In this document: piece by piece, positions 1-64,000 of the stretch
How the letters are laid out: each line of letters starts with the position of its first letter
Position numbering within the stretch: position 1 is the stretch's first letter
From: an uncultured bacterium
GTDB lineage: Bacteria; Actinomycetota; Actinomycetes; S36-B12
Assembly (NCBI GenBank): GCA_963793105.1
Contig: CAWBZB010000003.1
Coordinates: forward strand, 453,155-517,154
Length of the DNA stretch: 64,000 nucleotides
Reading direction: 5' to 3'
Made by a program: the position numbers and the translations under genes
Notes under the pieces: generated by a model
Databases searched by the model: none
Told to the model about the DNA's origin: nothing
Seen by the model: only the letters and a program-made list of their open reading frames with translations

Positions 1-1761
1 GCTGAGGACGATGCCCCCGATCGCGGTCTGGAGAGCGATCCGCCGCAGGCGCCGCCCGATGTGCATGAGCTCATCGAGCCTCTCGAAGGAGGAATCCAGC
101 ACCACCGCATCCGCCGCCTCGGCCGTCACGTCGTTGTTCTTGCCGAAGGCGACGCCGACGGTCGCGGCGGTCATCGCCGGCGCGTCGTTGATGCCGTCTC
201 CGAGGAACACCGTGGCCGCCCGGGCCGTCTCGCTCCTGACGATCTCGAGCTTGCGCTCCGGGGAGACCTGCGCCAGCGCCTCGTCGAGCCCCACCCTCTC
301 CGCCAGGTAGTCCACCTCGCTCTGCCGGTCCCCCGACAGCAGGAGCGTGCGCACGACGTCGTGCCGACCTCCCAGGTGGGCGATGAACTCCCGGGCACCG
401 CTCCGCGGCTCGTCGCGGAACTGCAGCGTGCCGCCGTACTGTCCGTCGACGAGGACGACGCACTCCAGCCCTGCGCTCTCCTCCGGCAGCAACGCGACCA
501 GTTCTGGGCGGGTGCGCGCGAGTGCGGCCCGACCGGTCACCTGGACCTCGCGGCCGCCGGCGACCGCCTGCAGCCCCGATCCCGGCACCTCCGTCACGTG
601 GCTGACGGGCATGCGTTCTACGTCGCGGGTGGCCTCGATGACGGCGATCGCCAGCGGGTGCCTGCTGTACTGCTCCACCGAGGACACGAGGCCAAGGAGG
701 AGACCCTCCTCCACGCCCTCGGCGACGTAGACGCCCGCCAGCGTCGGCTTGCCGTAGGTCAGCGTCCCGGTCTTGTCGAAGATCATGGTGCGGGCGGTGC
801 TGATGCGCTCGAGCATCGACGGGTCCCGGATGATGATCCCGTAGCGCGCGGCCAGGGCGATCGCCCCGATGATGGCCACCGGGACCCCGATCAGCAACGG
901 GCACGGAGTGGCGATCACCAGGACGGCGAGGAACCGGTCGGGATCTCCGCTCACGGCCCAGCCCACGGACGCGAGCCCGAGGGCGACGAGCGTGTAGGCG
1001 ATGCCCAGCCGGTCGGCCAGTCGGCGCATGGGCGGCTGCTCGGACTCCGCCTTGGTCAGGACCCCGACGATCTGCGCGTACCGGCTGTCGGCCGCCGTTC
1101 GCTCCGCCCGGATCGACAGGGCCTGCAGGCTGTTGATGGCCCCGGACAGCACCTGCGATCCGGGCGTCTTGGGCACGACGTACGGCTCCCCGGTCAGGTA
1201 GGACTCGTCCATCGAGCCGTGCCCCTCGACGACGATCCCGTCGACCGGGCAGATCTCGTGCGGCAGCACGACGACGACCGCGCCGACCGGCACCTCGGCG
1301 ACGTCACGGTCAACCAGCTCGCCGTCGGCGGTGCGGACGTGCGCAATCGTGGGGCTGCGCCGGGCAAGCGCGTCCAGCACCGCGGACGCACGGGCCGAGG
1401 CGGCGTCCTCCAGGGCCTTCCCCCCGGAGACCATGAGCGCGATGACCGAGGCGACCAGCCATTCGCCGAGGATGGCCGCCGTGATCATGGCGAGCAGGCC
1501 GAGGACGTCGGCGCCCACGGTTCGCGTGACCAGGCCGCGGACTACCTCGATCGCCAGCGGAACGGCCACGACGACGCACATGACCATCAGCGGCAGATCG
1601 GCCCACCACTCCTCGAGACCGCCGATCCGCAATGCGCCCCAGAGGGCGATGGCGATCAGGGTGGCGATCGACACCCGACCCTGGGTGGAGGACGCCAGCG
1701 CGGCCACGTACAGGCGGACGCCGCTCGCGGGTGGATGCGCGTCCGGCAGGGCCGTCGTCAT
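1..1761 (-). CDS. Heavy-metal-translocating P1B-type ATPase (3' end outside window)
   Basis: Minus-strand frame from ATG 1761 (absent from the ORF track because there is no stop in the window) contains TGEP, VIATPCPLL (~890-920), FDKTGTLT (~757-780) and GDGINDA (~182-202). Confidence 0.9.
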   Translation of the reverse strand, partial: MTTALPDAHPPASGVRLYVAALASSTQGRVSIATLIAIALWGALRIGGLEEWWADLPLMVMCVVVAVPLAIEVVRGLVTRTVGADVLGLLAMITAAILGEWLVASVIALMVSGGKALEDAASARASAVLDALARRSPTIAHVRTADGELVDRDVAEVPVGAVVVVLPHEICPVDGIVVEGHGSMDESYLTGEPYVVPKTPGSQVLSGAINSLQALSIRAERTAADSRYAQIVGVLTKAESEQPPMRRLADRLGIAYTLVALGLASVGWAVSGDPDRFLAVLVIATPCPLLIGVPVAIIGAIALAARYGIIIRDPSMLERISTARTMIFDKTGTLTYGKPTLAGVYVAEGVEEGLLLGLVSSVEQYSRHPLAIAVIEATRDVERMPVSHVTEVPGSGLQAVAGGREVQVTGRAALARTRPELVALLPEESAGLECVVLVDGQYGGTLQFRDEPRSGAREFIAHLGGRHDVVRTLLLSGDRQSEVDYLAERVGLDEALAQVSPERKLEIVRSETARAATVFLGDGINDAPAMTAATVGVAFGKNNDVTAEAADAVVLDSSFERLDELMHIGRRLRRIALQTAIGGIVLS

Positions 1762-1792
1762 CACCCCCTCATCGCCTCGGGGCCCGTCTGGC

Positions 1793-2131
1793 TCAGGCGG
1801 GCGGTAGCACCTCGTCGAGGGTCGCGTGCAGCGGGATGACGGCGTCGAGCCCGGTGATGGTGAAGACCTTCATGACGCGGTGAGACGACACGACGACGTC
1901 GAGGGTGCCCTGCGACTCCCGGACGTGCTTCAGCGCCGTCACGAGCACGCCGAGCCCCGTCGAGTCGATGAAGCCCACGGCCGACAGGTCCACGATGATC
2001 GAGGTGCCCTGCCGCGTCGACAGCGGATCGAGTTCCGCTTGCAGGACGGGGGCCGAATGGACGTCCAGTTCACCGGTTCCGGTCACGACCCAGCGTTCGC
2101 CGAACTGGGCGGCCGTCACGGTGAAGTCCAC
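1793..2131 (-). CDS. bldG: STAS-domain anti-sigma factor antagonist (BldG/RsbV-like)
   Basis: GELDVHSAPVL...VDLSAVGFIDSTGLGVLV...VFTITGL; divergent from a DUF1998 helicase as at the Streptomyces bldG locus. Confidence 0.85.
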   Translation of the reverse strand: MDFTVTAAQFGERWVVTGTGELDVHSAPVLQAELDPLSTRQGTSIIVDLSAVGFIDSTGLGVLVTALKHVRESQGTLDVVVSSHRVMKVFTITGLDAVIPLHATLDEVLPPA

Positions 2132-2179
2132 CCGCCTACTGTGGCACAGGCCGTCACACGGCGGCCCCACAATGGGGTG

Positions 2180-4502
2180 ATGCGAGCCGAGGACGACACC
2201 CTGCTGAGGCGGCTCGCGCACGGCAGGGCTGACCGACTCGTGCACGTCCACGAGGTGTCGGCGCGCCACGCCCGCACGACCGACTGGCCCGCCTGGGTCC
2301 CGCCGGAGGTGCGGAGCGCCTACCAGTCCCAGGGCATCGATCGTCCGTGGCAGCATCAGGCCGCCGCCGCGCAGCTCGCTCACGAGCATCGGCACGTCGC
2401 CATCGCGACCGGCACGGCCTCGGGCAAGAGCCTCGCCTTCGGCATGCTCGCCCTGACTCGCATCGAGGCCGGGACGCACGCTCCGGACGGCCGAGGTGCC
2501 ACCGCCTTGTACCTGTCGCCCACGAAGGCGCTGGCCAACGACCAACTGCGCAGCCTGCAGGCGCTCGACCTGCCGTGGCTCCGCGCCGCCACCTACGACG
2601 GCGACACCCCGTCGGAGGAACGCGCCTGGGTCCGCCAGCACGCGAACTACGTCCTGACGAACCCCGACCTGCTCCATCACTCGCTGCTGCCCGGCCACTC
2701 GGCATGGTCGTCGTTCCTGCGCCGACTGCAGGTCATCGTGATCGACGAGGCGCACGCGTATCGCGGCGTGCTGGGAGCCCACGTGTCCCTCGTCGTGCGC
2801 CGGCTGCGGCGCATCGCCGCCCACTACGGCGCCGACCCCGTCATCGTGACGGCCTCGGCGACCCTCGCCGACGCGGCCGAGCACGCGTCACGCCTCATCG
2901 GATCGGCGGCCGACGCCATCACCGAGGACACCTCGCCCCACCCAGCGATGACCATCGCCTTCTGGGAGCCCCCGGTGCTCGAGGCTCCGCCGGACGATCG
3001 TGACCCGGTGCGGCGCAGCGCGCTCAGCGAGACGGCCGACCTCGTCGCCGACTGCGTCGTCGAGGGCCGCCAGACGCTGGCCTTCGTACGCAGCCGGCGC
3101 GGCGCGGAGACCACCGCGTCCCTCGTCCGCGACCACCTGCTCGACGTCGACCCGGCGCTGGCCGACGTGGCCGCCGCCTACCGCGGCGGGTACCTGCCCG
3201 AGGAGCGCCGGGCGCTGGAGGCCGGGCTGCGGGAGGGGCGCGTGCGGGCCCTCGCCACCACCAACGCACTCGAGATGGGCATCGACGTCAGCGGTCTCGA
3301 CGTCGTCATCACCGCAGGCTGGCCGGGAACGCGGGCGAGCCTGTGGCAGCAGTTCGGCCGGGCCGGCCGAGCCGGGTCGGCGGCCCTGGGCATCTTCGTC
3401 GCCCGGGACGACCCGCTGGACGCCTACCTCGTCCACCACCCGGACGTCGTCCTCGACCGGGACGTCGAGGCCAGCGTGTTCGATCCGGGGAACCGGTACG
3501 TCCTCGCCCCGCACCTGTGCGCCGCCGCCGCCGAGGTCCCGCTGGTCGAGGACGATCTCGATGCCTGGTTCGGCCCGACAGCGCGATCGGTCATCGACGA
3601 TGTCGTCGCCGACGGACTCCTGCGCAAGCGGCCGGGCGGGTGGTTCTGGACGCGCCGCGAGCGCGCCTCCGACCTGACCGACCTGCGCGGCAGCGGCGGC
3701 GCTGCGGTGCGCGTGGTGGAGGACGGCACCGGTCGACTGCTCGGCACCGTCGATCGAGCGGCCGCCCCGGCAACCGTGCACCCGGGCGCGGTGTACGTGC
3801 ATCAGGGCGTGACCCACGTCGTGACGGGTCTCGACCTCGACGACGCGGTCGCGACCGTGGTGGAGCAGGAGGTCGACTACTCCACGCAGGCCAGGAGCAT
3901 CAGCGACATCCGGATCGTCGGCGCCGACCAGTCGCGGGCCGACGGGCTCCTGCACCTCGGCCGGGTCGAGGTGACCTCGCAGGTGGTGTCCTTCCAGCGA
4001 CGACGACCGAACGGCGAGTCACTGGGAGAGGAGCTGCTGGACCTGCCCGTCGCAGCAGCTGAGCACGCAGTCGGTGTGGTGGACGCTCGCGGAGGAGTCG
4101 GTCGTCGGGGCGGGCATCGACCCGCAGGACATCCCGGGGGCCGCCCACGCGGCGGAGCATGCGTCCATCGGCCTGCTCCCCCTGTTCGCGACGTGCGATC
4201 GCTGGGACCTGGGCGGCGTCTCCACGGCCTGCCACCCGGACACCGGCCAGCCCACGGTGTTCGTCTACGACGGCTACCCGGGCGGGGCTGGCTTCGCCGA
4301 GCACGGCTTCCGGATCGCCGAGGACTGGCTGTCGGCGACCCGATCCACCATCGCCGACTGCCCGTGCGCGAGCGGCTGCCCGTCCTGCATCCAGTCCCCG
4401 AAGTGCGGCAACGGCAACAGCCCCCTGGACAAGGCGAGGGCCGTCACGCTCCTCGACCTCGTCCTCACGGAGATGGCTCGCCCGCTCGCGCTGAGGACCT
4501 GA
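2180..4502 (+). CDS. DEAD/DEAH-box helicase with C-terminal DUF1998 (Hrq1/MrfA/SftH-like); apparent +1 frameshift near 4047
   Basis: TGTASGKS, DEAH, SAT and QQFGRAGR in one frame; C-terminal HAAEH...CPCASGCPSCIQSPKC in the next frame; removing one C from CTGCCCGTCG joins them (LDLPSQQLSTQSVWW). Confidence 0.9.
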
Positions 4503-4836
4503 CATCCGCCGCCGGACGGCCCAGGAGCGCCAGCAGCCGGACCGTCGTCTCCGGCGCTGCCGAGCTGACCTCGATCACGACGTCCGTCCCCTCCTGGGCA
4601 CACGCGGTGAGGCTCATGCCGTTCGCCGCGGCCGTGCTCGCGGCCTTGGCGCACGGGTCGACGATCGCCTGCACTGCGGCCAGCGCCGCGAGGTCGGCGA
4701 CCGTCGCCGCCCGTTGCCGGGCCACCGCCTGGGCCGCCACTCCCGCGCACGCCAGGCCCACGAGCAGCAGCAGGCTGACCAGCGCAAGCGCCCACACGAT
4801 GGCCACGCCGCGATCGTCGCTCGCCTCCGCCGTCAC
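4465..4836 (-). CDS. Tad pilus pseudopilin, TadE/TadG-like (Rv3654c family)
   Basis: DRGVAIVWALALV prepilin-like N-terminus and ADLAALAA motif; GTG start overlaps the upstream TGA. Confidence 0.8.
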   Translation of the reverse strand: MTAEASDDRGVAIVWALALVSLLLLVGLACAGVAAQAVARQRAATVADLAALAAVQAIVDPCAKAASTAAANGMSLTACAQEGTDVVIEVSSAAPETTVRLLALLGRPAADVRSSARAGEPSP

Positions 4837-5186
4837 GGCCCCTCGTCCGACCACTCGCGCGGAATCGCGACCCGCTGGGTCAGGGTCACGGAGATCCCGC
4901 GCAGGAGGGGCACGGGCGCGCTCACCTGCTGGTCGGCCACCACGACGACCGACGCGCCGTCGTCCTCCACCCGGAGAACCGCGCCCGGCGCATGTGACCG
5001 AGCCGTGTCCAACGCCGCCCCCACCGTCACGCCCCTGGCGATCTCCCGCGCGGCGCCCCGGACCGCATCGCCGAGGACCATCGTCGTACCCGCCAGGGAG
5101 ACCGCCCATCCCAGGCACACGGCCACGGCGACCAGCACCGGGATGGCGAGGGCCGCCTCCAGCAGGACCGCACCACGGTCGCCCAC
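4833..5186 (-). CDS. TadE-family minor pilin
   Basis: DRGAVLLEAALAIPVL (G-x4-E prepilin motif) and ARxxARG-like motif; start could be further upstream (5291). Confidence 0.8.
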   Translation of the reverse strand: MGDRGAVLLEAALAIPVLVAVAVCLGWAVSLAGTTMVLGDAVRGAAREIARGVTVGAALDTARSHAPGAVLRVEDDGASVVVVADQQVSAPVPLLRGISVTLTQRVAIPREWSDEGP

Positions 5187-5291
5187 AGCGGCGGCCCGTC
5201 CAGCGAGGTGGCGCGGCGACCGCCGGTGGGTCGCCGCGCCACGCGTCGGCCGCTCCCCGTCCCGCGATCGCCGCCGAGCCATCCCTTCCAC

Positions 5292-5474
5292 CTAGCCGAA
5301 CAACGAGGAGAAGGCGTTCGACAGCACGCTCCACAGCAGATCGCGAACCTCCGTGCTGGTGAGGAGCTTGATCAGCACCCCGCCCAGCCCCGCGGCGGCG
5401 ACCGTGCCCACCGCGTACTCCGCCGTCGACAGGCCGTCCTCGTCTGTGAGGATCCGGGCCACAACCTTGTTCAT
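5292..5474 (-). CDS. Flp-type major pilin (DUF4244 family)
   Basis: DEDGLSTAEYAVGTVAAA Flp motif, 60 aa; GGGGAG RBS before ATG 5474. Confidence 0.85.
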   Translation of the reverse strand: MNKVVARILTDEDGLSTAEYAVGTVAAAGLGGVLIKLLTSTEVRDLLWSVLSNAFSSLFG

Positions 5475-5639
5475 GTTCTCCCCCTTCTGGCCGCCGCTGG
5501 CGACCGTGCCGACCGTCGGCACCGACGACTTCGCCGCCGTGTGCATCAGGGTGCTGCGGCGCATGGCGTGGGGGCAGGGGGCGGCACCGGGCTGGGGGCG
5601 GCGGACCGCCCGAACGACGACCTGTGGATGAGCACCCCC

Positions 5640-6293
5640 TCACCCCCCGAGCAGGCTGCCGGCGAGCGACGCCACCACCGGCACCACACCCAGGAGCAGG
5701 AAGGCCGGCAGGAAGCAGGCCGCCAGCGGCGCGACGGCTCGCACTCCGGCCGCGCGCGCCGCCACCTCGACCGCCGTCTGACGCTCGCGCCGGAGGTCTT
5801 CCGCGATGCGGGTGAGCACGGTCGCGAGCGGGGCGCCTGATTCCGCCGACCGGGTCACCGCCGCGCCCAGGGGCGCCAGCGCCGGGACCTGTGCCAGCGA
5901 TCGCCACGCGATGTCGGTGTCCGCACCCAGGTCGATCGCCGCCAGTACCGGGCGCAGCGCGCCACCCATCGGGTCGCCGACCGCGGACGCCACCGCACCG
6001 AGTGCCTCGCGAACTGTCGCCCCCGACGCGAGGGTCGCGGCCAGCAGGTCCGCGGTCAGGGGTGCCTGGCGCTCGAGCGCCTCGCGGGTGCGCCGAGCCC
6101 CGCGGGACTCCAGGTTCGTGGTCATCCTCGGCACCAGCACCGCGCATCCCACTGCGAGGAACACGCCCACGGCGCCGCCGACGAGGAGCCACACCCCCAT
6201 GCCCGCGAGCAGGCCGGCGCCCACCGCCAGGCGCGCTGACGTCCGAGGAGCGGCGACGACCGGCTCCGATGCGGAGTTGCGCGCCCCCGTCAC
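5640..6293 (-). CDS. Type II secretion system F-domain protein (TadC-like)
   Basis: ADLLAATLASGA, RSAESGAPLA, APLAACFLPAFLLLGVVP. Confidence 0.85.
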   Translation of the reverse strand: MTGARNSASEPVVAAPRTSARLAVGAGLLAGMGVWLLVGGAVGVFLAVGCAVLVPRMTTNLESRGARRTREALERQAPLTADLLAATLASGATVREALGAVASAVGDPMGGALRPVLAAIDLGADTDIAWRSLAQVPALAPLGAAVTRSAESGAPLATVLTRIAEDLRRERQTAVEVAARAAGVRAVAPLAACFLPAFLLLGVVPVVASLAGSLLGG

Positions 6294-6372
6294 CCGTGAG
6301 CAGTCGTCCTTCGACGGACGGCGATGCCGCGAACCAGGCCGCTACCGCCGCCAGCACGCGCGACGATCACGG

Positions 6373-7110
6373 TCACAGCAATCGCTCCACGCGGCGCGCG
6401 ATGCGGCCGGTCCACCAGGTTCCCGCCGCCGTCAGGAGCACCCCGGCCAGCAGGCACGCTCGTCCCGGCACCGTGAACAGCAACCACGCGAGCGGATCCG
6501 AACCGAGCATGATCCCGAACCCGATGCCGAGCGCGGGCAGCAACGCCAGCAGGCGGGCGGTCGCGCGCGGCCCCGCCAGCTGCCCCTCGAGGTCCACCCG
6601 CACGTCCTCCGCCGCTCGGGCAGTGGCGGCCAGTCGCGTGACCGAGGCCGCCAGCCCGCTCCCGGACTCCGCCCCCACCTGCCAGCACGCGGACAGGTGC
6701 GCGAGCACCGGGTCCCGCCCGGCGTCCACGGCCAGCGCCGCGGCGACATCGCCGCCGGCTCGCGCGGCGCCGGCGGCCGACGGCCACACGGAGGGCTCAC
6801 CCCCTACCCGTCCTAGCGCGGCGCGGGGCGACTGGCCCACCTCGAGCTCGGCGGCCAGCGCCCCCAGGGCCTGGATCACGCGCACGCGCTCGGTGGCCCG
6901 TCTTCGGCGAGAGGCCGGTCCGAGCCCCACGCCCGCGACCAGCCGCGCGGACAGGAGTCGTCGGTGTTCGCGGAGCCTCTCCCGTCCCCCCACCTCGGCT
7001 CGCGACAGCTCCGCACCCGGCGTTCCGGTTCTGGGGCCCAGGCCAGCCAGCCGCCGGCCGCGATCATCACGATCGCCACCACTGCCAGAGCACCCACCTT
7101 GGGCCCTCAC
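6373..7110 (-). CDS. Type II secretion system F-domain protein (TadB-like)
   Basis: LAAELEVGQSP, WQVGAESGSGLA, AGPRATARLLALLP; coupled to cpaF. Confidence 0.85.
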   Translation of the reverse strand: MRAQGGCSGSGGDRDDRGRRLAGLGPRTGTPGAELSRAEVGGRERLREHRRLLSARLVAGVGLGPASRRRRATERVRVIQALGALAAELEVGQSPRAALGRVGGEPSVWPSAAGAARAGGDVAAALAVDAGRDPVLAHLSACWQVGAESGSGLAASVTRLAATARAAEDVRVDLEGQLAGPRATARLLALLPALGIGFGIMLGSDPLAWLLFTVPGRACLLAGVLLTAAGTWWTGRIARRVERLL

Positions 7111-8252
7111 TTCCGTGCCAGCAGATCGACGAGTTGCGGCCCACCCTCGTCGGCTGCCAGCCGCGCCCCTCGACGGGTGAACGCAGGCACCGTGCTCACC
7201 AGCCCGCTGTCCCCCCGGGCCAGCACATGAACGCCCGACACCACCCGGCGACCCGTCTCGTCGCGTCCCAGATGCATCACGACGTCGACGGCGGCGGCCA
7301 CCAGCGCATGCACCGCCATCCGATCGAGACCGGCGGCAAGTCCGAGAGCCTCGAGCCGGGCCGGGACGTCGGCCGCCGAGTTGGCATGCACGGTGCCCAT
7401 CCCGCCTTCGTGACCGGTGTTCATCGCCGCCAGCAGGTCCACGACCTCGGCACCGCGCACCTCCCCGAGCACCAGCCGGTCCGGACGCATGCGCAGGGCC
7501 TGTCGAACCAGGTCTCGGAGGGTGACGACGCCGGCCCCCTCGATGTTGGGCGTGCGCGCCTGCATGCGAACCACGTGACGATGTCGCGGCAGCAACTCGG
7601 TGGAGTCCTCCACGATCACTATCCGCTCACGCTCGTCCACCAGGCCGAGCAGCGTCGACAGGACGGTCGTCTTGCCGCTGCCCGTGCCGCCACTGATCAG
7701 GATGGCCAGGCGGGCTTCGACCAGGGTCCTCAGCAGCGCGGCCCCCTCCCGGTCGACGGATCCGCGCGCGATCAGCTCCTCCAGGGTGAATGCCTCCCGT
7801 GGAGGGACGCGCAGCGAGATCAACGTGCCGTCCACGGCGACCGGGGGGATGACGCAGTGCAGCCGGACACCGTCTGGCAGTCGGGCATCCACGAACGGCG
7901 CCGCCTCGTCGAGCCGGCGCCCAGCCGAGGTGGCGAGCCGCTGCGCGAGCCGGCGAACGTCGGTCTCGGTGCGAAAACGGACGTCCGTGAGCATCAGGCC
8001 CTCACCGCAGTCCACCCACACCTGTGACGGGCCGTTCACGATGACGTCGGTGACGTCCCGTCGACGGAGCAGCGGATCCAGCGGCCCTGCCCCGACCAGT
8101 TCCTGGCGCAAGGTTCCGACGAGCTCGAGGATCGCCGCATCGCCGAGCACCAGGCCCTCAGCGCGCAGTGCGGCGGCCACCCGGGCCGGCGTCGCGTCGC
8201 CGTCGTGCGCGACGAGCCTCGCGCGGACGCGCTCGACGAGGGCCGCGCTCAC
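7107..8252 (-). CDS. cpaF: TadA/CpaF pilus assembly ATPase
   Basis: GGTGSGKTT Walker A, ALRMRPDRLVLGEVRG, MNTGHEG; GTG start at 8252. Confidence 0.92.
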   Translation of the reverse strand: MSAALVERVRARLVAHDGDATPARVAAALRAEGLVLGDAAILELVGTLRQELVGAGPLDPLLRRRDVTDVIVNGPSQVWVDCGEGLMLTDVRFRTETDVRRLAQRLATSAGRRLDEAAPFVDARLPDGVRLHCVIPPVAVDGTLISLRVPPREAFTLEELIARGSVDREGAALLRTLVEARLAILISGGTGSGKTTVLSTLLGLVDERERIVIVEDSTELLPRHRHVVRMQARTPNIEGAGVVTLRDLVRQALRMRPDRLVLGEVRGAEVVDLLAAMNTGHEGGMGTVHANSAADVPARLEALGLAAGLDRMAVHALVAAAVDVVMHLGRDETGRRVVSGVHVLARGDSGLVSTVPAFTRRGARLAADEGGPQLVDLLARK

Positions 8253-9321
8253 GCGACACCGCCGGGCTTCGACGACACGATCGGAACGACCGCGGCGCAG
8301 GCTCGCCCGTAGCCGTCCCGCAGCGAGGGTCGGTCGCCGTCGTCCGCCCGCGCGACCAGTGCGACGGAGTAGGGCAGCCTCGCCACGACGGGCAGGCGCA
8401 ACGCTGACAGCACCGCGTCCCCATGCACGCCCTTCGCGTCGCTCCGCAGCACCAGTTCGAGGGACGTGCAACGAGACTCGAGCTCGGCGGACAGTCGGGC
8501 CGCAGCGGCGCAGGCCCGAACATGGTTGGCGGTCACGATCAGGGTGCGGTCGGCGCGGGCCAGCACGAGCTCCGTCATCGCGCCGAGGACCCTCGGGAGG
8601 TCGACGATGACGAGGTCGTAGCCGCGCACGCCGGCGTCGAGGACCGATCCGACCACTTCGCGCCGGCACGCTCGTGGTCCCGTCCCGCCCCCACGACAGC
8701 ACCGAGACGCCGCTCGACCTGCGGCAGGGCCTGGTCGAGAGCAGGCGCGCCCAGTCGTCCTCGCGCGTCCACGAGGTCGGCCCAGCGGATCCCCGCTGCG
8801 TCCTCCACGCCCAGCAGCACGTCCAGCCCGCCGGCGAGCGGGTCGGCGTCGACGAGCAGCACCCGCAGGGACCGACCGGCAGCCGCCAGCGCAAGCGTCG
8901 CCGCGAACGTCGAGGCTCCCGCGCCGCCGCCGGACCCGACGACCGCGAGTACCGAACCGTCGCGGGCCAGGCCCTCGCTGCTGTCCGCGAGTCGATCGAT
9001 CAGCCACCGTTCGCCGTCCGGGAGGGCGACGACGTGCTCGGCCCCGAGGGCGACCGCCCGTTGCCAGTCCTCGGCAGCCGGCTCCCGGGACAGGAGCACG
9101 ACGTCCCGGCGTCGCCCGAGCCCGGCACGGGCCATCCCCTCAGCCTGGTCGGCGCCGATCATCACCAGGGGAGACGCCTGCCAGCGGCCGCGGGCGCCCT
9201 CGGCGTCGGTCGCCAGGTGAACGTCCACGCCGTTGGCGGCGGCCAGCCGCAGCACGTCGTCGATGAGGTCCCCGTCACCGCTCACCAGCAGCGGCCGCAC
9301 CCCGTTCAGTGAACCCGTCAC
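8249..9321 (-). CDS. ssd: Septum site-determining protein Ssd (CpaE/MinD-like); two apparent single-base insertions near 8715 and 8660
   Basis: GSGGGAGASTFA, LVDADPLAGGLD, GIRWADL; continues across three frames (LPQV / SGVSVLSWGRDGTTSVPA / EVVGSVLDAG...DLVIVDLPR). Confidence 0.85.
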
Positions 9322-9463
9322 GCCCGTCTTCCTCCCTCATCGCCCACGTCCGAGGACACCGTCCCGGCCGCCGGTGGCACGTCGCCATCGGCAGCCGCGA
9401 GCTGTGGACCGACGACCGCCCGTGGCAGGTCTGTGGATGGTCATCAACGGGTACCGTGAAGGC

Positions 9464-10306
9464 ATGACCGACGACGTCGCGCAGGACATCCCCGGAGAGG
9501 CCCTCGCCGGCGGTGCGCAGCCGCCGCACGCCGCCGCGTTCTTCGACCTCGACAAGACGATCCTGGCGAAGTCGAGTTCCTTCGCCTTCGCGCGGCCCTT
9601 CTACAAGGAGGGCTTGATCGGCCGTAGCGACGTGATCCGCAGCGCGTACGCCCAGTTCGTGTACCTGGCGTCGGGCGCGGACCACGACCAGATGGAGACC
9701 ATGCGCGAGTACATGTCCAAGCTGGTCACCGGCTGGGAGGTCGAGAAGGTCCAGGCAATCGTCGGCGAGACGCTCGACGACATCGTCGACCCGATGGTCT
9801 ACGAGGAGGCGGTGCTCCTCATCGCGGAGCACAAGGCGGCCGGCCGGGACGTCATCATCATCTCCTCGTCGGGAACGGACGTCGTCGAGCCGATCGGGCA
9901 GCGGCTGGGCGCCGACCTCGCGATCGGCACGCAGGTCAAGATCGAGGACGGCGAGTACACCGGCGAGATCCTCTTCTACGCCTACGGCGAGGGCAAGGCC
10001 GAGGCCATGCGCACGCTCGCCGAGGAGCGCGGCTACGACCTCGCCGACTCGTACGCCTACACCGACTCGCACACCGACCTGCCGATGCTCGAGGTTGTGG
10101 GCCACCCGGTGGCCGTCAACCCCGATTCCGAGCTGCGGAAGATCGCCGCGGAGCGAGGGTGGCCGATGAGCGACTTCGCCAAGCCGGTGGCGATGCGCGA
10201 GCAGGCGACGAAGCGACAGGCCCTTGCGGCGGGCGCGGGAGTGGCGTTGAGCGCCGTGGCCCTGGGCATCACCTGGTACGCGCGCCGACGCGGTCCCCGC
10301 CCCTGA
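9464..10306 (+). CDS. HAD-IB family hydrolase (Rv3661/SsgB-CicA-like)
   Basis: AAFFDLDKT motif I, AYTDSHTDLPML motif, C-terminal TM helix; TACCGT-N6-ATG leaderless-type start. Confidence 0.9.
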   Translation: MTDDVAQDIPGEALAGGAQPPHAAAFFDLDKTILAKSSSFAFARPFYKEGLIGRSDVIRSAYAQFVYLASGADHDQMETMREYMSKLVTGWEVEKVQAIVGETLDDIVDPMVYEEAVLLIAEHKAAGRDVIIISSSGTDVVEPIGQRLGADLAIGTQVKIEDGEYTGEILFYAYGEGKAEAMRTLAEERGYDLADSYAYTDSHTDLPMLEVVGHPVAVNPDSELRKIAAERGWPMSDFAKPVAMREQATKRQALAAGAGVALSAVALGITWYARRRGPRP

Positions 10307-10343
10307 CCGCCGACCCCCTGCGACCCGAACCGCCGACCCCGAA

Positions 10344-10410
10344 CCGCCGAGCCCTGCAGCAAGCCGCAACAAGAAGGACCGGTGGTCCCGACTGCTGCAG
10401 GGCTCGGCGG
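10344..10410. repeat. REP-like hairpin, family 1, copy A
   Basis: Perfect 18-bp inverted repeat CCGCCGAGCCCTGCAGCA / TGCTGCAGGGCTCGGCGG; shares sequence with 11410-11474. Confidence 0.85.
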
Positions 10411-10419
10411 AATCTCGGG

Positions 10420-11331
10420 CTATAGCCGTGCCCGCAGTCGATCGGCCAGCGCCGGACCGGCCAGATCCCTCCAGCCCCAGCGCAGGACCTGCAGGCCCGC
10501 CGCCCGGAGATCGTCCTCGCGCCGCTTCTCCGCGTAGAGGGCCTCCGGGTCGTCGTACTTCAGCCGGCCGTCGCACTCCCCGACCAGCCTGACGTGGTCC
10601 CAGTAGAAGTCCACCCGGCCGAGGAGCCGACCGCCGACCCCGCGCACCTCGACCTGCATGCGGGGCAGCGGCAGGTCATGCCGCACGAAGTAGGCCCAGG
10701 ACCCGGACTCGAGCACCGACTCCCGCAAGGCGTCCACATGCTCCAGGGCCACGGCAGCCCGACGACAGCCACGCATGCCCGCGGCAGCCACCACGTACGA
10801 CGCTAGGTCCTCGAACCGCGCTGCACCCCCGCGCAGGGCGGCGTCCCCAGCCGACAGCGCGTCGGACAGCGGGCGGGTCCGGGCGATGTCGAACCAGGTC
10901 CTCGCGGGCGAGGTGAGAGCCACGCCCTCATCGATGATGTCCGCGACGCCCAGGTCCAGTTCCCGGAAGCTGACTCCGCTGCGCCGGCCCGACCACTGCC
11001 CGGGTGGGACGAGCAGAGTCACCCTCGACGGCACCCCCGTGAACAACGGGAGGCCGTGGAGCAGCGCCGCGCTCTCGTAGCCGACCACGGCGTCGGGGTT
11101 GCGTCGGGCGGCCGCGACCACTCGATGGACGTGATCCAGCCGCGCCCGAGCGAAGGCGTCGAACCCGACGGGCGCCCAGTCCGTGCTCCGATAGGCGTCC
11201 CGTGCCAGGCGCTCCCACCGGCCGGAGGCGACGCGGTACCTCGCCTGATCCGCGCTGAGGCCGGTCTCGACGGCGGCAGCCAGAGGGAACACCGTCGGCA
11301 GTGGCGGATCGGCTCCCAGGCGTCGTGGCAT
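10420..11331 (-). CDS. AbiEi-like N-terminal domain + DUF559/Vsr-like endonuclease-fold protein
   Basis: GLSADQARYRVASGRWERLARDAY, GYESAALLHGL, TSPARTWFDIAR, ESVLES, RVDFYW...VGECDGRLKY...EKRREDDLRAAGLQVLRW. Confidence 0.75.
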   Translation of the reverse strand: MPRRLGADPPLPTVFPLAAAVETGLSADQARYRVASGRWERLARDAYRSTDWAPVGFDAFARARLDHVHRVVAAARRNPDAVVGYESAALLHGLPLFTGVPSRVTLLVPPGQWSGRRSGVSFRELDLGVADIIDEGVALTSPARTWFDIARTRPLSDALSAGDAALRGGAARFEDLASYVVAAAGMRGCRRAAVALEHVDALRESVLESGSWAYFVRHDLPLPRMQVEVRGVGGRLLGRVDFYWDHVRLVGECDGRLKYDDPEALYAEKRREDDLRAAGLQVLRWGWRDLAGPALADRLRARL

Positions 11332-11409
11332 GGCGTCACGATGCAGCGCGCGGCGGGCGGTGGCGCTCGGGATGTCGCTCCGGTGGATGGCTGCCACGGC
11401 CCTGTGGAT

Positions 11410-11474
11410 CGCCGACCCCTGCACCAATCGGGGCCAACGGGCACCGGTGGTCCCGATTGGTGCAGGGGTCGGCG
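11410..11474. repeat. REP-like hairpin, family 1, copy B
   Basis: Perfect 23-bp inverted repeat CGCCGACCCCTGCACCAATCGGG / CCCGATTGGTGCAGGGGTCGGCG. Confidence 0.85.
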
Positions 11475-11491
11475 GAAGGCGGGGCGGGCAG

Positions 11492-12263
11492 TCAGGGGAC
11501 GGTGACGGCTCGGGCGCCCAGGGCGAACGCGGTCGCCTGCCACACGATGAACTCCGACACCCCGGCGCGGGAGCCCGACCGCATACGCCCGCAGGGCCTG
11601 TACATAGGCCGGGCGGCCGAGCTCGAGCATGCCGTGCTCCGGGATGCTGAACAGCGACGGGTCGACCCCGCGGCCGGCGAGAACCAGGCGCGTCGTCGCC
11701 CGCGCCAGCAGACCGGACCCCCAGGCGAACGGCCGCAGGACCGCCACCTCCCCGTGGGCGATCGCCGCCACCACGAGCGCCGGCGCCTGCGTGGGCGCGG
11801 TCAGGGTGCGGGCCAGCAGCGCGAGCCGGTCCGCGGCGGCGGCCGCCGGCACGACGGGACCGAGGTTCAGTGGATCGTCGGCGGTGTCCACCCGGCGTGG
11901 TCGGCCCAAGCCTTCGGACGGCTCGAATCCCGTCGCCGTCAGGGCGTGCAGGTGCGCGAGGGCCTGCAGCGGGGCTCGCGAGAAGACGTCCACCTGCGTC
12001 GGGACGGCCGCCGTCAGCCTGAGCGCGGCATCCAGCACGCGGCCCATCGGGGACTCGTCGGGGAGCACGAGGTCGGCGCCGTCGATGGCCGCGGAGTCGC
12101 GGGCTCCACGCTGGATCGACGCAGACGCCACCTCCGCCGCCGCACCGCGCACGTCGCGCCGCCACAGCAGCGCGTCGATCTCCTCCCTGGCCGCGAGGAC
12201 GGCGGCCGCCACCGTCTCGTCGGCGGCGAGGACGGCGAGGGGGTCACTCCGGGTCTCGGACAC
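11492..12263 (-). CDS. Fic/Fido-like conserved protein (Rv3662c family); apparent +1 frameshift near 11580
   Basis: PLQALAHLH, AAIAHGEVAVLRPFAWGSGLLARA (degenerate Fic motif); removing one G gives ...YASGSRAGVSEFIVWQATAFALGARAVTVP-stop at 11492. Confidence 0.7.
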
Positions 12264-12302
12264 AGCCCCCATCTAACCGACTGCTTTGGTTCACTAGTGA
12301 TC

Positions 12303-14285
<1,983 letters not shown>

Positions 14286-14323
14286 CGTTCCGCGCCCTCG
14301 GAGCGGTTGGCTAGGGTGAACGG

Positions 14324-15607
14324 ATGAGCAGCAACGAGTTCCTAGCACGTCCCGGGCTCAGCCAGGTCACCTGGTTGCGGGAGCAGCTGCGGGACGAGAC
14401 GTTCGGCGGGATCATCCTGCTCATCGCGGCCACGGTGGCCCTGGTCTGGGCGAACTCCCCATGGGGCGACAGCTATTCGGCGCTGGTCGACACCAAGGTG
14501 GGGCCGATATCCCTGCACCTGGACCTGCCGCTCGGTATCTGGGCCGCCGACGGTCTGCTGGCCGTGTTCTTCTTCGTGGTCGGACTGGAGCTCAAGCACG
14601 AACTGACGGTCGGCTCCCTCTCGCACATGCGGGAGGCAGTGGTGCCGGCGGCGGCTGCGATCGGCGGCATGGTGGTGCCGGCGGCGATCTTCGTCGCTGT
14701 GAACATGGCGGCCCCTGACGGTGACGTCTCGGGCTGGGGAATCCCGATGGCGACTGACATCGCCTTCGCCCTGGCCGTCCTGGCGGTCGTCGGACGCCGG
14801 CTCCCCGTCGCCCTGCGGGCCTTCCTCCTCACCCTCGCGGTCGTCGACGACCTCGGCGCCATCACCGTCATCGCGATCTTCTACTCCGACAAGTTCTCCC
14901 TGCTGTGGTTCACGGCCGCGCTGGCGACCTTCGTCATCTACGCCCTGGCGCAGCGGCGTCGCATCACCACGCCCTTCCTGTACGTGCCGCTCGTGCTTCT
15001 GGGCTGGTACTTCACCCACGAGAGCGGCGTGCACGCCACCATCGCCGGCGTGGTCTTCGGGTTCCTCACGCGGGTGCGCCCCGACCCGGGCGAGAAGGAG
15101 TCCCCCGCGGACCGGCTCGGGCACCGGATCCACCCGATCAGTGCCGGCCTGTGCGTTCCGCTGTTCGCGTTCTTCGCCGCTGGCGTCGACTTCCGTTCCG
15201 TCGGGTTCGCCGACTCGCTCACGACCCCGGTGGCGATCGGCGTGATCCTGGGCCTGGTCGTCGGCAAGCCGCTGGGGGTGCTGGCGGCTGCCTGGCTCAC
15301 CGCCCGCTTCACGCGGGCCAGCCTCAACGCGGACATGGCCTGGCGTGACGTCGGGGCAATCGGGGTCCTGGCCGGAATCGGTTTCACGGTGGCCCTGCTC
15401 ATCACCGAGCTGGCCTACAAGACCGAGGAGGGCCTGCTGGACTCCGCGAAGGTCGCCGTCCTCACGGCGTCCGTCGCCGCTGCCGTCCTTGCGGCGATCG
15501 TGCTGCGCGCGCGCAACCGCCACTACGCGGAGGTCTACGCCCGCGAGGAGCTCGACGAGGATCACGACGGAATCCCGGACGTGTACGAGGCCGACGACTC
15601 CCGATAG
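14324..15607 (+). CDS. nhaA: Na+/H+ antiporter NhaA
   Basis: GWGIPMATDIAF, LAVVDDLG, SGVHAT, GKPLG, AGIGFTV. Confidence 0.95.
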   Translation: MSSNEFLARPGLSQVTWLREQLRDETFGGIILLIAATVALVWANSPWGDSYSALVDTKVGPISLHLDLPLGIWAADGLLAVFFFVVGLELKHELTVGSLSHMREAVVPAAAAIGGMVVPAAIFVAVNMAAPDGDVSGWGIPMATDIAFALAVLAVVGRRLPVALRAFLLTLAVVDDLGAITVIAIFYSDKFSLLWFTAALATFVIYALAQRRRITTPFLYVPLVLLGWYFTHESGVHATIAGVVFGFLTRVRPDPGEKESPADRLGHRIHPISAGLCVPLFAFFAAGVDFRSVGFADSLTTPVAIGVILGLVVGKPLGVLAAAWLTARFTRASLNADMAWRDVGAIGVLAGIGFTVALLITELAYKTEEGLLDSAKVAVLTASVAAAVLAAIVLRARNRHYAEVYAREELDEDHDGIPDVYEADDSR

Positions 15608-15638
15608 CCTTCGGGAACCTGCCCAATCGGAGGACGAC

Positions 15639-16055
15639 ATGCCACCCCAGCCCCAGCCGAGCATCAAGGACCTGGTCACCAAGACCGTCGCTGACGCGCA
15701 GCGACTGGCCAAGGCGCAGGCCGACCTCTTCAAGACGGAGATGACGGAGTCCGGCACCAAGGTCGGGATCGGCGGTGCGCTGGGCCTGGCCACGATGCTG
15801 GTCGCCGTCTTCGCCGTGCTCTTCCTCCTCCTCACGATCGCCTTCGTCCTCGTCGCGCTCGGACTGCCGATCTGGGCCGGCATGCTGATCGTCGCGGTGC
15901 TGCTGATCATCACTGCGGCCATCACGGCCTTCCTTGCGAAGAGGAACTTCGACGAGGCGACTCCGCCGACCATCGCGATGGCCGAGCTGGAGAAGACCAA
16001 GGCTGCCCTCTCGGGCCGGCCGGCTGCCGAGGCGCCTGAAGTCACGGGCACGTAG
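15639..16055 (+). CDS. Actinobacterial holin-X-like membrane protein (DUF1469 / phage holin family annotation)
   Basis: Amphipathic N-terminus LAKAQADLFKTEM plus two TM helices; conserved position between nhaA and the hydrolase; GGAGG RBS. Confidence 0.75.
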   Translation: MPPQPQPSIKDLVTKTVADAQRLAKAQADLFKTEMTESGTKVGIGGALGLATMLVAVFAVLFLLLTIAFVLVALGLPIWAGMLIVAVLLIITAAITAFLAKRNFDEATPPTIAMAELEKTKAALSGRPAAEAPEVTGT

Positions 16056-16059
16056 GCAC

Positions 16060-16980
16060 GTGCCCCTGCCTGAACCCGATGCAGCCATCCGGGTCGCCGG
16101 ACCGTGGACGCACCGGGATGTCTCGGCGAACGGTGCCCGTTTCCACGTCGTCGACATCGGCGACGGTCCCGCCGTCCTGCTGCTGCACGGCTTCCCGACC
16201 TTCTGGTGGACCTGGCGCGACCAGCTGACGGCCCTCGCCGCGGCCGGCTACCGCGCGATCGCCATGGACCTGCGCGGCTACGGCGGCTCGGACCACCCGC
16301 CCGAGGGGTACGACCCCCGGACCCTGTCAGCCGACGTGGCTGGCGTGATCCGCAGCATGGGCGTCCAGGAGGCGGTGATCGTCGGGCACGGCTGGGGAGG
16401 CCTGGTGGCGTGGTCGACCGCGGTCCTGGAGCCCGAGGTCGTGCGGGCCATCGTCCCGGTGTCCATGCCGCACCCGCGCACGCTGCGCCGAGCCCTCCTG
16501 ACGGACGGCAGCCAGCGCGCGGCGATGAGGTACGCGATCGGATTCCAGTGGCCGTTCCTTCCCGAGCGGTCACTCACCGCGCGCGACGGGGAGCGGGTGC
16601 GCGACCTGCTTTCCGAGTGGTCCCTCGACGACTCCTGGCTCGACGACGCCACGGCCGACACGTTCCGCAGCGCGTTCCTGCGCTGGCCGACCGCGCACAC
16701 GGCGGTCGAGTACCACCGATGGGCCGCGCGCTCGTCGATCCGCCCCGACGGCATCAGCTACATGTCCCTGATGGAGGCTCCGGTCCAGCGCGCCGTCCTG
16801 CAACTGCACGGAGCGCAGGATCCCATGATGCTTGCCTCCTCCGTCGAGGGCAGCGACGCCTACGTTCGCGCCCCGTACACCCGGATCGATCTGGAGACCG
16901 GTCACTTCCCTCACGAGGAGCAGCCGGAGCAGTTCACCGCCGCGCTCACCGACTGGTTGCGCGACGTCGAGCGACCATGA
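16060..16980 (+). CDS. Alpha/beta hydrolase (epoxide hydrolase EphE-like)
   Basis: LLHGFP, DLRGYGGSD, VGHGWGG, GHFPHEEQP. Confidence 0.88.
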   Translation: MPLPEPDAAIRVAGPWTHRDVSANGARFHVVDIGDGPAVLLLHGFPTFWWTWRDQLTALAAAGYRAIAMDLRGYGGSDHPPEGYDPRTLSADVAGVIRSMGVQEAVIVGHGWGGLVAWSTAVLEPEVVRAIVPVSMPHPRTLRRALLTDGSQRAAMRYAIGFQWPFLPERSLTARDGERVRDLLSEWSLDDSWLDDATADTFRSAFLRWPTAHTAVEYHRWAARSSIRPDGISYMSLMEAPVQRAVLQLHGAQDPMMLASSVEGSDAYVRAPYTRIDLETGHFPHEEQPEQFTAALTDWLRDVERP

Positions 16981-17417
16981 CGCCGGATCGGCCTCGCGAC
17001 CGGCTCGGCAGGCCGCTGCCCCACGACGCGGATCCCGAACGCGTGGCTCCCGGCATCCCGGACGTGGACGACCTGTCCGACGACCAGGTGTGGCAGCTCG
17101 GCGTGGACTACCTGGCCCGGGGCATGCCCTTCCACGCACACGAGGTCTTCGAGATGCGCTGGCGGACGGCGAGCCCGGCGGCGCGGGACGCGTGGCGTGG
17201 CCTGGCGCAGTGGGGGGCCGCCCTGACCCATCGCGCACGGGGCAACACCGTGGGTTCCCGGGCACTGGCGGCCAGGACACTCGACACGCTGTCCGGTGCC
17301 GGCCACGTCCCGCCATGCGTCGATCTGCCGCGCATCGAGGCGACCTGCCGCGAGATTCTCGGCGAGAGCGGGGCCGTGGGCGGCGCCGGAAGCGACGAGC
17401 CGAAGGGTGCACCGTGA
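16977..17417 (+). CDS. DUF309-domain protein
   Basis: RPRDRLGRPLP, PFHAHEVFEMRW, WRGLAQ, H..RGN; ATGA overlap with the hydrolase. Confidence 0.8.
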   Translation: MTPDRPRDRLGRPLPHDADPERVAPGIPDVDDLSDDQVWQLGVDYLARGMPFHAHEVFEMRWRTASPAARDAWRGLAQWGAALTHRARGNTVGSRALAARTLDTLSGAGHVPPCVDLPRIEATCREILGESGAVGGAGSDEPKGAP

Positions 17418-17587
17418 AGGGCATCGTGTTCACGGAGTTCCTCGACATGGTCGACTCCGTCTACTCGCCCGAGGTCGTCGAGGACATCATCGAGGCGAGC
17501 GAGCTCGCGTCCGCAGGGCCGTACACGGCGGTCGGCACCTATCCCTCCCTCCCTTGGGATGGAGACCCTCGCGAGTGCCCTGCCTGA
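17414..17587 (+). pseudogene. Truncated heme NO-binding (H-NOX/HNOB) domain gene
   Basis: MKGIVFTEFLDMV...IIEASEL...YTAVGTY matches the H-NOX N-terminus, then drifts and stops after 57 aa. Confidence 0.7.
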
Positions 17588-17630
17588 TCGTGTGGAGACG
17601 CCGGAGCCCGCGGCCGGTGGCCGAGTCGGA

Positions 17631-18233
17631 CTAGGCCGCCGTGAGGCCGCCGAGGAGGGCGTCCAGCATGCCGCCGAAGGTCTGGCCCGCGTCCGCGGTG
17701 AAGCTGATGCCCGCCAGTTCCAGGCTGACCGCCCCGTGGATCGCGGCCCAGATCTGCTGGGCGATCTCGACGTCGTCCTCCGCAGCAAGCTGACCGGACT
17801 CCATCGCGTCGCCAACCCGAACCACCAGTTCGCCAAACGTGGACGCCGCGCGGTCGAGCGCCTCCTGCGAGAGTTCGAGCTCGAGCATCTGCTGGAACAT
17901 GAGCTGGTACAGGTGCGGATGGCCGATGGCGAAGTCCCGGTACGCCCCGCACCCCCTGCGCAGTCGACTGAGCGCATCCGGCCCGCTGGCCGACGTGATC
18001 GCGTGATGGAGCTCGTCGAAGCCACGGACGAACAGGGCCTCGAGCAACCCGTCCTTGCCGCCGAACCGCGAGTACACGCCCATGGGTGCCACGCCCGCGT
18101 GGGCGGCGACGGACCGCACGGTGATCGCCTCGGTTCCGCCTTCCTCGAGCAGGGCGAGTGCCGCGGTCTCCAGGGACTCGCTGACCTCGGCGCTCGCGGT
18201 TCGCGATCGGGCCGGGGGTTGCGGACGCGTCAT
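17631..18233 (-). CDS. TetR/AcrR-family regulator with WHG-like C-terminal domain
   Basis: ITVRSVAAHAGVAPMGVYSRFGGKDGL HTH; WAAIHGAVSLE. Confidence 0.9.
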   Translation of the reverse strand: MTRPQPPARSRTASAEVSESLETAALALLEEGGTEAITVRSVAAHAGVAPMGVYSRFGGKDGLLEALFVRGFDELHHAITSASGPDALSRLRRGCGAYRDFAIGHPHLYQLMFQQMLELELSQEALDRAASTFGELVVRVGDAMESGQLAAEDDVEIAQQIWAAIHGAVSLELAGISFTADAGQTFGGMLDALLGGLTAA

Positions 18234-18257
18234 GACTCTAGTATAACGTACTACCAA

Positions 18258-18276
18258 TATAGAACATTGTTATATA
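18258..18276. promoter_or_regulatory. Putative TetR operator in the divergent tetR/MFS promoter
   Basis: AT-rich near-palindrome TATAGAACA-T-TGTTATATA; a second inverted repeat TAGTA-N5-TACTA at 18239-18253. Confidence 0.6.
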
Positions 18277-18285
18277 GGAGCCACC

Positions 18286-19921
18286 ATGAGCATGACCGCC
18301 GCGGGTACCCGCAACGCCCGCCTCCATGACCTCGCCCATCGCCGTCGCTGGGCGATCCTCGCCGTGCTGTGCCTCAGCCTGCTGATGGTCGTGATCGACA
18401 ACACGATCGTGAATGTGGCCCTCCCGACCCTCAGCAACGACCTCGACGCATCGACGACCGAGCTGCAGTGGATCGTCGACGCGTACACGCTGGTCTTCAG
18501 CGCACTCCTGCTGGCCTTCGGCCACTTCGGCGACCGGTTCGGGCGCAAGCTGGCCCTCCAGCTCGGGCTGGTGATCTTCGCCGCGACCTCACTCCTCGCC
18601 GCACTGGCGACCACGTCCACTCAGCTCATCGGTGCCCGTGCCCTGATGGGAATCGGCGCGGCTTTCGTGTTCCCGGCGACCCTGGCCATCCTCGTCAACG
18701 TCTTCACGGACCGCCGCGAGCGCGCCACCGCCATCGGCATCTGGTCGGCATGCACCGGACTGGCGGTCGCCCTCGGTCCGGTGACCGGCGGCTATCCTGC
18801 TCGAGCACTTCGCCTGGGGTTCGATCTTCCTGGTCAACCTGCCGCTGGCCGCCATCGCCGTCGTGGCCGGCTGGTTCCTCATCCCGACCTCCCGTGACCC
18901 GCAGACGGGGGCCATGGACCATCTCGGCCTCGCCCTGTCGGCGGCCGGCGTCGCCCTCGTCGTGTGGTCGATCATCGAGGCGCCCCACCGAGGCTGGACC
19001 GACTCGCTCGTCATCAGTGGCGGAATCGTCGGGCTGACCCTCCTGACGATGTTCGTCGCCTGGGAACGCCGCGTCGCGCACCCGCTGCTGGACGTCTCGC
19101 TGTTCCGCAACGCACGGTTCAGCGCCGCGAGCCTGTCGGTGACCTCCGCCTTCTTCGCCCTCTTCGGCTTCATCTTCCTCATCACCCAGTTCCTGCAGCT
19201 GGTCCAGGGCTTCTCACCCCTCGAGGCCGGCCTGCGAACCCTGCCCTTCGCGATCGCGACCGGAGTCACGTCCCCGCTGGCCATCGTCGCCATGCACCGC
19301 TGGGGGTCGAAGCTGGTCGTCGCAGCCGGGCTCGCCGTCATGTCCGCCGGCTTCGTGATCGCCGCCCGGATCGAGGTCGACACCCCCTACGTCGGCCTCA
19401 CCCTCCTGAGCATGGTCACCATCGCCATCGGGCTGGGGCTCACCACCGGGCCGGCCACGGAGTCCATCATGGGGGCCCTCCCGGAGGACAAGGCCGGGGT
19501 GGGCTCGGCGGTGAACGACACGACGCGTGAGTTCGGTGGCACCCTCGGCGTAGCCGTCGTCGGGTCGGTATTCGCCAGCATCTACGGTGCGAGCCTGGTG
19601 AACGCCCTCGAGCCCCTCGGCCTGCCGCAGGCGGTCATCGACTCCGTGGGCGAATCGATGGCGGCCGCGCTCTCCACCGCCCAGGCCCTTCCGGCGGACC
19701 TGGGCGGCGAGGTGATCCGCATCGCGCAGGAGTCGTTCGTCGACGGGCTCTCGTCCGGCTCCCTCGTCGCGGCCGGGGTGGCAGCAGCGGGAGCGGTCGT
19801 CGCGCTGGTCTTCCTGCCGGCCCGTCAGTCCCGGATCCGGCAGGTGCCCGTGTTCACGGACGTGTCGGACGACCTCCCGACGGCCATCGCCTCCGAGAGC
19901 TCCCCCGCGGTCAAGGCGTAG
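18286..19921 (+). CDS. DHA2 (14-TMS) MFS efflux transporter; apparent +1 frameshift near 18796
   Basis: DNTIVNVALP, QWIVDAYTL, GDRFGRK; removing one C from TATCCTG restores GGYLLEHFAWGSIFLVNLP. Confidence 0.88.
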
Positions 19922-21018
19922 CCGGTCGACTCGGCCTGCTCGTCGGCTCCGAACACGAGGCCGACGACCAGGCCGTCCGGGCGCAGCAGCGGCCCGCCGC
20001 TGTTGCCCGGGAGCACGGTCCCCCGGATCGCGTACACCTCGCGCTCCACGCCCGACGTCCCGTAGATGTCGTCCCCCAGGGCCGTCACGACCGTGCGGAC
20101 GCGGGCAGGCTCCGCGCGGTACGGGCTGGACTGCGGGAAGCCGGCGACGACGACCTCGTCACCCGAGGCGGCCAGTCCGGGTGCGAACGCCAGCGGTCGG
20201 ACATCGAGGTCGGGCACGGCCAGCACGGCCACGTCGGTGGCCGGATCGAAGTACACGACGGTCGCCCGCACGCCGCGCTCGTCGAGACTCCGGCGCACGC
20301 GCAGGTCCTCGACGCCGGCGACCACGTGGGCGTTGGTCAGGACACGGTCTCGCGTGAAGGCGAACCCCGAACCACTCACCGAGACGTCGCACTCGGACGC
20401 GTCCCCGTAGACCTGCACGACCGAGCGGCGTGCCCGGTCGACCGCCGACGTGACCGAGGCCGCGTCCGGGGGATCCACGTCCGGGCCGGTGATCTGCGCC
20501 AGCCCGGAGAAGATCCGAGGGACCTCGGTGGTGCCGACCAGGTCCCGCAGGTCGCCGAAGGCGTTGCGCGCCGTCGGCGGGACGATCGAGTCGAGCGCCA
20601 CCAGCACCCGCGACTGGGAGACCTGCTGGGACACCAGGGTGACGGGCAGGAAGGCCAGCGCGCTGGCCACGATCCAGACGACCATCGCCAGGGCCAGGAC
20701 GTTGAGGCCCGCCCCGGCGACGTTGTCGACGACCCGCGCCGGCCGCCAGGAGATGACACCGCGCAGGCGGTCGCCGAGAACGGACGCCGCGAACTGGCCG
20801 AGCAGCGCGGAGACGAGGATGCCGACGCCGAGGGTCGCGATCCGCAGCCACTCCGTCTCGATCAGCGCATCGATGATCGTCGGCAGCACGAGCGCCGCCA
20901 CGAGTCCGCCCCCCAGGAACCCCGCGAAGGACAGCAGGCCGGCGACGAAGCCGCGATGCCATCCGGCCCAGGCGAAGACCGCCACGGCGCCGATCAGGAT
21001 CCAGTCGACGAGGTTCAC
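19825..21018 (-). CDS. marP: MarP-family membrane serine protease
   Basis: CvpA-like TM N-terminus; TNAHVV, DVAVL and PGNSGGP catalytic motifs. Confidence 0.9.
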   Translation of the reverse strand: MNLVDWILIGAVAVFAWAGWHRGFVAGLLSFAGFLGGGLVAALVLPTIIDALIETEWLRIATLGVGILVSALLGQFAASVLGDRLRGVISWRPARVVDNVAGAGLNVLALAMVVWIVASALAFLPVTLVSQQVSQSRVLVALDSIVPPTARNAFGDLRDLVGTTEVPRIFSGLAQITGPDVDPPDAASVTSAVDRARRSVVQVYGDASECDVSVSGSGFAFTRDRVLTNAHVVAGVEDLRVRRSLDERGVRATVVYFDPATDVAVLAVPDLDVRPLAFAPGLAASGDEVVVAGFPQSSPYRAEPARVRTVVTALGDDIYGTSGVEREVYAIRGTVLPGNSGGPLLRPDGLVVGLVFGADEQAESTGYALTAGELSEAMAVGRSSDTSVNTGTCRIRD

Positions 21019-21019
21019 G

Positions 21020-21688
21020 TCACAGGTCCGGGGGAACGTCGAGGGGCACGATCCGGTCCTCGTCCCACGGCTCTGCCCAGCCCACGCGATCCAGCAGGCC
21101 GGAGATCAGCCCCGCGGTGAAGCCCCACACCAGCAGGCCGCTGACGTCGAAGGCCGGACCGATGAACCCGGACGGGTGCAGGACGCGGCAGCGATGGGCG
21201 GGCGCCACCAGGTCGGCGATGGGGACCCGGTGCACGCTGGACACCTCGGCCGGGTCCATGGCCGAGACGGCGGACGGCTCGCGCCAGAAGCCGAGCACCG
21301 GCGTCACGACATAGTTGGTGATCGGCACCCACAGGTCCGGCAGCGCGCCGAACACCAGGACGCCCGACGAGTCCAGCCCGGTCTCCTCGCGGGCCTCGCG
21401 CAGTGCCGCGCCCGCGGCGTCCTCGTCGTCCTCGTCCACCGCTCCGCCGGGGAAGGCCGGCTGCCCCGCGTGCGAGCGCATGGTGCTGGCCCGCTGGATC
21501 AGCAGGAGATCCCGGTCCCCGCTGAACAGGATGAGCACGGCCGAGTGCCGTCCCTCGCCGTGCGGAGGCACGAACCGGGTGAGCTCCTCCGCGGTGACGG
21601 ACGCGGCGACGTCGGCCACCGGACGCAGCCAGTCCGGGATCCGCTCGACCGCGTGGTCGTCGGTCCACCCCGTGCGCTCCCAGGTCAC
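21020..21688 (-). CDS. CoA pyrophosphatase (NUDIX)
   Basis: MRSHAGQPAFPGG, ALREAREETGL, VWGFTA. Confidence 0.9.
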   Translation of the reverse strand: MTWERTGWTDDHAVERIPDWLRPVADVAASVTAEELTRFVPPHGEGRHSAVLILFSGDRDLLLIQRASTMRSHAGQPAFPGGAVDEDDEDAAGAALREAREETGLDSSGVLVFGALPDLWVPITNYVVTPVLGFWREPSAVSAMDPAEVSSVHRVPIADLVAPAHRCRVLHPSGFIGPAFDVSGLLVWGFTAGLISGLLDRVGWAEPWDEDRIVPLDVPPDL

Positions 21689-21690
21689 GA

Positions 21691-22413
21691 TCAGGCCCGC
21701 CCGGAATCCTTGACCAGACGGGCGGCCTCGGCCGGGTCGGTGGGCCCCTCTCCGAAGGCCGGGCACCAGCGGGCCACGGGGCAGGCCCCGCACGCCGGAC
21801 GGCGAGCATGGCATCGGCGGCGGCCGTGCCAGATGACCCGGTGCGACAGCAGCGTCCAGTCCTTCCGCGGGAACAGCGCCATGAGGTCGGCCTCGATCCT
21901 CTCGGGGTCGGTCTCCTGCGTCCATCCGAAGCGTCGCGCGAGTCGCCCCAGGTGCGTGTCGACCGTGATCCCCGGGACGCCGAAGGCATCGCCCAGCACG
22001 ACGTTGGCGGTCTTGCGGCCCACCCCGGGCAGGGTCACGAGATCGTCGAGCCGGCCGGGAACCTCACCCCCGTACCGGTCGCACAGGGCCTGGCCCAGCG
22101 CCTGGAGGGTCTTCGACTTCTGCCGGAAGAACCCGGTCGGGGTGACGATCTCCTCAAGGTCGCCCAGTCGCGCGGAGGCGTAGGCGGCCGCATCGGGGTA
22201 GCGGCGGAAGAGGGCGGGGGTCACCGAGTTGACCCGCTGGTCCGTGCACTGCGCGCTGAGGATCGTGGCCACGAGGAGCTCGAGGGGCGTGGTGAAGTCG
22301 AGCTCGCAGTGGGCGTCGGGATAGGTCTCGCCCAGGACGCGGAACATCTTCCGTGCGCGCCTGGTCAGGGCAGTGCGATCCTCGGTCTGCACCTTCGCCG
22401 GGGACTGCGCCAT
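21691..22413 (-). CDS. nth: Endonuclease III
   Basis: [16 protein letters not shown] Hh[22 protein letters not shown] 4Fe-4S motif. Confidence 0.95.
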
Positions 22414-22516
22414 GTCGCTAGCGTAAGTGGACATTCGGCCCAGAGGGCCTGCGGTGGTGGCGCGGCGGGCCGGATACGACAGAATGCGCCTACTGCCACC
22501 CGGGGAGGAAGAAGTC

Positions 22517-23191
22517 GTGGACGACGCCTTCATGCAGTCACCGCTCTTCGCGGCGCTGGACGCCGAGGGCGCGGCTGCCCTGCGAGCCTCGCTGACCGCG
22601 ACGGAGTTCCCCAAGGGCGCCGTCCTCTTCCATGAGGGAGAGCCGGGCGACCACATGTACGTGATCGTCGAGGGCAAGGTGAAGCTCGGGCAGACGTCGA
22701 ACGACGGCCGGGAGTCGCTGCTCGGCGTCCTGGGCCCGGGCGAGATGTTCGGCGAGCTCAGCCTGTTCGATCCGGGCATGCGGACCTCGACGGCCACTGC
22801 GCTCACCGACGCGACCGTCCTCGGCCTCGGCCACGACCAGCTCACGCCCTGGCTCTCCGGGCGGCCGGAGGTGGCCGCCGCCCTCCTCATGGCCCTGGCC
22901 CGGCGGCTGCGTCGCACCAACGAGGCGATGGCCGATCTGGTCTTCTCGGACGTGCCTGGCCGCGTGGCCAAGGCGCTCATGGATCTTGGCGAGAAGTTCG
23001 GCGCCGTCAGCTCCGAGGGCCTCATGGTCACCCACGACATGACCCAGGAGGAGCTGGCCCAGCTGGTGGGCGCGTCCCGCGAGACGGTGAACAAGGCCCT
23101 GGCGGACTTCGCGCAGCGGGGCTGGATCCGGCTGGAGTCGCGACAGGTGCTGATCCTGGACGTCGAGCGGCTGGGACGTCGAGCCCGCTAG
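22517..23191 (+). CDS. crp: Crp/Fnr-family regulator (GlxR/CRP)
   Basis: [14 protein letters not shown] cNMP-binding motif; [23 protein letters not shown]. Confidence 0.93.
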
Positions 23192-23199
23192 CACCCCTT

Positions 23200-23287
23200 C
23201 GTTGAGTGGTCGCTGGCGCACGCCGCGGCTGGCTGGCGGAGGTGCACGAGCGACCACTCGACGGGAAGGCGGAGCGACCACTCAACG
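23200..23287. repeat. REP-like hairpin, family 2, copy A plus a partial extra arm
   Basis: CGTTGAGTGGTCGCTGGCGCAC-N20-GTGCACGAGCGACCACTCGACG (23200-23263); extra GAGCGACCACTCAACG at 23272-23287. Confidence 0.8.
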
Positions 23288-24103
23288 GCCGGCTAGATAG
23301 TCGAGCTGCGCGCGGACGGTGAGCTCCGCGGCCGGCCACACCTCGCGCGGCACGTCGGCATAGACGATCGCCACGATCTGCGAGGCATCGAGGACGCCGG
23401 CGGCCACCACGGACTCAACCTCGGCCAGCCTGGCGCGACGGTGCGCGAGGTAGGCATCGATGACCTCCCCCGGAGACGCGATCGCGGGGCCATGCCCGGG
23501 CAGCAGGTGACTCGGCGCGGTGTCGGCGGCGAGGTCACGCAGCCGCAGCAGGCTCTCCAGGTAGTCCCCGAGCCGGCCGTCCGGCCAGGCCACCAACGAG
23601 GTGCCACGGCCGAGCACGGTGTCGCCGGTCAGGAGCACGTCGGCGTGCGGCACCAGGAATGACACGCTGTCGGCACTGTGGCCCGGGGTGCTGACCACCT
23701 CGATGCGCCAGTCGCCGAGCCCCACCGACTCGCCGGCGACCAGCCCCTCCGACCCCAGCCGGTGAGCAGGGTCGAGGGCCAGGACGTCCGCTCGCACCGA
23801 CTCGCCGAACTCCCGCGCTCCCTCGGAGTGGTCGACATGGCCGTGCGTCAGCAGGACCACCGCGATACGGACTCCGGCGTCATCGGCCGCCAGCCGGATG
23901 GCCGCCAGATGGCCCTCATGCGCGGGGCCCGGGTCGACGACCGCGGCCACGTCACTCCCCGGCGCTGTCAGCAGCCAGGTGTTCGTGCCGTCGAGGGTCC
24001 ACGGGGACGGATTAGGGGCGAGGATGCAGCGCGCCGAGGGCGTGACCGCGCCCCCCGACCAGTCGGCCGTCGAGCCGACCAAGGGGAGCACATGGCCGCT
24101 CAC
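23282..24103 (-). CDS. MBL-fold metallo-hydrolase
   Basis: APNPSPWTLDGTNT, THGHVDH, TPGHS, TGD, PGHG. Confidence 0.9.
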   Translation of the reverse strand: MSGHVLPLVGSTADWSGGAVTPSARCILAPNPSPWTLDGTNTWLLTAPGSDVAAVVDPGPAHEGHLAAIRLAADDAGVRIAVVLLTHGHVDHSEGAREFGESVRADVLALDPAHRLGSEGLVAGESVGLGDWRIEVVSTPGHSADSVSFLVPHADVLLTGDTVLGRGTSLVAWPDGRLGDYLESLLRLRDLAADTAPSHLLPGHGPAIASPGEVIDAYLAHRRARLAEVESVVAAGVLDASQIVAIVYADVPREVWPAAELTVRAQLDYLAGR

Positions 24104-24849
24104 GGCGCGGGATCCGTCGCCGGCCGGCCGTCCGTCTCCCGGGTGTGCGGCATCCGGATCCGGTCGACGAGCACCTCGCCTGTCCGCTCGTGCACCAGCG
24201 CCCAGCGGGAGTGGCCGGCGTCGTCGTCCATGAGCCGGGGCAGCAGGGGCACGACCGCCCGCCCTCGGGCATCCGCGAGGAAGTCCGCGGCGCTGGTGAA
24301 GCCCGCCAGTCGCGCGAGGACCGCCTCGGTGGGCGGCAGCATCGCCATCCGACCGGCCGCGAACTGCGCGAGCGCCTCGGCAGGCCTGATCCAGCCCGCC
24401 CGGTCGGCCTCCGTCGTCGTGAGCCGTGCCTGCCCCTCGGACACGGTCACGGCGAAGAAGCGCACGTCGTAGCGGCGAGACTCGGTCTCCGGGGTCACCC
24501 AGTGGTCGATGAGCGGCAGGACGTCCGGATCGATCACCAGCCGTCCCTCTCGATCACGGTCGGCCACGACGATGTCCGCCTCCTCGGCCGTCTCGCGCAC
24601 CGCGCACGAGTACAGCGCGCGGATGCCGGCCTCGTCGGTGCTGCCCCGCTCGGCCAGGGCGACCACATCCGTCGTCGTGAAGCGCACTCGCTCTCGCATG
24701 TCGACCTCGTCGACCCGACCGCCCGGAAAGACGTGCATGTTCGGCGCGAAGGCCATCGACGCCACGCGCCGCATGATGAACGTCTCAGGCCCGGCGTCGG
24801 TGTCTCGCAGGAGGACGACCGTTGCCGCGGGCCGGACCGTGCCGGTCAC
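24100..24849 (-). CDS. NUDIX hydrolase (NUDT19-like)
   Basis: AATVVLLRD, VFPGG, AVRETAEE, WVTP, RRYDVRFF, LPPT. Confidence 0.88.
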   Translation of the reverse strand: MTGTVRPAATVVLLRDTDAGPETFIMRRVASMAFAPNMHVFPGGRVDEVDMRERVRFTTTDVVALAERGSTDEAGIRALYSCAVRETAEEADIVVADRDREGRLVIDPDVLPLIDHWVTPETESRRYDVRFFAVTVSEGQARLTTTEADRAGWIRPAEALAQFAAGRMAMLPPTEAVLARLAGFTSAADFLADARGRAVVPLLPRLMDDDAGHSRWALVHERTGEVLVDRIRMPHTRETDGRPATDPAP

Positions 24850-25311
24850 CTAGTCAGCGAGTTCCACGATGATCTCGACCTCGACGGGCGCGTCCAGGGG
24901 CAGCGCAGCCACGCCGACGGCGGACCGGGCGTGGGCCCCGAAGTCCCCGAAGGCCTCCAGCAGCAGGTTGCTGGCCCCGTTGATGACGGCGGGCTGGCCG
25001 GTGAAGTCGGGGGTGCTGGCGACGAAGCCGACCACCTTGACGACCCGGATGACCGACTCGAGGAGGGCGACAGACTTCACCGCGGCGATGGCGTTGAGGG
25101 CGCAGATGGCAGCGAGCTCGGTGGCCTGCTCCGGGGTGATCTCCGCACCGACCTTGCCGGTGGCGACGAGGGACCCGTCGACGATCGGCAACTGGCCCGA
25201 GGTGTACACGTAGCGCCCGCTCACGATGGCCGGGACGTAGGCGGCCACCGGGGGAACGACCTCGTGCACGGTCAGCCCCATGGCGGCCAGGCGGTCTTCG
25301 ACGGTAGGCAT
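24850..25311 (-). CDS. RidA-family protein
   Basis: PVAAYVP, TSGQLP, HARSAVGVAALPLDAPVEVE. Confidence 0.9.
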   Translation of the reverse strand: MPTVEDRLAAMGLTVHEVVPPVAAYVPAIVSGRYVYTSGQLPIVDGSLVATGKVGAEITPEQATELAAICALNAIAAVKSVALLESVIRVVKVVGFVASTPDFTGQPAVINGASNLLLEAFGDFGAHARSAVGVAALPLDAPVEVEIIVELAD

Positions 25312-25472
25312 CAGCTGTTCTCCCTCGCTCGCTTGAGGTAGGCCACCATGTTCTCGGGATTGGGACCGGGGACGACCTGGACGAGCTCCCACCCGTCCTG
25401 GCCCCAGGTATCGAGAATCTGCTTGGTCGCGTGGACGAGAAGCGGGACGGTCGCGTACTCCCAGGTGGTCAT
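25311..25472 (-). CDS. DUF4177 small protein (Rv3678A-like)
   Basis: Manual translation MTTWEYATVPLLVHATKQILDTWGQDGWELVQVVPG...YLKR, 53 aa; below the ORF-track cutoff. Confidence 0.85.
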   Translation of the reverse strand: MTTWEYATVPLLVHATKQILDTWGQDGWELVQVVPGPNPENMVAYLKRARENS

Positions 25473-25526
25473 GCCCCGACACTAGTCCGAACTCCCTCGA
25501 CGGGAACATCCGAATAGGCTGAACCA

Positions 25527-26516
25527 ATGACTGGGCGACTGTGGCCGGACGTGGCCCTGCACGTCGTTTCCGGCAAGGGCGGCACGGGCAAGACGACGGT
25601 GGCCGCGGCGATGGCCCTGGCCCTGGCCCGCGACGGGCGCCGCACGCTCCTGGTGGAGGTGGAGGGCCGGCAGGGCATCGCGCAGCTCTTCGACACCCCG
25701 CCGCTGCCCTACGAGGAGCGCAAGGTGGCCGTCGCCCCCGGCGGCGGCGGCGTGTGGGCGCTGGCGATCGATGCGCAGGAGGCCCTCCTGGACTACCTGG
25801 AGAGCTTCTACAACCTGCGGCGGGCCGGCTCTGCCCTCAAGCGCATGGGTGCGGTCGACTTCGCGACGACCATCGCACCCGGACTGCGCGACGTCCTCCT
25901 CACCGGCAAGGCGGTCGAGGTCGTACGACGGCAGGAGAAGAAGGCGAGCGACAGATATGACGCGGTCGTGCTCGACGCACCGCCGACCGGCCGCATCGCG
26001 AAGTTCCTCAACGTGAACTCCGAGATCTCCGGGCTGGCCAAGGTCGGTCCCATTCGCAACCACGCCGACCTCGTCATGGGCGTCATCGCGTCCGAACGCA
26101 CCGCGGTGCATCTGGTGACCCTGCTGGAGGAGATGCCGGTCCAGGAGACCCTGGACGGGGTGGCCGAGCTGCACGCCGAGGGACTGCCGGTCGGCGGAGT
26201 GATCGTCAACATGACCCGACCGCCGGTGCTCGACGAGGCAGCACTCGCCGCCGCCCTCGACGGGAGCCTGCCGGCGGGTGCCATCCGAGGGGCCATCGAG
26301 CGCGCCGGGTTGACGGCGCACGAGGAGGAGATCCTCCCGGCCCTGCTGAAGGAGGCCGCCGACCATGCCCGGCGGGTCGCCCTCGAGCAGCGGGAGATGG
26401 CCCGCATCGAGGAGCTCGGGCTGCCCACCTTCGTCCTGCCGCTGCTCGCGGGCGGCGTCGACCTGGGTGGGCTGTACGAGCTGGCAGACGTGCTCGCGGA
26501 GGGCGGGATCGGATGA
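25527..26516 (+). CDS. ArsA/Get3-family ATPase (Rv3679-like)
   Basis: SGKGGTGKTT, DAPPTGR, LLEEMPVQET. Confidence 0.9.
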   Translation: MTGRLWPDVALHVVSGKGGTGKTTVAAAMALALARDGRRTLLVEVEGRQGIAQLFDTPPLPYEERKVAVAPGGGGVWALAIDAQEALLDYLESFYNLRRAGSALKRMGAVDFATTIAPGLRDVLLTGKAVEVVRRQEKKASDRYDAVVLDAPPTGRIAKFLNVNSEISGLAKVGPIRNHADLVMGVIASERTAVHLVTLLEEMPVQETLDGVAELHAEGLPVGGVIVNMTRPPVLDEAALAAALDGSLPAGAIRGAIERAGLTAHEEEILPALLKEAADHARRVALEQREMARIEELGLPTFVLPLLAGGVDLGGLYELADVLAEGGIG

Positions 26517-27706
26517 CGGCCTCCCGGTTCGCCGACGCGCCCAAGCTGGCGATCGACGACATCCTCGCCGACCCGAGCATCCACATCATCGTGTGCACGG
26601 GGGCCGGCGGCGTCGGCAAGACCACGACCGCTGCGGCTCTCGGCCTTCGAGCAGCTGAGCAGGGTCGTGACGTGTGCGTCCTGACGATCGACCCGGCCAA
26701 GCGGCTCGCGCAGGCGATGGGGCTGTCGACCCTGGACAACACTCCGCGCCAGGTTCCGGGCGTCTGCGCTCCGGACGGCTCCGGCTCGCTGTTCGCGATG
26801 ATGCTGGACATGAAGCGCACCTTCGACGAGGTGGTCGAGGGACACGCGGACCCGGTGAGGGCGGAGCAGATCCTGTCCAACCCGTTCTACCAGGCGCTCT
26901 CGTCGTCGTTCGCCGGCACGCAGGAGTACATGGCGATGGAGAAGCTCGGCCAGCTGCGCGTGCGCGCCGAGGAGGAGGGCACCTGGGACCTCATCGTCGT
27001 CGACACGCCCCCCTCGCGGAGTGCGCTCGACTTCCTCGACGCTCCCGCTCGGCTCGGCTCCTTCCTCGACGGACGGTTCATCCGCATCCTCACCGCCCCG
27101 GCCCGTGGCGCCGGTCGGGGGATCGGCCGCATCGCGGCGCTGGGGTTCGGCCTGTTCACCAACGTGCTGAACAAGATCCTCGGCGCCCAGGTGCTGGCCG
27201 ACGTCGGCACCTTCGTCGCCGCGATCGACACCACATTCGGGGGGTTCCGGGAGCGGGCGGACGCCACCTACGAGCTGCTCAAGGACGAGGGCACGTCGTT
27301 CGTCGTGATCGCGGCGCCCGAGCGGGACGCCCTGCGCGAGGCGGCCTACTTCGTCGAGCGGCTGCGGACGGACGAGATGCCCCTGGCCGGACTCGTGCTG
27401 AACCGCGTCCAGCCGGTCATCGACCCCGAGTTCACCAGCGAGCAGGCCTCCGCCGGGGCACAGGTCCTCATGGAACTGGCCGAGGAGGCCCCCGCCGACG
27501 AGGCTGCGGATGATCGACTCACGGCCGCCCTCATGACGCTGCATGCCCAGCGGGCCAGCCTCGCGGCGCGCCAGCGTCACCTGGCCGATCGTTTCACGGC
27601 GGCCCATCCGGGCGTTCCGGTCAGCGCGGTCCCGGCGCTGGCCGAGGACGTTCATGATCTCGAGGGGCTGCGGACGGTGGGGCACCTGCTCGCCGGACCG
27701 CTCTAG
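26513..27706 (+). CDS. ArsA/Get3-family ATPase (Rv3680-like)
   Basis: GAGGVGKTT, TIDPAKRLA, GTQEYMAMEKL, DTPPSRSALDFL. Confidence 0.9.
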   Translation: MTASRFADAPKLAIDDILADPSIHIIVCTGAGGVGKTTTAAALGLRAAEQGRDVCVLTIDPAKRLAQAMGLSTLDNTPRQVPGVCAPDGSGSLFAMMLDMKRTFDEVVEGHADPVRAEQILSNPFYQALSSSFAGTQEYMAMEKLGQLRVRAEEEGTWDLIVVDTPPSRSALDFLDAPARLGSFLDGRFIRILTAPARGAGRGIGRIAALGFGLFTNVLNKILGAQVLADVGTFVAAIDTTFGGFRERADATYELLKDEGTSFVVIAAPERDALREAAYFVERLRTDEMPLAGLVLNRVQPVIDPEFTSEQASAGAQVLMELAEEAPADEAADDRLTAALMTLHAQRASLAARQRHLADRFTAAHPGVPVSAVPALAEDVHDLEGLRTVGHLLAGPL

Positions 27707-27889
27707 CGCACTTCGTGACTGGTGCTGCAGTCGATGGCCGCAGCTGATCGTTCCGGCGGATCCGGACTCATCGCGGGCAGGGCTTCTTCATGTCCGCGAG
27801 CGACTGGTAGTTGGCGCAGGTCTTTGCGCGTCGGTCAGAGGGCGCGGCCGCCTGGGAAGCAGTGCCGTGATGAGCAGGAGCGCCCGGCC

Positions 27890-28204
27890 TCAGCCGGCGC
27901 GCTCGGACGTGCCGGTGAGGATGCGATGCCGCTCGTACTCGTCCTGCGCGGTCTGCAGCAGATGCCGCCACGAGGTGACGTTGGGGCGTCGGCGCAGGAG
28001 GGCGCGGCGCTCGCGCTCCGTCATGCCCCCCCAGACCCCGAACTCCACGCGGTTGTCGAGTGCGTCCGCCAGGCATTCGGTTCGGACCTCGCACCCGACG
28101 CAGATGGCCTTCGCCCGATTCTGGGCGGCGCCTTGCACGAAAAGAGTGTCCGGATCTGTCGTGCGGCAAGCCGCCTGAGTGGCCCAATCGGTGTCAAAGG
28201 TCAT
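27890..28204 (-). CDS. whiB4: WhiB-family Fe-S regulator (WhiB4/WblA)
   Basis: W...C...FVQGAAQNRAKAICVGCEVRTECLADAL...FGVWGGMTERERR; divergent from ponA. Confidence 0.9.
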   Translation of the reverse strand: MTFDTDWATQAACRTTDPDTLFVQGAAQNRAKAICVGCEVRTECLADALDNRVEFGVWGGMTERERRALLRRRPNVTSWRHLLQTAQDEYERHRILTGTSERAG

Positions 28205-28395
28205 TCTCGCAATACACCCCTCACCTGGTCGCGTGTCGGCGGACGTTACGCCGTCCAGTATCGCGCAGGAAGGCTATATATGACTAGTGGTCATGGTTCT
28301 AACGAGTTATTCTGCGCCGTCAGAGCGGAATTCGGGGGCGGGGGCGTGAGCCGGTTGTGCTACGAGGGAACCAAGGCGCTTACCCTGAACGTCTG

Positions 28396-30606
28396 ATGAG
28401 CATGCAGCAGCCACCTGGGCGCCGGCCCGGGCCTATCGGAATCCTGGCCCGGATCGGCGGGATCGTGGTGGCCGCGACCGTGGCCGGACTGCTGGTCGGT
28501 TTCATGTTCGTGCCCTTCGTCGGCGGCGCGGGCGTGGTCACCCGCGACATCGTCAAGAACTTCGAGAACCTCCCCGAGGCGCTGAGCGTTCCCCCGCTCC
28601 CCCAGCGCTCGATCATCCTGGCCTCCGACGGATCCATCCTGGCCACGCTCTACTACCAGAACCGCGTCGAGGTGCCGCTCGACAGCATCTCCCCGGTCAT
28701 GCGGCAGGCGACCGTGGCCGTCGAGGACGCTCGCTTCCTCGACCACAACGGAGTCGACCTCCGCGGCGTCATCAGATCCCTGGCCACCAACGCGAGCGCC
28801 GGCGGGATCGAGCAGGGCAGCTCGACCCTGACGATGCAGTACGTCAAGAACGTCCTGGTCAACCAGGCCACCACGGCCGACGAGCTCGACGCCGCCAAGG
28901 GCGACACTGCCGCCCGCAAGCTCCGTGAGGTGCGCTACGCCCTCGGCCTGGAGAAGATCTTCACCAAGGCCGAGATCCTCGAGCGGTACCTCAACATCGC
29001 CTACTTCGGCGCCGGCGCGTACGGGATCGAGGCGGCGGCCCGCCGCTACTTCTCCAAGCCGGCCGCCGACCTCGACCTCGCCGAGTCCGCCACCCTGGCC
29101 GGCATCGTCCAGCAGCCCACCGCCTACGACCCGCTGCGCAACCCGGAGCTGAGCACCACTCGCCGGAACGTGGTCCTGCGCCGGATGGTCGAGGCGGGAT
29201 TCATCACGGAGGTGCAGGCCGACCGCGCGGCGCTCAAGCCCATGAAGGATCTGCTGGAGCCCTCGCTCACCACCAACGGATGCACGTCGTCCTACGCCCC
29301 GTACTTCTGCGACTACGTCGTCCAGACCATCCGCCAGGACCCGACCTTCGGCAACTCCCCGGAGGAGCGCGAGGCGTTCCTCCGGCGCGGTGGGTACACC
29401 ATTCGCACGACCCTCGACCCGCAGGCCCAGAACGGCGCCTTCGAGACCGTGACGGACTACATCCCCATCAAGGACAACAGCAAGCGCGCCGCCGCCATCT
29501 CCATGGTGGAGCCCGGCACGGGCCACGTCCTCGCCATGGCGCAGAACCGCGAATGGGGCACGTCCGGCAAGGGAAAGACGACGTACAACTACAACGTCGG
29601 CCGGGACATGGGCGGCACCATCGGCATGCAGGCGGGATCGACCTTCAAGGTCTTCGCCCTGGCCGCCGCCCTCGAGGACGGCATCTCGCCCTTCGAGTAC
29701 ATCCCGTCGTACAGCCCGAAGACGTTCAACAACTTCAAGAACTGCACGACCGGCAAGAAGTTCAAGCCGGTCACGGTCCGCAACTCCACCACGTCGGGGA
29801 CTCTCGACATGGCGCGGGCCACTGCGTACTCCACCAACACCTACTTCATGACGCTCGAGGAGCGCACGGGAATCTGTCGACCAGCCGAGATCGCCGAGTC
29901 CATGGGGGTCAAGCTCGGCAACGGCGACCCGCTGCTGCGGGTGCCCACCCTCGCCATCGGCACGATGGAGGTCACCCCGCTGGCCATGGCCAATGCCTAC
30001 GCCACGTTCGCCGCTCACGGGATCTACTGCAAGCCCGTGGTCATCCTCGATATCCGCGACCGTGAAGGCGTGCGACTGCCCGTTCCGGACGGCGACTGCA
30101 CCCGCGTTCTCAAGCGCGACGTGGCCGACACGGTGACCGTCATGCTCAACGGCGTCGTGAACGGATCCATCCCCGGTCGCACCGGGCAGGAGATGGCACT
30201 GGAGGAGCGACAGGTCGCCGGCAAGACCGGCACGACGAACGACTCGGCCGCCGTCTGGTTCGCCGGGTACACCCCGCAGCTGGCGTCGGCCGTATGGGTG
30301 GGCGACCCTCGCGGCGGCTACGCCCACCCGATGAAGAAGGTGACCATCAAGGGCACCTACTACCCGCAGGTCTACGGCGGAACGCTTCCCGGCCCCATCT
30401 GGCGCGACGCCATGGAGATCGCCCTCCAGGGCAAGGAGCCCCTGAAGTTCAGTATCAAGAACAAGTACGGCCTGACGACGGATGACCCGTACGTCTATGT
30501 GCCGCCGCCAGTGACGTCCACGCCGAGTGAGCCGGCCGAGCCGTCCACCCCCGAGCCGCCGAGCTTCGACAACAGCGACGCGGCCACCGTGGGCGCGTCG
30601 GAGTAA
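28396..30606 (+). CDS. ponA: Class A penicillin-binding protein (transglycosylase/transpeptidase, PonA2-like)
   Basis: EDARFLDHNGVD, GSSTLTMQYVKN, RKLRE, GSTFK, KTGT. Confidence 0.93.
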   Translation: MSMQQPPGRRPGPIGILARIGGIVVAATVAGLLVGFMFVPFVGGAGVVTRDIVKNFENLPEALSVPPLPQRSIILASDGSILATLYYQNRVEVPLDSISPVMRQATVAVEDARFLDHNGVDLRGVIRSLATNASAGGIEQGSSTLTMQYVKNVLVNQATTADELDAAKGDTAARKLREVRYALGLEKIFTKAEILERYLNIAYFGAGAYGIEAAARRYFSKPAADLDLAESATLAGIVQQPTAYDPLRNPELSTTRRNVVLRRMVEAGFITEVQADRAALKPMKDLLEPSLTTNGCTSSYAPYFCDYVVQTIRQDPTFGNSPEEREAFLRRGGYTIRTTLDPQAQNGAFETVTDYIPIKDNSKRAAAISMVEPGTGHVLAMAQNREWGTSGKGKTTYNYNVGRDMGGTIGMQAGSTFKVFALAAALEDGISPFEYIPSYSPKTFNNFKNCTTGKKFKPVTVRNSTTSGTLDMARATAYSTNTYFMTLEERTGICRPAEIAESMGVKLGNGDPLLRVPTLAIGTMEVTPLAMANAYATFAAHGIYCKPVVILDIRDREGVRLPVPDGDCTRVLKRDVADTVTVMLNGVVNGSIPGRTGQEMALEERQVAGKTGTTNDSAAVWFAGYTPQLASAVWVGDPRGGYAHPMKKVTIKGTYYPQVYGGTLPGPIWRDAMEIALQGKEPLKFSIKNKYGLTTDDPYVYVPPPVTSTPSEPAEPSTPEPPSFDNSDAATVGASE

Positions 30607-30647
30607 CCGCGAACATCGCGATCAGCCCTCGGATCCCGGGGCGGTCC

Positions 30648-31113
30648 TCAGATCCCGAGTGCGGCCTTGACCTGCGCGGCAACCTGCGCGCCGTCGGAAC
30701 GCCCTTTCACCTGCGGCTGCACGCGCTTCATGACCTCGCCCATGGCGGCCCGGCCGGAGGCGCCGGTCGCCACCACGTCGGCCACCGCGGCATCGATGAT
30801 CGTGCGGACCTCGAGATCTGACAGCGGCATCGGCAGGTAGCGCGCAATGACCTCGAGCTCGGCTCGTTCGCGGTCGGCCAGCTCCGGGCGGAGGGCTCCG
30901 TCGTAGGCGTCCGCGGACTCGCGTCGCTTCTTGGCCTCACGGCTCGAGCACGGTGAGGACGTCATCGTCGCTGAGCTCCCTGGCCTCCTTGCCGGAGACC
31001 TCCTCGTTGGTCACGGCCGTGAGCACCATGCGGATCGTGGCAGCCGTCACCTCGTCCCGCGACTTGATGGCACCGGTGAGGTCGGCCTGCAACTGGTCCT
31101 TGAGTGCGCTCAT
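30648..31113 (-). CDS. GatB/YqeY-domain protein; apparent +1 frameshift near 30945
   Basis: MSALKDQLQADLTGAIKSRDE...VLTVL, then REAKKRRESA...YLP...MGEVMK...GRSDG in the next frame. Confidence 0.85.
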
Positions 31114-31171
31114 GGCTTCATTCTCTCACCGCCGGAACCGCGCTGACGGGTCGTCCGTGCGACCATGAGGC

Positions 31172-32056
31172 ATGCGCAGAACCACGAGGGTCCTGGCGGG
31201 TACCGCTGCCGCGGGTGTCGCCGGACTGGCCTACGCCTACTGGGAGGCCTCGGCGTTCACGCTGCGCCGGGTGACGGCGACGGTGCTTCCGGCCGGGCAG
31301 CGGGACCTGCGGATCCTGCACGTGTCCGACCTCCACCTCGTGCCGGGGCAGCGCAAGAAGCAGGACTGGGTGCGCTCGCTGTCGGAACTGCGGCCGGATG
31401 CCGTCATCGTCACCGGAGACTTCCTCTCGCACCCCGACGCCGTGCCGCATGTGCTCGACACCCTGGATCCGCTGTTCGACGTGCCCGGAGCGTTCGTTCT
31501 CGGCAGCAACGACTACTACGCACCCCGTCCGCTCAACTGGGCGAGATACCTCAACGGACCGTCCCAGCTCGAGCCGAATCGTCCGATGCTGCCGTGGGAG
31601 GATCTCGTCGACGGGCTCACGACCAACGGCTGGCTCGACCTCGGCAACACGCGCGCGACCATGAAGGTTGACGGGCGCGAGATCGACGTGCGCGGAGTGG
31701 ACGACCCGCACATCAGCCGCGACCGGTACGACCAGGTCGCCGGCCCGTTCGACCCCGCTGCGGATCTCGCCCTGGGCGTGACGCACGCGCCGTACCTGCG
31801 GGTGCTGGACGCCATGGCCGCCGACGGCGCCGACCTGGTGCTGGCCGGCCACACGCACGGGGGGCAGCTGTGCGTCCCCGGGGTCGGAGCCCTGGTGACG
31901 AACTGCGACCTGCCGCGCACGCAGGCCAAGGGCCTGTCGTCGCACGACGGCGCCGCCCTGCACGTGTCCGCCGGCCTCGGGACGTCCCCCTACGCACCCG
32001 TGCGCTTCGCCTGCCGCCCTGAGGCGACCCTGCTCACCCTCACGCCTTCTCGTTGA
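31172..32056 (+). CDS. Metallophosphoesterase (Rv3683-like)
   Basis: SDLH, TGD, GSNDY, AGHTHGGQ, SAGLGTS. Confidence 0.9.
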   Translation: MRRTTRVLAGTAAAGVAGLAYAYWEASAFTLRRVTATVLPAGQRDLRILHVSDLHLVPGQRKKQDWVRSLSELRPDAVIVTGDFLSHPDAVPHVLDTLDPLFDVPGAFVLGSNDYYAPRPLNWARYLNGPSQLEPNRPMLPWEDLVDGLTTNGWLDLGNTRATMKVDGREIDVRGVDDPHISRDRYDQVAGPFDPAADLALGVTHAPYLRVLDAMAADGADLVLAGHTHGGQLCVPGVGALVTNCDLPRTQAKGLSSHDGAALHVSAGLGTSPYAPVRFACRPEATLLTLTPSR

Positions 32057-32114
32057 GTGGTCGCTCGTGCACCGGCCCGGGGCTCTGCGGACGTGCAGGA
32101 GCGCCCACTCAACG
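32051..32114. repeat. REP-like hairpin, family 2, copy B
   Basis: CGTTGAGTGGTCGCTCGTGCAC-N20-GTGCAGGAGCGCCCACTCAACG; same 64-nt length as copy A. Confidence 0.8.
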
Positions 32115-32128
32115 AAGGGAGGGGAGGG

Positions 32129-33139
32129 TCAGGCGCGGAACAGCGCTGAATACGCGTTGATCGCTGGCTGGCCGCCGAGGTGCGCGTAGAGCACGGTCGA
32201 GTCCGGCCCGATCTCGCCGCTCGTGACCAGGTCGATCAGGCCCGCCATCGACTTGCCCTCGTAGACCGGGTCGATGATGACCCCCTCCAGGCTGCCGGTG
32301 AGTCGGATGGCGTCGAGCGTCGACTGCACGGGGATGCCGTAGTAGTCACCCGCCCACCCCTCGAGCACGGTGATCTCGTCATCGCGCAGGTCACGCCCGA
32401 GCCCGATCAGCTCCGCGGTGCTCCGCGCGATGCGCGCCACCTGCGCACGCGTCGGCTCGATCTTCGCGGATGCGTCGATGCCGATGACGCGTCGGGGCCG
32501 GTCCTGCCCCGCGAAGCCGGCGATCATGCCCGCGTGCGTGCTCCCCGTGACCGAGCACACGACGATCGTGTCGAAGAAGACGCCGAGCTCCGCCTCCTGC
32601 TGCTCGACCTCGTACGCCCAGTTCGCGAAGCCGAGGCCCCCGAGCGGATGGTCCGAGGCCCCGGCCGGGATCCCGTACGGCGTGCCTCCGCGCGCCCGTA
32701 CATCGTCCAGCGCCTGATTCCAGCTGTCCCGAAACCCGATGTCGAAGCCGGACGGGTCCAGGCGCACCTCCGCGCCCATGATCCGGGACAGCATGATGTT
32801 GCCGACCCGGTCATTGACCGAGTCGGGCCAGTCCACCCAGGCCTCCTGCACCAGGACGGCCTTCAGTCCGAGCTTGGCCGCCACCGCGGCTACCTGCCGG
32901 GTGTGGTTGCTCTGCACGCCGCCGATCGAGACCAGCGTGTCCGCGCCCTGGGCCAGCGCCTCCGGGACGATGTACTCCAGCTTGCGGGTCTTGTTGCCGC
33001 CGAAGGCCAGACCGCTGTTGCAGTCCTCTCGCTTCGCCCAGATCTGCGCGCCGCCGAGGTGGGCACTGAGCCGAGGCAGCGGATGCACCGGGCTCGGGCC
33101 GAACATCAGCGGATAGCGGGGGAAGTCCTCCAGCGCCAC
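32129..33139 (-). CDS. acdS: 1-aminocyclopropane-1-carboxylate deaminase
   Basis: [32 protein letters not shown]; YEGKSM and HLGG carry the Glu/Leu residues that distinguish AcdS from D-cysteine desulfhydrase; GAGGAGG RBS. Confidence 0.92.
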
Positions 33140-33206
33140 GGGTCCTCCTCGGATCGGGGTCGATGCGGACACTAGCGGCGCCTGAGGTTAGACTCCGCAG
33201 GGCCTT

Positions 33207-33283
<77 letters not shown>

Positions 33284-33286
33284 CGC

Positions 33287-33314
33287 GTGGGACCAGCCTT
33301 CTGGCTGGTCCCAC
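33287..33314 (+). terminator. Hairpin downstream of tRNA-Pro
   Basis: GTGGGACCAGCC-TTCT-GGCTGGTCCCAC perfect 12-bp stem; no U-tract. Confidence 0.6.
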
Positions 33315-33360
33315 GTCGCATGCCCGGCCCCGGCGAATCGCACCGGATAGCCTTCCTGCC

Positions 33361-34146
33361 ATGACCGTGCCCGACCGCCGTCCGAGTCGCAGCGAGCTTG
33401 GACCCGTCACCCGGGCCTACGTGAAGTCCATGGGCTGGCGGTCGGTGAACATGCACACGCACATCTCCCTGGTGAACCGGTACGTCTATATCGAGGTCCC
33501 CAAGGCGGGTTGCGGCACCATGAAGGCGACCCTCGGCGGGCTCGAGGCGGCCCGGATGAACCCCGGCATGGTCCAACGCGTCCAGGACAGCCCGCACGAC
33601 CGCTTTGCCGCCACCCCGTTCGTCAAGCCGTTCCAGCTGCCACCGGACCTGCTGGAGGAGGTGCTGACCGGATCCGCGTACCGCAGGTTCACGGTCGTTC
33701 GCGACCCGGCCTCGCGCCTGCTGTCCGGCTACATCGAGAAGATCGGCCAGGGCCTGAAGCAGTCCGGTCCGATCGTCGAGGCCATCCGGGCGACGACCGG
33801 TCACACGCTCGAGCCGGAGGACATCACGCTCGAGCAGTTCCTCGAGGTCATCGCTGGCCAGGAGTCCCGCGACCAGGATCCGCACTGGCGCCGGCAGGCC
33901 GACCACCTCGGGGTCGGCATCGTCGACTACGACGCGATCATCCATCTGGAGGAGCTGGACTCCTCATGGGACAGGATCGGCGAGCTGACATCCATCCCGG
34001 GCCTTCAGGAGCAGTTCTTCTGCCGGTACTCCACCGGTGCACGCAACCTCATGGGCGATTACTTCACTCCCCCGCTGCTGGCCCGCGTCGCGGAGGTCTA
34101 CGCCCGCGACTACCCGGCGCTGGGCTACCCCCTGCCTGGCGAGTGA
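33361..34146 (+). CDS. Sulfotransferase family 2 protein
   Basis: YIEVPKAGCGTMK (5'-PSB loop), VRDPASRLLSGY (3'-PB), HWRRQ. Confidence 0.8.
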   Translation: MTVPDRRPSRSELGPVTRAYVKSMGWRSVNMHTHISLVNRYVYIEVPKAGCGTMKATLGGLEAARMNPGMVQRVQDSPHDRFAATPFVKPFQLPPDLLEEVLTGSAYRRFTVVRDPASRLLSGYIEKIGQGLKQSGPIVEAIRATTGHTLEPEDITLEQFLEVIAGQESRDQDPHWRRQADHLGVGIVDYDAIIHLEELDSSWDRIGELTSIPGLQEQFFCRYSTGARNLMGDYFTPPLLARVAEVYARDYPALGYPLPGE

Positions 34147-34180
34147 GCCTTCGACCCCCGCTGTCGGCTACCGTCCGGGA

Positions 34181-34810
34181 ATGACCACCCCGCCCCGCTG
34201 GTTCACCGACACGGCCGACGACCACTCGCAGTGGTACGTCTCGCACTTTCGAAGGCTGGCGGAAGAAGGGGCGGACCTCAGCGGCGAGGCCCGCCTGATG
34301 GATGCGCTGGCGCCGCCGCACTCCCGCATCCTCGACGCCGGATGCGGACCCGGGCGCACGGGCGCCGCCCTCTACGAGCGCGGACACCACGTCGTGGGCG
34401 TTGACGTCGACCCCGAGCTCGTAGAGGCAGCGCGGGAGGACCACCCCGGCCCGCGCTGGATCGTGGCCGATCTCGCCGAGCTCGACCTTGCGGCGGTGGG
34501 GGAGCCCGAGCCCTTCGACGCCGCGATCATGGCGGGCAACGTCATCGCCTACGTCGCTCCCGCCACCGAGACCGAGGTGCTTCGGCGCATCCGCCGGCAT
34601 CTGCGACCAGACGGCATCCTGCTCGTCGGCTTCCACACCGAGCGATACGACCTGGCGGAGTTCGACCGGCACCTCGAGGACGCGGGCTTCACCCTCGAGC
34701 ACCGTTTCGCGACCTGGGACCTGCGCCCGTGGCGAGCCGACGCGGACTTCGCCGTCAGCGTGCTCCGGCGACCCGCCGGCGACTTCCAAGGAGGACCCGA
34801 TGGGCGATGA
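34181..34810 (+). CDS. Class I SAM-dependent methyltransferase
   Basis: ILDAGCGPGR, GVDVD, FATWDLRP. Confidence 0.88.
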   Translation: MTTPPRWFTDTADDHSQWYVSHFRRLAEEGADLSGEARLMDALAPPHSRILDAGCGPGRTGAALYERGHHVVGVDVDPELVEAAREDHPGPRWIVADLAELDLAAVGEPEPFDAAIMAGNVIAYVAPATETEVLRRIRRHLRPDGILLVGFHTERYDLAEFDRHLEDAGFTLEHRFATWDLRPWRADADFAVSVLRRPAGDFQGGPDGR

Positions 34811-35141
34811 CGTGAACCTGTCGATGACGGACCTCGCGGACGTCGCCGCACTGGTGGACGTGGCGGCTGACAGCACCGTGTCCCGCACCGTCCTGAAGGC
34901 CGAGGGCGCACGCGTCGTGCTGTTCTCCTTCGACGACGGCCAGGAGCTGACGGAGCACACGGCCGCGGTACCCGTGCTGCTGCAGGCGCTGGACGGCAGC
35001 TTCGAGATCACCGCCGCGGGGCGCACCGCCATCCTCGCGCCCGGGAACCTCATCCACCTCGGCAGCCGCACTCCGCACGCGGTGCTCGCGGTGGAGCCGG
35101 GGCGCCTGCTGCTCACCATGCTCGACCCACGCCAGGGCTGA
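34800..35141 (+). CDS. Cupin-domain protein
   Basis: VVLFSFDDGQELTEH, PHAVLA; GGAGG RBS. Confidence 0.85.
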   Translation: MGDDVNLSMTDLADVAALVDVAADSTVSRTVLKAEGARVVLFSFDDGQELTEHTAAVPVLLQALDGSFEITAAGRTAILAPGNLIHLGSRTPHAVLAVEPGRLLLTMLDPRQG

Positions 35142-35146
35142 GGCCC

Positions 35147-36259
35147 ATGGCCGCGCTCACCCCCGCGGTGGTCCGCGCAGCGAGGATGACGAGCCTGCTG
35201 CTCGCCGACCACCACGAACGCACGCCGCTCTCGGTGGCCGAGTGGTTCGGGGCGATGCAGGCGCAGGACATGGCCAGCGGACTGTGGTCGCTCGGTGTCC
35301 GTGTACCCCACTCCACCATCACGGACGTGGAGGGTGCCTTCGAGCGTGGCGAGCTGATTCGCACCTGGCCCATGCGACAGACCGTCCACATCGTCCCCGC
35401 CGTCGACGCCCGATGGATGCTCGAGCTCACCGGCACGCGCGGGCTGGATCGAACGAGGACCCGCCGTCAGCAATTGGGGCTGCTGCCGGCTGACCTCGAT
35501 CGACTCCTCACGACCCTGGAGGAGTTCCTCGAGAGCGGCCAGCCGCGTACGCGCCGCGACGTCCTGGACGCCTTGACGGCGCACGGCATCCCGACCGACG
35601 GGCAGCGTGGCTACCACCTCCTGCTGTACGCGTCGCTGAGCGGTCTCACGTGCATCGGCCCCCATCGGGACGGACAGCAGACGATCGCCCTGCTGTCCAA
35701 GTGGGCGCCGCAGCAGGTCGAGTTGACGCGGGACGAGGCCCTGGTGGAACTGGCTCAGCGCTACTTCCGCAGCCACGGTCCCACCACGGTCAGGGACTTC
35801 GCCGGTTGGAGCGGACTGACCCTGACGGACGCCCGCCGAGGCGTCGAGGGGAACGCGGGTCGACTCGCGCGGGTGGGCGATGGTGCCGACGCGGCCTGGC
35901 TCACGATCGAGCTGGCAGAAGCGATCGCAGACGGGCGTCTCGAGAGCCAGGGGACGCTGGCGCTTCCGGGATACGACGAGTACGTCCTGGGCTACAAGGA
36001 CCGCTCGCTGCATGGCGACGAGGCACTCCTCGATCGCGTGGTCCCCGGTGGCAACGGCGTGTTCCGCGCCACCATCGTGCAGCGCGGATCAGTGATCGCG
36101 ACGTGGACGCGCACGCTGGTGCGCGACCTCGTGAAGATCAACGTGGAACCCTTCGCGCCGCTCTCCGGGCGGGCACGAACGGGCACCGAGCGAGCACTCG
36201 CGTCGTATGCCGGCTTTCTTGGGCGCCAGCCGGTGATCACGTTCTCTGCGGTTGCCTAG
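35147..36259 (+). CDS. HTH_42 / AlkZ-like winged-helix DNA glycosylase family protein
   Basis: AMQAQD (QxQ), RTWPMRQTVH, YFRSHGPTTVRDFAGWSG, LPGYDEYVLGYKDR. Confidence 0.85.
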   Translation: MAALTPAVVRAARMTSLLLADHHERTPLSVAEWFGAMQAQDMASGLWSLGVRVPHSTITDVEGAFERGELIRTWPMRQTVHIVPAVDARWMLELTGTRGLDRTRTRRQQLGLLPADLDRLLTTLEEFLESGQPRTRRDVLDALTAHGIPTDGQRGYHLLLYASLSGLTCIGPHRDGQQTIALLSKWAPQQVELTRDEALVELAQRYFRSHGPTTVRDFAGWSGLTLTDARRGVEGNAGRLARVGDGADAAWLTIELAEAIADGRLESQGTLALPGYDEYVLGYKDRSLHGDEALLDRVVPGGNGVFRATIVQRGSVIATWTRTLVRDLVKINVEPFAPLSGRARTGTERALASYAGFLGRQPVITFSAVA

Positions 36260-36285
36260 CGTCGACCGGCAGCGCGACGTCGATG

Positions 36286-38612
<2,327 letters not shown>

Positions 38613-38680
38613 GGGGAGCGAGTCTACCGACCGCTCGTGCGCGCGCGTGCATGCGCGCGAGCCACTCGGCGCCGCGATGG

Positions 38681-39274
38681 CTAGACCCGTCGACGACCCT
38701 CGAAGGCGCGGCCGAGGGTGACCTCGTCGGCATACTCGAGGTCGCCTCCCACCGGCAGCCCGCTGGCCAGCCGTGACACGTCGATCCCCAGCGGGGCGAT
38801 CATGCGAGCGAGGTAGGTGGCCGTGGCCTCCCCCTCGAGGTTCGGGTCGGTCGCGAGGATCACCTCGGTGATGGCCCCGTCCGCCAGGCGCGCCAGCAGT
38901 TCGCGGATGCGGAGGTCGTCGGGGCCGATGCCGTCGATGGGGCTGATCGCCCCGCCGAGGACGTGGTAGCGCCCCCGGAACTCGCGGGTCTTCTCGATCG
39001 CGACGACGTCCTTGGGCTCCTCGACCACGCACAGCACCGTGAGGTCGCGCCGCGGGTCGCGGCAGATCCGGCACTCGTCCTCCTCGGCGACGTTGCCGCA
39101 GACCGCGCAGAAGCGGACCTTCTCCTTCACCTCGCGGAGCGTGGACGCCAGCCGCAGGACGTCGGCGGGCTCGGCCGCGAGGATGTGGAAGGCGATGCGC
39201 TGCGCGCTCTTCGGACCGACCCCCGGCAGGCGACCGAGCTCGTCGATCAGGTCCTGGACGATTCCCTCATACAT
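38681..39274 (-). CDS. recR: Recombination mediator RecR
   Basis: [12 protein letters not shown]4 zinc finger, TOPRIM NLEGEAT. Confidence 0.96.
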
Positions 39275-39285
39275 GTCCTCGCCTC

Positions 39286-41130
39286 TCAGTGCTCGATCTC
39301 GCCGATGCGCGTGGCCCCGAGCTCGCGCAGGGCGAGATCGACGCCGACGGCACCGTCGGCGTTGTCATCGTCCATGCTCGGGGAGTCCGCCTCTGCCGTG
39401 GCGGGCGAATCGGCGGGCTCGGCGGCCGGTGCCGTGGGCAGGGGCGCGGATCCCGCAGGGACGACCCGGTCAGGTGCCAGCACGACGTCGATCTGGACGT
39501 CGGTCTTCATCACGTCGAGGATCGCCTGGCGCAGGCGCTCCTCGTGCCCGCTGGCCCGCACGTTGTTGACCTTGCCCGCGTCGCCGACCGCGACGGCCAG
39601 GACTCCGCTGCTCATCGAGATCGGAGTCGACTCGCTGAACAGCATCCAGCCGACGCGGGAATAGCTCTTCACGGCGTCGAGGACCGCGGGCCACATCGAC
39701 ACGAACTGGTCCAGTCCGACTCCCGGGGCGGCCACTGGGCCGGGCGGCGGGGCGGAGGACGCCTGCTCGTCGATGGGCTCCGCCGCGGCCGGCGGCGCGC
39801 TCGTCTTGGGGCGCGCCGGTGGTCGGGACCGCGGGGGCGCCGCCGGTTCCGTGGACGGGGCCACCTCGGACAGTCGCTTCGGAGGAGGAGGGGGCGGGGG
39901 CGCCGACGTGGACGGCGCGTCCGGGACGGAAGAGGCGGGCGGCGGGGCAGGCACCGCATGCACGGGAGCCGCGGCTATGCGCCTCTCCAGCTGGTCGAGT
40001 CGCGCCCGCGTCCCGGCCTCGTCGGCATCGGAGGCGGGCAGCAGCAGCCGCGCCGCCATGAGCTCCAGGTGCAGCCGGGGCGCCGTGGCGCCACGGAGCT
40101 CGCTCAGGGCGGCACTCGTGACGTCCCCGGCCCGGGTGAGCTCGGCCGGGCCGAATCTCTGGGCCTGCTCCACCTCACGGGCGATGCGGTCCTCGGGAGC
40201 CTCGATGAGGCCGAGCTCGGCGGCGTTGGGCACGTTGTGCAGGACGATCAGGTCGCGGACTCGCTCGAGGAGGTCGGTGACGAACCGACGGGGGTCGTGG
40301 CCGGCGTCGATGACCTGGTCAATGACCGTGAACAGCGCCGCCCCGTCATGGTCGGCGAGCGCGTCGATGGTGGCGTCGAGAAGGGTGGAGTCGGTCATGC
40401 CGAGCTGGGCCACCGCCTCCGCGTACGTCACCCCGTCGGGGCCGGAGCCGGAGATGACCTGACCGAGGACCGACAGGCTGTCGCGGACGCTGCCGGAGCC
40501 GGCGCGTGCCACGAGGGCGAGCGCAGTGGGCTCGGCGGCGACGCCCTCCGCCTCGCACACGTTGGCCAGGTGCTGCTGCAGGGTCTTGGCGGGCACGAGC
40601 CGGAAGGTGTAGTTGTGCGTCCGCGAGCGGATCGTGGGCAGCACCTTCTCCACCTCGGTGGTGGCGAAGATGAAGCGCACGTGCGGCGGCGGCTCCTCGA
40701 CGAGCTTGAGCAGGGCGTTGAAGCCCTGCGTGGTGACCATGTGGGCCTCGTCGATGATGTAGATCTTGTAGCGCGAGGACGCCGGAGCGAACATGGCGCG
40801 TTCGCGCAGCTCGCGCGTGTCGTCGACGCCGCCGTGACTGGCGGCATCGAGCTCGATCACGTCGAGGGATCCGGCACCGGTCGCCGACAGGTCCTGGCAG
40901 CTCTGGCACTCCCCGCACGGATCCGGGGTCGGGCCCTGCTCGCAGTTCAGCGAGCGGGCGAGGATCCGAGCGGTCGACGTCTTGCCGCAGCCACGCGGGC
41001 CGGAGAACAGGTAGGCGTGGTGGACCCGGTCGTTCTCCAGGGCTCGACGCAGCGGCCCGGTCACGTGGTCCTGTCCGACCACGTCGTCCAGGCGGGCCGG
41101 GCGGTAGGTGCGGTACAGGGCCATGGACAC
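39286..41130 (-). CDS. dnaX: DNA polymerase III gamma/tau
   Basis: [33 protein letters not shown]; Pro-rich linker. Confidence 0.96.
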
Positions 41131-41194
41131 AGATGCACCCTAATGCCGGACCCGGACGTCGTCCCCGCCCACCGGTCGGGGACCGAGCTATGAA

Positions 41195-41286
41195 GGGACC
41201 CCCCGCACACCCGCCAGAGCGCGCTTATCCTTGCTGCCTTCCGGCCCTGGGGAGGTTCACGCGATGACGCCGCACGAGGGGTCGGC
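41195..41286 (-). ncRNA. ffs: Signal recognition particle RNA (4.5S)
   Basis: Minus strand has the CCAGGGCCGGAAGGCAGCA core and terminal GACCCCUCG/CGGGGGGUC pairing; upstream of dnaX; ends approximate. Confidence 0.88.
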
Positions 41287-41365
41287 ACAACTCTACGTGG
41301 TGGCCCGTCGACCGCGACAGAGGGCGGCGGCGCGCGACGCCCATCTGCCGTATAGCCTCCTCCAC

Positions 41366-41453
41366 GGAGGATTCGCATAGTGGCCTAGTGCGCACGCTTG
41401 GAAAGCGTGTTGGGGGCAACCCCTCACGGGTTCAAATCCCGTATCCTCCGCCA
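41366..41453 (+). tRNA. tRNA-Ser (GGA)
   Basis: GGAGGAT / ATCCTCC-G-CCA; anticodon arm CACGC-TTGGAAA-GCGTG; long variable arm. Confidence 0.96.
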
Positions 41454-41470
41454 GCCCGCGTCCTCGCGGG

Positions 41471-41504
41471 AGGACGGGACCCTGCCGAGGCGGGGTCCCG
41501 TCCT
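41471..41504 (+). terminator. Hairpin downstream of tRNA-Ser(GGA)
   Basis: AGGACGGGACCCTGCC...GGCGGGGTCCCGTCCT long stem. Confidence 0.55.
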
Positions 41505-41629
41505 CGTTCTCGCCACCACCACCCTCCCCAAGCCGCCCGCTCAGCAAACGAGCAGGCGCCGGGACTTCCGGCCCTTGATCTGAATGACCGGCCGACGTGC
41601 TCTGGAAGGGGGTGTGAAGGAGGTGGGTC

Positions 41630-42115
41630 ATGGCGACCAGCCATCAGGTAACACGAATCCCCGTGACCACCAGCCCCGCCACGGCGGCCGGGTTGCAGGT
41701 CACGCGATGGGTCATGATGATCCTCGGCGGTATCGCCGCGTTCATGGGCGGGTTCATCCTCGTCGGCGGCGACGACCAGTACGTGGGACTGGGCGGCGAG
41801 GTCTCCTGGCGGGTCGGAGACATCGACCCGGCATGGGGCTGGGGGCTGCTGATCGGCGGCCTGCTGCTGCTGGCCAGTGGGTTGGCGCTGCTGCTGCACC
41901 ATCGCAGGTCCGTCACCGCAGGTGAGGCGGTCGTCGGCACGGCCGGCGCCGACCTGCTCGCGCACGCGGCGATCTTCGTCGTCGTCAACGCCTTCCTGTG
42001 GACCCAGGATCTCGTCGCCACCGGGGCAGTGAACTACGTCCTGTGGGTCACCATCCCGTGGGCTATCGGCCTCGGGATCCACGCGTTCGCCTACGCCGTC
42101 GGCAGACGCGCCTGA
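41630..42115 (+). CDS. Small membrane protein with C-terminal 2TM-like domain
   Basis: Four hydrophobic segments; HAAIFVVVNAFLW...W...PWAIGLGIHA resembles the 2TM domain; AAGGAGG RBS. Confidence 0.7.
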   Translation: MATSHQVTRIPVTTSPATAAGLQVTRWVMMILGGIAAFMGGFILVGGDDQYVGLGGEVSWRVGDIDPAWGWGLLIGGLLLLASGLALLLHHRRSVTAGEAVVGTAGADLLAHAAIFVVVNAFLWTQDLVATGAVNYVLWVTIPWAIGLGIHAFAYAVGRRA

Positions 42116-42179
42116 TCGACGAGGAACCCAACGAGGGTGGCCCACGTGGCCACCCTCGCGCTCTTGTACCCTTCTCCGC

Positions 42180-42269
42180 GGTGGCGTGTCCGAGCGGCCA
42201 AAGGAGCGCGCCTCGAAAGCGCGTGTGGGGGCAACCTCACCGTGGGTTCAAATCCCACCGCCACCGCCA
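42180..42269 (+). tRNA. tRNA-Ser (CGA)
   Basis: GGTGGCG / CGCCACC-G-CCA; anticodon arm CGCGC-CTCGAAA-GCGCG; long variable arm. Confidence 0.96.
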
Positions 42270-42271
42270 GC

Positions 42272-42306
42272 GTTGAGGGAGTGCCCTGCAGGGGCGCTCC
42301 CTCAAC
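42272..42306 (+). terminator. Hairpin downstream of tRNA-Ser(CGA)
   Basis: GTTGAGGGAGTGCCC...GGGCGCTCCCTCAAC stem. Confidence 0.55.
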
Positions 42307-42456
42307 ACTTCTGGAGTCCACGGGATTGGGCGGCCGAGGCCGGGGAACCGTTCACGTGGCGACGAACTCGACCGGCTCCCAGGTGAGGGCGCTGCGTGCC
42401 TCGGCTGGCCCGACGACGTGAGTCAGGTGGAGGATCGGTCGAAGGAGGTGACGACC

Positions 42457-43122
42457 ATGCCCGACGCATACGCACTCCAGGCGCGCTTCTACGACCGTGT
42501 CGTCGAACCGCTCAACTCACCACTTCGAGCGACGGCCCGCCGGGTGTGCCCACCCCGGCCGGAGTGGACGGTGCTCGATGTGGGTTGCGGCACCGGAGCC
42601 GCCCTGGCCGAGTACGCGGAGGCGGGCTGTCGCGTGATCGGGGTGGATCCATCGCCCGCCATGATCGCGCAGGCCCGCATCCGGCTGGGCGACGCGGCAG
42701 ACCTGCGCCTCCTCGTCGGACCGCGCCTCCCGGTCGAAGACTCGTCGATCGACCTCGTCCTCATCTCACTCGTGCTCCATTCGATCCCGCGCGCCGAGGC
42801 GGTCCGCGTCCTGCGGGAGGCGGCCCGCGTTCTGGTCCCCGACGGACGGATCGTCGTGGTCGACTTCGGGACCTCGGGACTGCGGTTTCCTCGGGGTTGG
42901 ATCGGGCGTGCCGTCACGGTGGTCGCCGAGCTGGCAGCGGGGCCGCGACACGCCGCTCACTCGTTCGACTACCTCAGGCACGGCGGCCTGCCCTCGCTGG
43001 TGGCCGCGGCCGGGCTCGAGGCTGGCGTCACCCGGCCGACGGCGGGCGGCGCCGTGACGATCGCCGTGCTCACCCCACCCGCGACGCCTTCCCGTGGCGT
43101 GGACCCGGGCCACCGCGGCTGA
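42457..43122 (+). CDS. Class I SAM-dependent methyltransferase (UbiE-like)
   Basis: VLDVGCGTG, GVDPSPAM, EAARVLVPDGRIVVVDF; AAGGAGG RBS. Confidence 0.85.
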   Translation: MPDAYALQARFYDRVVEPLNSPLRATARRVCPPRPEWTVLDVGCGTGAALAEYAEAGCRVIGVDPSPAMIAQARIRLGDAADLRLLVGPRLPVEDSSIDLVLISLVLHSIPRAEAVRVLREAARVLVPDGRIVVVDFGTSGLRFPRGWIGRAVTVVAELAAGPRHAAHSFDYLRHGGLPSLVAAAGLEAGVTRPTAGGAVTIAVLTPPATPSRGVDPGHRG

Positions 43123-43486
43123 CCGTTGCATCACCGCCTGCACGGGCGGAGAATTGAGCCACCAGAAGCGGGGCCAGTGCGAAGGGACACGCCATGGCCG
43201 ACTCGCAGTCACAGTCCGACGACCGGCGTCAGCCCACCACGTGGGCGAACGGCCTGTGGGCCGGGGATCGACGACATGGCGAACGGCGAAGGCGACTGCA
43301 CGGCACGGCGGACGACCGAGTGCCGACGTCGCGATCAGGGGCATCCGGCCGCGGCGCGGTCCGCCGGGGCGATCGTGACAGTGCCGGAGACCACCGCAGG
43401 CCCTAGCCGACCGGGCTGCTCTCGATCCACGTCACCCGTGTCGGCGGAGGACACTGGAGGCAGTGCCGCATGCAGAGGGAGTTGCC

Positions 43487-43933
43487 ATGAATAGCAGCCC
43501 ACAGACCCCGTTCATCGTCGTCGGGGCGGACGGTTCGGAAGCGAGCATCAAGGCGGTTCGGTGGAGCCTGGAGCAGGCTCGGCGCGTCGGCGCCAGACTC
43601 GTCGTGGTCACCGCGTTCGACATCCCCTGGACCATCATGGTCACGCCGGCCTACACGGACGACGACTACGCGCGTGATGCCCAGGAGATGCTCGACCGGA
43701 CGATCGCCGAGGCGGTCGGCGGCGACCCGGGAGTCCAGGTGACGACTGAACTGCTGCAGATGCGTCCGGCTCTGGCCCTCACCCTGGCGGCACGCGGAGC
43801 GGAGCTCCTCGTCGTCGGCGGCAGGGGGCAGGGAGAACTGCCCGGCATCCACCTCGGGTCGGTGGCGACCTACTGCGTGCACCACGCGCCCTGCCCCGTG
43901 GTCGTGTACCGGGACCCGGAGCCGGCCGAGTAG
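43487..43933 (+). CDS. Universal stress protein
   Basis: IVVGADGSEAS, LLVVGGRG, LGSVATYCVHHAPCPVVV. Confidence 0.92.
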   Translation: MNSSPQTPFIVVGADGSEASIKAVRWSLEQARRVGARLVVVTAFDIPWTIMVTPAYTDDDYARDAQEMLDRTIAEAVGGDPGVQVTTELLQMRPALALTLAARGAELLVVGGRGQGELPGIHLGSVATYCVHHAPCPVVVYRDPEPAE

Positions 43934-44046
43934 CCAGGGGCCGGATTCGGGGCGGGACGGATCCGGAAGCGCGGAGCGCCTCGTCCTCATGAGGAGCGGC
44001 ACTCGCTGGTTTGGCGCCACCCTCCTGCCACGCAAGGATGGCTGCC

Positions 44047-46782
44047 ATGCACTCCGCGTCCACGCCAGGCCCTGACGTGTCCGATACCCGGCTCCGCGCC
44101 GAGATCCGGGACCTCGGATTCCTCCTCGGCGAGGCGATCGCGCGTCATGAGGGGCAGGATCTGCTCGACCTCGTCGAGGAGGTGCGGCTGCTCTCGCGCG
44201 AGGACCAGGAGGCCGCCTCTGCCCGCCTGACGTCCGTCGACGTGACGACCGCCACCCGACTGGCTCGCGCCTTCTCCGTCTACTTCGACCTGGCCAACGT
44301 CGCCGAGCAGGTTGCGCGATCGCGTGACATCGCCGCAACCCGGCTGGAGACCGGTGGACCGCTGCGACATGTGTCGGACGCGGTCCTCCAATCGGGCGTC
44401 GCGGCCGCGGACGTCGCGGAACTGGCCGGGGCCCTGTCCGTCCGTCCCGTCTTCACCGCCCATCCGACGGAGGCCGCCCGCCGCTCCGTGCTGATGAAGT
44501 TGCGGCGGATGGCCGACGTCATGCTCGACGCCGGCCTCGATGAGGACCTGCGACTGCGCAGGGTGGGCGAGATCGTCGACCTGCTGTGGCAGACCGACGA
44601 GATCCGACTGGAGCAGCCGCACGTCCTGGACGAGGCGCGCAACGCCCTGTACTACGTGGACGACCTGACTCGCGGTCCGCTGGGCGACGTGCTCGCCGAC
44701 CTCGGCGATGTCTTCGAGCGCATGGGTGCACCTCTCCCCCCGGAGTCGCGCCCGCTCTCCTTCGGCTCGTGGATCGGCGGCGACCGCGACGGCAATCCGT
44801 TCGTCACGCCGGCGATCACGCTCGACGTCCTGCGATTCCAGCGCGACCATGCGATCTCCGACCTCCTGCCGCACGTGACCCGGCTGATCGAGGACCTGTC
44901 GATCTCGGAGCGCATCACGCCGACGAGCCCGGAGCTGCGCACGTCGATCGAGAGGGATCTGGCTCGCCTGCCCGACCTGGATGCCCGCTACCTGCGCATC
45001 AACGCGGAGGAACCCGTACGGCTCAAGCTGACCATCGTCCGCAAGCGACTCGAGCTCACCCGCGACAGGCTCGCCACCAACCGCCCGCACGAGGTCGGAC
45101 GCGACTACCGGAACACCCTCGAGGTCCTCGACGACCTCCTCCTCGTCCGCGCCGAGCTGCTCGCCACCGGAGGCGCGCTGGCGGCCAACGGGGTCCTGGA
45201 CCGCGCCATCCGACTCGTCTCCGCCGTCGGCCTCCCGCTGGCGACTCTCGATATCCGCGAGCACGCCGACAAGTACCAGCACGCGGTCGGCCAGCTCGTC
45301 GACCGACTCGGCGACGGTCCCCGCCCATGGCACGAGCTCGACCCCCAGGAACGGCACGACGTCCTCGTGTCCGAGCTCGGGTCGATGCGTCCCCTGGCCC
45401 CGACGCCCCCGCCGCTCGACGAGGACGGGATGCGGACCTGGGGTACCTACGTCGCCGTGCGTGACGCCCTGAACCTGTACGGCCCACGCGCGATCGAGTC
45501 GTGCATCATCTCGATGACGCGCGGTTCCGACGACGTCCTGGCCGCCGTCGTCCTCGCCCGTGAGGCGGGGCTGGTCGATGCCGAGCACGGCACCGCGAGG
45601 GTGGGCTTCGTCCCGCTGCTGGAGACGGTCGAGGAGCTGCGGTCGGCCGGCAGCATCCTCGACCGGCTCCTGTCCGTGCCCATCTATCGCGCGCTGGTGC
45701 ACTCCCGCGGCGACGTACAGGAGGTCATGCTCGGATACTCGGACTCCAACAAGGATGCCGGCATCACATCATCCCAATGGGAGATCCACCTGGCGCAGCG
45801 CCGACTTCGCGACGTGGCCGCGCGGCACGGCGTTCGTCTGAGGCTGTTCCACGGGCGAGGCGGCACGGTCGGTCGCGGCGGCGGCCCGACCTACGACGCC
45901 ATCCTCGCCCAGCCCTGGGGCGTTCTCAGCGGCGAGATCAAGGTGACCGAGCAGGGCGAGGTGATCTCGGACAAGTACCTCCTGCCGACCCTCGCCCGGG
46001 ACAACCTCGAGCAGATGGTCTCCGCCGTGGTCGACGCATCGCTGCTGCACCGCACCCCCCGCAATGACCCGGCCCAGCTCGCGACGTGGGACGACGTCAT
46101 GGAGATCGCCTCCCTGAACGCGCAGGCCCGCTACCGCGGCCTCGTCGACGATCCGGAGCTGCCGGAGTACTTCAGCCTGTCCACGCCGGTCGACGAGTTC
46201 GGCGCCATGCACCTGGGTTCGCGCCCGTCCCGACGGCCGGACACCGCCACGGGGATCTCGGGCCTGCGGGCCATCCCGTGGGTCTTCGGCTGGACGCAGT
46301 CGCGGCAGGTGCTGCCCGGCTGGTTCGGCGTCGGGACCGGTCTGGCGGCAGCACGCGAGAGCGGCCACGCCGCTGCCCTCGCAGAGATGCATCGGGACTG
46401 GGACTTCTTCCGGAACTTCCTGTCGAACGTCGAGATGACCCTCGCCAAGACGGACCTAGCCGTTGCCCAGCTGTACGCCCACACCCTCGTACCGCCGCGA
46501 CTGCAGCGCTTCTTCGACGATATCCGCGCGGAGCACGACCTCACGGTCCGCGAGGTGCTCGCCATCACCGGCCACGACCGGCTGCTCGGCGGCAACCCGT
46601 CGCTGGCCCGGACACTCGAGGTTCGCGACACCTACCTGCTGCCCCTGCACGTTCTGCAGGTATCGCTCCTGGAGCGCGTGCGGCAGCTTCGAGTGGAGGG
46701 CGCGGAGCCGGACGACACCCTGCGTCGCGCGCTGTCGGTCACGGTCAACGGCATCGCCACCGGCCTGCGCAACACCGGCTGA
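44047..46782 (+). CDS. ppc: Phosphoenolpyruvate carboxylase
   Basis: VFTAHPTE, GGDRDGNP, QEVMLGYSDSNKD, FHGRGGTVGRGGG, LRAIPWVF, C-terminal RNTG. Confidence 0.97.
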   Translation: MHSASTPGPDVSDTRLRAEIRDLGFLLGEAIARHEGQDLLDLVEEVRLLSREDQEAASARLTSVDVTTATRLARAFSVYFDLANVAEQVARSRDIAATRLETGGPLRHVSDAVLQSGVAAADVAELAGALSVRPVFTAHPTEAARRSVLMKLRRMADVMLDAGLDEDLRLRRVGEIVDLLWQTDEIRLEQPHVLDEARNALYYVDDLTRGPLGDVLADLGDVFERMGAPLPPESRPLSFGSWIGGDRDGNPFVTPAITLDVLRFQRDHAISDLLPHVTRLIEDLSISERITPTSPELRTSIERDLARLPDLDARYLRINAEEPVRLKLTIVRKRLELTRDRLATNRPHEVGRDYRNTLEVLDDLLLVRAELLATGGALAANGVLDRAIRLVSAVGLPLATLDIREHADKYQHAVGQLVDRLGDGPRPWHELDPQERHDVLVSELGSMRPLAPTPPPLDEDGMRTWGTYVAVRDALNLYGPRAIESCIISMTRGSDDVLAAVVLAREAGLVDAEHGTARVGFVPLLETVEELRSAGSILDRLLSVPIYRALVHSRGDVQEVMLGYSDSNKDAGITSSQWEIHLAQRRLRDVAARHGVRLRLFHGRGGTVGRGGGPTYDAILAQPWGVLSGEIKVTEQGEVISDKYLLPTLARDNLEQMVSAVVDASLLHRTPRNDPAQLATWDDVMEIASLNAQARYRGLVDDPELPEYFSLSTPVDEFGAMHLGSRPSRRPDTATGISGLRAIPWVFGWTQSRQVLPGWFGVGTGLAAARESGHAAALAEMHRDWDFFRNFLSNVEMTLAKTDLAVAQLYAHTLVPPRLQRFFDDIRAEHDLTVREVLAITGHDRLLGGNPSLARTLEVRDTYLLPLHVLQVSLLERVRQLRVEGAEPDDTLRRALSVTVNGIATGLRNTG

Positions 46783-46816
46783 CGCGCAGCTCGCGACCCG
46801 CGGACTCCGAAAGGGA

Positions 46817-48187
46817 CTAGGGGCGACGGCGGCCGCGGCGCTGCCGGGAGCCGGGCGGACGCGAACCCGCCGGACGCGATCCTGCCGGACGCGATCCTGC
46901 CGGACGCGATCCTGGGGAACGGGGCGCGGTGCGGGTGCTGGTCCGAGCCGGCGCAGCCAGTACCGGTACCGGCTCGACGTGCGCCGCACGCTCGCCGCGC
47001 AGCTTGGCCACATCGGAGCCTCCCGGAACCACGCGGGTGTACGTCGGCTTGATGCCCGCCAGACGGGCGAGCGTCTTCACGTCGCCGAACTGGTCAGAGG
47101 TGGCGATGGTCACCACGATGCCGGACGCCCCGGCGCGTGCGGTGCGGCCCGAGCGGTGCAGGTACGCCTTGTGCTCCGCGGGCGGATCGACGTGCACGAC
47201 CAGCGCGACCTCGTCGACGTGGATCCCGCGCGCGGCGATGTCCGTCGCCACGAGCACCCGGCTCGAGCCCGAGGAGAAGGCCGCGAGGTTCCGCTCACGG
47301 GCGTTCTGGCTGAGGTTGCCGTGCAGGTCGACTGCCGGAATTCCAGACTCGGTCAGCTGCTTGGCCAGCTTCTTGGCCTGGTGCTTGGTCCGGGTGAACA
47401 GCACGGAACGGCCCTGGCCCGCGGCGAGGTCCCGCACGATGGCGGCCTTGTCTCCGGACTCGACGGACAGCACATGGTGCTCCATATCGGTCGCGCGCGA
47501 CTCGACCGGATCGACGGCATGGTTGACCGGGTTGGAGAGATAGCGCTTGACGAGTACGTCGACGCCTCGATCGAGAGTCGCGGAGAACAGCAGCCGCTGG
47601 CCACGCTTCGGCGTGCGGTCCATCAGTCGCTTGACACCCGGCAGGAAGCCGAGGTCGGCCATGTGGTCCGCCTCGTCCAGGACGGTGATCTCGACGTCGC
47701 CGAGATCGCAGTGCCCCTGGCCGATGAGGTCCTCCAGGCGACCCGGGCAGGCGATGACGATGTCGGTGCCCGCGCGCAGGGCGCGCACCTGCGGGTTCTG
47801 GCCGACGCCGCCGAAGATCGTCATCGTCGACAGGCGGGCAGCGGATGCGAGCGGCTCGACGACCGCCAGCACCTGGTTCGCCAGCTCACGCGTCGGCACG
47901 AGCACGAGGCCACGAGGGTGCGAGGCACGAGTCCGGGTTCCCGAGGACGCGAGGCGCGCAACCAGGGGCAGCGCGAATGCGAGGGTCTTGCCGGAGCCCG
48001 TGCGTCCACGGCCGAGCACGTCGCGCCCGCTCAGGCTGTCGGGCAGGGTGGCCGTCTGGATGGGAAAGGGGGAGCTGATCCCGGAACCGTCGAGGACGGT
48101 CGAGAGGTAGGGGGGAACTCCGAGATCGGCGAAGCCGGGGCCGGAGTCAAGGGTCGGTGAAGCGGGGCTGGTTGATACAGGGGTCAC
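46817..48187 (-). CDS. DEAD-box RNA helicase
   Basis: Q motif [34 protein letters not shown]. Confidence 0.95.
46856..46913 (-). repeat. 15-nt coding tandem repeat (GSRPA x~4) in the helicase tail
   Basis: GCCGGACGCGATCCT units repeated. Confidence 0.7.
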
Positions 48188-48438
48188 GAAGATCCTCAGG
48201 TCTGTGATGTGGGTTCCGCGGTGGCGGAGCCTCGCACGCGAAGACTGTCCTCACGCATGCGGGCGATGAACACGTATGTCAGAACCCGCTGGGTTCGCTC
48301 CGGTTGGAGCAGGTGACCGACGCACTCGCACGAGGCGGTGCTGTCGAGTCAGATGAGTATGACACGCCGGGGGTCAGGCAACTAATCCCCGCGAACGCCT
48401 CGCCGCGAGACTCAGCCGGTTGCGTGAATCGCGAGCGG

Positions 48439-49092
48439 CTAGAACGCCGCGAGCCTCGCCGCGTACGCCGCGAAGACCGGCCGGCCGAACTCCTCGAATC
48501 CGGCGCGGGCCTCGGGCGGCATGCCCGCCAGAATCGCCTCCCCGCGCTCCGCTGTCGTGTCCTGAAGGATGAGACCGAGTCCCACGGCGAGCTGCTCGGG
48601 CGTGAGCGAAGCCCGCGAGTGGGCGCCGACGGCTGCGTACTCGTCCTGCGTGAGGTCGCGCGAGATCAGCGGCACGACCTCCTGCTCCTCGACCGCGAGG
48701 TGATGAAGCAGGAACTTCTCCAGGGCGATCAGGGTCGTGTGCAGGCTCGCGCGCTCGGGCGCCCCCGGATTCGCCATCCACGACGTGGCCTGCTCCTGGG
48801 CCGTCGTCATCAGGCCCACCATCTCCTCGTGCTGGGTCACCATGGCCGCGACAAGTGCGGCCTGCTCGGGCGAGCGCTCCTCGAGCAGCGGCCACACCAA
48901 CAGATCCTCGCCCTCGTGATGGCCGTGAAGCATCGCGATCATGAGCATCACGTGGCCGCCGACAACAGCGGCCCGGTCAGCGTCGCCCTCGCCGACGGCC
49001 TTGACGGTCAGCGGGAGCCTGGCGAACTCATGCCGAAGGCAGTCGTGGATCGCGAACATCTCGGTCATGTCCGTCTGGTTGTCGTGGGGCAA
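48439..49092 (-). CDS. Hemerythrin-domain protein
   Basis: H...LHGHHEGED...QH...HLAVEEQEVVP (HHE motifs); GGAGGAG RBS before TTG 49092. Confidence 0.85.
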   Translation of the reverse strand: MPHDNQTDMTEMFAIHDCLRHEFARLPLTVKAVGEGDADRAAVVGGHVMLMIAMLHGHHEGEDLLVWPLLEERSPEQAALVAAMVTQHEEMVGLMTTAQEQATSWMANPGAPERASLHTTLIALEKFLLHHLAVEEQEVVPLISRDLTQDEYAAVGAHSRASLTPEQLAVGLGLILQDTTAERGEAILAGMPPEARAGFEEFGRPVFAAYAARLAAF

Positions 49093-49182
49093 AGCGACTC
49101 CTCCGCAGGTGGGTGTCCGAAGATACTCCACCCTGGTTACGGCGCGCGCAGCCGATTCCGGCGGAACGCACGCGGCCGGGGA

Positions 49183-50046
49183 TCAGGTCCGCTTCAGCCG
49201 GGCCTGCCGAGGCACCGCACCGAAGCGGCCCGCGTCGAAGTCCCGGAAGGCCGCCTCGATCTCCTTGCGGCTGTTCATCACGAACGGCCCGCCCATGACC
49301 ACGGGCTCCCGCAGGGGCTGGCCGCTGAAGCACATGACCCGCACCGGTCGGTCACCCGCTCGGCAGGTGATCCGCAGGCCGCCGACCGCTCCCGGGGCAG
49401 GATCGGACCAGGCCACCTGGCCCTCACGGACGAGGCGCCCCGCGATGCCTGCCGAACCGTCCATCACGTACAGGAACGCCCGGTGGGCAGCGGGGATGCC
49501 CAGGTCCACGCGGGACCCCGGCTCGACCGTCACGATGCCGCCGCTGATCGGGTGCTGATTGCGGGCAGGACCGGTGACCCCGGCCAGCGTGCCCGACACC
49601 ACGTCGACTCGGGCGCCGTCGACCGTGGCTGCGGGTCGGTCAGCGGCGCGCAGGTCCTGGTACCCCGTTTCGACCATCTTCCGGCGGGACGGCAGGTTCA
49701 CCCACAGCTGCAGGGTGTGCGCGAACTCGTTCTTGAACGCGAGCTCACGGTGGATGATCCCCCGCCCGGCCGTCATCCACTGGATGTCCCCGGGCAGCAG
49801 GGCCCCCGCGTTGCCGGCGTTGTCGCCGTGCTCGAGCACGCCGTCGAGCACGAGGGTGACGGTCTCGATCCCGCGGTGCGGATGCCACTCGAACCCCGGA
49901 TCCGAGAACCAGTCCTCGGCCAGCGCGAGGAAGGGGTCGGTCGTCCTGGGGTCACGCGGAGCGATGATGATCGCCTTGTCGTCCACCTGAGCGTCCGGTC
50001 CGAGTCGGACCTTGTCCTCAACCCGGGCTACCGTTCGCCGCCTCAC
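49183..50046 (-). CDS. Pirin-family protein
   Basis: DPFL, HPHRGIETVT, QWMTAGRGIIHRE, QLWVNLP, GPFVMN. Confidence 0.92.
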   Translation of the reverse strand: MRRRTVARVEDKVRLGPDAQVDDKAIIIAPRDPRTTDPFLALAEDWFSDPGFEWHPHRGIETVTLVLDGVLEHGDNAGNAGALLPGDIQWMTAGRGIIHRELAFKNEFAHTLQLWVNLPSRRKMVETGYQDLRAADRPAATVDGARVDVVSGTLAGVTGPARNQHPISGGIVTVEPGSRVDLGIPAAHRAFLYVMDGSAGIAGRLVREGQVAWSDPAPGAVGGLRITCRAGDRPVRVMCFSGQPLREPVVMGGPFVMNSRKEIEAAFRDFDAGRFGAVPRQARLKRT

Positions 50047-50645
50047 GGAGACGGGCTTGCCGACGCCACTGCCGGGCACCCCGGCCCGGAGGCCACCGGC
50101 GAGGGCTGGGTCAGCAGCGCATCGACCTCGGGCTGGGGTGCCAGCGCGGTGAAGCCCTCACCGACCGCGAGGTCCACCTTGCGGCCCTTCCGGTCGAGCT
50201 CGACCAACTCGGCGCCGGGGACATACAGGAGGACGAGTTGCGCCTCCTCCGCGCCCTTCGGCCCGAAACGCAGCTGGCCCACGCCCGTGATGGGCTTGCC
50301 GACCGGGTCGTTCGCCACCTCCCCGACTTTGAAGCCGCGCTTCTCGATCGCGGTCGCCGTCTTGCTGGCCAGCCCGGAGGTGTCCGTGGCGTTGTAGACG
50401 TTCACGGTCACCTTGGCCGCCTTGGGCAGCACGTCCTGCGGCGTCACCATGGTCGTCACGCAGGGGCTCGGCAGTGCGGTGGGCGTCTCCCCCGCCGCGG
50501 CGTCACCCGACCCGCGGAACAGGCTGATCAGCCCGTATCCGACGGCGGCCACCACCAGGACGGCCACCACGATGAGCAGGATCAGCAGCCACCGTGGTCG
50601 CGACGGCTGCTGCCGTCGGATCGGGCTCTCTCGCATCGACGTCAT
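50043..50645 (-). CDS. LytR C-terminal domain membrane protein
   Basis: TM helix then VTVNVYNATDTSGLA...GF...VAND...VDLAVG. Confidence 0.85.
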   Translation of the reverse strand: MTSMRESPIRRQQPSRPRWLLILLIVVAVLVVAAVGYGLISLFRGSGDAAAGETPTALPSPCVTTMVTPQDVLPKAAKVTVNVYNATDTSGLASKTATAIEKRGFKVGEVANDPVGKPITGVGQLRFGPKGAEEAQLVLLYVPGAELVELDRKGRKVDLAVGEGFTALAPQPEVDALLTQPSPVASGPGCPAVASASPSP

Positions 50646-51118
50646 CACACCTCCGGTCCGGTACGCCGGGACTCCATGAACTCCCGCACCATCGCACCAC
50701 ACTCGTCCGCACGCATCCCGCCCACCACCTCGGCACGGTGGTTGAGGCGCCGATCACGGACGAGGTCCCACCTCGAACCTGCCGCCCCGTACTCGTCGTT
50801 CCACGCGCCGAAGACCAGCCGGTCGACCCGCGACATCACGGCTGCACCGGCGCACATCGGGCAGGGTTCGAGGGTCACGACGAGCGTGCAGCCGTTGAGC
50901 CGCCACGTCCCGAGCGCGAGACCCGCGTCCCGGAGGGCCAGGATCTCCGCGTGCGCAGTGGGGTCGTGTCGCGCCTCCCGGCTGTTCCGTGCTCGCGACA
51001 CCACCCGCCCCAGTCGGTCCAGTACGACCGCGCCGATCGGGATCTCGCCCGCAGCGCCCGCCAGGCGGGCCTCGTCAAGGGCGATCCCCATCGCGGACTC
51101 CTCGGCGCCTGCGGTCAT
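50645..51118 (-). CDS. tadA: tRNA adenosine deaminase
   Basis: EIPIGAV, TAHAE, TLEPCPMCAGA. Confidence 0.93.
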   Translation of the reverse strand: MTAGAEESAMGIALDEARLAGAAGEIPIGAVVLDRLGRVVSRARNSREARHDPTAHAEILALRDAGLALGTWRLNGCTLVVTLEPCPMCAGAAVMSRVDRLVFGAWNDEYGAAGSRWDLVRDRRLNHRAEVVGGMRADECGAMVREFMESRRTGPEV

Positions 51119-51606
51119 CGGCCGCGAAGGGCCGCCGAGAGCTCATGCGCGAATCCCAGTCGCTTGGCGATCGCCCGCACCTGCTCGTCGGGATACAGCT
51201 CCTCGTCCTGGCAGATCATGATGAGCTCGGCGCCGTCGAGGCCGAAGTCCGCGCACAGGGACACGTCACCCGCCGCCTCGAACTCCTCGATGTCGTCCTC
51301 CTCCCATTCCAGGCCGATCAGTTCCGCCGCCTCCTCGGCCAGTGACCAGTCCATCAGCGCGACGGCATCGCTGATCATGAGCCGGACGCCGTCCCGCACC
51401 GTGTGGGCGAGGATGAAGAACTCGTCGGCGACGCTCACGATGCCGAAGACGCCGCCCTCCCCGGGGAGCTGGCGCAGGGACGCGACGAAGCCCTCTGCCG
51501 TCACCACGGCGCCGGGTGGCAGGGACACGACGGTCCATCGGCCCTCCTCGCGGTAGGCCGCGACCGCGAAGTCGACGACCTCTGCCGTCACCTCCTCAGC
51601 GCTCAC
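51115..51606 (-). CDS. tRNA adenosine deaminase-associated protein
   Basis: Acidic protein with [13 protein letters not shown] and ISDA motifs; conserved position between tadA and upp. Confidence 0.8.
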
Positions 51607-51664
51607 GGGGGCATCGTGTCACGCGCCGCGCCTTGACGGAGGCCAGACCACTACTCTCGGCTGC

Positions 51665-52303
51665 ATGCGCACCCTGGTCATCGATCACCCGCTCGTCGCC
51701 CACAAGCTGACCCGCCTGCGGCGTGAGGAGACCTCATCGGCGACCTTCCGCCTCCTGGCGGAGGAACTGGTGACGCTCCTGGCCTACGAGGCGACCCGGG
51801 CACTGCAGGTGCATCCCGTCACGATCCAGACCCCTGTGGCCGAGACCACCGGGGTCGAGATGGCCGAGCCGAAGCCCATCGTCGTGCCGATCCTGCGGGC
51901 CGGACTGGGGATGCTGAACGGGATGATGAAGCTCATGCCCACCGCCGAGGTCGGCTTCCTCGGCATGGTCCGTGACGAGACGTCACTGCTCGCCAGCACC
52001 TACGCGGAGCGACTGCCGCACGACCTGCACCACCGCCAGGTGTTCGTCCTCGATCCGATGCTTGCGACCGGAGGCACCCTCGTCGCCGCCATCGACCTCC
52101 TCCTGGACAGGGGCGCCCGAGACGTCACGGCGATCTGCCTGCTGGCGGCCCCGGAGGGCCTCAGGCACATGGAGGAGGCGTTCGCCGGACGGGACGCCGA
52201 GGTCACGGTGGTCACCGCCGCCCTGGACCACCACTTGAACGAGAAGGGCTACATCGTGCCCGGCCTGGGCGACGCGGGCGACCGCCTCTACGGCGTCGTC
52301 TGA
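51665..52303 (+). CDS. upp: Uracil phosphoribosyltransferase
   Basis: [30 protein letters not shown]. Confidence 0.96.
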
Positions 52304-52917
52304 CCGGCCAGACCGTTCGCGCCGCGCCGTAGCAGGCGCGCCATTGTCGCCCCCGTCATGGCCCCGACGACGAGCCCCATGAGCACCGCCGACAGGATCG
52401 CGATCACCACGTGAAGTCCGACCGGCCAACCGTCGGGTACGGATGAGAGGGCGGCCACGGGGATGAGCACCCCCACCAGCCATGCGGCGGCCGACACGAA
52501 CACCCACCGCCCCGACCGGGGCAGCATCGGCCGCATCACGCGCCACTGCAGGAACCCCATGGCGCACAGCCCCACGATCCACGCGGGGACGAGCAGGATC
52601 AGGATCCACGGCGCCGCGCCCGCCCCCATCACGGCGGCGCCGCCCATCCCGGCGAACCACGCACACGCCGCGCCCACAGCCGTCGCCCGGATCCAGGACC
52701 GCTCGGGGATCCCGGACCGGTGACGCCGCAGCACGTAGGCCTGCGCCGAACCGATCACCGCACCCTCCCCGGCGCCGGCAAGCGTCAGGCCCGCGACGAG
52801 GACCACGTCGCCCGCCCCCGCTGAGCCGAGCCACGCGCCCACGACGGCCGGGGGGATGAAGCCCACCAGCTCCCCCACGACGAAGGCGAGCGTCCAATCA
52901 CGGCGGAAACCGGCCAT
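52288..52917 (-). CDS. Hypothetical multi-pass membrane protein
   Basis: About six hydrophobic segments with repeated G..Q..VLR...W motif; GAGG RBS. Confidence 0.7.
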
Positions 52918-52951
52918 CGCGGTCTCACCTCCACGCTCAGACGCCCGCGGG

Positions 52952-54372
<1,421 letters not shown>

Positions 54373-54376
<4 letters not shown>

Positions 54377-55905
54377 CGCTGGAACATCCCCAGCATGCGG
54401 CGGGTGACCGAGAAGCCACCGAAGATGTTGATGCTCGCCAGCAGGGTGGCGATGAAGGCCAGCACTGTGACGACCGTGTCACCTCTGCCGATCTGCAGCA
54501 GCGCCCCGACGATGATGATGCCGGAGATCGCGTTCGTGATGGACATCAAGGGCGTGTGCAGGGCGTGATGCACATGCCCGATGACGTAGTACCCGATCAC
54601 GATCGCCAGCACGAAGACCGTGATGTTGGCGGTGAGTTCAGGCGGTGCGGCCGCGGTGATGAGGAAGAGCAGGACGGCGCCGATCGCCGTGATCGCGTAC
54701 TTGCGGCCGGGAGGCGTCCCCTTCTTCTTCGGCTCCTTGACTGCGACGGGAGCCGGCTTGGCAGCCGCTGGCGCCGCGGAGACCTGCACCGCCGGTGGCG
54801 GCCACGTCTTCTCGCGGTGGCGCGCCACCGTCATCGAGCGCTGGACGACGTCCTCCCAGTCCATGACGAGCACGCCGTCCTTGCCCGGCGTCATGAGCTT
54901 CATGAGGTTGACCAGGTTCGTGGAGTAGAGCTGAGATGCCTGCGCCGGCAGCCGGCCCGCCAGGTCGGTGTATCCGATGATGGTGACGTCGTTGTCCGTG
55001 ACCACGACCTCACCCGGCCGCGACCCCTCGACGTTGCCGCCGTTCGCTGCGGCCATGTCCACGATGACCGACCCGGCCTTCATGGAGCGGACCATGTCGG
55101 CCGTGAGCAGTCGGGGCGCCGGCCGGCCGGGAATGAGTGCGGTCGTGATGACGATGTCCACGTCCTTGGCCTGCTCCGCGTACATCTGGACCTCGCGGGC
55201 CTTGTAGTCCTCGCCCATCTCCTTGGCGTACCCCGTCGTGCTGACCTCGACCTCGGGAGACTCGATGGCCAAGTACTCCCCGCCCAGCGACTTCACCTGA
55301 TCGGCCACCTCCGGCCGCGGGTCGGTGGCCCGCACGATCGCCCCCAGGGAACTGGCAGTGCCGATTGCGGCCAGGCCCGCCACCCCCACTCCCGCCACGA
55401 GGACCTTCGCCGGCGGCACCTTGCCCGCGGCCGTCACCTGCCCGGTGAAGAAGCGGCCGAAGACGTTGGCCGCCTCGATCACCGCCCGGTAGCCGGCGAT
55501 GTTGGCCATGGAGCTCAGGACGTCCAGCGACTGCGCCCGGGAGATTCGCGGAACGGCGTCCATCGCCATCGCCGTCACGTCACGAGCGGCCAGTTTGTCC
55601 ACGAGGTCGGGGGAAAGCGCGGGACTCATCAGGCTGATCACGGTGGCGCCGTCGCTCAGGAGCGCGATCTCCTCGTCGGACGGGGGATTGACGTGGAAGA
55701 CGATCTCCGCGCCCCAGGTCTCGACCGCCGATCCGACCCGCGCACCTGCCGACCGGTAGGCATCGTCGGCGAACGCGGATGCCGCGCCCGCACCCGATTC
55801 CACCATGACGTCGTAGCCGAGGCCGATCAACTGCTCGACGCTCTTCGGCGTCGCGGCCACCCGCGTCTCGCCGCGCTGGGACTCGCGAGGGACTCCGATG
55901 AGCAA
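54373..55905 (-). CDS. pntA: NAD(P) transhydrogenase subunit alpha
   Basis: [38 protein letters not shown]; GGAGG RBS before TTG 55905. Confidence 0.96.
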
Positions 55906-56125
55906 GGCAACCTCCAACTGTGGGTTCTCCACGTGTGGCGAGGCGGCATCCACCGCGGAACACGGATCTGCGCCTCGCGTCGGTCAGCCTAGGGGGCGGG
56001 TCCCCACGGTTGCCTGTCCATAGACTGCCTCCGCGACATTCTGGCGCGCAATCGGCCCGAAACACGTGTCGTCTAACGTGCGGTGCGTCACAGTGTCAGG
56101 ACAGATCCGCGGAGAGGTGGAGGGC

Positions 56126-57730
56126 ATGTCGGGCAGTGCCGTCGAGGAGGCCCCCGTGACCCCGTTCGACGAGATGCTGCTGCCGGACGGCCGCCCCCGC
56201 CCCGTCCATGCGGACATGTTCGAGACCCTGACGTCGCTCGGGTCTGAAGGCCTCTCCGAGCGCGCCCGGCAGCGGGATGCCTACCTCGACAGACACGGCA
56301 TCACCTTCACCCTGGGCGAGCGTGAGCGCCCACTGCCCATGGACCTCGTGCCGCGCCTGCTGACGGGCGAGGAGTGGGCGCATATCGAGGCAGGGGTGAT
56401 CCAGCGCCTGCACGCATTGGAGGCCTTCCTCTCCGACGTCTACGGCCCCGGCGACGTCCTCAGCGCCGGCATCATTCCTCGCAGCCTCGTCACCACGTCG
56501 ACCCACTTCCACCGGCAGGCCTGGGGCATCCAGACGCCCAACCAGGTGCGCATCCACGTGTCGGGGATCGACCTCATCCGCGACGAGGCCGGCGAGTTCC
56601 GGGTCCTGGAGGACAACCTCCGCAATCCGTCGGGGGTCTCGTATGTGATCGAGAATCGACGGACCCTCGCGCACGTTCTGCCGGAGGTCTTCACGCATCA
56701 CCGCGTGCGCTCCGTCAACGAGTACCCGGAGCGACTGCTCGAGGCGCTCCTTGCTGCGGCGCCTCGAGAGGTCCGTGACCCGAGCGTCGTGGTGCTGACG
56801 CCCGGAGTGCACAACTCCGCGCACTACGAGCACGCGTTCCTCGCTCGGCACATGGGTGTCGAGCTCGTCGAGGGCCGCGATCTCTACTGCCGTGACAACA
56901 ACGTGTGGATGCGCACGACCTCCGGGCCCGAGCCGGTCCACGTGATCTACCGACGGATCGACGACGACTTCCTGGACCCCGTTCACCTTCGGCCCGACAG
57001 CGTTCTCGGCATCCCGGGGATCGTGAATGCCGCGCGGGCCGGACGAGTCACCATCGCCAACGCGATCGGCAACGGAGTGGCCGACGACAAGGCCGTGTAC
57101 CCATACGTCCCCGCACTCATTCGCCACTACCTGGGCCAGGAGCCCATCCTCCCCAACGTCGACACCTACGACCTGTCCGACCCGGAGCAGCGCGATTGGG
57201 TCCTGGCGCGGCTCGACCGCATGGTGGTGAAGCCGAGCGACGGGTCGGGGGGATACGGGCTGGTGATGGGGCCGTCCGCCTCGGACGAGCAGCTGGCGCA
57301 GGCGGCCGCGGACATCCTCGCCCACCCCCGCGGCTGGATCGCCCAGCCGGTCGTCACGTTCTCCACCTGCCCGACGGTCGTGGAGAACGGCGAGGTCGCG
57401 TCCCGCCATGTCGACCTTCGCCCGTTCGCCGTCAATGACGGCAGGAGCGTCTTCGTCCTTCCCGGCGGGCTCAGCCGGGTGGCCCTGCCCGAAGGCAGCC
57501 TGGTAGTCAACTCAAGCCAGGGAGGGGGGTCGAAGGACACCTGGGTCATCGACGACGGCACCGCAGCCCCCACCTTCGGCCCCATTCGCGACGAGAGGCT
57601 CCCACCCGCTCAGCTCGACTACTCCCCTGAGGTGGAGCGGCGGCACAACGCGCCCGCGGGCCACGACGAGCGCTTGGTCCAGCAGGAGCGTCAGCAGCAG
57701 CAGGGCGAAACGGGGCGGGCGACATGCTGA
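56126..57730 (+). CDS. Circularly permuted type 2 ATP-grasp protein
   Basis: LEDNLRNPSGVSY, HVIYRRIDD, GNGVADDK, HVDLRPF, VNSSQGGGSKDTWV. Confidence 0.92.
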   Translation: MSGSAVEEAPVTPFDEMLLPDGRPRPVHADMFETLTSLGSEGLSERARQRDAYLDRHGITFTLGERERPLPMDLVPRLLTGEEWAHIEAGVIQRLHALEAFLSDVYGPGDVLSAGIIPRSLVTTSTHFHRQAWGIQTPNQVRIHVSGIDLIRDEAGEFRVLEDNLRNPSGVSYVIENRRTLAHVLPEVFTHHRVRSVNEYPERLLEALLAAAPREVRDPSVVVLTPGVHNSAHYEHAFLARHMGVELVEGRDLYCRDNNVWMRTTSGPEPVHVIYRRIDDDFLDPVHLRPDSVLGIPGIVNAARAGRVTIANAIGNGVADDKAVYPYVPALIRHYLGQEPILPNVDTYDLSDPEQRDWVLARLDRMVVKPSDGSGGYGLVMGPSASDEQLAQAAADILAHPRGWIAQPVVTFSTCPTVVENGEVASRHVDLRPFAVNDGRSVFVLPGGLSRVALPEGSLVVNSSQGGGSKDTWVIDDGTAAPTFGPIRDERLPPAQLDYSPEVERRHNAPAGHDERLVQQERQQQQGETGRATC

Positions 57731-58629
57731 GCCGGATCGCGGAATCGTTCTTCTGGCTCGGGCGCTATGTCGAACGCGCCGAAGCCACGGCCCGGCTCCT
57801 GTCCGAGCACCACCAGCTGATGGTCGAGGACCGGTCGGTCCCCGAGGACTATGCCTGCGCGCTGCTCCTGAAGGCCCTGACGATGCCGACCGACTCGGCC
57901 GCGAACGGGCACGACCTGGTGAAGGTGGTCGTCGGGACCGAGCAGGACTCCTCGACGATCGCGGGTGCCGTCGCGGCCGCCCGCACGAACGCCCGCGCGG
58001 TCCGCGACTCCCTGTCGCAGGACACCTTCGAGGCCCTGAACGCCGCGCATCTGGCGCTGTCGCGCGGCATGGCCTTCGCGGCCAGCCCGGGCGTCGCACT
58101 GCACCGGGTGCTCGAGCGGCTGCTGGTCGTCAACGGCATCGTGGACTGGACCATGCCGCGCGACGAGTCCTACCAGTTCATGGTGCTGGGGCGTGAGCTC
58201 GAGCGGATCGACATGGTGGGCCGGCTCCTCAGCATCCGGCTGGGGGAGATGTGGCCCGCCTCCGGGCCCGCGGCGGCTCTGCGCTCGGCGGGCGCCCTGT
58301 CCCCGTACATGCGCACCGGGCGACCCATCAACTCCATCGAGGTGCGCCGTTTCCTCGTCCTCGACCCCACCTTCCCCCGCTCGATGCTGTGCTGCGCCTC
58401 CGACGCCGAGGAGGCCGTCCGGGCCCTGCAGCGACTCGGCGTGAGCGACAGCGGGCCCCTGCTGCGCGAGGTCGGCATGCTCCGCTCCGAGCTGGAGTAC
58501 GCGCGCGTCCCGTCACCGGAGAACGTCGAGCAGTTCATCTCGTACTGCCGGCAGGCGGCCGTCCGGGCATCCGACGAGGTCAACCGGGCCTTCTTCCGCC
58601 AGCACGGCACGGTCGTATGGAGCCATTGA
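57724..58629 (+). CDS. Alpha-E domain protein (DUF403)
   Basis: MLSRIAESFFWLGRYVERAE, LGRELERID, FPRS. Confidence 0.9.
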   Translation: MLSRIAESFFWLGRYVERAEATARLLSEHHQLMVEDRSVPEDYACALLLKALTMPTDSAANGHDLVKVVVGTEQDSSTIAGAVAAARTNARAVRDSLSQDTFEALNAAHLALSRGMAFAASPGVALHRVLERLLVVNGIVDWTMPRDESYQFMVLGRELERIDMVGRLLSIRLGEMWPASGPAAALRSAGALSPYMRTGRPINSIEVRRFLVLDPTFPRSMLCCASDAEEAVRALQRLGVSDSGPLLREVGMLRSELEYARVPSPENVEQFISYCRQAAVRASDEVNRAFFRQHGTVVWSH

Positions 58630-59483
58630 TGACCAGTCCCGGCCGGCGGCTGCACATCGTCCATCGAACCGGCTTCCGGTATGCGGAGGTGGTCGAGGCG
58701 TCGTTCAACGAGGTACGGATGACCCCTCTGACCGAGGACGGCCAGATGCTCCTCAACCACTCCCTCGACGTGCGTCCGGCCGCCCCCGTCCAGTCGTACC
58801 GCGACTACTGGGGTGCCCTCGTCGAGGCCTTCGACGTCCACGTCCCCCATCGCCTGCTCGAGATCGTCGCCACCAGCACGGTGGACACGGCGGTCAGCAC
58901 CCCGCGGACCGCGGGCACGTTCTGGTCGGTGATCCTCGAACCCGCCCACCAGGACAGGTACTCGGAGTTCCTCGTGCCCACCCTCTACGTCGATGATCCG
59001 TCCGTCGACCCGTCGCGGTCGGGCATCGTCGAGGACATGCGCCGCGCCGAGACTCCCTACGATGCCGCGGTCCTGGCCGTCGCGGCCGTCCGCGCCCAGA
59101 TCACGTACACGCCGGGGATCACCGATGTCAGCACCACCGCGGCGCAGGCCTGGGAGTCCCGGCATGGCGTCTGCCAGGACTTCACCCACACGACGCTGGC
59201 GCTGCTGCGCGCCGCCCGCATCCCCGCGCGCTATGTCAGCGGCTACCTCCACACCGAGGAGTCCACGCCCGGCCAGACCGTCGTCGGGGAGTCACATGCC
59301 TGGGTGGAGTACTGGGACGACGGGTGGCGAGCGGTCGACCCGACGAACGACCGCTCGGTCGGGTCCGCGCATGTGATCGTGGCCCGCGGACGCGACTACG
59401 CGGACGTGCCGCCGCTCAACGGGATCTACGCCGGCGGGCAGAGCGAGGCGCTCGGGGTGACCGTGGAGATCACACAACTCTGA
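58629..59483 (+). CDS. Transglutaminase-family protein
   Basis: GVCQDFTH, ARYVSGY, SHAWVE, DPTN, GRDYADVPP (Cys-His-Asp triad). Confidence 0.92.
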   Translation: MTSPGRRLHIVHRTGFRYAEVVEASFNEVRMTPLTEDGQMLLNHSLDVRPAAPVQSYRDYWGALVEAFDVHVPHRLLEIVATSTVDTAVSTPRTAGTFWSVILEPAHQDRYSEFLVPTLYVDDPSVDPSRSGIVEDMRRAETPYDAAVLAVAAVRAQITYTPGITDVSTTAAQAWESRHGVCQDFTHTTLALLRAARIPARYVSGYLHTEESTPGQTVVGESHAWVEYWDDGWRAVDPTNDRSVGSAHVIVARGRDYADVPPLNGIYAGGQSEALGVTVEITQL

Positions 59484-59526
59484 GCCGTGGGTTATCGTCG
59501 TTGCATCCCCACGCACTAGGAGTTTC

Positions 59527-60408
59527 ATGTTCGCCCTTCGCGCAGGCATCACGGCTGCGGCCGCTTCCATCGTCGTCCTCGGAGGGCTCGTGGCGCCCGC
59601 ACCAGCCGCCGCAGCGGCCGAGGTCGGGTCCTGCTACGCCTACAAGTCGCCCACGCTCAAGGCAGACTCGTCGACAGCGCCGGTAGTGGACTGCAACGCC
59701 CGCCACACGGCGGAGACGTTCTTCGTCGGCACCGTCTCGAACTCCTTCGGTCCGCCCTCGAAGGCATCCAAGGCGAAGAAACTCGCAGCCGGAGGTCCCT
59801 GCACCGTCAGCGCCATGAACGCCTACCTCGGCATGCCCGACCGCAGCCTCCCCAGCCGATTCCTCACCGTCGTTCTCTTCCCGACGGACGAAGAGTGGGC
59901 CGCGGGCGAGCGCTGGGTGCGGTGCGACGTCGTTCTCCAGGGCGGACTCCAGCTGAAGGCCTTCACGGGCACGGCATCAGCTCTTGTGGCGGCCACGCCG
60001 CAGGGACAGTTCAACTTCTGCACGCCGCGCGAGCCCAATGCGCGGAAGACGGCCGCCTACCCGTGCACCAAGCCGAAGAAGAACTGGATCAAGGTCCTGG
60101 ACAAGGAGCTCGGCGGTCCCGGTTCAAAGTTCCCCGGCACGAGCACGGTCGAGCGGAAGACCCGCAAGCTCTGCGAGAAGCAGGGCAAGAAGTGGGACGG
60201 CAAGGAGAAGTACGCCGGATGGTGGGCGATCTGGCCGACATCGGTCGGATGGAAGGAGGGCAAGCGGTCGGCCCAGTGCTTCGTCCCGTATGGCCAGTAC
60301 CTGAAGGAGGTCGCGCTGCAGTCCCGGCCGGCGCCTGCCCCGGCGCCTGCGCCAGCGCCGGAGCCCACGGCGCCGGTAGAGCCACCCACCGACGCACCGG
60401 TGGCCTGA
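59527..60408 (+). CDS. Secreted septum-formation-family-like protein
   Basis: Signal peptide ending AAAA-E; VDCNARHTAET and PTDEEWAAGERWVRC, echoed as PTSVGWKEGKRSAQC; Pro-Ala tail. Confidence 0.7.
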   Translation: MFALRAGITAAAASIVVLGGLVAPAPAAAAAEVGSCYAYKSPTLKADSSTAPVVDCNARHTAETFFVGTVSNSFGPPSKASKAKKLAAGGPCTVSAMNAYLGMPDRSLPSRFLTVVLFPTDEEWAAGERWVRCDVVLQGGLQLKAFTGTASALVAATPQGQFNFCTPREPNARKTAAYPCTKPKKNWIKVLDKELGGPGSKFPGTSTVERKTRKLCEKQGKKWDGKEKYAGWWAIWPTSVGWKEGKRSAQCFVPYGQYLKEVALQSRPAPAPAPAPAPEPTAPVEPPTDAPVA

Positions 60409-60431
60409 CGGCCGGTCTACCGGGGCCGGCG

Positions 60432-61670
60432 TCAGTCGATGACCGTGCGGCGCGGGCCGACACCCCACGCCACGTAGTTCCAGAACCAGTCAGCGATGAC
60501 GCTCACCCGATGACGTCCGCCGGCGAGGTAGAAGATGTGCAGCCCGAGCCACGACAGCCAGGCAGGCGTGCCGTGGAGCTTCATGCCGCTCGGCAGCTCG
60601 ACCACGGCGCGCCGACGCCCGATCGTCGCCATCTGCCCCTTGTCCTTGTAGACGAAGGGTGACAGCGCCTCATTCCTCGTACGTCGGGCGATGGCGTCCC
60701 CCACATACCTGCCCATCTGCATGGCCACCGAGGCCACCATCGGCAGCGGCTTGCCGTCCGGGCCGGGACAATGCGCGATATCGCCGATGACCCAGACGTC
60801 GGGCGACAGTTGCAGCGTGGGGGACACCTCGAGCCGATTGGCGCGGTCCGTCACACCGAGGCCACTCCACTCGGCCGGCGCTGCGACGCCGGCGGCCCAG
60901 ACGATCGTGCCGGCGGGCAGCACGTCGCCCGACGTGAGGTGGACGTCCGACGGGTACATGCGATCGACGGCGCTGGCCACCCGCACGCTCACTCCGAGCT
61001 CCTCCAACTCCGCCGCTGCGTGCGCGCTCGACTTCTCCGAGAAGGTGGGAAGCAGGCGAGGACCGGCCTCGACCAGGGTCACCGACGCCAGTTCGTAGAT
61101 CTCCGGGTACTCGTGCCGCATCGCTCGTTGCAGCTCCGCCACCGCCCCGGACACCTCGACTCCCGTCGGTCCGCCCCCGACCACGACGACACGCAGCGCG
61201 TCCTTCGGCAGGCGCCCGAGTTCTACATCCTCGTACGTCTGCAGGAGGCTCTGCTTGATGGCGCGGGCCTCCTGGATGGTCTTCATCTGCAGGGCGTTCT
61301 CGCGGACCCCGGGGATTCCGAAGGTCGTGCCCGTACTGCCGACCGCGAGCACCAGTTCGTCCCACGCGATCACGTGTCCGTCGGCCAGCCGCACGGTCTT
61401 CGCCTCCGTGTTGATGCGGACGACGTCGCCGCGCCTGAAGGTGACCCCCGGCACGGCCGCGCGCACCGGGTAGGCGATGTCGTCCTCCGGCAGGCCGCCG
61501 GTGGCCACCTGGTACAGCAGCGGGGAGAAGACCTGGTATGGATTCCGGTCGACCACGGTCACGTCGCATACGTCCTGACGCGCCAGTACGCGGGCGCAGG
61601 CGAGTCCGCCGAAGCCCGCGCCAACAATGACGATCCGTCGTCGGGGAACTGCTGCCACGTCATCCACCAC
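60432..61670 (-). CDS. Type II NADH dehydrogenase-like FAD oxidoreductase
   Basis: GAGFGG, PLLYQVATG, GGGPTGVE, WAAGV, YKDKGQMATIGR. Confidence 0.9.
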   Translation of the reverse strand: MVDDVAAVPRRRIVIVGAGFGGLACARVLARQDVCDVTVVDRNPYQVFSPLLYQVATGGLPEDDIAYPVRAAVPGVTFRRGDVVRINTEAKTVRLADGHVIAWDELVLAVGSTGTTFGIPGVRENALQMKTIQEARAIKQSLLQTYEDVELGRLPKDALRVVVVGGGPTGVEVSGAVAELQRAMRHEYPEIYELASVTLVEAGPRLLPTFSEKSSAHAAAELEELGVSVRVASAVDRMYPSDVHLTSGDVLPAGTIVWAAGVAAPAEWSGLGVTDRANRLEVSPTLQLSPDVWVIGDIAHCPGPDGKPLPMVASVAMQMGRYVGDAIARRTRNEALSPFVYKDKGQMATIGRRRAVVELPSGMKLHGTPAWLSWLGLHIFYLAGGRHRVSVIADWFWNYVAWGVGPRRTVID

Positions 61671-61673
61671 CGG

Positions 61674-62615
61674 TCAGCGAAGCGGGCTTCGCGGCTGGTC
61701 CTCCGGATACATCGACTCGTCGGCCGACCTCGTGCCGTCGAGGCGGCGGCGCTGCTCCTCGCTCAACCGGAGCCCGGCGGACCTGACGATGGAATCGACG
61801 GTCGCGGGTCTGGTCGCTCCCGGGATGGGGATCACGATGGGAGTCAGGCCCAGCAGCCAGGCGAGCACCGTCTCCTGGGCTGATGCCTCGAGCTCGTCAC
61901 CGACGGCGGCGAACTCGGCATAGTGCGAGCCGACCTCGTGCGCCTGCCCTGCTCCGCCGAGCGGCGACCACGGGAGGAACGCGATGCCCAGCTCCGTGCA
62001 GCGGTCCAGGACGTCTGCGTCTCCGCGGTAGCGCGGCGAGAACTCGTTCTGAACGGACACGACGCCGCCCTCCGTCGGACCTCCGACGACCTCGAGGGCG
62101 ACCTCCAGTTCCGCCAGGTTCACGTTCGAGAGCCCCAGCCGCCTGACCAGTCCTGCATCCACCAGCGAGGCAAGGGTGCGCATCTGGTCCGCATACGCAA
62201 GATCTGGGTCATGCCGGTGGTGCTGGTACAGGTCGATCGAATCCACGTCCAGTCGGGCGAGGCTGGCCTCGCACGCCCGACGCAGACCGTCGTCACTGGA
62301 GTCCCGCCCCCACGACTCCCCCGGCCCGCGCACGATCCCGCCCTTCGTGGTGACCAGCACGAGGTCCAGATCGGCGGGCCCGGAGTAGGAGCGCAGGGCC
62401 TCACCGATCAGCATCTCGTTGTGTCCGACGGTGTCCCACGATGGTGCGTAGATGTCGGACGTGTCCAGCAGCGTGATGCCCGCGTCCAGGGCCTGATGGA
62501 TCGTGGCCAGGGCGCGATCCCGGTCATCGAGCATGCCCTCGAAGGACAGCGGCATGCAGCCCAGACCCACGGCCGAGACGGACAGGTCACCGATGGTCCG
62601 GGTCGGCAGGGTCAT
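61674..62615 (-). CDS. Aldo/keto reductase
   Basis: GLGCMP, LDTSDIY, TKGG, IDLYQHH, GLSNV, SVQNEFS, PWSPLGG, PIPG. Confidence 0.92.
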   Translation of the reverse strand: MTLPTRTIGDLSVSAVGLGCMPLSFEGMLDDRDRALATIHQALDAGITLLDTSDIYAPSWDTVGHNEMLIGEALRSYSGPADLDLVLVTTKGGIVRGPGESWGRDSSDDGLRRACEASLARLDVDSIDLYQHHRHDPDLAYADQMRTLASLVDAGLVRRLGLSNVNLAELEVALEVVGGPTEGGVVSVQNEFSPRYRGDADVLDRCTELGIAFLPWSPLGGAGQAHEVGSHYAEFAAVGDELEASAQETVLAWLLGLTPIVIPIPGATRPATVDSIVRSAGLRLSEEQRRRLDGTRSADESMYPEDQPRSPLR

Positions 62616-62664
62616 TCCGGGATCCTAGTGAGACGACGCACCGACGGGATGGGACCGCGCATCG

Positions 62665-64000
62665 CTAGGTGACCAGGTCCAGCCACTGGTCCTCAAGCGC
62701 GGCGCGCTCCCTCTCGGCCTCCCGCAGCTCCTCGTGCAGCGCAGTGACCATCTCGAAGTCGGTGGCATGGGTAGCGAGCCGGTCGTGAAGTCTCACCTCC
62801 GTCGCCTTCAGCTTCTCGATCTGCCGCTCCAGTCGTGCCATCGCCTTCTGCGCGTCTCGATCCCGCGCCGAGACCGATTGCCCCGTCGTCGCCAGGGTGG
62901 CCGGCATCGCGGCTGGTGCCTGCAACTCGCGCCGGCGGATGAGGTACTCCTCCACCCCCCCGGTGAGCGGCCGCGCGGAGCCGTCGCCCAGAAGCGCGAC
63001 GAAGTCGTCGCACACGCGCTCGAGGAAGTAGCGGTCATGCGACACGATCACCAGGGTCCCGGCGAAACCATCGAGGAGGTCCTCGAGGGCGCCCAGCGTC
63101 TCCACATCGAAATCGTTCGTCGGCTCGTCGAGGACCAGGAGATTGGGCGCACCCATGAGCAGCCTGGTGAGCTGCAGCCGCCGTCGCTCGCCGCCGGACA
63201 GGTCGCCCACCGGCGTCCACTGACCGTCGGCGTCGAAGCCGAGCCGCTCGCACAACTGCGACGCGGTGAGCTCACGGCCCTTGCCCAGGTCGACCCGCTG
63301 CGCGACGTGTTCCACCGACTCCAGTACCCGCCAGGTCGGATCGAGCTCCTCCAGATGCTGCGAGAGGTAGGCCGGCTTGACGGTCACGCCCGTGACGACG
63401 CGTCCCTGCGTCGGCCGGACCTCGCCGAGGATCATGCGCATCAGCGATGTCTTCCCTGCCCCGTTCGGCCCCAGGATCCCGATGCGCTGCCCCGGCCCGA
63501 TGTTCCACGTCAGGTGGTCGAAGAGGCGCTTTGTCCCCATCGTCAGGGACGTGTCATGCAGTTCCACCACCGTCTTGCCCAGGCGCGCGTCGGCGAAGGA
63601 CAGGAGTTCGACGGAGTCCCGAGGGGGCGGCTCGCTGCCGATGAGCGCGTTCGCGGCGTCGATCCGGAACTTCGGCTTGGACGTGCGGGCGGGGGGTCCG
63701 CGGCGCAACCAGGCGAGTTCCTTGCGCAGGAGGTTGTTGCGTCGGGCTTCCGCGGCGGCCCCCTGCCGGATCCGCTCGGCCTTGGCGAGGATGTATGCCG
63801 AGTAGCCGCCTTCGTACTCCTCGACGCGGCCGCCCACGACCTCCCACGTTCGGTCGCACACCTCATCGAGAAACCACCGGTCGTGCGTGACCACGATGAC
63901 CGCCAGTCCCGAGCGTGCCTTCAGGTGCTCCGCGAGCCAGGCCACGATCTCCACGTCGAGGTGGTTCGTGGGCTCGTCCAGCAGCAGGAGGTCCAGGTCC
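62665..64000 (-). CDS. ABC-F family ATP-binding protein (Uup-like), 5' end outside window
   Basis: LLDEPTNHLD at the window edge, THDRWFL, GPNGAGKT, LSGGERRR, DEPTND, C-terminal coiled coil. Confidence 0.92.
   Translation of the reverse strand, partial: DLDLLLLDEPTNHLDVEIVAWLAEHLKARSGLAVIVVTHDRWFLDEVCDRTWEVVGGRVEEYEGGYSAYILAKAERIRQGAAAEARRNNLLRKELAWLRRGPPARTSKPKFRIDAANALIGSEPPPRDSVELLSFADARLGKTVVELHDTSLTMGTKRLFDHLTWNIGPGQRIGILGPNGAGKTSLMRMILGEVRPTQGRVVTGVTVKPAYLSQHLEELDPTWRVLESVEHVAQRVDLGKGRELTASQLCERLGFDADGQWTPVGDLSGGERRRLQLTRLLMGAPNLLVLDEPTNDFDVETLGALEDLLDGFAGTLVIVSHDRYFLERVCDDFVALLGDGSARPLTGGVEEYLIRRRELQAPAAMPATLATTGQSVSARDRDAQKAMARLERQIEKLKATEVRLHDRLATHATDFEMVTALHEELREAERERAALEDQWLDLVT

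Follow-up and report, generated by a model that had tools for sequence, protein, structure and literature searches.

The window (the whole stretch of DNA analyzed here, 64,000 nt from the genome of an uncultured member of the Actinomycetota; G000, 3.16 Mb, 95.85% complete) harbors a lone gene (10420..11331, minus strand; from translation, a single ORF of 303 aa) for a protein, P0001, with a predicted nuclease domain. Convergent with it on the left is a HAD-family hydrolase gene (9464..10306, plus strand; Pfam PF12710, E 8e-34), and on the right lies a conserved, Rv3662c-like gene (11492..12272, minus strand), which matches no Pfam family (E 0.001) and has an apparent frameshift near 11560-11567, with its C-terminus in another frame. 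The nuclease gene is bracketed by two hairpins: h1 (10344..10411), 8 nt past the nuclease stop codon, and h2 (11409..11476), on the upstream side of the nuclease gene, 78 nt from its start codon and 16 nt beyond the stop codon of the Rv3662c-like gene (11492-11494). Both are copies of one palindrome family, F1 (C3:463498-463565 and C3:464563-464630 in the genome; nhmmer 59.3 and 65.3 bits, respectively), although the inner left arm of h1 has decayed.

The arms of h1 are 18 bp long (10346-10363 pairs with 10390-10407), and those of h2 at least 23 bp. The folding energies are -55.4 kcal/mol for the h1 region (10335-10420; z -6.7) and -77.3 kcal/mol for the h2 region (11400-11485; z -11.1), with 0 of 200 shuffles as stable in either case, and a 33-mer common to both has two exact matches in the window vs. 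0 expected (100 shuffles). The folds and the 33-mer count agree with an earlier sequence-only reading, in which two hairpins were placed here on either side of a lone 303-aa gene. That reading also gave them the same orientation, which cannot be established because the element is a near-perfect palindrome whose asymmetry comes only from the decayed inner left arm of h1. Partial tandem copies of the outer arm (CCGCCGACCCC...; 10309..10343, read directly) fill the space that separates h1 from the HAD stop codon (10304-10306), and such partial-arm stutters also adjoin other palindrome copies.

Between h2 and the nuclease start codon lies a CTGTGGA motif (11402..11408). Of 14 upstream regions examined, that of G000 among them, 13 contain it in either orientation, usually 49-58 nt ahead of the start (at -77 in G000; second sites at -30 and -89). 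A promoter consensus scan returned 0 sites. The terminator consensus scan detected no intrinsic terminator at h2 and, at h1, only a weak match on the minus strand, formed by an inner stem of 5-6 bp and a T-rich tail that both lie within the hairpin. The hairpins lack U-tracts, and the T/U run that comes after the GC-rich stem of a Rho-independent terminator is not found. Rfam (evalue mode, 9500-12500) yielded microRNA-precursor look-alikes only, all far under their gathering scores, and these were discarded.

The predicted structure of P0001 combines an AbiEi-like DNA-binding part with a nuclease domain of the Vsr/DUF559 kind. In the AlphaFold model (pLDDT 91.7), an AbiEi-like winged-helix and middle domain (residues ∼3-200) precedes a nuclease domain (∼203-303), for which the closest solved fold is 3r3p, a homing endonuclease catalytic domain (VIA-align Z 11.1, rmsd 2.2 Å, 89 aligned residues), followed by 3hrl (Z 10.8, rmsd 2.5, 85 aligned) and 1cw0 (Z 9.9, rmsd 2.2, 94 aligned). 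For residues 3-200, comparison with the structure of the AbiEi antitoxin (6y8q) gives Z 10.0 (179 residues, rmsd 6.2 Å), and the top Foldseek match of this part is 1zel (E 8.5e-6). These structure comparisons bear out the nuclease fold that had been proposed from the letters. Six acidic or basic residues of the nuclease domain (E204, E208, D241, E252, D254, and K258), candidates for the catalytic site, are invariant in 14 orthologues. By sequence, Pfam gives only sub-cut-off matches for P0001 (PF04480, DUF559, 13.7 vs. 20.6 bits; AbiEi_4, 17.6 vs. 25), and the DUF559 cut-off is passed by the three paralogues described below, encoded in units U2 (22.0 bits), U3 (30.4), and U4 (25.4). None of the four proteins belongs to an NCBIfam family, and a profile of the 14 orthologues matched no PDB chain at E up to 1. 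One relative carries the NCBI name "AbiEi family antitoxin domain-containing protein." The absence of an adjacent AbiEii-type gene, as initially described, was confirmed: each unit has a single ORF, and the neighbors here are the HAD gene and a gene without a Pfam family.

The palindromes are not restricted to this locus. There are 15 F1 copies in the genome (with a score gap of 33 vs. 11 bits), 13 of them away from the locus, which are the orphan hairpins that the sequence-only reading had anticipated. Three further families, F2, F3, and F4, have 26, 28, and 31 copies (nhmmer), and a strict de novo scan recovered 97 palindromes, comprising the four families, one two-copy cluster, and 40 singletons. 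Two orphans of F3 lie in the window itself, at 23199..23263 (C3:476353-476417; nhmmer 47.4 bits) and 32050..32115 (C3:485204-485269; 57.6 bits), with their cognate nuclease gene on another contig (C8). Across the four families, 96 of 100 copies adjoin the 3′ end of a gene, and half (50) lie between convergent genes, an arrangement that applies to 18% of all spacers.

Each of the four full-length paralogues in this genome is bracketed by a same-family pair, and each by a different family (U1/F1, U2/F2, U3/F3, and U4/F4; U2 is counted as full-length, with an ambiguous start codon). The unit is ∼1.1 kb long and consists of a single-copy gene between two palindromes of 58-68 nt, with 13-29 orphans per family elsewhere; the gaps between bracketing copies are 997, 1064, 997, and 994 nt in U1 to U4. 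These pairs are the only same-family neighbors less than 1.5 kb apart in the genome, and when copies were placed at random, 0.54 such pairs were obtained on average, and 35 of 20000 trials yielded at least four. The two F2 copies flanking U2 are each other's closest relatives (98.5%). A partial paralogue at C3:149938 has no flanking palindromes.

The sequence-only reading interpreted differences between the arms of h1 and h2 as compensatory, implying selection on structure, and for F1 this did not hold. Over 15 copies, 78.7% of arm cells pair, vs. 78.3% with the 3′ partners shuffled (206 of 500 shuffles were as high), and the positions cited as compensatory are unpaired in 5-7 of the 15. The arms of F2, F3, and F4 do covary, with only 3, 0, and 0 of 500 shuffles reaching the observed pairing. 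Complementarity past the conserved core averages 1.0 nt, vs. 0.64 in the control; it is modest in F2 and F4 and missing in F1 and F3, and was set aside as a sign of insertion into pre-existing stems. An integron attC-like reading, prompted by the F3 end (GTTGAGT...ACTCAAC), was rejected, with the core sites in the wrong order.

A nuclease orthologue lies between the HAD and Rv3662c-like genes in 14 congeneric genomes, and the gene is thus a long-term resident of this junction in the genus. Among 11 relatives' loci, the HAD gene is present at 78-88% identity in 10 (L006-L015; L016 stops short of the gene), and the Rv3662c-like gene at 72-84% in 10 (L009 stops short of it). Long hairpins were recognized by eye in eight of nine foldable spacers on the HAD side and in nine of nine on the other side, and their sequence differs species by species. 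BLAST searches with h2 gave no match in G002, G017, G001, G005, or G014, which for the three of these that bear an orthologue indicates palindromes of different sequence and no more than that. In G007, the nuclease gene is inverted between two identical palindromes. An empty junction, as had been sought, does exist (in G017), and in the sister species G002, whose best match to P0001 has E 6e-22, an ADH-like gene occupies the junction instead; no solo palindrome is left at either of these two. The original view of an inserted unit needs correcting in that the gene, resident here in 14 congeneric genomes, is not a recent insertion. This history resembles the vertical inheritance of RAYT genes more nearly than that of a hopping cassette. 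Gene content at the junction varies between genomes, and palindrome pairs appear to drive such local rearrangement, including the G007 inversion. In public sequencing runs, the best matches contain at most 0.39 of sampled words, all in low-depth Logan contigs; four of them cover the locus in fragments, and a joint from 10200 to 11771 occurs in one Logan contig, with one side of 23 nt, and is unreliable.

The same layout is present at other loci and in other taxa. Among five same-subfamily genes at other loci, four are inside matched palindrome pairs (G013:C1, G013:C9, G008:C57, and G021:C4), one of these at a divergent promoter region and not at a 3′ end; the fifth copy, G007:C2, is degraded and without bracketing palindromes. 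In a complete congeneric genome (G018), 9 of 11 paralogue loci have a matched pair of their own and two have none, the flanking copies are mutually closest in two families (93% and 97%), and the two families tested for orphans have 5 and 9 orphan copies. A survey of 80 Actinomycetota loci found strict palindromes upstream of the gene in 31, downstream in 38, on both sides in 19, and on neither in 30, as compared with two elsewhere in these loci (294,693 nt). Loci with this layout include those of Rhodococcus, Cellulomonas, Jatrophihabitans, and others, and one Cellulomonas genome has two flanking copies and three orphans. Flanking hairpins are generally present beside homologues, as had been predicted, from the relatives at the junction to the 80-locus survey.

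The related expectation, that hairpin families are specific to a paralogue or clade, is corroborated by U1 to U4 and the G018 pairs, by the motif CTGCAG, seen in 15 of the 35 hairpins next to close relatives vs. 1 of 29 next to distant ones, and by a Mantel test relating protein identity to arm similarity (r 0.37, p 0.002, 12 units; p 0.066 and not significant for G018 alone). Such co-divergence of gene and arms is equally expected from plain duplication of whole units.

Orphans are gained and lost between sister species. G002 has F2 at 27 sites, two of them bracketing its paralogue, and no F1 copies were found in it. At both orphan sites tested (2/2), a spacer of 27-29 nt in G002 corresponds to the palindrome in G000, and at one of these G013 has a palindrome of another family. 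Neither a target-site duplication nor a conserved target was found, the occupied and empty spacers compared being too diverged for a duplication to be visible. At another locus, which in G013 and G007 lies between the DMGDH-like and GroEL genes, the flanking genes are on separate contigs in G000, which precludes an empty-site comparison.

Taken together, the orphans, the flanking pairs, the rule of one family per gene, and the predicted fold support the core of the sequence-only reading, namely a REP-like system with a Vsr-like nuclease that is neither an HUH transposase nor a type IV antitoxin. On balance, on evidence that is all comparative, the four G000 units probably constitute a REPIN/RAYT-like repeat system with an unrelated enzyme, and this system may be both undescribed and able to spread itself. 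A literature search, with most subscription journals outside its scope, found nothing linking DUF559, Vsr-like, or AbiEi_4 proteins to flanking or dispersed palindromes. We infer that the nuclease acts on the palindromes, in binding specificity, cleavage, and spread. The winged-helix part would read both arms of its own palindrome family, and the nuclease would nick or cut at the palindrome or beside it; repair or replication by the host could then copy palindromes to new intergenic sites and homogenize, invert, or delete the DNA between neighboring copies. The gene itself would mostly remain stationary and be vertically inherited, as described for RAYTs. The copying step is without a worked-out chemistry, since we know of no transposition by a hydrolytic PD-(D/E)xK nuclease alone. 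Several observations weigh against a RAYT-like system: the loci without palindromes (30/80 in the survey, 2/11 in G018, and C3:149938), the F1 arms that do not covary, the ambiguous start codon of U2, the failure to find a target-site duplication or conserved target, and the U4 protein, which is ∼64 N-terminal residues shorter than that of U3 even though F4 is the largest family (31).

The alternative that survives best, although we consider it unlikely, is that of a palindrome-homing selfish gene: the nuclease would cut the center of its cognate palindrome, donor repair would insert the gene and regenerate a full palindrome on each side, and the palindromes themselves would spread by other means. 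The nearest solved fold is indeed that of a homing endonuclease (3r3p, Z 11.1, a modeled similarity to I-Bth0305I), the gene sits at differing loci between genomes, with two complete palindromes at four of the five other loci (the exception being the degraded G007:C2), its inversion between identical palindromes in G007 is what symmetric arms would allow, and the whole unit is present or absent at the HAD junction. Homing is difficult to reconcile, however, with one gene copy per family beside 13-29 unoccupied orphan targets in the same genome, and with a gene stable at a single junction in 14 congeners, and it leaves the spread of the palindromes unexplained.

An explanation with no link to mobility seems quite improbable to us. 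Here, P0001 would be an AbiEi-like regulator, the upstream inverted repeat its operator, and the downstream copy and orphans either terminators or additional sites for the protein to bind. AbiEi is a protein that binds to inverted repeats within the promoter of its own gene, the first 200 residues of P0001 resemble an AbiEi antitoxin in the model (6y8q, Z 10.0), and the siting of copies at gene 3′ ends (96/100) and between convergent genes (50/100 vs. 18% of spacers) would fit. Such a regulator does not account for the same family on both flanks, the separate dispersed family of each paralogue, the turnover of orphans between sister species, or the invariance of the nuclease residues, and the hairpins lack U-tracts, with the single weak terminator-like match inside h1.

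It is very doubtful that the 1.1-kb unit is a transposon whose orphans are leftovers of end-to-end recombination that deletes the gene, in the manner of solo LTRs. Flanking copies can recombine, as the G007 inversion shows, and they are mutually closest in several families (98.5% in F2; 93% and 97% in G018), but no solo palindrome persists at the HAD junctions without a unit (G017 and G002), no relative has a unit at the two orphan sites tested, and to account for the 96 orphans of G000, some hundred earlier insertions of the gene would have to be assumed, almost all since lost. That abundant intergenic palindromes flank the gene by coincidence is scarcely credible: the genome does contain 100 of them, sometimes clustered (17 neighboring pairs less than 5 kb apart), but all four ∼1-kb same-family pairs enclose a paralogue of one gene family, and the pattern recurs in other genomes and taxa.

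To extend the REPIN/RAYT-like reading beyond this genome is more tentative, and the case is close to evenly poised: Actinomycetota may harbor widespread, unrecognized intragenomic replicators, families of ∼60-nt palindromes, each with a single-copy AbiEi-winged-helix/Vsr-like nuclease of its own that maintains and spreads it through nuclease-triggered, repair-mediated copying, unrelated to any known transposase. If so, many proteins of the phylum annotated as "DUF559," "very-short-patch-repair endonuclease," or orphan "AbiEi antitoxin" would be the enzymes of such systems, which would provide this large group with a testable function and account for species-specific palindromes at gene ends of high-GC genomes.

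Several known systems share parts of this arrangement. Vsr nicks DNA in mismatch repair, and I-Bth0305I is the homing enzyme of an intron; neither has been described with dispersed cognate palindromes, and P0001 falls below the Pfam cut-off. The modeled residues 203-303 nevertheless match 3r3p, 3hrl, and 1cw0 of the Vsr/DUF559/I-Bth0305I PD-(D/E)xK clade, structures that are grouped with VSR, DUF559, and DUF2726 in Table 1 of PMC3424549. Type IV AbiE systems, including Rv2827c, resemble P0001 in the model of residues 3-200, but here no AbiEii nucleotidyltransferase gene is adjacent and a C-terminal nuclease domain is fused. The TRIT elements of mycobacteria are conserved, dispersed terminator hairpins at gene 3′ ends, and the palindromes resemble them as hairpins of conserved sequence, in an actinobacterium of high GC content, that are likewise sited where genes end; we know of no cognate flanked gene described for TRIT. 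REP-targeting insertion sequences split the REP that they enter and encode ordinary transposases, whereas here two complete palindromes surround a nuclease gene. The resemblance to those elements is in the physical link between a mobile gene and intergenic palindromes (PMC1525189). The IS200/IS605 elements, in the account of PMC3116915, are genes bounded by imperfect palindromes that are recognized by their own enzyme. The palindrome-bounded gene is common to both, but the enzyme there is a Y1 transposase acting on single-stranded DNA, with no such gene here, and the flanks here are full 58-68-nt palindromes that also occur as orphans.

The closest likeness is to REPIN/RAYT systems: short palindromes dispersed in intergenic regions, mostly just beyond the 3′ ends of genes, a cognate gene present once and flanked by its own repeats (4/4 units in G000, 9/11 loci in G018), and several distinct gene/repeat pairs per genome. 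RAYT genes are described as vertically resident, and in genomes with multiple RAYTs, every RAYT is distinctive and single copy (PMC3116915). The enzyme here differs, being AbiEi-like with a Vsr/DUF559 nuclease by model and not an HUH/Y1 transposase (PF01797, Y1/RAYT transposase, has 0 matches in G000), and families of 5-31 copies, vs. hundreds, are far under typical REPIN populations, which also speaks against a RAYT-like system. The literature searched contained no paper on RAYTs in Actinomycetota, the host phylum. To our knowledge, REP/REPIN elements with their RAYT are the only established case in bacteria of short repeats that have an enzyme of their own which is inherited vertically, and a second, independent system with a different fold would mean that this arrangement has evolved more than once.

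The two hairpins that the sequence-only reading had placed around a single gene both proved strong: the folding energy is -55.4 kcal/mol (z -6.7) for the region of the first (10335-10420) and -77.3 kcal/mol (z -11.1) for that of the second (11400-11485), equaled by none of 200 shuffles in either case, and the 33-mer cited from them has two matches in the window, where none is expected. In the decayed half of the first hairpin (10375-10392, minus strand), a short stem with TCTTGTT after it on the sense strand of the gene is the region's sole terminator-like consensus match. The only ORF between the hairpins (10420-11331, minus strand) encodes P0001, a 303-aa predicted nuclease. To its left lies a HAD hydrolase gene (PF12710, E 8e-34) and to its right a conserved Rv3662c-like gene without a Pfam family, whose true stop (11492-11494) is 16 nt from the second hairpin; the unit thus takes up all of the DNA that separates two convergent stop codons. 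Near its 3' end (11492-11570, minus strand), the Rv3662c-like gene switches frame: the frame of residues 1-237 continues through the hairpin, and the other leads to AGVSEFIVWQATAFALGARAVTVP and a stop, matching the C-terminus in the sister species G002, which reflects a genuine frameshift or else a mistake in the assembly. Upstream of the HAD gene are an ORF for a Tad-type secretion ATPase and a ParA/MinD-like (CbiA, PF01656) gene (7107-9321), an order in agreement with the conserved actinobacterial gene order alluded to in the sequence-only reading.

The window covers C3:453155-517154 of a draft genome (3.16 Mb, 18 contigs, G+C ∼69.5%, completeness 95.85%). With a profile made from the initial BLAST matches to the hairpins, nhmmer recovers 15 sites of their family, F1, in this genome (33-68 bits; the next match has only 11 bits). 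Thirteen are orphans distant from the nuclease gene, for which the sequence-only reading had proposed a search. All 15 adjoin a gene end, eight lie between convergent genes, and Rfam has no family for them. Four paralogues of P0001 were recovered by tblastn; by folding, three have long hairpins on both flanks, unlike F1 in sequence and, by BLAST, also members of dispersed families. A strict de novo scan of the whole genome found 97 palindromes, in clusters of 25, 20, 6, 4, and 2, with another 40 left unclustered and resembling ordinary terminators, and profile searches brought the families to 31 (F4), 28 (F3), 26 (F2), and 15 (F1) copies. All four full-length paralogues lie between two copies of one family, a different family each: U1 with F1 (C3:463498-464630; inner gap 997 nt), U2 with F2 (C4:110522-111712; 1064 nt), U3 with F3 (C8:427871-428997; 997 nt), and U4 with F4 (C15:20145-21254; 994 nt). 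The partial fifth paralogue (C3:149938) is not flanked by hairpins. In every unit, a single ORF ends 0-46 nt short of the downstream palindrome. No other same-family neighbors among the 100 copies are <1.5 kb apart; random placement, which did not require that a pair enclose a paralogue of one gene family, yielded 0.54 such pairs on average, and at least four in 35 of 20000 trials. Directly beside several palindromes, the outer 10-14 nt of an arm recurs as two or three partial copies in tandem (window 10309-10343; L003:1435-1466; C8:61601-61660; L028:2595-2640), as if by stuttering at the element boundary. One F4 palindrome with such copies lies just downstream of groEL (C8:61601-61720), a site where the relative G013 has a nuclease unit of another subfamily.

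The architecture recurs in other genomes. Four of five same-subfamily copies at other loci lie within matched pairs (G013:C1, G013:C9, G008:C57, and G021:C4), and no palindromes bracket the fifth, which is degraded (G007); at G013:C1, only 14 nt separate the beginning of the upstream palindrome from a divergent gene's start codon, and hence this palindrome is not at a 3' end. The complete genome G018 has matched pairs, each with its own sequence, at 9 of 11 paralogue loci (the other two are partial matches), and two of its families have five and nine orphans. A scan of one genome per species gave 80 loci, including named Rhodococcus, Cellulomonas, Jatrophihabitans, Pseudonocardiales, Nocardioidaceae, and Streptosporangiaceae records. 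A strict detector found palindromes upstream (≤400 nt) at 31, downstream (≤300 nt) at 38, on both sides at 19, and on neither at 30, with only two in the remaining 294,693 nt; at two-sided loci both usually belong to one family, and Cellulomonas triticagri has two flanking copies and three orphans of its family. A general lack of flanking hairpins among homologues would count against the sequence-only reading; here, palindromes are concentrated beside the gene.

The expectation that each nuclease clade would have its own hairpin family was also borne out. Of the 35 palindromes next to proteins that share ≥44% identity with P0001, 15 contain CTGCAG (background 0.036 per 60 nt); next to less similar proteins, it is present in 1 of 29. 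Protein identity correlates with arm similarity in a set of 12 units drawn from two genomes (Mantel test, r 0.37, p 0.002; G018 alone, r 0.35, p 0.066). G002 has F2 at 27 sites, two of which bracket a paralogue (C13:424544-425224); it lacks a close P0001 relative (best E 6e-22), and no F1 copy was found in its 83% complete genome. The link between gene and palindrome is very probably functional and specific.

A protein search places the nuclease family in 37 of 41 genomes, at 1-12 matches per genome, with all 24 congeneric genomes among them. Its nearest members (45-56% identity) are flanked by this same pair of neighbors in 11 of 11 fetched loci and in G018, G004, and G019; the neighbors themselves share 72-88% identity, which means that the nuclease gene is evolving much more rapidly than they are. 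Judged by eye, a long hairpin is present in eight of nine foldable HAD-side spacers and nine of nine on the opposite side, varying in sequence between species, with CCTGCAG...GCGTCAC common to many. In G007 (G007:C32:137974-141882), the orientation of the nuclease gene is reversed with respect to both neighbors and the flanking palindromes are identical over 61 nt, which suggests recombination between them. The empty junction sought by the sequence-only reading occurs in G017, where the neighbors are 32 nt apart without nuclease gene or palindrome. A zinc-dependent alcohol dehydrogenase-like gene follows the HAD gene in place of the unit in G002 (L017:448-1494) and together with it in G013 (L006:381-1421), marking the junction as a hot spot of variable content; G015 has an extra 255-aa RebB-like ORF ("killing trait" domain PF11747, E 4e-15; L007:566-1445) between two palindromes beside the unit, and G010 and G020 have a different neighbor. 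Given this variation, the unit is gained or lost as a whole, yet is old at the junction: the proposal of an inserted unit stands as to presence or absence (G017, G002), and not as to a recent arrival.

An AlphaFold model of P0001 built from 14 orthologues (pLDDT 91.7, pTM 0.87) agrees with the proposed Vsr-like nuclease domain: residues 203-303 resemble the catalytic domain of the homing endonuclease I-Bth0305I (Z 11.1) as well as NGO0050, a DUF559 protein (Z 10.8), and Vsr (Z 9.9), and residues 3-200 resemble AbiEi (Z 10.0). Foldseek ranks Rv2827c and AbiEi at the top, and E204, E208, D241, E252, D254, and K258 are invariant in the orthologues. P0001 is under the Pfam cut-offs, U2-U4 exceed that of DUF559, and relatives' public names are "very-short-patch-repair endonuclease," "hypothetical protein," and "AbiEi family antitoxin domain-containing protein." On the sequence evidence, we somewhat favor a nuclease that spreads or maintains the palindromes; that it is a homing gene is unlikely.

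The case for structural selection, drawn from compensatory differences between the two hairpins, fails for F1: pairing over 15 copies is 78.7% vs. 78.3% shuffled (206 of 500 shuffles as high), and the S/S positions cited are mismatched in five to seven copies, so the arms act as two inverted motif copies and not as a selected stem. Pairing is in excess for F2, F3, and F4 (equaled in 3, 0, and 0 of 500 shuffles); some copies are perfectly palindromic through the center, which is equally consistent with a process that makes the DNA symmetric and with selection on an RNA stem. By crude gene calls (2467 ORFs picked by third-position G+C), convergent genes flank 50 of 100 copies vs. 433 of 2449 spacers (18%) genome-wide, divergent genes flank four vs. 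18%, and 96 adjoin at least one gene 3' end; the palindromes have no T-runs. CTGTGGA(Y), at 11402-11408 beside the upstream palindrome, is present in either orientation in 13 of 14 upstream regions, this genome's among them, usually 49-58 nt upstream of the start codon (here at -77), with TTGC ∼10 nt after it in most relatives, and could be a promoter or operator element. A purely regulatory reading is improbable.

Orphan palindromes turn over between genomes. The F1 site C3:345797 has a 107-nt spacer here, compared with 27 nt (G002), 39 nt (G001), and 3 nt (G044); G013 has 64 nt with an F4-like palindrome, and G005 and G003 have 741- and 623-nt insertions of other sequence (one flank is missing in five loci of this comparison). 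Site C8:298173 spans ∼29 nt in G002 vs. ∼240 nt, including the palindrome, here, and no target duplication is recognizable at either site. That the orphans are solo remnants is very unlikely.

In the literature covered (most subscription journals' full text lying outside it), we found neither a paper linking palindromes, whether flanking or dispersed, to DUF559, Vsr-like, or AbiEi_4 proteins nor one on RAYTs in Actinobacteria; PF01797, the RAYT Y1 transposase family, has no match in this genome at its 95.85% completeness. Apart from the enzyme, the units match the defining architecture of REPIN/RAYT systems (PMC3116915).
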